DNA of 32,000 nucleotides from Nostoc sp. PCC 7120 = FACHB-418 (GCF_000009705.1 NC_003272.1:3510001-3542000), one strand, 5' to 3'. Shown: positions 1 through 32,000, counted from the stretch's first letter. Translations and numbers: made by a program. The notes: a model not told the origin generated them from the sequence alone.

Positions 1-456
1 AACCGCAAAGAACTGGCAGAAATTGTCGCAGCACGGGCTTACTTCAACGTGCCAGTTGATGTTTTAATCGACCCATATATGGGTAAATATGACATGGGTG
101 AAGGTCGCCAAATTGATGATAGATCAATGGCAGCCTTGTATTGGAAAGATGAGAAAGGCAGCGTTTCTTATCCTTATAAGAGCCATGATTTGTGGTTCAT
201 TACCGAAAGTGTACGTTGGGGATTCTTACCCAAGGATTACATTGATAATAATGCTGCTAAAGCGAGAGCATTAATTGATAAAGTTAACCGCGAAGATATT
301 TGGAAAGAAGCAGCGAAAGAAGCCGGTATTGCGGCTGCTGACATTCCCACTAGCACATCTCGTGGTATAGAAGAATTTTTTGATGGTGTAAAATTCGACC
401 CCGAAAATCCTCAAGCATATCTGAAGAGTTTGCAAATTAAGAAAGTGAGCGTTTAG
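1..456 (+). CDS. cmpA: CmpA/NrtA-family ABC-transporter periplasmic substrate-binding protein, C-terminal 151 codons (5' end lies upstream of the window)
   Basis: Frame 1 is open from base 1, so the GTG at 49 in the ORF track is only the first in-window start. It is followed directly by the matching permease and two ATPases. The same fold recurs as the C-terminal domain of the next ATPase (both end ...DPxNPxAYLxSLxIK...). Calling it cmp rather than nrt rests on remembered PCC 7120 synteny: no narB downstream and kaiABC nearby. Confidence 0.8.
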
Positions 457-482
457 CAGTTAGTCATCAGTCATCAGTCAAG
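457..482. repeat. STRR heptamer array (AGTCATC-like, about 3 copies) immediately after the cmpA stop
   Basis: Tandem 7-bp periodicity read directly: agtcatc agtcatc agtcaag. Confidence 0.8.
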
Positions 483-546
483 AAAATCGCTACACTCTTG
501 CAACATTTTTCCACGCGTTATTCGTCATCTGAGGAACATTAAAGTC

Positions 547-1386
547 ATGACCGTAGCTCAAAGAAGAACCGCTAATCCTAAATTTGACCACGGCTTTTTG
601 TCTCAACTACAAAAGCAATTTCCCAACATTGTACCGCCAGCGATCGCCATTGCTATCTTTCTAGCTTTGTGGCAATTATTTTCTTGGACTCCTGGGGCAA
701 CATTACCAGGACCAATCAAGGTTGTACAGGATACTTGGATGTTGATTTTGTATCCTTTCTATGATAGAGGCGGTATTGATAAAGGATTATTTTGGCAGAT
801 TTTTGCTAGTCTACAACGGGTAGCTATTGGTTACTTTTTTGCTGCCGTGGTTGGTATTGCTTTAGGCATTGTCATTGGTGTTAATAAAACCATGTCTAAA
901 GCTTTAGATCCTCTATTTCAGTTATTACGAACTGTACCGCCTTTAGCTTGGGTGCCTATTTCCTTAGCAGCCCTACGTCAAAACGAACCTGCCGCCCTAT
1001 TCGTAATTTTTATCACTGCAATTTGGCCGATTCTTATCAACACTGCGGTTGGTGTCAAAGAAATTCCTCAAGACTATAATAACGTCGCCAAAGTTCTGCA
1101 ACTTTCAAAAAAAGAGTATTTCTTGAATATCCTCATTCCTGCTGCCTTACCCTACATTTTTACAGGTTTGAGAATTGCAATTGGTTTAGCTTGGTTGGCG
1201 ATTATCGCCGCAGAAATTGTGATGTCAGGTATTGTAGGTATTGGCTTTTTTATCTGGGATGCTTACCAAAATAACTACATCAGCGAAATTATCTTGGCAC
1301 TTGTTTACATTGGTGCAGTGGGTTTGTTACTAGACAAGCTGATGGTTTGGATTCAAAACTTGATTTTACCAACAGAACAGAAGTAG
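547..1386 (+). CDS. cmpB: CmpB/NrtB-family ABC-transporter permease
   Basis: 279-aa multi-pass hydrophobic protein with the typical NrtB/CmpB/TauC-type permease sequence (LRTVPPLAWVPISL...), located between the binding-protein and ATPase genes. Confidence 0.88.
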   Translation: MTVAQRRTANPKFDHGFLSQLQKQFPNIVPPAIAIAIFLALWQLFSWTPGATLPGPIKVVQDTWMLILYPFYDRGGIDKGLFWQIFASLQRVAIGYFFAAVVGIALGIVIGVNKTMSKALDPLFQLLRTVPPLAWVPISLAALRQNEPAALFVIFITAIWPILINTAVGVKEIPQDYNNVAKVLQLSKKEYFLNILIPAALPYIFTGLRIAIGLAWLAIIAAEIVMSGIVGIGFFIWDAYQNNYISEIILALVYIGAVGLLLDKLMVWIQNLILPTEQK

Positions 1387-1428
1387 TCATTAGTCATTAG
1401 CCCTTAGTTTTTTACTAATGACTAATGA
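1387..1428. repeat. Inverted pair of STRR heptamer repeats forming a perfect 14-bp stem with a 14-nt loop in the cmpB-cmpC spacer
   Basis: TCATTAGTCATTAG (1387-1400) is the exact reverse complement of CTAATGACTAATGA (1415-1428). The right arm contains the ATG at 1418. Confidence 0.85.
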
Positions 1429-3463
1429 GCAACTAACAAAGTCATGGGGAACAAAGGAAATGAGCGTATTTGTTGCAGTTGACCAAATTGATAAGGTATT
1501 TGAATTAACTGGTGGTGGGAAATATATCGCCCTTAAAGGAATTGACCTCCAGATTAGAAAAGGTGAGTTTGTTTCTTTAATTGGTCACTCCGGTTGCGGT
1601 AAGTCCACTTTATTGAATATGATTGCTGGTTTGGATTTGCCGAGTGAAGGTATAGTCACTCTGGAAGGACAGAGAGTGAGTAGACCGGGGCCAGACCGGA
1701 TGGTGGTTTTCCAAAACTATTCTTTGTTGCCTTGGCGGACGGTGAGAGAAAATATTGCCCTGGCTGTAAACTCAGTGATGAAGGGGATGCCGGAAGCTGA
1801 ACGCAAATCAATTATCGAAAAATATATAGATATGGTGGGTTTGCGTCCCCACGCAGATAAACAACCGGGGATGTTGTCTGGGGGACAAAAACAACGGGTA
1901 GCGATCGCCCGCGCCTTGGCAATTCGTCCTAAACTATTACTATTGGATGAACCCTTTGGGGCGTTGGATGCCCTCACCAGGGGTAATTTGCAGGAACAGT
2001 TAATGCAAATCTGCGAAGAAAATGAAGTCACTGCGGTAATGGTGACTCACGACGTAGATGAAGCCGTGCTGTTGTCTGACAGAATTGTCATGTTGACCAA
2101 CGGCCCCGAATCCAAAATTGGTGACATCCTGGAAGTTGATATTCCCAGACCCCGCAAACGCATGGAAGTAGTAGAACACCCAAGCTACTACAGTTTGCGG
2201 AGTGAAATGATTTACTTCCTGAACCAGCAGAAGCGGGTGAAGAAAATTCGCGCCCGGAAAACCGCAGATGTGGCTCGTCATGGGTTAGAAAAAGTTAACT
2301 TGGAAATAGGTTTCTTACCCTTGACAGCTTGCGCCCCTTTAGCTGTAGCCAAAGAAAAAGGTTTCTTTACCAAGCATGGTTTAGATGAAGTTAACTTAGT
2401 GCGGGAAACTAGCTGGCGGGGTATCGTTGATGGCATGAAAGGCGGTTACATAGACGCAGCCCAAATGCCTTCCGGGATGCCTATGTGGTTAACCTTGGGT
2501 GGACATGATAACCAACCCCTACCAGTGGTTACCGCCCTCACCATGACCCGCAACGGTAACGCCATCACCTTGGCAAAACGCTTTTATGATGAAGGTGTCC
2601 GCAGCTTATCGGATTTTAAAAATTACCTGTTGCGTACCCGTGACCAACGCCACATCATGGGGGTAGTCCATCCCGCATCGATGCACAATTTATTGCTACG
2701 TTACTGGTTAGCGGCTGGTGGAATTGACCCGGATTTAGATGTGGACATGAGAACCATCCCACCAGCCCAGATGGTAGCCGACTTGCAAAACAAAAGTATT
2801 GATGGTTATTGCGTGGGTGAACCTTGGAACTACCGCGCCGCCGTGGAAAATGTCGGCTTTACCATTGCTACCGATTTGGAAGTGTGGTTAGGACACCCTG
2901 GTAAAGTCCTCGGTGTGCGGGAAGATTGGGCAGAAAGATATCCCAACACCCACATCGCCTTGACTAAAGCTTTGCTGGAAGCCTGCGAATATTGTTCTCG
3001 ACCAGAAAATGTCGAAGAAGTCAGAAGAATAGTAGCGGGTAGAGATTACGTCAGCACAGATTTAGATTACATTCAACTGGAAGACCCGAATAGCCTTGTC
3101 TGTGATATAGACCACCCATTACGGGACTACGCCCACCACCAATTTTTTGCCGAGTCAGCCATCAACCGCCCCAGCCGTACCGAACAAATCTGGATTATGA
3201 GTCAGTTGGCGCGCTGGGGTGATACGCCTTTCCCCAGAAATTGGGTAGAAGTTGTAGAACGGGTTTGCCGTGTGCGCGTCTTCAGTACCGCCGCTAGAGA
3301 ATTAGGTCTGGACATCAGCTATACTCGCCAACCCATCGAATTATTTGATGGCACACCCTTTAACGCCGACGACCCCATAGCCTATCTCAACAGCTTGCAT
3401 ATTAAGCGTGATTTCTCCATTGCGGAAGTCATCCTCGACTCACCAAGCAGAAGAGTAGCTTAA
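1418..3463 (+). CDS. cmpC: CmpC/NrtC-type ABC ATPase fused to a C-terminal CmpA/NrtA-like solute-binding domain
   Basis: Walker [10 protein letters not shown], signature [15 protein letters not shown], Walker [13 protein letters not shown], then about 380 aa resembling the periplasmic binding protein. The true start may be the ATG at 1460 (MSVFVAV...), which has an AAAGGAA Shine-Dalgarno-like motif just upstream and lies outside the hairpin. Confidence 0.9.
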
Positions 3464-3495
3464 CAATTCAAAATTCAAAATACTCCTATCGCAGG

Positions 3496-3554
3496 CTAAC
3501 GCACCATCCAAGATTATCGGTGCGTTAGGACTAACGTCCTTAACACACCCTACA
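3496..3554. repeat. Small dispersed-repeat module in the cmpC-cmpD spacer: 10-bp inverted repeat, mini-hairpin and CACCCTACA tail
   Basis: CTAACGCACC (3496-3505) pairs with GGTGCGTTAG (3519-3528). AGGAC-TAAC-GTCCT lies at 3528-3540 and CACCCTACA at 3546-3554. The same tail follows the hairpin at 4951-4999. Confidence 0.6.
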
Positions 3555-3585
3555 AACCCCCCCAAATCATACCCCCTTCACCACC

Positions 3586-4455
3586 ATGCAAAACCGCAGT
3601 TTAAGCGTTACCGAAACCACCAGAAGCATACAGGAAAGACAGTCAGCCGATGCGACTAATTACAACAGACCTTTCCTAGAAATTAAAGACGTTAGCAAAG
3701 TCTATCCCACCAAGAAAGGCCCCTTCACCGTCCTTGATGGCGTTAACTTAAATGTAGAACAGGGTGAATTTCTCTGCGTTATCGGTCACTCTGGCTGTGG
3801 TAAATCCACACTACTAAATATGGTGTCTGGTTTTAACTTTCCTAGCTCCGGGCAAGTATTACTAGAAGGTCAACCCATCACCCAACCAGGCCCCGATAGA
3901 ATGGTGGTGTTTCAAAATTATGCCCTCCTTCCTTGGCGGACTGCATTTGAGAATATCTACCTAGCGGTGAACGCCGTTTACCCCAACAAGCCAGAACCGG
4001 AGAAAAGGGCTATTGTCCGGGAACATTTGGCAATGGTGGGACTGGCTGACGCGATGGAGAAAAAACCCATGCAAATGTCCGGTGGTATGAGACAACGGGT
4101 ATCTATTGCCCGTGCTTTGGCAATTCGTCCCAAAGTCCTGATTTTAGACGAACCTTTTGGGGCGCTAGATGCCATTACCAAAGAAGAATTACAAGAAGAA
4201 TTGTTGAAAATCTGGGGTGATAATCGCTGCACAGTATTGATGATTACTCACGACATCGATGAGGCGCTATTTTTAGCCGACAAATTGGTAATGATGACCA
4301 ACGGCCCCCACGCCAAAATCGGTGAAGTGTTGGAAATTCCATTTTCTCGCCCACGCGATCGCGCCCGTATCATGGAAGATCCAGAATACTATAAACTGCG
4401 TAACTATGCCCTAGATTTTCTCTTTAATAGATTTGCCCATGATGATGTGGGATAA
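3586..4455 (+). CDS. cmpD: CmpD/NrtD-type ABC ATPase
   Basis: 289-aa paralogue of the cmpC ATPase domain ([36 protein letters not shown]) without the extra C-terminal domain. Confidence 0.9.
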   Translation: MQNRSLSVTETTRSIQERQSADATNYNRPFLEIKDVSKVYPTKKGPFTVLDGVNLNVEQGEFLCVIGHSGCGKSTLLNMVSGFNFPSSGQVLLEGQPITQPGPDRMVVFQNYALLPWRTAFENIYLAVNAVYPNKPEPEKRAIVREHLAMVGLADAMEKKPMQMSGGMRQRVSIARALAIRPKVLILDEPFGALDAITKEELQEELLKIWGDNRCTVLMITHDIDEALFLADKLVMMTNGPHAKIGEVLEIPFSRPRDRARIMEDPEYYKLRNYALDFLFNRFAHDDVG

Positions 4456-4487
4456 CAACGTTCCCCAGATGATGACTGTTAGCACTT

Positions 4488-4546
4488 AGGTAAAAGATAA
4501 AAGGTAAAATCACCCGGTTTTACCACTTATCTTCTACCTTTTTTTT
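4488..4546 (+). terminator. Rho-independent terminator of the cmp operon
   Basis: Outer stem AGGTAAAAGATAA (4488-4500) pairs with TTATCTTCTACCT (4527-4539) at 12/13 positions. Inner stem GGTAAAA (4503-4509) pairs with TTTTACC (4518-4524). A run of 7 T follows (4540-4546), 33 nt after the cmpD stop. Confidence 0.85.
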
Positions 4547-4578
4547 AAATAGCAATCATCAATAATTTGTGAGATACT

Positions 4579-4611
4579 AGATCCCCGACTCCTTTGAGAA
4601 TTCGGGGATCT
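4579..4611. other. 10-bp perfect stem-loop (AGATCCCCGA / TCGGGGATCT, 13-nt loop)
   Basis: Inverted repeat read directly. Only a weak T tract follows (TCTTTGG), so it could be a back-up terminator or a dispersed palindromic repeat. Confidence 0.4.
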
Positions 4612-4950
4612 TTGGTATGCAACAATTATTATATTTTTTAACTATGATAAATATAGATGTTTTTTAGGAAACGACCTTGCTATATTCTAAATCATCTATG
4701 ACCATATCATTACGTTAGAATTAACACACCAATAGCCAACTAAAGCTAAACTAGCTGACTTCAAACAGTACAAATTGCTAACAAAAATACAGTTATTGGT
4801 AGCTTATATAACGGAACCTATATAGTACAAAAGTCAATAGTGAGAATTGCCCATTTTACACTTAGACTTTAAATTTCAGCAAGCTTTTCAGAGTCAAACT
4901 CGATTCCCATATATAGGACTCATATTTGATTTATGAAATATACATAGGAT

Positions 4951-4999
4951 GGGCAATGCCCACCGTATCATGGTTTCGGTGGGTATTGCCCACCCTACA
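4951..4999. repeat. Dispersed palindromic repeat (GGGCAATGCCCACC type) with CACCCTACA tail
   Basis: GGGCAATGCCCACCG (4951-4965) pairs with CGGTGGGTATTGCCC (4977-4991) at 14/15 positions with an 11-nt loop, followed by CACCCTACA (4991-4999). This motif family is typical of Nostoc genomes, from memory. Confidence 0.6.
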
Positions 5000-5094
5000 C
5001 ATACTGAGATTTTTATACGCCAGTGCAGGCTACGCCAACACTAATCAAATCAGATTCCTATATCTTAACCACGAATTACAAATTACGAACTCTT

Positions 5095-5970
5095 ATGAGC
5101 CTCCGCGCACTGCTATTAGTAAATCGTCATGCCCGCCAAGGACAAGAACGTCTATTGGAAGCAATTGATCATCTGAAAAAATTCAATTTTCAGTTAATTG
5201 AAGAGACAACAGAACATCCTAAACACCTTTCGCAAGTTATACATAAATATAAAGATCAAGTTGATTTAGTTATAGTTGGGGGTGGTGATGGTACATTAAA
5301 TGCTGTCGTTGACGCTTTAGTAGAGACACAATTACCTTTAGGAATTTTGCCACTAGGAACTGCTAATGACTTAGCCAGAACATTAGGAATTTCTAACTCA
5401 TTGCCTGAAGCTTGTAAAACAATTGCCGAAGGAGAATTAAGACGTATTGATTTAGGTTGGGTAAATGGTAAACACTTTTTTAATGTTGCCAGTTTAGGGC
5501 TAAGTGTAAAAATTACCCGCCGACTTACTAAAGAATTTAAACGTCGTTGGGGTGTATTTGCTTATGCTGTCACAGCAATACAAGTTATTTGGGAATCTCG
5601 TCCTTTCAGTGCGGAAATTCGCTCTAAAGATAGAGTATTCCGTGTTAAAACTGTACAAATTGCTGTTGGAAATGGTCGCTATTACGGCGGTGGTATGGCT
5701 ATAGTTCCTGATGCCAGCATTGATGACCAAAGACTAGACCTTTATAGTTTAGAAATTAGTCATTGGTGGGAAATTATTCCCTTATTACCTGCAATGCGAA
5801 ATGGCAGACACATTCATCGACAAAACGTCCGCGCCCTCAACGGACAGGAGTTTGAAGTTTATACACGTAAACCCCGTGCCATCAATACGGATGGTGAAAT
5901 CACAACCTACACCCCCGCCACATTTCGCGTTCTTCCTAAAGCCGTAGCTGTTTTAGTTCCGCCAGTGTGA
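5095..5970 (+). CDS. YegS/BmrU/diacylglycerol-kinase-family lipid kinase
   Basis: The GGGDGT nucleotide-binding motif (VIVGGGDGTLNAVV) and overall DAGK catalytic-domain pattern. I prefer the ATG at 5095 (MSLRALLLVNRHARQG) because the longer 5023 start runs through repeat-derived sequence. Confidence 0.8.
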   Translation: MSLRALLLVNRHARQGQERLLEAIDHLKKFNFQLIEETTEHPKHLSQVIHKYKDQVDLVIVGGGDGTLNAVVDALVETQLPLGILPLGTANDLARTLGISNSLPEACKTIAEGELRRIDLGWVNGKHFFNVASLGLSVKITRRLTKEFKRRWGVFAYAVTAIQVIWESRPFSAEIRSKDRVFRVKTVQIAVGNGRYYGGGMAIVPDASIDDQRLDLYSLEISHWWEIIPLLPAMRNGRHIHRQNVRALNGQEFEVYTRKPRAINTDGEITTYTPATFRVLPKAVAVLVPPV

Positions 5971-6002
5971 GGTAGAGACGAAGCAGAGGGAAATCATAAC
6001 TA

Positions 6003-6035
6003 CTGACAACTGACAACTGACAACTGACAACTGAC
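6003..6035. repeat. STRR heptamer array (CTGACAA x 4.7)
   Basis: Perfect tandem heptamers read directly, 33 nt after the kinase stop. Confidence 0.9.
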
Positions 6036-6115
6036 TTGATATCGTAAGAAATAATGGTGGGTGCATTTGTATTGATATTTCGTATTTATTTTAAGTTAGA
6101 TTAAGTGGGATTATT

Positions 6116-6748
6116 GTGGCAATTCACATCAACTCACACCAAATACATTTGAGCTTTTCTCAAGAAATTAAGTCATTGCTGCAACGTTTAGCCGAACAGC
6201 ATTTGACACTTGGCGACATTTTGGCAGAAACCTCAGAACGTGGTTTTAGCTTGGTAATTGCATTATTGGTTTTGCCTTTCTTGTTTCCCATGCCACCAGG
6301 GGCAACAGGGCCTTTTGGTGCTGCCTGTCTGATATTATCGGTACAGATGCTTTTGGGTAGGCGATCGCCTTGGCTACCTAAAAAAATCGCTCATTATAAA
6401 TTCCCCCGTCCTTTTGCCCAGTTTCTCCTCCAAAATCTGCGGCGTGTCACCAAGGTTGTAGAGAAAATCGCCCGTCCCCGGTTAAGCAAAATAGCTCATA
6501 ACCCATTAATTTGGCGTATCAACGGGTTTTGTATATCTTGGTTGACAATATTACTTATCTCACCAATTCCCTTAACTAACCCGATACCTACTGTTGGTAT
6601 TTTATTATTAGCGATCGCCACAATTGAATCTGATGGTTTACTAATTTGCCTCAGCTATGTCGTCACTGCTGTCATTACAGTTATATTTGCATTTATTGGT
6701 TACGGTTTATGGTTGGCTCCTAGCATTCTACCGTCTATTTTTAAATAG
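6116..6748 (+). CDS. exoD: ExoD-family exopolysaccharide-synthesis membrane protein
   Basis: 210 aa with a GTG start. The N-terminal LGDILAETSERGFSLVIALLVLPFLFPMPPG segment plus about 4 TM helices fit the ExoD family pattern. Confidence 0.75.
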   Translation: MAIHINSHQIHLSFSQEIKSLLQRLAEQHLTLGDILAETSERGFSLVIALLVLPFLFPMPPGATGPFGAACLILSVQMLLGRRSPWLPKKIAHYKFPRPFAQFLLQNLRRVTKVVEKIARPRLSKIAHNPLIWRINGFCISWLTILLISPIPLTNPIPTVGILLLAIATIESDGLLICLSYVVTAVITVIFAFIGYGLWLAPSILPSIFK

Positions 6749-6818
6749 ATAATTAGCCAGGGTTTGTTTTTTGAAACCCTACGTAAAGCGGCTTTAGGTG
6801 CAGGTTGTTTTAAGAGTT

Positions 6819-8084
6819 TGTTCAATCCCTGATAGGGATTTTTGTTAGTTAAAACCTATCAATCGTTATTGCTGTTTTTTTAGCATTTTAGCGTTTCAAT
6901 CCCTGATAGGGATTTTTGTTAGTTAAAACTTGCAGCTACTGCTGATGCAACTTGAATCTGTACTTGTTTCAATCCCTGATAGGGATTTTTGTTAGTTAAA
7001 ACCGATATGGTTCCGTTGTTGAGGGTTGCCCTGCGAGTTTCAATCCCTGATAGGGATTTTTGTTAGTTAAAACATGAGTGAAGATAGCTTGATAAAAAAG
7101 CTCAGTTTCAATCCATGATAGGGATTTTTGTTAGTTAAAACTTGAGGCTAGATTATTTATTTTTGATGCTGTTTCCTGTTTCAATCCCTGATAGGGATTT
7201 TTGTTAGTTAAAACCCTTTTCTTGTTTTTCCCCACGCAGTATAAGCGAGTTTCAATCCCTGATAGGGATTTTTGTTAGTTAAAACCTTCGTTCCACACAT
7301 TGAAGAAGATCCCTTTGTTGTATAAGCGAGTTTCAATCCCTGATAGGGATTTTTGTTAACGCGATGTGCGACTTATTCTTAAAACCCCTCTCCAAACCTC
7401 TCCCCTGCAAGGAGAGAGGCTTTAATTATTACTCCCCTTCCCTTGTAGGGAAGGGGTTGGGGGTTAGGTCTGGGAGAAAGTTGCACACGGCGTTTTGTTA
7501 GTTAAAACACAAGAAGCGATCACCTGTAATCAATGAGTCTGGTTTCAATCCCTGATAGGGATTTTTGTTAGTTAAAACACACACATTATCAGCAAATCGT
7601 CTAATACAGTCAGTTTCAATCCCTGATAGGGATTTTTGTTAGTTAAAACTTTAGCTTTGGATTGCGTGATAGAGAGGCTGAGGGTGTTTCAATCCCTGAT
7701 AGGGATTTTTGTTAGTTAAAACTGCTAGGGGGGTGGCTCACTTTGCCTCTTCTCTTGTTTCAATCCCTGATAGGGATTTTTGTTAGTTAAAACCATAGCA
7801 AAAGTATTTAAGCTATTCTTTGCTAAGTAAACAGTTTCAATCCCTGATAGGGATTTTTGTTAGTTAAAACGTTTTTTGCGGGATGGGGGGGGTGGGTGAA
7901 GATTCGTTTCAATCCCTGATAGGGATTTTTGTTAGTTAAAACCCGCCAGCGATTAGATTGCTGGGGTTAGACATCAGTTTCAATCCCTGATAGGGATTTT
8001 TGTTAGTTAAAACCATCTACAGCGATTGATGTGGCATCAGTAAGAGCGTTTCAATCCCTGATAGGGATTTTTGTTAGTTAAAAC
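6819..8084 (-). CRISPR. CRISPR array, 16 repeats of 37 bp and 15 spacers; orphan (no cas genes in the window)
   Basis: The repeat GTTTCAATCCCTGATAGGGATTTTTGTTAGTTAAAAC starts at 6819 (degenerate, TG for GT), 6893, 6966, 7037, 7105 (C->A at 7115 in the palindromic core), 7178, 7249, 7330 (split, resumes 7493-7508), 7542, 7613, 7686, 7757, 7834, 7906, 7977 and 8048. Spacers are unique and 31-44 bp. The minus strand is inferred because the reverse complement ends in ATTGAAAC and the only degenerate terminal repeat is at the left end. Confidence 0.95.
7359..7492. mobile_element. 134-bp MITE-like insertion inside CRISPR repeat 8, flanked by an 8-bp target-site duplication TTTTGTTA
   Basis: The repeat reads GTTTCAATCCCTGATAGGGATTTTTGTTA | insert | TTTTGTTAGTTAAAAC, with TTTTGTTA present at 7351-7358 and 7493-7500. 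Imperfect terminal inverted repeats CGCGATGTGCGACTT and AAGTTGCACACGGCG match at 12/15. Internal hairpins include CCCCTTCCC-TTGTA-GGGAAGGGG. There is no ORF. Confidence 0.8.
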
Positions 8085-8350
8085 TGCCTGAGTCTAGAAG
8101 GCTTACTGTATTTAGTTTTCAAGGTGCGGTTGCGTCAATCTGAAACTAAGGTAGCTTTTCAGCCATTGGGTTGTCAAGAGTAGCATCTTAAAAAATACCG
8201 AAAAAGATACTCTAGCAAAGGTTCAGGCGATCGCGTCAACCTCATACTGAAGCTAAACTGACTCAAGCCATGACAGTATAAGCATTTTAGCCGTAAAATT
8301 TGGTACTGTGAAAAAAACACCTATAGATTGACGCTAATCCTCGCCACTCC
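8085..8350 (-). promoter_or_regulatory. Putative CRISPR leader (if the array is read on the minus strand)
   Basis: This 266-bp non-coding stretch lies between the kinase stop (8351) and the last intact repeat. It is AT-rich and contains GCGTCAA three times (8132, 8233 direct; 8328-8334 inverted) and a TATACT -10-like hexamer on the minus strand (8275-8280). The assignment depends on the orientation inference. Confidence 0.35.
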
Positions 8351-11300
8351 TTAGCGTTCATTGAGAGTCAAAGTTTGATGAATTTGAGTTAATAAGTCTT
8401 CCATTGAGATGGAACGTGGGACAATTTGGGTAGCGATCGCTTTTGCCACACCCGCGATAGATTCAGATTCCTGCTTTTTGGCATGAGTCAGTTTACTGCG
8501 AGAAGTAACTTGAGAGCGACTTAGTTGTTGGTCAATAACTAAAATCGGTGGCAAATTGCAAGGTAAATCCTGTAGTGCTTTCAAAGCTTTTACTGCTTCT
8601 GGATGGATAGCTGATTCTCCTAGACAAATCAGCAGTAAATCAACGCTATTGTGGCGAATTTGTTGTAAGACTTCTGCCCAACAGCGCGCCATTGTGGCTT
8701 TTAAGCCGGCTGTTTGTAAGTACTGAATTAAAGCTTGGAACCATTCAGTTCCCCGTTCTGCAACTTCCCCACGGCTGACAGTTTTTCTCTCTGTACCAGA
8801 AACCTTGGCTGGTTTGCGTCTAGTTTGTGGTAAATCCTCTAGCATTGCCAAGTCTACTACAAAGATGTTTGGTGGGTAGCAGATACCAGAGGCAATTTGT
8901 AGCACAGATAGTAAGGGATCTAGTTTGCCCTTGCGTAGCTCACTATCGTTATCCCTCACACGGGGTGTTAAACAAGGAAACACAGAAAGACCAGGAATTT
9001 GGGAAGCAGCCAAGGTCGTTTCTACATCACAAGTTACTAACGGTAAAGCGGCTAGGCGGGGATGCTGAGTTAATTGTTGTAGATAAGTTTGGGCTAGAGA
9101 AGTTTCTACATCCAACAAAATGACATCAAACTGCCAAACCCTAGCCAAAAGTTCGGCTTGGTCTAAATCATCCACCTCAATCACCCGGTGTTCCTGTAGT
9201 GAAGGATGGGGATTGATAGATTCCAGTTCCGCATCAACTAACCGCAGAATCCTTAGAGTCTTTTTTGATTGATTCTTTTCATTAATCCCTAAACCTAGTG
9301 ACTGCACCGTCGGTTTGCCACATAGTTTATCTAACAATGGTGTTAGAGATTGCTGCTCTACTGGCAAGCTGAGGAAACCATCGGCGCGGTTAGCAAAGGC
9401 TATGTCTTTTTCTGCGCCTGTAGCAGTGACAACTACCGGAATATGACGAGTTGCACCATCGGATTTTAGCAAAGTCAGCACATCCCAACCAGACAGCAAA
9501 GGTAACAGGGGATTTAAAAAGATGGCTTTCGGTTGCAAACGCCTGGCTTTTTCCACAGCTTCTGTTCCTGAGCGCGCAATTACTACTCGATAGCCTAAAG
9601 TTTTGAGTTGGTCTGTCAAGTCTTCTATATATCGGGCTACGGCTTCCACTACCAAGACTAATCTTTGGGAGGAAATATTATGATTTTGCCCAGTATTAGT
9701 TACCCGATTGCGGGTGTTGGTGTTGGCGGTGGGTATATCTTCCACCACCGTTTCCGACTCAGCAAAACCACTGCTGGGTGGGCTAGGTGGTAACAACAAG
9801 GTAAATTGACTGCCTTTACCTTCCCGCGACAAAAAGCTGACATCGCCGCCGTGGAGACGAGCTAAAGCCCTAGTTAAGACCAATCCTAAGCCTGTACCTT
9901 CAAATTGGCGGGTGAGGGGATTTTCTAATTGTTGGAACTTTTGAAAGATTAAATGTTGTTGGTGTTCGGGAATACCAATTCCTGTATCCCAAACTGTAAA
10001 GGCAATCCATCCTTCCCAGTGACTGACTCTTAAGCCAATTTCGCCGGATATTTCTGTAAATTTGAAAGCGTTAGATAACAGGTGAACCAGCATTTGGCGC
10101 AGACGCAACTCATCAGCCACTATCTGGTCTAAGTCCAGTTCCATTGAAAGGGTAAATTCAGGAGTAGATTGGCGAGTGGCTTCTGTGGTGCTGCCTTTAC
10201 TAGTTTGATTATGGATCGCTTTGGCTTCTGAAAGAGCGCGATCGCACACAGCCCTAATACTCACTGGTACTGGGGTCAATTCCATTTGCCCTGTTTCCAT
10301 GCGGGTTAAATCCAAAATGTCATTCACCACGCTCATCAGGTGGCGACCACTTTGGTGAATTAGCCCCGCATAACGAGCTTGGCGTTCGTTGAGTTCCCCC
10401 AATTGCTGGTCTACCAACAACCGCGATAAGCCCAAAACTGCTGTTAAGGGTGTTTTCAATTCATGACTGATACAAGCTAAAAATTCATCTTTTAAGCGAT
10501 TTAACTGAATGAGATCAGCATTTTTGGCAGCAAGTTCTTTACAAAGTTGCTGCTGTTCTGTGACATCCGTCGCCAACACCAGCCATAAATCATCGGTGTT
10601 GGGCAATTTTAAATCGGTATTATCTAACAGAATTTTGGCAAACTGCCAAACTCGCTCCTGTCCGTTCTGTACTTCTACCACACAGGTACAAGTACCCATT
10701 TGACTATCTAAAAAGCAGCGACTAGAGCTAGTTTTGGCGCTGGTTGTTGGTTCGTAGGGTGATAGGGGTAGCAAACCTGTGGCAGGTATTTGCGCTAACT
10801 CCTCTCCTACTTGCTCATAGCCTTGAATATGATTTGTGCCTGTGGTACTTCTTTGACCAACGTATTCTGGCTGTTTAATCCTGGTAGCTGCCAAAATTGC
10901 TTCCACTTGTTGACGCACACCCTCTGGATCTTTCAAGGCTCCCAATTGTTGCCACCAAGCTAAATTTCGTGTTAACACCTCACCTGCACTGGTTTGCAAC
11001 ATTAAAGGCCAAGGTAGGCGCTCTAATAACTGTACCAATGGTTGGAGTTGGTCGCTTCTAGACGCTGGTGGTGTCTCTCGCAGAGAACGGGCGACATCCC
11101 GCAATGAACGTCGCGTTGGCGCAGCCTCTTGTAGAGATGGCGTTCCACCCCCCATAGGTGATCCCCTCAAACCAGCCTCGACACCATCTATATATGTAGA
11201 GTTAGGGGCATGAGGATGATTCGCTGTTTGCTCTTTTGCCAATGCTGCCAATAAACGCACACTGTCGAGAATACCCAAGAATTTACCTTCTCCATCAACC

Positions 11301-11776
11301 AATACATATTCCCAGTTATGGGCTTGGTGATACCGCCAGAATACGCCTAATTGCTCTACACTATGGCTGGCTGGTAATATCTGTATTGGTTCAATTAAGG
11401 CTTGACTAAAGGTTGACAGTGGCTGTTGTAAGTTTAAAAATAGTTCATTACCTGTGGCTGCTAACAACTTTCGTGCTAGCTGGCCAGAGTGCAGCAACCC
11501 AACGGGGCATTGCTGCTCATTTACTATCACCAAGCGATCGCCCAAGGCGGGGCTTCTCTTTGAGACGCTACGCGAACGCCCATCGCATTGCTGTTGCTCA
11601 AAAATCTCCAGCACCATTGCCAGAGTACTTGTTTCTAAGCAACTGGTTACATTGGCTAGAAATTCATCAAGCGGATACTGTAGCATTGACATAAGGCTTT
11701 GGGGGATCATTCTTCCTCTGAAAGCCTCTGGCTCCACCATGAGCATTGGAGCAGATAGTGTTACTGCCGGAGGCAA
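8351..11776 (-). CDS. Hybrid sensor histidine kinase: CBS pair, PAS-like region, HisKA/HATPase, then three degenerate receiver-like domains
   Basis: H-box ISHELKTPLTAVLG (His codon 10463-10465) and the ATPase motifs (G1/G2: WDTGIGIP, GTGLGL). The first C-terminal receiver fold has Asn in place of the phospho-acceptor Asp (AIFLNPLLP, Asn codon 9512-9514). Two further receiver-like segments also appear degenerate (DVILLDVETS, DLLLICLGES). The exact start is uncertain (Met at codons 1, 11 and 13). Confidence 0.85.
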   Translation of the reverse strand: MPPAVTLSAPMLMVEPEAFRGRMIPQSLMSMLQYPLDEFLANVTSCLETSTLAMVLEIFEQQQCDGRSRSVSKRSPALGDRLVIVNEQQCPVGLLHSGQLARKLLAATGNELFLNLQQPLSTFSQALIEPIQILPASHSVEQLGVFWRYHQAHNWEYVLVDGEGKFLGILDSVRLLAALAKEQTANHPHAPNSTYIDGVEAGLRGSPMGGGTPSLQEAAPTRRSLRDVARSLRETPPASRSDQLQPLVQLLERLPWPLMLQTSAGEVLTRNLAWWQQLGALKDPEGVRQQVEAILAATRIKQPEYVGQRSTTGTNHIQGYEQVGEELAQIPATGLLPLSPYEPTTSAKTSSSRCFLDSQMGTCTCVVEVQNGQERVWQFAKILLDNTDLKLPNTDDLWLVLATDVTEQQQLCKELAAKNADLIQLNRLKDEFLACISHELKTPLTAVLGLSRLLVDQQLGELNERQARYAGLIHQSGRHLMSVVNDILDLTRMETGQMELTPVPVSIRAVCDRALSEAKAIHNQTSKGSTTEATRQSTPEFTLSMELDLDQIVADELRLRQMLVHLLSNAFKFTEISGEIGLRVSHWEGWIAFTVWDTGIGIPEHQQHLIFQKFQQLENPLTRQFEGTGLGLVLTRALARLHGGDVSFLSREGKGSQFTLLLPPSPPSSGFAESETVVEDIPTANTNTRNRVTNTGQNHNISSQRLVLVVEAVARYIEDLTDQLKTLGYRVVIARSGTEAVEKARRLQPKAIFLNPLLPLLSGWDVLTLLKSDGATRHIPVVVTATGAEKDIAFANRADGFLSLPVEQQSLTPLLDKLCGKPTVQSLGLGINEKNQSKKTLRILRLVDAELESINPHPSLQEHRVIEVDDLDQAELLARVWQFDVILLDVETSLAQTYLQQLTQHPRLAALPLVTCDVETTLAASQIPGLSVFPCLTPRVRDNDSELRKGKLDPLLSVLQIASGICYPPNIFVVDLAMLEDLPQTRRKPAKVSGTERKTVSRGEVAERGTEWFQALIQYLQTAGLKATMARCWAEVLQQIRHNSVDLLLICLGESAIHPEAVKALKALQDLPCNLPPILVIDQQLSRSQVTSRSKLTHAKKQESESIAGVAKAIATQIVPRSISMEDLLTQIHQTLTLNER

Positions 11777-12617
11777 TATCTTTCAAGAAGACTCATATAA
11801 GAGATTTTGGTAGAGCTTTAACACTATTGAAACAATAGATTGGTTCTCTCGAACACTACTATTTGCATTCATTAGCTTTCAGAGCGGTGACATTTTCCTT
11901 TGCTCCTCCGAACTCTGGCAACATCAGCACGCCAGTTTTCTACAGATGTTTCAATTTTTTGTTGATAATGACGGCTAGAACAATTATGGCTCCAAACATT
12001 CGCTTTAGAACCTTGAGGAATTATAATGATTAGGAATGAGACAATACTTTAATTCCGTTTAAGTATCTTATCAGGGAGCAGAATAGGAAATCTCTACACG
12101 GATAGATATACATCTGTAAATCATGAATTAGCTAACTTATTTTGGATAATGAACAACTTTACAAAATGTAACCATTTTACTTATTTACTATTACAGATAG
12201 ACAAATGAGTAAAAAGCTATGACTCTATATTTTGACATAGAGTATCTTTTAACAATGGGATTACTAATTTAAAAAATACCAATTATTTTCACTAATTTTC
12301 ATACCTCTATGGATGACGGTGATTGCAAAATACACAAGTATGTAAATGCTACCATTAATATTGATTCTTCCACCAGATGTTAAAGAAAATTTAGATCATC
12401 CATTAAAACTAGCTACTAGTGCAGTATTACGCACATGGCCTTGGATTTTAAGGTGGTCTGCAAACATTTCCCCATCCCTCTTGTCTCTATTTCCTGCCAT
12501 CAGTACAAAAACCTATTACTTACTGAGATGGTTAAACCCAGAGACTAACGGAAATTTTTTCAGTAAATCTCCTTATTCGTATGCCAAAAGCAACAAGCAC
12601 TGTAGGTTTGTCAGCAC

Positions 12618-12926
12618 ATGACTCAAGAAGTTGATCAGCAAATATTATTGCAGCAACTCAAATCAGATTATCGCCAGATTCTTTTAAGTTACTTTACTAC
12701 AGACAAAGCATTAAAAGAAAAAATTGATAAATTTATCAATGCAGTATTTTGTGCTAATATTCCTGTGCCAGAAATTATTGAAATTCATATGGAACTAATT
12801 GATGAATTTTCTAAGCAGCTACGACTAGAGGGCAGAGGTGATGAAACTTTAATGGATTATCGCCTCACCCTGATAGATATCCTGGCTCATCTTTGTGAAG
12901 CCTATAGAGGGGCAATATTTAAATAA
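12618..12926 (+). CDS. kaiA: Circadian clock protein KaiA, short (102-aa) form comprising only the C-terminal KaiC-binding domain
   Basis: It sits directly upstream of kaiB-kaiC. The sequence (…IEIHMELIDEFSKQLRLEGRGDE…LIDILAHLCEAYR) matches the KaiA C-terminal domain. Short KaiA is characteristic of Nostoc/Anabaena. Confidence 0.9.
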   Translation: MTQEVDQQILLQQLKSDYRQILLSYFTTDKALKEKIDKFINAVFCANIPVPEIIEIHMELIDEFSKQLRLEGRGDETLMDYRLTLIDILAHLCEAYRGAIFK

Positions 12927-13031
12927 TAGGATTTCCCTACACCATAAGTGGTCACAAAAAAGAAACCTAACTGACTACAAAATTCATGAAGATACCTTAT
13001 ATTGAAATGCTTACTTCTATCATCTACCTTT

Positions 13032-13358
13032 ATGAATAAAGCCAGAAAGACATACGTCCTCAAGCTTTACGTAGCAGGCAACACACCAAATTCAGTCAGG
13101 GCGTTAAAAACACTCAAAAATATTTTAGAACAGGAGTTTCAAGGTATTTATGCCCTAAAAGTAATAGATGTGCTGAAAAACCCACAATTAGCAGAAGAAG
13201 ATAAAATATTAGCCACCCCGACATTATCAAAGATTTTACCCCCACCAGTCCGCAAAATCATTGGTGATCTTTCAGATCGGGAAAGAGTTCTGATTGGCTT
13301 AGATTTGTTGTATGAAGAACTAACAGAAGAAGATTGGGAAGCACAAAGTAATCTTTAA
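13032..13358 (+). CDS. kaiB: Circadian clock protein KaiB
   Basis: [33 protein letters not shown]... is the canonical KaiB N-terminus. The ATG at 13032 gives 108 aa; the ORF-track start at 13002 is a TTG extension. Confidence 0.95.
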
Positions 13359-13432
13359 TCTTTGGTGTTAAAAATAATTTACCAACTTTAGTCATATAAA
13401 AACTGGGGATAGCACCCCATTATTAGCAAACG

Positions 13433-14992
13433 ATGAGTGAGAAAGAGCAGCAGGAACAACAAAATACATCTGGTAATGGTGTAGAAAAAATTCGCACGAT
13501 GATTGAAGGCTTTGACGATATTAGTCATGGCGGCTTGCCCGTTGGTAGAACTACTTTAGTCAGTGGAACCTCTGGAACAGGCAAAACTTTATTATCTCTA
13601 CAGTTTCTCTTTAACGGCATCAGCTTCTTTGATGAACCAGGTGTATTTGTCACCTTTGAAGAATCGCCCAGCGACATCATCAAAAATGCTCATATTTTTG
13701 GCTGGAACTTACAACGCCTAATTAATGAGGGTAAATTATTTATTCTGGACGCATCCCCCGACCCAGAAGGTCAAGATATCGTTGGTAACTTTGACCTTTC
13801 TGCATTAATTGAGCGCTTGCAATATGCCATTCGCAAATACAAAGCCAAAAGAGTATCCATCGACTCCATCACCGCCGTATTCCAGCAGTATGAAGCAGTG
13901 GGAGTGGTGCGTCGAGAGATTTTTCGCCTAGTAGCGCGTCTCAAACAACTGAATGTCACTACAATAATTACCACCGAACGCAGCGAAGAATATGGGCCAG
14001 TAGCCTCCTTTGGTGTAGAGGAATTTGTATCCGATAACGTGGTCATAGCCCGTAACGTTTTAGAAGGAGAACGTCGCCGCCGCACCATTGAAATACTGAA
14101 ATTGCGCGGTACAACTCACATGAAAGGTGAGTATCCTTTCACAATTACCAATGATGGTGTGAACATTTTCCCATTAGGAGCAATGCGCTTGACTCAAAGG
14201 TCTTCTAATGTCCGGGTTTCTTCTGGTGTTAAAACTCTAGATGGAATGTGCGGTGGTGGGTTCTTTAAAGACTCAATTATTTTAGCCACAGGCGCTACAG
14301 GTACAGGTAAAACCCTGTTAGTGAGCAAATTTTTACAAAATGGCTGCGTCAACAACGAGCGAGCGATATTATTCGCTTATGAAGAATCACGCGCTCAACT
14401 ATCTCGGAATGCTTATTCTTGGGGTATTGATTTTGAAGAATTAGAAAGCCAAGGTTTACTGAAAATTATTTGTACCTACCCAGAATCAACTGGCTTAGAA
14501 GACCACCTGCAAATTATTAAGTCCGAAATTGCCTATTTTAAACCAGCGAGAATTGCTATTGATTCACTGTCAGCACTTGCTAGAGGTGTAAGTAATAATG
14601 CTTTCCGGCAGTTTGTTATTGGTGTCACAGGTTATGCCAAACAAGAAGAAATTACTGGCTTCTTTACTAACACAACTGACCAATTTATGGGGTCTCATTC
14701 CATAACTGACTCTCACATCTCTACAATTACCGACACAATCTTAATGCTACAGTACGTAGAGATTCGTGGGGAAATGTCAAGAGCAATTAACGTATTTAAG
14801 ATGAGAGGTTCCTGGCACGACAAAGGAATCAGAGAATATAATATCACGGCAGATGGCCCAGAAATTCAAGATTCTTTCCGTAACTACGAAAGAATTGTCA
14901 GTGGCTCTCCTACCCGCGTTAGTATTGACGAGAAAGCGGAACTTTCTCGGATAGTCAGACGTTTTGAAGACAAACAGGGTTCCGATTCCTAA
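13433..14992 (+). CDS. kaiC: Circadian clock ATPase/autokinase KaiC
   Basis: 519 aa with duplicated RecA-like halves, Walker A GTSGTGKT and GATGTGKT, and the phosphosite segment DSHISTITDTIL. Confidence 0.97.
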   Translation: MSEKEQQEQQNTSGNGVEKIRTMIEGFDDISHGGLPVGRTTLVSGTSGTGKTLLSLQFLFNGISFFDEPGVFVTFEESPSDIIKNAHIFGWNLQRLINEGKLFILDASPDPEGQDIVGNFDLSALIERLQYAIRKYKAKRVSIDSITAVFQQYEAVGVVRREIFRLVARLKQLNVTTIITTERSEEYGPVASFGVEEFVSDNVVIARNVLEGERRRRTIEILKLRGTTHMKGEYPFTITNDGVNIFPLGAMRLTQRSSNVRVSSGVKTLDGMCGGGFFKDSIILATGATGTGKTLLVSKFLQNGCVNNERAILFAYEESRAQLSRNAYSWGIDFEELESQGLLKIICTYPESTGLEDHLQIIKSEIAYFKPARIAIDSLSALARGVSNNAFRQFVIGVTGYAKQEEITGFFTNTTDQFMGSHSITDSHISTITDTILMLQYVEIRGEMSRAINVFKMRGSWHDKGIREYNITADGPEIQDSFRNYERIVSGSPTRVSIDEKAELSRIVRRFEDKQGSDS

Positions 14993-15042
14993 ATTTGGTA
15001 TCGTACTATATTCCTCTTTAAATTTAGTATCGTGCTATATTC
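14991..15042. repeat. Two 23-bp imperfect direct repeats (21/23 identical, 29-bp period) between kaiC and hgdD
   Basis: AAATTTGGTATCGTACTATATTC (14991-15013) and AAATTTAGTATCGTGCTATATTC (15020-15042). Confidence 0.75.
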
Positions 15043-15096
15043 TGTGGTGAAGAAAAGTTTTCTGCCGCCAGATTAATTTTCGTGTGAGGGGATGCG

Positions 15097-17325
15097 GTGA
15101 AAGGACAACACTTATTCTATAGTTTCTTGCCTGGTGTAACAGCAGCAGTATTGACGACTCAGCCAGCTGTGGCTGAAGCCATGAAAGTAAGTAGTGTACA
15201 ACTTGTGCCTTCTTCTAGTGTTGTGGCTACTCAAAATAGTCAAACTTTGCTAGTAGACAAAAGTCAGACACAACTGCCTAATGCTACAGTCCAGATTTTT
15301 CCAGACATCATTCCCACTTCTGGTGTGACTACACCAAATTTACAATTTTCCAGTAGTCACAGTCACCCAATAATCTTGACAGAAAATACTGGTATCGATA
15401 GAGAACAAAAATCTCGACAAGATGAAGTTAAAAATTTCCCTCTCAAATCTAAACTGACTCTTTCTCAAAGGCTAAAACAAAGGCGTTTTTCCAGCCAACA
15501 AAAACAAATTAACTCAGGGATTACTAAACCGAAATTAGTAACAAAAGTAGTTTCTACTACCTCCTCTACCCTGCTGGCTGGACAACAAACTTTTTCTCCG
15601 TCTTATTTACAAAATCCTGCGCCACAGGAAAAACTGAAAACCCAGTTACCAATGCTTTTGCAGACCAAAGCAAATCATGTCGGCGCAGCAAAACTCTTAA
15701 ATATCAGCAGTTGCTCACCACAAACTTGTCAACTGACCAAGCTAACTGGACAGCAGATAGCTCAGGGTAATACTACACAAGACCCTGCTTCTGTTCCTGT
15801 ACCGGACGAATCAACGCTAGTAGATACTCAAGCACCGACAGATACTCCTGTACCGAACGAATCAGCACCGACAGATACTCCTGTATCGACTGAATCAGCA
15901 CCAGCAGATACTCAGTCACCAAGAGTTGCACCTGTCCAGACGGAATCAGCGCCAGTCAATACTCAAGCACCTGCGGGTGCTGTAGAAGTGCCGCAAAACC
16001 TGATTCCCAATGCCAATCCTCTGCAATTTCCCACCAAACCAGAAGAAGTGACACTCAAGGAGAATCAGCCGATTACCTTGACACAAGCGCTGGAACTGGC
16101 ACGGCGGAGCAATCGGGATTTACAAGTTTCTTTGTTGGAACTGCAACGCACTCAAGCCTTGCTAAAAGAAGCACAGGCCGCTTTATTACCCAACTTATCT
16201 GTCAGTAGTGACGTTACCCGCAGTCAGTCTGCAAGCGGTCAACTTCAGGACGAATTGATTAGTAAGCAGGGAGGAGTTGGCAACAACGATGAACCTGGTA
16301 CAGCCTTTAATAGCCAAGCACAATTATCCTACGACCTTTATACTTCTGGGAGAAGGAAAGCTGCTATTCAAGAAGCTGAGGAACAGGTACGTTTTAATGA
16401 GTTGGATGTAGAGCGCCAGTCAGAAGAAATTCGCCTGAGTGTGACTAGAGCATATTACGACTTGCAACAGGCAGATGAACAAGTCCGTATTGCTCGGTCG
16501 GCTGTGGAAAATGCCCAAGCTAGCTTGCGAGATGCGGAAGCCTTAGAAAGGGCTGGGGTGGGTACTAGATTTGATGTGCTGCGATCGCAAGTAAACTTAG
16601 CTAATAACACCCAACAGCTAACAAATAACCTGTCTCGGCAACAAACGACTCGTCGTCAACTAGCAACCCTGTTAAGCGTTCCTCAGGCTGTAAATATCAG
16701 CGCTGCCGACCCTGTACAATTAGCAGGGCTGTGGAACCAATCCCTAGAACAAAGCATCATCCTCGCCTATCAAAACCGTCCCGAATTGCATCAGCAATTG
16801 GCACAAAGAAACATCAGCGAGCAACAACGCCGGCAAGCATTAGCAACCTTGGGGCCACAAGTCAGCTTTGTTGCTAACTACAACCTGCTCGATCAGTTTG
16901 ATGATGGTGTCGGTCTGACTGACGGTTATTCTGTCGGCGTGAGGGCGACCTTAAACTTGTACGATGGTGGAGCCGCTAGAGCCAGAGCATCCCAAGCTAG
17001 AGCTAATATTGCGATCGCCGAAACTCGATTTGCTAGCCAGCGAGACCAAGTCCGCTTCCAAGTAGAGCAGGCCTTTACCAACCAACGCTCCAACTTAGAA
17101 AACGTGCAAACTGCCAATGTTGCCTTAGAACAGGCTAGAGAAGCACTGCGTCTAGCGCGGTTGCGTTTCCAAGCTGGTGTAGGCACTCAAACAGATGTGA
17201 TTAACTCAGAAAATGACTTAACACAAGCTGAAGGTAACAGAATCACGGCAATTCTCGATTACAACCGCGCCTTAGCTGAACTACAACGTGCTGTCACTTC
17301 TAGAGCATTAATTAGTAGTCAGTAG
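15097..17325 (+). CDS. hgdD: TolC-like outer-membrane efflux protein with a long N-terminal extension (HgdD-like)
   Basis: GTG start preceded by GAGGGGA. Signal-peptide-like N-terminus (…QPAVAEA). The C-terminal ~430 aa show the duplicated TolC/OEP pattern (LTLTQALELARRSNRDLQ…, repeated coiled helices). The position after kaiC matches remembered alr2887 (HgdD, 742 aa) in PCC 7120. Confidence 0.85.
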   Translation: MKGQHLFYSFLPGVTAAVLTTQPAVAEAMKVSSVQLVPSSSVVATQNSQTLLVDKSQTQLPNATVQIFPDIIPTSGVTTPNLQFSSSHSHPIILTENTGIDREQKSRQDEVKNFPLKSKLTLSQRLKQRRFSSQQKQINSGITKPKLVTKVVSTTSSTLLAGQQTFSPSYLQNPAPQEKLKTQLPMLLQTKANHVGAAKLLNISSCSPQTCQLTKLTGQQIAQGNTTQDPASVPVPDESTLVDTQAPTDTPVPNESAPTDTPVSTESAPADTQSPRVAPVQTESAPVNTQAPAGAVEVPQNLIPNANPLQFPTKPEEVTLKENQPITLTQALELARRSNRDLQVSLLELQRTQALLKEAQAALLPNLSVSSDVTRSQSASGQLQDELISKQGGVGNNDEPGTAFNSQAQLSYDLYTSGRRKAAIQEAEEQVRFNELDVERQSEEIRLSVTRAYYDLQQADEQVRIARSAVENAQASLRDAEALERAGVGTRFDVLRSQVNLANNTQQLTNNLSRQQTTRRQLATLLSVPQAVNISAADPVQLAGLWNQSLEQSIILAYQNRPELHQQLAQRNISEQQRRQALATLGPQVSFVANYNLLDQFDDGVGLTDGYSVGVRATLNLYDGGAARARASQARANIAIAETRFASQRDQVRFQVEQAFTNQRSNLENVQTANVALEQAREALRLARLRFQAGVGTQTDVINSENDLTQAEGNRITAILDYNRALAELQRAVTSRALISSQ

Positions 17326-17376
17326 TCGGTAGTCAGTAGTCATTAGTCAACGGTCATTAGTCAACGGTCAACTGAC
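17314..17376. repeat. STRR heptamer array, 9 copies (AGTAGTC/ATTAGTC/AACGGTC variants), overlapping the hgdD stop
   Basis: 7-bp periodicity read directly. The last four codons and the TAG stop (17323-17325) lie inside the array. Confidence 0.9.
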
Positions 17377-17413
17377 TATAAACTATGGACTATGCACTAC
17401 TGATTATTTACTC

Positions 17414-17791
17414 ATGACTACAGTTACATCACAAGAAATAGCATTGTTTCGCTCTCAATTGGCAGACGATCTGGGGGCAATGGAGGCTTTGGACTTAATT
17501 GAGGACTGCGAAGGAGATTTAGAAGATGCGGCGATGACACTAGCCATCAAAGCAGGACAAGAACCAGAACGAGCTAACGCCGAGTGGTTAGATGCTCTGG
17601 CGAGAAAGTGGCGTGCTGTTATTTGTGAGCCAGAATTCCGTAGTGCTTTGCTTAACGGCTCAATTACCGAGATGATGGCTCATCTCAAAACCATGCCCAC
17701 ATTTCCGAATATTTTGGCAACACCAGTTTTGATATATATTCTCAAGCAAGGTGTTAATGACTTTTGTGAGCCTTTAGATGCGCTTAAGTGA
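17414..17791 (+). CDS. Hypothetical acidic 125-aa protein
   Basis: Clean ORF with an ATG start, coding-like composition and STRR arrays on both sides as for neighbouring genes. No family recognised. Confidence 0.55.
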   Translation: MTTVTSQEIALFRSQLADDLGAMEALDLIEDCEGDLEDAAMTLAIKAGQEPERANAEWLDALARKWRAVICEPEFRSALLNGSITEMMAHLKTMPTFPNILATPVLIYILKQGVNDFCEPLDALK

Positions 17792-17795
17792 GGAG

Positions 17796-17816
17796 GTAGG
17801 GGATTGGGGACTGGGT
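17796..17816. repeat. STRR heptamer array (RYTGGGG x 3)
   Basis: gtagggg attgggg actgggt read directly after the stop at 17791. Confidence 0.7.
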
Positions 17817-17928
17817 AAATTTTTCTCCCCTGCTCCCCTGCCTCATCTCCTCATTGCCTGCATTGATGGAACAATGACTGATACCCTGGTAATTAGGGCA
17901 AAATTTTATCAGATAAATTTTTCTATCA

Positions 17929-18435
17929 ATGAATTACCTTGTAGCCGTATTACCAGATCGCATCCAAGCAGAAGCTGCTTACTTAGCCTTAGAAAGAGAA
18001 GGTATTAATAGCACTATCTTAGGTAGAGGATATAAAACTGCTGATGAGTTTGGCTTGATTGATCCCAATCTCCAAGCTAAAAAGCAAGTACAGTTAATGG
18101 CATATTGGTTAGTGCCATTCGGCTTTTTCGCCGGTTTTACCTTTAGCTACATCACTGGTTTGAATACCTTCGCCTGGGCGGGTGAAATTGGTAATCACGT
18201 TGTTGGCGGTATTTTAGGCGCTGCTAGTGGTGCTATGGGTAGTGTAGTTGTTGGCGGAGGAGTGGGCTTAATTATTGGTGGTGGTGACGCTTTACCTTAC
18301 CGTAATCGCTTAGATGCAGGTAAATATTTAGTTGTAGTTCAAGGTTCGGAAACTCTGTCTCGCCAAGCAACCCGAATATTGCGTCAGTTTGAGCCAGAAA
18401 ATATCCAAGGTTACGCTGATACAAGTCCTGTGTGA
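17929..18435 (+). CDS. Hypothetical membrane protein with a glycine-zipper-like segment
   Basis: 168 aa. A soluble N-terminal domain, a TM segment (LMAYWLVPFGFFAGFTFSYI), a Gly-rich hydrophobic stretch (GGILGAASGAMGSVVVGGGVGLIIGGG) and a C-terminal domain resembling the N-terminal one. Confidence 0.6.
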   Translation: MNYLVAVLPDRIQAEAAYLALEREGINSTILGRGYKTADEFGLIDPNLQAKKQVQLMAYWLVPFGFFAGFTFSYITGLNTFAWAGEIGNHVVGGILGAASGAMGSVVVGGGVGLIIGGGDALPYRNRLDAGKYLVVVQGSETLSRQATRILRQFEPENIQGYADTSPV

Positions 18436-18437
18436 GG

Positions 18438-18538
18438 AATTGGGGATTGGAAACTGGGGACTGGGGACTAAGGATTAGGTAAGTATCGGAAGATAACAAC
18501 CGACAACCAACAACTGACAACTGACAACCGACAACCGA
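18438..18538. repeat. Two adjacent STRR arrays of different families (GACTGGG-type x 6 at 18438-18479; CAACCGA/CAACTGA-type x 6 at 18497-18538)
   Basis: Tandem heptamers read directly; they fill most of the 113-bp spacer. Confidence 0.9.
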
Positions 18539-18548
18539 CTATATAAAA

Positions 18549-19328
18549 ATGTTGCCACGAGAAGAACTTTTAAAGGGTGTTGAAAATCGAGATAGTGTAG
18601 CTCGTGTAATTGATCAAGCAGAGCAAGCTATTAAGACTTGGGAAGTGGTTGTGACAGATTTTTTGTCTCCGCCAGAGTTGGCAGAGATTCAACGGGTGTT
18701 TAGTCGGTTAACAGACGTGCAGTTGGTGGCTTGGGGTGGATATCCGCAAGCAGAACGCCAAAGATTAGCGATCGCCCGTGCTGAGTTACCCTTAGATCAA
18801 TCTCAAGTTAGTCTTTTGGTGCTTGAAATCGCTGGTAATTTCCTATTTGACTCGGCGACTCACCGCGATTTTTTAGGCGCAATGCTGGGAACGGGGATTG
18901 TCAGGGAGAAAACTGGCGATATTATTGTTCTGGGTGAACGGGGAGCGCAAGCCATCGTTGTTCCAGAGTTGGCAGAATTTTTGCAAATTCATCTTAATCA
19001 GGTGCGTTCTGTTCCTGTAAAAACCCAACCCATTGAGCTAACTGAGTTAAAAGTTCGGGAACCGAAAAAGAAAGAATTGACTACAGTGGAAGCTTCTTTA
19101 CGGTTAGATGCGATCGCCTCTGCTGGTTTTGGGATGTCCCGTAGTAAGATGGTAGACTTCATTGATTCCGGTGATGTCCGTGTCAATTGGAAAGAAGTCA
19201 CCCAAGCTAGTTCACAAGTAAAATCGGGTGACTTAATCGCCATTCGCGGTAAAGGACGCTTAGAAGTTGGAGAAATTGCCGTGACGAAAAAAGAACGTTA
19301 TCGCGTCCAACTCACCAGGTATATGTAA
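18549..19328 (+). CDS. S4-domain RNA-binding protein (YlmH / photosystem II S4-domain protein family)
   Basis: 259 aa with a C-terminal S4 motif RLDAIASAGFGMSRSKMVDFIDSGDVRVNWKEV. Confidence 0.8.
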   Translation: MLPREELLKGVENRDSVARVIDQAEQAIKTWEVVVTDFLSPPELAEIQRVFSRLTDVQLVAWGGYPQAERQRLAIARAELPLDQSQVSLLVLEIAGNFLFDSATHRDFLGAMLGTGIVREKTGDIIVLGERGAQAIVVPELAEFLQIHLNQVRSVPVKTQPIELTELKVREPKKKELTTVEASLRLDAIASAGFGMSRSKMVDFIDSGDVRVNWKEVTQASSQVKSGDLIAIRGKGRLEVGEIAVTKKERYRVQLTRYM

Positions 19329-19349
19329 GTTGACAGTTGACAGTTGATA
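19329..19349. repeat. STRR heptamer array (GTTGACA x 3) making up the whole spacer between convergent genes
   Basis: gttgaca gttgaca gttgata lies between the TAA at 19326-19328 and the minus-strand TAG at 19351-19353. Confidence 0.85.
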
Positions 19350-19350
19350 A

Positions 19351-20127
19351 CTAAGCTTTGAAATGTTTAGCTAAAAGACTAAGCAAAGTTTTGCGCGGCA
19401 CAAGTCTAGCCACATTGCTTCTCAGTTGGGTACTGGTATCACTAATAATTACAGTTGGTTCCCAGTTTTCCAAGGCTTTGAGTGATTTCAAGACAACTTC
19501 CTCAGAACTCATTACCTTATTGGTGGTTTCCACCAAAGCCTGGGGAAAATTAGCCTCAGCAAAAAAGTCAGTTTCCGTTGGGCCTGGACAAGTAACTAAA
19601 ACACGAACACCATATTGGCGATTTTCTGCCCATAAAGCTTCACTAAAACTGACAATAAAAGCCTTACTCGCTGCATACACTGAAAGATAAGGTATCGGTT
19701 GAAAGCCTGCAATGGAAGCGACGTTAATAATACTTCCCGAACGGTTTTGACGCATTAAAGGCAAGAATCTATGGGTCAAATCTACCAATGCTAAAACGTT
19801 TAACTGGATAATTTTAATTTGTCTTGTGCGATCGCTTTGAGCAAAGTCACCATAATCACCAAAGCCAGCATTGTTAATTAAACAATCGATCGTCAATCCT
19901 TTGCTTTTTGTTATATCAAATACATCCGCGACCGCATCTATTTCTGTTAAGTCTTTAGCGATTACATCTACTTGAATTTTGTGTTGCTGTTGTAATTCTT
20001 GAGCTAATTGATGTAACTTATGTTGCGATCGCGCCACAAGTACAAGATTGGTCTGACGTGCAGCTAATTCTTGAGCAAAGGCTTTACCAATACCACCAGA
20101 AGCACCCGTAATTAAAGCAGTTGACAT
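19351..20127 (-). CDS. Short-chain dehydrogenase/reductase (SDR) family oxidoreductase
   Basis: TGASGGIGKAF cofactor motif, NNAG, and catalytic YAASKAF (YxxxK). I prefer the ATG at 20127 (MSTALITGASGG) over the TTG at 20172. Confidence 0.88.
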   Translation of the reverse strand: MSTALITGASGGIGKAFAQELAARQTNLVLVARSQHKLHQLAQELQQQHKIQVDVIAKDLTEIDAVADVFDITKSKGLTIDCLINNAGFGDYGDFAQSDRTRQIKIIQLNVLALVDLTHRFLPLMRQNRSGSIINVASIAGFQPIPYLSVYAASKAFIVSFSEALWAENRQYGVRVLVTCPGPTETDFFAEANFPQALVETTNKVMSSEEVVLKSLKALENWEPTVIISDTSTQLRSNVARLVPRKTLLSLLAKHFKA

Positions 20128-20183
20128 TTTAGATAATAAGTATTTTCTTATGCTACTTATAAATTTTAACAATAGATTTTTTG

Positions 20184-20200
20184 GTCATTAGTCATTAGTA
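20184..20200. repeat. STRR heptamer array (GTCATTA x 2.4)
   Basis: Read directly in the divergent intergenic region. Confidence 0.6.
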
Positions 20201-20310
20201 AAAATCTAGTACCGTAGACTATTGACCTGATTACACGCTGTTTTATTTCTGCCAGTTAATTTTTTAGGTAATCCTGGGAATACTAGTATCATAAGTTCTA
20301 TTTTATCTCT

Positions 20311-21807
20311 ATGTATCGCCTTAATCAAAGAGCCTGGAAACTATTGCTAGCAGAAGTGGAAAAATGTAGTGGTAATGACCAAGTTAGTAAGATTGAACGG
20401 GAAATAGTAAATAAAAGGTTAGAAAAGCTACGTTCAGAAAAAGGCTCTCCTGCACAGATAGACGAACTAAGAGATACAGTGGTGGACATATATCCACAAT
20501 TCAGTGAGAAAATCCTCAAGCAAGCTGCAAAAGCTAATCAAGCGCCTGGAATATTTACCAAAATCAAATGGACAGTAATTCTCGTGGGTAGTTCGGCGGG
20601 GATTGTCTGGGTAGTGAATTTACCTTATCCCATGATTCGCTGGCCTGTGGCGAGAACATTACCAATCCTACTGTTACCCAGCTATATGAGTATGGATTAT
20701 CACTATCGGGGAGTAATTCAAAATCTGGAGCAAGCTGACCAGTTAATTAATAAAGCTACGAGTTCATCTGATATTGAGGAGGGAGGAAAAAAGGTCAAAG
20801 AAGCACAAAAACATCTAGATAATCTACCAGTTTGGTTTTTGGGATATTATCCCCAGGCTTACTGTAGTTTGTTTGGTTGCAGTTGGCGATTCACTTTAGA
20901 TGAGTTTGAAGCAGCTCGTCAACGGACAGCGCGAATTAGTGCCGTTGTTTTTCAAGATAAGAACGCTTTAACACCTCTCAATCAAGGTGAACTAGCGATA
21001 GAATTGGCGAAAAAACAATATGAACAAGCTACTAATAGCAAAGATAGAGAACAGGCGATCGCTTCTTGGCAAGCAGGAATCGACCAGTTGGAAGAAATTC
21101 CCGCACAAACATTAGCCGCAAAAACCGCAAAAGCGAAGCTAAGAGCCTACACACGGGATTTTGAAAACGCTCGAATTGGTAGTTTCATTGTCGCGGCTCA
21201 AGAATTTGATCTCGCCGCCGAGAAAATCAAGCAAACACAGCCACAGACAGCCTCGGAATTATGGCAACAAGCCATGAATCGCATCAACCAAGTTCCCTTA
21301 GAAAACCCTAGATACTTGGAAGCACAAAAGTTATTAGCAATTTACCAAGGCAAAATTCAGGGCATTGTTGATCCTAAAAGTGGCAAATTGATTGAGGGAG
21401 CCAAACAATTCGCCTTGGCTGCTGCTCAAGCCTCCCAAAACCCACCACATACAGAAACACAATGGAGGCAAATTGCTAAACTGTGGTCAACAGCAATTGA
21501 GCAATTAGAAAATGTGCGCGTAGAAGAACCAGGTTATGTGGAAGCGCAGAAATTATTAGCAACGTACCAAACCAACTTAGGAATTATCGAAACTCGACTG
21601 CAAGCTGAAACTGAGTCGCAGTCATCACTGAAACAAGCTAATGAGCAAATTCAAAGTTTGATTGCTGCTCCTCCCTCCGACCCGCAACGGTTCCAAGGTC
21701 AAATACAAGGGATTATCAACCAACTCAACACTATCAAGCCGGGAACAACCGCCTACCCTGAAGGGCAAAGACTACTGGCTTTGGCGCAGAAGCGACTGAA
21801 ACAATAA
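20311..21807 (+). CDS. Hypothetical 498-aa membrane-anchored protein with four internal helical repeats
   Basis: One hydrophobic segment (WTVILVGSSAGIVWVV), then repeated motifs W-x2-A-x3-(I/L)-x2-(I/V)...(Y/P)xEAQKLLAxYQ (…RYLEAQKLLAIYQ, …GYVEAQKLLATYQ, …YPEGQRLLALAQ). No family name recognised. Confidence 0.7.
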   Translation: MYRLNQRAWKLLLAEVEKCSGNDQVSKIEREIVNKRLEKLRSEKGSPAQIDELRDTVVDIYPQFSEKILKQAAKANQAPGIFTKIKWTVILVGSSAGIVWVVNLPYPMIRWPVARTLPILLLPSYMSMDYHYRGVIQNLEQADQLINKATSSSDIEEGGKKVKEAQKHLDNLPVWFLGYYPQAYCSLFGCSWRFTLDEFEAARQRTARISAVVFQDKNALTPLNQGELAIELAKKQYEQATNSKDREQAIASWQAGIDQLEEIPAQTLAAKTAKAKLRAYTRDFENARIGSFIVAAQEFDLAAEKIKQTQPQTASELWQQAMNRINQVPLENPRYLEAQKLLAIYQGKIQGIVDPKSGKLIEGAKQFALAAAQASQNPPHTETQWRQIAKLWSTAIEQLENVRVEEPGYVEAQKLLATYQTNLGIIETRLQAETESQSSLKQANEQIQSLIAAPPSDPQRFQGQIQGIINQLNTIKPGTTAYPEGQRLLALAQKRLKQ

Positions 21808-21858
21808 AACTTTGCTTTTATGAAAAATGTGTGTTACTGTTATAAATCGTGTGGTTAA

Positions 21859-21932
<74 letters not shown>

Positions 21933-21947
21933 TAAAGTAAACATATC

Positions 21948-22754
21948 TTATTTGATTTGCAAAAACTTATCTAAGGCTGACACCATACTAGGCGGCCAGC
22001 GACGGATATTTTTTACCCAGTTCATATCTTTATATCGGGTATCTAAACCATAAGCCGCAACCCAGTTGCTTTCGGCTTCACCCTGTTGTCCGTTTACCCA
22101 GTAGATAGCTGTTAGGGCGGCGCGAACATCTGCGAAGTTGGGGTATTTACGAACAATATTACGCATTTCCCGGATTGCCTCATCTTTTTGCCCAGTTTCA
22201 TAGAGGGCAATAGCATAGTTGGCGCGGGCGAAGGCAAAGTTGGGGGCAATTTCAAAGGATTTTTGGTAATCAGCGATCGCTTCAGACCATTGCCCTAAAC
22301 CTGCTTTAGCATTACCCCGATTGTTATAGGCCATTGCATCGTTGGGGTCGAGTTCTAAGACATGATTATAATCGGCGATCGCTTCAGACCATTTCCCCAA
22401 GCCTTCTAATGCTGTACCCCGATTTAAATACGGATCGGTAACATTTGGGGCTAATTCTATAGCTTTGTTGAAATCTGTCAACGCGGCTTGTAACTTATTC
22501 TGACTCACCCGCGAATTGCCCCGATTACTCCAAGCCCCAGCATTAGTAGGGAAATTATCAATAATTCTTGTCCAATACTTTTCTGCGGTGACAAAATCAC
22601 CTTTATTTGTGGCAGTAAATGCCTGATTTTTCCATTCCTCCCCTTGTTCTATTTGTTCCTGGGTAATCCATGGTTGTTGAGATTGTGCCATGACTGGTGT
22701 AACCCAGCCAAATAAAACTAATAAGCTGAGAACAACACTAATTAACTTAATCAT
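21948..22754 (-). CDS. Secreted/periplasmic tetratricopeptide-repeat (TPR) protein
   Basis: Signal peptide MIKLISVVLSLLVLFGWVTPVMA, followed by at least 5 TPR-like units (…AYNNRGNAKAGLGQWSEAIADYQKSFEIAPN…). Confidence 0.85.
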   Translation of the reverse strand: MIKLISVVLSLLVLFGWVTPVMAQSQQPWITQEQIEQGEEWKNQAFTATNKGDFVTAEKYWTRIIDNFPTNAGAWSNRGNSRVSQNKLQAALTDFNKAIELAPNVTDPYLNRGTALEGLGKWSEAIADYNHVLELDPNDAMAYNNRGNAKAGLGQWSEAIADYQKSFEIAPNFAFARANYAIALYETGQKDEAIREMRNIVRKYPNFADVRAALTAIYWVNGQQGEAESNWVAAYGLDTRYKDMNWVKNIRRWPPSMVSALDKFLQIK

Positions 22755-22761
22755 TATCTGG

Positions 22762-22789
22762 GTTGACTGTTGACTGTTGACTGTTGACT
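22762..22789. repeat. STRR heptamer array (GTTGACT x 4)
   Basis: Perfect tandem heptamers between the TPR gene start and the ruvB stop. Confidence 0.9.
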
Positions 22790-22794
22790 AATTA

Positions 22795-23895
22795 CTACAG
22801 TAAAGATAGCTGCTCATTTGGTGGTGTAAAGCCCATGTGTTTATATGCGGCTTTGGTGGCTGTGCGACCACGGGGAGTCCGACTGAGATAGCCAATTTGC
22901 ATCAGGTAAGGTTCGTATACTTCTTCTATTGTTTGGGTATCTTCTCCGGTAGCGGCGGCGATTGTTTCTAAACCTACGGGGCCACCGTTAAACTGCTCGA
23001 TAATCACACTGAGCATTCGGCGGTCTGTCCAATCGAGTCCGCATGGGTCTACTTGAAATAGCTGTAGTGCTTCGGCGGCAATGTTTTGGCTAACTTCTGC
23101 ACAGGATTTTACCTGTGCATAATCGCGGACGCGTTTAAGTAAGCGATTGGCAATACGTGGTGTTCCCCGTGAACGACGGGCAATTTCTGTGGCTCCGTCG
23201 TCGGTAACTTGGGTTTGGAGTAACTGAGCGCTCCGCAGGACTATTTGACTGAGTTCGTCAACTTCGTAAAAGCGCAGTTTTTGAATTAAGCCGAAGCGAT
23301 CGCGCAGTGGTGAAGTTAATGCACCCACGCGGGTTGTTGCCCCCACTAAGGTAAACTTGGACAAAGGTATACTCCGAATCCGGGCGCTGGAACCTTTACC
23401 CACCGTGATATCTAAGCGGTAGTCTTCCATTGCCGGATAGAGAATTTCTTCGGTCATCCGCGAAAGTCGATGGATTTCATCAATAAATAAAATATCACCG
23501 GGTTTGAGGTTCACTAGTAGCCCGACAATATCCCTGGGACGTTCTAAAGCAGGCGCACTAGTGATTTTGTAATTGACTCCCATTTCCGAAGCTAATATCA
23601 TTGCCATTGTTGTTTTACCCAATCCTGGCGGGCCATACAGTAGCAAGTGATCCAAAACTTCACCCCGCGACTTGGCTGCTTTGATGGCAATGTCCAGCAC
23701 GTCTTTCAGGTCTTTCTGCCCGATGTAGTCGGCAAATCTTTGTGGTCTGATACTTTCTTCTTGCTTACCTTGCTCATCAATAGCAGCTTCAGGTTGCAAA
23801 ACCTTCTCTTTGGGAACGGATGGTGCTGACTCCGGGCGCTTGTTTGGTTGTCCGTTGGGTTCTGGGGGCTGTTTTTTTGAGGAGATGATCGCCAT
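22795..23895 (-). CDS. ruvB: Holliday junction branch migration helicase RuvB
   Basis: Walker [10 protein letters not shown], Walker [11 protein letters not shown], and characteristic RuvB segments ([26 protein letters not shown]). Confidence 0.95.
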
Positions 23896-23937
23896 AATTC
23901 AGCTTGCAACTCTAAGTTTAGGACTGTTTGCGTTAAT

Positions 23938-23980
23938 TCTTCGCCGTAATACTGGTAGTAGAAATGGCGGCGAAGATTTT
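23938..23980 (+). other. Terminator-like stem-loop in the ruvB/hisF divergent spacer
   Basis: TCTTCGCCG (23938-23946) pairs perfectly with CGGCGAAGA (23968-23976) around a 21-nt loop, followed by TTTT (23977-23980). It lies 70 nt upstream of the hisF ATG. Confidence 0.4.
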
Positions 23981-24049
23981 AGTGAGAAAATACACAGGTC
24001 AATTTAAAATTTAAATTCCGGACAATTACCCAGGAGTAAAAAAATTATT

Positions 24050-24829
24050 ATGTTATCTAAAAGAATCTTACCTTGTTTAGATGTGAAGGCGGGACGGGTA
24101 GTTAAAGGAGTTAACTTTGTTGATCTTAAGGATGCTGGCGATCCTGTAGAACTGGCGAAGGTTTACAACGATGCTGGGGCTGATGAGTTAGTGTTTCTGG
24201 ATATTACGGCTACTCATGAAGACCGAGATACTATCATTGACGTTGTTTACCGGACTGCCGAGCAGGTCTTTATTCCCCTGACTGTAGGTGGTGGTATTCA
24301 ATCCTTAGAAAATGTTAAAGCTTTGTTACGCGCTGGGGCAGACAAGGTTAGTATTAACTCTGCGGCGGTACGTGACCCAGAATTAATTGATCGAGCGAGC
24401 GATCACTTTGGTAATCAGTGCATTGTTGTAGCAATTGATGCTAGACGCAGAGTAGATCCTAGTAATCCCGGCTGGGATGTTTACGTGCGTGGTGGTAGGG
24501 AAAACACTGGTTTAGATGCCTTATCATGGGCGAAGGAAGTAGAAAAGCGGGGTGCAGGAGAACTATTGGTAACAAGTATGGATGCTGATGGTACTCAAGC
24601 CGGTTATGATATCGAGTTAACACGGGCAATTGCTGAGTCAGTAGAAATACCAGTCGTTGCCTCCGGTGGTGCGGGTAACTGTGAACATATATACACTGCC
24701 TTAACTGAAGGGAAAGCGGAAGCTGCGTTATTGGCATCGCTGCTACATTATGGTCAACTCAGCGTGGCTGAAATTAAGAATTATTTGCACGAGAGCCAAG
24801 TTCCTGTCCGCTTATACACACAGTTCTAA
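24050..24829 (+). CDS. hisF: Imidazole glycerol phosphate synthase cyclase subunit HisF
   Basis: Typical HisF sequence: [44 protein letters not shown]. Confidence 0.95.
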
Positions 24830-24928
24830 AGACATCATGGAATTTACATTACGTCTAGCACAAGTCGGGTACAGTTCTCGAAAAGGATGTTAAGATTGTT
24901 TTACAAGTATTAATAAATATTAAAAAAT

Positions 24929-25120
24929 ATGTTGATTCCTATTTTATTATTTGATGTGGCGCTGGTGGCTTGGTCACTGCACCTAATGGAGAAGGCTGTA
25001 GAACATAAGGAATTCTCTCTCATGTTGGCAGGCACATTGGTGGCGTTAGCTGCTGCGGCTATGTTAGTAGTCTACTTTCTCATGGGGCATTGCATGAGCT
25101 ATTTGTTACAAGTTAAGTAA
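24929..25120 (+). CDS. Possible small two-TM membrane protein (63 aa)
   Basis: The only ORF in this gap, with two clear hydrophobic helices. No other support. Confidence 0.35.
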   Translation: MLIPILLFDVALVAWSLHLMEKAVEHKEFSLMLAGTLVALAAAAMLVVYFLMGHCMSYLLQVK

Positions 25121-25276
25121 TCGGTACCCACAAGCCAAGATCATGAGATCGTATTTATGATATTGATTAAATTTGAGGAACTTGTGAGGAATTCGGGATT
25201 GGCAAATAAAAAATCACCAATCACCGCATCAGATGGAGAGTAGGGAATCTTTACGCATTACCAATTTGCACAAATA

Positions 25277-27217
25277 TTATTTATACAAAAGTAATTTAAT
25301 AGTGAAAGTAGTTCCTTGTCCTTCACCAGGGCTAGTGACATGAATCGCCCCACCGTGTAATTCTATGAGATAACGGGCGATCGCTAACCCTAAACCCAAA
25401 CCATGTTGTTTATGTTGGCAGTCTGCTTGACGGTAGCGATCAAAAACGTAGGGTAAAAATTCTGACTTAATACCAATACCTGTATCAGTAACCGTGATAT
25501 GGGCTTCAGAGTCTGTATATGATAGTTGGACTGTGATCTGTCCCTCTGGGGGTGTGAACTTAATCGCATTTGAGAGCAGATTGCCTAAAACTTGTAACAA
25601 GCGATTGATATCACCAGGAATCAGTGGAATTGATTCATCTATCACAGACTTTAAATGAATATTCTTAGCTTTTGCTGAGGGATAAGCAGTCTCAATTGCT
25701 ACACCAATAATGGCAGCTAAATCTACTTGGCAAAATTCCAACTGTAACTTACCTCTGAGGACACGAGACATATCCAGTAAGTCTTCCAAAAGTTTTGACT
25801 GTGATTGAGCATTGCGTTCAATGGTTTCTAAGGCACGGGTAAATGTGGTTTCATCAAGCTGGCGAGTACGTAGCAATTGTGACCAACCGAGAATTGCATT
25901 CAGAGGCGATCGCAAATCATGAGATACCATGGCCACAAACTCGTCTTTTGTGTGATTGGCGGCTTCCGCTTCTGCACGAGCTAATTTTTCTAATTGCAAT
26001 AGTTGGTTGCGTTCTGTTTCCGCACGTTTGCGATCGCTAATATCGGTTGTACTGCCGACTACTCGCACTGGCTGGCCATTTTCATCTCTGGTGATTACCC
26101 CTTGGTCTAATACGTATAAATACTGTTTGTTTTTGTGTCGAATGCGATATTCAAAAGTATAACGATTTTGATTAACAGGTAAATTTTGGAATTGCTGAAC
26201 CAAAAAATCCTGGTCTTCAGGATGAATTTGCTCTTGCCACCATTCAATAGTTGGGGTGGCTTCCTCCACAGAGTAGCCTAAAATCCGCGTCAGTCCCTCC
26301 GTTCTGGTCACCGTACCTTTTTTTACATCCCATTCATAAATGAGAGCATTAATGGCGGCGGCTGCTAGTCGGAAACGTTCATTGCTAGAGCGCAGTTCTT
26401 CTTCAACTTGCTTACGAGCAGTGATATCAAAGGCTGTACCAACTATTTGGCGTGGTGAACCATCAGCATTCCTCGTGAACACGGAATTACGACTAAAAAA
26501 CCAACACCATCCACCATTAGCGTGGTGCATCCTATACTCATGTTCGATGATATCCCCATCTTTGGCTGAGTCAAATTGCTGAAATACTTGCGGAAGTTGA
26601 ACTAAATCCTCAGGGTGCATTAATTTGATGAGAAATTCTTTTCCCAAATCTTGAATCGTTTGGGGAGTATAACCTAATAAATCTCCAACCTTACCATTGA
26701 GATAAACATTGCGCTTTTCGACTAAATCGTAAACGTATAGAATTCCCGGAGTGGTTTCTGCAATGCGTTTAATAAATTTTTGGCTATTGTGTAATTGCTC
26801 CTCACTCCGGGAGAGTTCTTGACGTAATCGCGTTTGGATAATTGCTGAGTGGAGAGTTGAGCGTAAACGTTCTGCTGTTGTTTGTTCTTTTACCAGATAG
26901 TCATGAACACCACTTTTCATTGCTTGTACGGCGATCGCTTCATTACCGTAACCAGTTAACATGACTATAGCTGGCATACTTCCCTTGACCAGCTTTTGTA
27001 ATTCAGCCAGAAATTCTAGTCCATCTTGGTCTGGCAGTAAAAAGTCTAATAAAATTACATCAGGTTGCAACTGCCGACATAATTCCAGTGCTTCCTCTCC
27101 TGAGTCTTTTTCCAGAATTGTATAGTTATGCTCTTGGTCTTGCTGGAGATAGCGGCGATAAACTTGGCGATCTTCAACACAATCATCAATAATTAGAACG
27201 GTTAGCGGTTGTGCCAT
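25277..27217 (-). CDS. Hybrid sensor: N-terminal receiver, two PAS domains, HisKA and HATPase
   Basis: REC with an intact acceptor context (VILLDFLLPDQDG), two PAS-like blocks, H-box VSHDLRSPLNAILG, and ATPase motifs DTGIGI and GLGLGLAI. Its ATG is 2 nt after the upstream response-regulator stop. Confidence 0.9.
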   Translation of the reverse strand: MAQPLTVLIIDDCVEDRQVYRRYLQQDQEHNYTILEKDSGEEALELCRQLQPDVILLDFLLPDQDGLEFLAELQKLVKGSMPAIVMLTGYGNEAIAVQAMKSGVHDYLVKEQTTAERLRSTLHSAIIQTRLRQELSRSEEQLHNSQKFIKRIAETTPGILYVYDLVEKRNVYLNGKVGDLLGYTPQTIQDLGKEFLIKLMHPEDLVQLPQVFQQFDSAKDGDIIEHEYRMHHANGGWCWFFSRNSVFTRNADGSPRQIVGTAFDITARKQVEEELRSSNERFRLAAAAINALIYEWDVKKGTVTRTEGLTRILGYSVEEATPTIEWWQEQIHPEDQDFLVQQFQNLPVNQNRYTFEYRIRHKNKQYLYVLDQGVITRDENGQPVRVVGSTTDISDRKRAETERNQLLQLEKLARAEAEAANHTKDEFVAMVSHDLRSPLNAILGWSQLLRTRQLDETTFTRALETIERNAQSQSKLLEDLLDMSRVLRGKLQLEFCQVDLAAIIGVAIETAYPSAKAKNIHLKSVIDESIPLIPGDINRLLQVLGNLLSNAIKFTPPEGQITVQLSYTDSEAHITVTDTGIGIKSEFLPYVFDRYRQADCQHKQHGLGLGLAIARYLIELHGGAIHVTSPGEGQGTTFTIKLLLYK

Positions 27218-27219
27218 GA

Positions 27220-27717
27220 CTAATTGCTAACAGCATCAGGAAGAATCACAATATCTAACCAGTAAGTTAAAAAACTGTGAATTGTTTTAACTAAACGGTT
27301 TATATCTATAGGCTTAAGGATATAACTAGCGACGCAATATCGGTAACATATTTCAATATCTTTAGGATTACAAGAAGTTGTGAGGACAATCACAGGAATA
27401 TGTCTCAGGTTATGATCCTGTTTAATTTGGGCTAATACTTCTCGTCCATCAGTTCCCGGTAAATTAAGATCAAGCAAAATAATCGAGGGACAAGGAGCCA
27501 TTTCCAGGTTGAGATAAGCTCCTGCATGGTAGAGAAAATCTAAAGCATCCTCGCCATCAGTGCAACGAAAAACAGGATTTAACACTACTTCTCGTTGCAT
27601 GACTCGCTGGAAGGCTTCAAAGTCTTCGTCGCTATCTTCAATTACTAATAAAGGTTGGGTGTTGTTACCAATCATCTGGGGAGTGCTTAAAAGTTCTCTA
27701 AATTTTGAATTGGTCAT
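27220..27717 (-). CDS. Single-domain CheY-like response regulator (Rcp-like phytochrome partner)
   Basis: [35 protein letters not shown] and KP motifs. The ATG at 27717 lies 4 nt after the phytochrome stop. The longer track ORF (to 27807) would overlap the phytochrome by 86 nt. Confidence 0.85.
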
Positions 27718-27721
27718 GTTG

Positions 27722-29977
27722 CTACACATCTTGCAGCGTGAAATAAAACGTACTACCTTCGCCGTAGGTTGACTCCACCCAAATTTTACCGCCGTGTCGT
27801 TCGACAATTTTTTTGGCTATGGTGAGTCCTGCACCTGTACCACCGCCATATTTGCTAGGGCTGTGTAGTCGTTTGAAGATGCGGAAAATAGTTTCAAAGT
27901 GTTTTTCTCGAATACCAATGCCATTATCTCGCACGTAAAATGTGGGTGGTAGCGGTGGATTGTCGATGTAGCCAATTTCAATCCATTTGTTGGCTTTGTC
28001 ATTGTATTTGATGGAGTTGGCAATCAGATTACTGAAGACTTCGCCGATTTGGATGCGATCGCAGTACACTACAGGCAGTAATTGTAAAATCCTAATTTCC
28101 ACCCCTGTCTCCTCAATTCGCCCACTTAACATATCTAGAATGCGATGCACAATTTCATTGAGGTCGGTGTCCTGCATGGATAAATCAACCCGTCCCAAAC
28201 GGGAAAAATGCAGCAGCGAATCAATCAAATCTTCCATCCGTTGGGTGAGACGAATCAGGGTGAGTAACTTTTCCTTTCCTGGTGCATCGATAATTTCGCC
28301 ATAATCTTCCATCAAAAAATTAGAATAATTATGAATTCCCCTTAGTGGTTCTTTCAAATCGTGAGAAGCGATATAAGCAAAAGCATCTAGTTCCTGATTG
28401 CTGCGTTCCAGTTCAATATTGAGCTGTGCTAGTTCATCCGCTTTTTGCAACACTATACCAATAATTGCGCTTCTTAACTCTAGTGCTGCATTCACTTCAT
28501 GAGATTTCCACGGTTGTGATTTTAAAAGTACAGTTTCTTTCCATAAATCAAAAGACTTGCGAGGTGATAGGCGTATTTCACCATTTGCTATAACTTCTAC
28601 AGGTTTATGAGGATTTCCTCCCCAATCTACAGTTCTTACCACCTCTGGCCGAAACCATAAAATATAGTTTTTCTGACTTCTAGAAATAGAAAGCGCTATC
28701 AAGCCGCTAGCCACATCCCGTAATTTTTCGGCATCTGGGTAAACTGTTGCGAGTGAATCTGTGGCAAAAATCTCCTCATGTATATTTTGACTCATCCATT
28801 CCACAAGAACTTGAATATCTGGCATGGGAGGAACTTGACCAACTGTACAAGAATTACCGTTAAAACAAACTGCTGCTCCTTGTGCTTTTACCAGGTCAAG
28901 TATATTCGGCTGATGGTCAATTAAGGCATTAATAAAGTCATTTTCAGCCGACATATATTGTACTAATTTGCTATGCACCGATTTCACTTGAATTTTATCT
29001 TCTGTATCCTCACTATCTTCTTTGGCACTCATTTCTACAGAAGTCATTTGTCCTAAAAATTCACAGGCGCTCCGTATTTCATAGGGTATATATTTTGGTG
29101 ATTGATGATGGCAGGCAATGAGTCCCCATAACTTCTGATTTTTCATGATTGAAATCGACATAGAAGCTGTCACGCCCATATTCTGCATATATTCAATGTG
29201 TAATGGGGAGACGCTGCGAAGAACTGAGCGACTTAAATCTAAAGGCTGGTCATTGAGGGGATTATTAATGGGAACAATTGGTACTGGTTGATATTTAGCA
29301 TCTGGGATTAACCTCAGCCAGTTTTGGCTATAGAGTTTTCTAGCTTGTTGTGGAATATCAGATGCTGGATAATTTAACCCTAAATAAGATGTAAGATATT
29401 CTGGTTTTACTTCGGCAATAACTTTACCATTCCACTGTTCATCAAAACGATAAACCATCACTCTATCAAAGCCAGTAATTTTCCGGACTTCTTGAGCTAA
29501 TATCTGGCTGATTTCTGTTGTGGTTGCTGTACCTTGTAGTTTTAGCATCGCTAGTTTTACAAGGTGATAAAATCGGAAAAACGAATGGGTTTTGTCTGAT
29601 AAATTAGCTTCTAATTCTAAAATTAACAAATTATTAGAACGATGGGCAATAACATCAAAACTAATGCTTTCGTTATGGGATTTTATAATAAATTCCAGGG
29701 GATTAATAATTTGTAAATCTTCCTGTGCCAAACAATCCTTTAATAAACTAAGTTGTTCCGCTTCTAGTAAACAGCTTAAATGTTGATTGAGTAACTGTTC
29801 GGGATGTCTTCCCAAAATATTGAATGTATTATTACTAACTTGCAGAATCGTTAAGTCTACTTCTTGTAATACTAAAAGTACTCCATGAGGTTGAATTAAC
29901 CCAGGAATATGAATTGGCTCTTTGCTACAGTTACTGAGGTCTACCTGAAAGGGAATAGTGATATCGTTGATGTTCAC
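27722..29977 (-). CDS. aphB: Cyanobacterial phytochrome of the bacteriophytochrome (CphB/AphB) class: PAS-GAF-PHY-HisKA-HATPase
   Basis: N-terminal [20 protein letters not shown] carries the BphP-type Cys (Cys17). The GAF motif [16 protein letters not shown] has Leu, not Cys, before the His. H-box [13 protein letters not shown], and ATPase motifs DNGIGI and GTGAGL. GTG start at 29977. The symbol comes from remembered PCC 7120 nomenclature. Confidence 0.9.
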
Positions 29978-30019
29978 TTCTCAGTCCTTAAAATTACAAC
30001 CATTACCAAGACTTTTGAT

Positions 30020-30226
30020 TAGGACTTACGCGAACAGGTTATCTGTTGAGACCGGGTATCAGGGTATAGGGGAGCCAGTTGCGTGGACGGGTCTCCCTAC
30101 TTGTTTGCTGTTAAGCGTTCCCGCAGGTTACAAACTGGCGCGTGTAAGGGTTTTAAGCATTTATACCCTTATACTCCTACACCCTTGTCCAAACCCTTGA
30201 TCTTTCGTTTTCATGCGTAAGTCCTA
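30020..30226. mobile_element. 207-bp MITE with perfect 12-bp terminal inverted repeats and a 5-bp target-site duplication
   Basis: TAGGACTTACGC (30020-30031) and GCGTAAGTCCTA (30215-30226) are flanked by TTGAT at 30015-30019 and 30227-30231. The element is GC-richer than its flanks and has no credible ORF. Confidence 0.78.
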
Positions 30227-30445
30227 TTGATGTAACAATTATATTGAAGCATTAAAAAATACTGAATTCTTGTCCATCAAGAATACTTGACTGTCTCAGC
30301 ATAACAATTCGTGCAGATATGAGTAATCATCTCTTTACTCATTATTTGTACTTGTATACATGAGTAGGCTTAAATTCAATTCAAAATGCTAAATATAGCA
30401 GTAAGACTTTGCTTGTGGAAGTATAAATAAAGATGTAGTTGTATT

Positions 30446-30483
30446 AAATCAAATAAAGCGATCGCCATCCTATTTGATTTTTT
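30446..30483. terminator. AT-rich 10-bp perfect stem-loop downstream of the CDF gene, possibly a weak or bidirectional terminator
   Basis: AAATCAAATA (30446-30455) pairs with TATTTGATTT (30471-30480). The 15-nt loop contains a HIP1 site. A T run follows on the plus strand and a U-rich 3' stem arm on the minus strand. It lies 42 nt past the CDF stop. Confidence 0.3.
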
Positions 30484-30524
30484 CGCAGCTAGGCGCGATG
30501 AACACAGCCTTTTTCCCCTATTCT

Positions 30525-31427
30525 CTATTTCGATCCCGTTTCAAAACTGATTTGCTCAGACTCATAGTTTGGTGGTTCGACGTGAATGATAATCCTGACT
30601 GGACTGAAGCGTTCTTCTAGTCGTCTTTCGACTTCTTCGGTGATGCGATGAGCCGTTTCCACATCTGGCGCATCAACTATTAAGTGCATTTCCATGAAGA
30701 TTTGACGACCAAGGACACCCCGTGAGGCGATATCGTGACAATTAATTACCCCAGGTACAGCAACGGCGATCGCGTGTATGGCTTCTGGTGCGATCGCCAT
30801 TTGATCCACCAACCAAGGTAAATTCTCTTTTAACACTGACCAACCACTCCAAAATACCAACAACGCCACCGGAAAAGCTAACACTATATCTAGCCATTGA
30901 TACCCAAGCCAAACCCCAATCAAACCAAATATTACTGAGATTGTTACCCACACATCACTCATAGTATGAGTCGCATCGGCGATTAAGATTTGACTACCTA
31001 CCCGCTTACCTTCATTACGTTCATAGAACGCCACAAAAATATTTACGCCCAAAACAATCAGCAACAACCACAACTCAGGCGGTGAAATTCTGACAGGTGC
31101 GCCACCCTTGAGAATACGCTCAATCGCACCTTGGAGAATTTCAAAGCAGGCTATTCCTAAAAAGGCGGCGATTCCCAAAGCACCCACAGCTTCAAATTTG
31201 TGGTGTCCGTAAGGATGTTCGCGATCGGGATATGGAGAAGAAAAGCTACTGGCGAATAATCCGAGAATATTGTTAGCACTATCTGTCACACTATGCAACG
31301 CATCGGCTAACAAGCTGAGAGAACCAGTTAAATACCCTACAAATGCTTTTAACCCCATAACAAACAAGTTGAGCAGTAGGGTAATCAATAAAACTTTGCG
31401 TACCACCGCACGGTTATCGTAAGCCAT
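30525..31427 (-). CDS. Cation diffusion facilitator (CDF) family metal efflux transporter
   Basis: Six TM segments with HxxxD metal-site motifs in TM2 (HSVTDSANN) and TM5 (HTMSDVW), plus a C-terminal cytoplasmic domain (…HLIVDAPDVETAHRITEEVE…IIIHVEP). Confidence 0.9.
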   Translation of the reverse strand: MAYDNRAVVRKVLLITLLLNLFVMGLKAFVGYLTGSLSLLADALHSVTDSANNILGLFASSFSSPYPDREHPYGHHKFEAVGALGIAAFLGIACFEILQGAIERILKGGAPVRISPPELWLLLIVLGVNIFVAFYERNEGKRVGSQILIADATHTMSDVWVTISVIFGLIGVWLGYQWLDIVLAFPVALLVFWSGWSVLKENLPWLVDQMAIAPEAIHAIAVAVPGVINCHDIASRGVLGRQIFMEMHLIVDAPDVETAHRITEEVERRLEERFSPVRIIIHVEPPNYESEQISFETGSK

Positions 31428-32000
31428 AGATATTTTTAAACACCCAGTTCTATGACTTCTAAGTTTACTTCTAATGTAGATATTTAAACATCAATCAAAT
31501 GTATCAAAGTCTTACACTGTAAGACTTATATATCTCTGTTATCGTTAATTGAATATCTATTTTATTGAGATTAATTATAGTTTAAAACTGTCATAACATA
31601 GTTAGACAGTAGTAATTATTTGAAAGAATACAGCATATTTTTATCATTAAGAGTCAGCCGTCAACCTTCCGGGTGACGCTCAAGAGCGTCGCTACCGCTC
31701 GCAATCTTCCCTACGGGACACTTTGTGAAGGCGCAGTATCTGTCTTTGCTACGCAACGCTACCGCGAACTTACAGAAGAATGCGACTGCCGCACAGTCAA
31801 TAGTGATTCTTCATCTCCCTCACCCTCCGTTTTTCTGGGGAAATGGACAAAAAATGCCAAACTGGCTGAATTGGACGTAGGAAAATTGTATTCTGTATTT
31901 TAGGTAACTGTTTTGCGATAAATTTTTTGTCTGTGAAAATAGTATCTGGGGTTAAGAAATGGTAATAAATCTTCAATCTTCTAACGGCAAAGTTCAAAAA

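Follow-up and report, generated by a model that had tools for sequence, protein, structure and literature searches.

Insertion of a MITE from a dispersed cyanobacterial family into one repeat of the CR_6/CR_7 CRISPR array of Nostoc sp. PCC 7120

In Mycobacterium tuberculosis, IS6110, an autonomous 1.35-kb element of the IS3 family with its own transposase, sits in the direct-repeat (CRISPR) locus and splits it, a long-known feature that is used in strain typing. A MITE, HqIRS37, has been described in a residual CRISPR of Haloquadratum walsbyi HBSQ001 (PMC3119063). The system closest to the locus considered here is that of Anabaena sp. PCC 7120, in which a 134-nt MITE divides what is a single array into CR_6 and CR_7 (Reimann et al., bioRxiv 10.1101/2020.04.14.041012, where Hou et al. 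2019, RNA Biology, is cited for the CR_6/CR_7 arrays). According to the same preprint, the type I-D Cas6 Alr1566 is the main enzyme cutting the DR6/7 repeat, with the type III-D Cas6 contributing less, mature crRNAs in vivo start with an 8-nt handle, and all PCC 7120 arrays are transcribed and yield crRNAs (bioRxiv 10.1101/2020.04.14.041012). CR_6/CR_7 is classed as an orphan array served in trans by a type I-D system located elsewhere in the genome. A further MITE, Nezha, is outlined as an element of ~130-170 bp in A. variabilis ATCC 29413 and Nostoc sp. PCC 7120, with an AT-rich target preference, inverted ends, flanking repeats and a stable fold (Zhou, Tran & Xu 2008); in a benchmark paper, one detection program annotates Nezha as 135 bp with the flanking repeat CATTATCTAC.

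The window analyzed here, a stretch of 32,000 nucleotides (32 kb) of Nostoc sp. PCC 7120 DNA, contains the same object as CR_6/CR_7: the organism, the array and the MITE split are the same, and nothing substantive differs. The insertion is real, was correctly interpreted in the original prediction and is already published; the accompanying remark that few such cases have been described does not stand, because the insertion in the window was itself published as the CR_6/CR_7 split, and the Haloquadratum spacer MITE was published as well. Like IS6110, the element is a transposable element that splits a CRISPR array, but it is a 135-nt non-coding sequence. Like HqIRS37, it is a MITE within an array without cas genes (PMC3119063); however, the archaeal element lies in a spacer of an array considered non-functional, whereas that in the window lies in a repeat of an array served in trans. 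The discovery value is therefore small, the insertion being documented in a model organism whose arrays have been shown to be transcribed and processed. What is added over the preprint is a family-level description of the element ends, the 6-7 bp duplications, a target consensus and a likely 7-bp/135-nt reading of the insertion. Under the reading that we favor, with a probability of about 0.93, a trans-mobilised MITE of 135 nt inserted in the AT-rich tail of one repeat of the orphan array, duplicating 7 bp (TTTGTTA). The features of the locus are collected in Table 1.

Table 1. Features of the split CRISPR array and of the inserted element; positions are counted from the first nucleotide of the window.
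Feature	Position	Strand	Description
CRISPR array CR_6 + CR_7	6820-8084	-	16 repeats of 37 nt, plus strand GTTTCAATCCCTGATAGGGATTTTTGTTAGTTAAAAC; matches to Rfam CRISPR-DR5
Spacer that immediately follows the preserved hairpin and handle on the transcript	7286-7329	-	44 nt
29-nt repeat remnant	7330-7358	-	RNA strand is the 3' part, UAACAAAAAUCCCUAUCAGGGAUUGAAAC, with Cas6 hairpin and 8-nt handle
Target-site duplication, left copy, TTTGTTA	7352-7358		7-bp reading; 7351-7358 in the 8-bp reading
MITE, 135 nt, ACGCGATGTGCGACTT...AAGTTGCACACGGCGT	7359-7493	+	Likely extent, from alignment with the family consensus; earlier reading 134 nt, ending at 7492
Left terminal inverted repeat, ACGCGATGTGCGACTT	7359-7374	+	
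Right terminal inverted repeat	7478-7493	-	ACGCCGTGTGCAACTT on the minus strand; 13/16 identical to the left end
GC hairpin 1	7394-7422		Arms 7394-7406/7410-7422, 13 nt, 85% complementary
GC hairpin 2, CCCCTTCCCT/AGGGAAGGGG	7434-7456		Arms 7434-7443/7447-7456, 10 nt, 100% complementary
Target-site duplication, right copy, TTTGTTA	7494-7500		
Other repeat remnant	7494-7508	-	RNA strand is the 5' part, GUUUUAACUAACAAA; earlier reading 7493-7508
Spacer upstream on the transcript, its unit now running 3' into the element	7509-7541	-	
Array leader	8085-8350 (~265 nt)	-	Aligned to the corresponding A. variabilis and A. subtropica regions
Promoter-like site, TTCACA-17-TAAAAT	8312-8284	-	In the leader; consensus match only

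The array is located between an exoD-like gene (6116-6748) and a gene for a hybrid histidine kinase (8351-11776, minus strand), in the region from exoD to the kaiABC genes. The ExoD protein of the window has the same sequence as BAB74581.1 from Nostoc sp. PCC 7120. The window further encodes ABC-transporter proteins, which by position are those of cmp bicarbonate transport, a diacylglycerol-kinase-like protein, KaiA, KaiC, RuvB, a HisF-like protein and phytochrome-type kinases. By their order, we take the genes around the array to be alr2878-alr2886 of PCC 7120, with exoD as alr2882. All 16 repeats, the split one included, are matched on the minus strand by the Rfam family CRISPR-DR5 (RF01318), with 57.3 bits for the 13 identical copies against a gathering score of 40, and repeat starts are 68-81 nt apart, with the split unit (212 nt) as the single exception. 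The contention that every repeat other than the split one is intact applies to these 13 copies but not to the remaining two: the trailer repeat (6820-6855) is degenerate and one base short, and in the repeat at 7105-7141 a C>A substitution affects the stem of the Cas6 hairpin (CCCTGATAGGG to CCATGATAGGG). This change breaks the stem and may impair processing at that repeat, which scores 46.4 bits versus 57.3 for intact copies.

On the transcribed strand, the repeat reads GUUUUAACUAACAAAAAUCCCUAUCAGGG up to the Cas6 cut and AUUGAAAC after it, and its predicted RNA fold includes a Cas6-type hairpin. Minus-strand transcription, as originally proposed, follows from the strand of the Rfam matches, from the position of the degenerate repeat at the low-coordinate end and from that of the conserved leader at the high-coordinate end. 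The leader is common to PCC 7120, A. variabilis and A. subtropica and is conserved although the A. subtropica locus has another downstream gene; mean column identity in the three-way alignment is 90%, a figure that includes the first repeat because the alignment spans 8048-8360. The degenerate trailer repeat with its 1-nt deletion is likewise common to PCC 7120 and A. variabilis. No cas domains were detected in the 20 flanking ORFs of the window and, judged from its sequence, the array is an orphan transcribed on the minus strand.

Repeat 8 of the 16 is split into fragments of 29 nt (7330-7358, GTTTCAATCCCTGATAGGGATTTTTGTTA) and 16 nt (7493-7508, TTTTGTTAGTTAAAAC), precisely where the break had been placed. 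The fragments overlap by TTTTGTTA (7351-7358 and 7493-7500), an exact direct repeat, such that 29 + 16 - 8 = 37 nt, and removal of the insert together with one copy of the overlap restores the repeat with 0 mismatches. The truncated repeat, taken as 7330-7360, is matched by CRISPR-DR5 with 40.9 bits. In the register first reported, the inverted ends of the insert, CGCGATGTGCGACTT (7360-7374) and CGCCGTGTGCAACTT (7492-7478, minus strand), match at 12 of 15 positions, the same count as given previously, and two of the three end mismatches of the window copy recur in the family consensus. A match between inverted ends somewhere in the 32 kb is not rare (10 of 100 shuffled sequences contained at least two); at the exact position and on the exact strand, the arithmetical chance of a match is ~1e-5. 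Both internal GC hairpins reported earlier were recovered, and the assertion that the insert has no ORF holds in substance, given that the only overlapping ORFs are trivial ones of 45 and 35 aa. Matches of microRNA families from Rfam within the element were rejected, as they score far below the gathering thresholds and reflect the hairpins. The window contains only this one copy. The element is small and non-coding and has terminal inverted repeats, a target-site duplication and at least 120 copies elsewhere, the features expected of a MITE.

These copies were retrieved by searching species-representative genomes for the two end cores spaced 90-120 nt apart, which yielded at least 120 stretches with the same ends but differing sites and flanks, as the original prediction had anticipated for a mobile element. 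The matches listed come from genomes other than that of PCC 7120. Among the matches listed, nearly all copies belong to Nostoc and other Nostocales, and a BLASTN search of plasmids identified a full-length copy, 88% identical, on plasmid pn1 of Nostoc sp. UHCC 0926, with the direct repeat TTAATTAA on either side. Over its whole length, the window copy can be aligned with a consensus built from 99 copies among the matches listed, and it agrees at 120 of 135 positions. Its closest relative among the matches listed (131 of 135 positions) occurs in Nostoc parmelioides FACHB-3921, a sister species with an ExoD 97% identical to that of the window; a flipped hairpin loop and a single substitution are all that distinguish this copy from that of the window, and it occupies an unrelated site with the flanking repeat TTAGATA (L092). 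Five canonical copies among the matches listed come from a bin labelled Acetobacteraceae (L020, L036, L037, L045 and L115), which is probably contaminated with Nostoc contigs. Copies in bins assigned to Gammaproteobacteria, Desulfobacteraceae and SAR324 (L040, L047 and L070) have atypical distances of 112, 113 and 137 nt between the end cores, and two others lie within tandem heptamers, CGTAATT in L112 (~7621-7746, minus strand) and TGGAGTT in L126 (577-703).

The existence of this multi-copy family, together with the exact rebuilding of the repeat, bears out the interpretation of the segment as an insertion with a target-site duplication in a repeat. That it is instead a long spacer or array scar between two decayed repeats, or an assembly artefact, is exceedingly improbable. 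Assemblies of this locus can err, as illustrated by short-read contigs from Logan in which the array is collapsed to a single repeat, and an irregular gap of 196 nt adjoins the trailer repeat in the A. variabilis array. However, the fragments add up to exactly one repeat with 0 mismatches over 29 + 16 nt, and the insert belongs, at full length, to a dispersed family. Furthermore, identical insert junctions are present in two complete chromosomes, CP183817.1 and AP018216.1, as well as in one metagenome contig, and recovery of the same junctions in independent assemblies of the PCC 7120 lineage argues against an artefact. These Logan contigs (L005 and L006) were considered as an array-less allele and dismissed: the array is collapsed there onto one chimeric repeat, in which the head of the trailer repeat is joined to a leader-side tail. 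Such collapsed short-read contigs should be regarded as poor evidence of an empty site.

Examination of the orthologous locus in relatives, a check suggested at the outset, was informative in part. Arrays of 21-38 repeats were found at this locus in four A. variabilis assemblies (L127-L130) and in A. subtropica FACHB-260 (L135), with a repeat that is a one-base variant of that in the window (GTTAATT vs GTTAGTT); at NIES-3756 and A. azotica, no array was called at the locus. In A. subtropica, all 21 repeats are intact and none is split, and in A. variabilis, the leader-side repeats are intact and again no split repeat is present, so that the exoD locus in relatives is an ordinary CRISPR array. 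However, PCC 7120 shares 0 spacers with the A. variabilis and A. subtropica arrays and, for want of common spacers, the sister arrays do not provide a base-for-base empty site. Metagenome contigs were also scanned for an exact pattern, the unbroken repeat followed by the same spacer, with 0 matches; neither in these contigs nor in the orthologous arrays did we find an allele that combines the spacers of the window with an unbroken repeat.

To place the element boundaries, we compared the left and right flanks position by position in the 101 copies with canonical ends among the matches listed. A flanking duplication of 6 bp is present in 66 of the 101 and one of 7 bp in 18, with 10 copies showing no clear duplication and seven showing other flank spacings. 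Among these matches, the rate of agreement at the duplicated positions is no lower than 0.94 for 6-bp duplications (66 copies) and no lower than 0.83 for 7-bp duplications (18 copies), and agreement drops to background at the near-invariant first A and last T of the element. The family element thus reads ACGCG ATGTGC(A/G)ACTT ... AAGTTGCACAC GGCGT, and its target consensus is T-A-(A/G)-(T/A)-T-A, that is, TA-N-N-TA-like. The terminal T is found in 78 of the 84 copies with a clear duplication among the matches listed (62/66 and 16/18).

Given the near-invariant A and T at the ends and the family duplications of 6-7 bp, the duplication in the window is, on sequence grounds, most likely 7 bp (TTTGTTA), with the eighth matching base being the terminal T of the element. 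The terminal T happens to equal the base preceding the target, and the window copy, taken by itself, fits either position of the 1-nt boundary. The earlier description of a perfect 8-bp duplication around a 134-bp element therefore stands as regards the exact 8-bp direct repeat, whereas the family ends make 7 bp and 135 nt likelier. A true 8-bp duplication (TTTTGTTA), with an element of 134 nt lacking the terminal T of its family, is consistent with the exactness of the 8-bp repeat, with the size given in the literature (134 nt) and with the variable length of duplications in the family, but it is unlikely, because family copies with a clear duplication among the matches listed have 6 or 7 bp duplicated and mostly carry the terminal T, and both a 1-base truncation and an atypical duplication length would have to be assumed. 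The insertion is equally certain under the 7-bp and the 8-bp reading, which differ only in a 1-nt boundary, and the reconstruction of the repeat is unaffected by the choice.

The spacers at 7215-7248 and 7286-7329 end on the plus strand in the same 10 nt, GTATAAGCGA, immediately before the next repeat. The second of these adjoins the split repeat and, at 44 nt versus 32-37 nt for the others, resembles a 34-nt spacer plus an extra 10-nt copy. The common ends suggest that this part of the array underwent recombination or conversion locally and, together with the presence in PCC 7120 of other arrays with related repeats, lend some credit to the possibility that the element came from an array copy already carrying it, through homologous recombination or gene conversion, rather than by direct transposition. 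Nevertheless, this origin is very improbable: the duplicated bases are repeat sequence at the usual distance of the family from the element ends, as primary insertion gives, and no second repeat carrying the element is known.

Under direct insertion of the 135-nt MITE, an enzyme encoded elsewhere would recognise the 16-nt ends and make a 6-7 bp staggered cut at a TA-rich target, such as that offered by the AT-rich tail of the repeat. Because the element cannot encode a transposase, its mobilisation would have to occur in trans. We searched 1 Mb of Nostoc DNA for a parent, considering inverted end pairs 0.6-3.5 kb apart as well as solitary ends, and recovered degraded MITE ends only; an autonomous element with matching ends was found neither in this ~1 Mb nor in the plasmid collection. 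A partial match on plasmid pn3 was rejected as a parent, being situated in a phage-tail gene cluster with no adjoining transposase. The element ends, in our estimation, resemble the inverted repeats of IS1. A tblastn search of the Nostoc loci for an IS1-type transposase, with an IS1 sequence that translates to intact InsA and InsB as the query, was negative, and the resemblance is no more than a tentative lead. No match to the element was obtained on PCC 7120 plasmids, and a copy-specific 39-mer gave 0 matches in metagenome contigs.

Outside the cyanobacteria, two plasmids of Polaromonas naphthalenivorans CJ2 (L138 and L139, both at 3003-3065) contain an exact 19-20 nt match to the element end, TTAACGCGATGTGCAACTT, followed by ~45 nt that are conserved between the plasmids and include an inverted copy of GCAACTT. 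Both are single, unpaired ends of a related element, here in a betaproteobacterium, and no transposase gene was found near them. They fit a horizontal transfer of Nezha, the abstract on which reportedly mentions transfer to Polaromonas. Nezha and the element in the window are found in the same host species, are of similar size and share AT-rich targets, inverted ends, flanking repeats and a stable fold, and the flanking repeat quoted for Nezha contains TTATCTA, which fits the TA-N-N-TA target of the window family, although it is 10 bp long as compared to 6-7 bp. On these circumstantial grounds, the window family may be the Nezha MITE.

The Cas6 hairpin, the cut site and the handle remain together in the 29-nt remnant beside the spacer at 7286-7329, in agreement with the claim, supported by position and predicted fold, that the hairpin and the AUUGAAAC handle stay with this spacer. 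In the predicted fold, the element closes upon itself through its ends and the two hairpins (-73 kcal/mol, z = -7.3) and leaves the repeat hairpin free. With hairpin and cut site retained in the remnant, a normal 5' handle is expected on the crRNA of this spacer, the 5' end of which should accordingly be normal in our model. The unit of the next spacer (7509-7541) was said to run into the element at its 3' end, and the array coordinates place it so; the Cas6 intermediate of this spacer is predicted to be ~212 nt long instead of ~70, by arithmetic that assumes a Cas6 cut 8 nt before the repeat end. In the proposed mechanism, the array would still be transcribed from the leader across the element, the type I-D Cas6 (Alr1566) would still cut in the 29-nt remnant, and the unit of the spacer at 7509-7541 would give an intermediate ending in tightly folded MITE RNA that is trimmed at the 3' end or lost. 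The suggestion that the element might bring in a promoter or terminator was not upheld: a consensus scan of its minus strand found no promoter- or terminator-like site, and it is expected to add neither in recognisable form to the transcribed strand. The published crRNAs from all arrays are consistent with read-through. The locus is a well-defined natural construct in which the Cas6 hairpin and cut site are separated from the 5' part of the repeat by a 135-nt structured RNA, and it could be used to address the 3'-end trimming of type I-D crRNAs.

Only one of the 121 family copies examined among the matches listed, namely, the window copy, is located in a CRISPR repeat, indicating that insertion into repeats is occasional rather than a habit of the family and disfavoring a strong preference for CRISPR. 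The AT-rich tail TTTTTGTTAGTTAAAAC provides sequences that fit the TA-N-N-TA target in every repeat. The A. variabilis gap mentioned above lies between the trailer and the second repeat (4741-4936 in L127, identical in L128-L130) and is occupied by hairpin modules, AACCCCTCTCCAAACCTCTCCCC...GGGGAGAGG and CCCCTTCCCTTGTAGGGAAGGGGTTGGGG, that are related to those inside the element; it has neither the element ends nor a clear duplication and may represent a second, independent and older insertion by a related element into the same array. From the fit of the target in every repeat and the hairpin-module insert in A. variabilis, one could argue that small hairpin-rich mobile elements are a general driver behind the fragmented arrays typical of filamentous cyanobacteria, CR_6/CR_7 representing the earliest stage that can be seen, a generalisation that we regard as distinctly doubtful. 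If it were true, the RNA of the element could be released as a stable structured RNA within the ~212-nt intermediate, bounded by the Cas6 site of the next intact upstream repeat and that of the 29-nt remnant. More practically, the description of the family (its ends, 6-7 bp duplications, TA-N-N-TA target and spread in Nostocales) may aid the annotation of cyanobacterial genomes.

Two further differences among the assemblies were observed. Two of the A. variabilis assemblies (L129 and L130) have 38 repeats versus 33 in the two others, owing to an extra block (~4933-5612) in which four already-present spacers are repeated and one new spacer is added, that is, an internal duplication of the array. 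In the window, the spacer at 7871-7905 contains a run of 8 G, compared to 9 G in three assemblies of the PCC 7120 lineage (L002-L004); this is the sole difference before a frame shift in the 8.6-kb comparison with these assemblies and is due either to the sequencing of the homopolymer or to a difference between strains.
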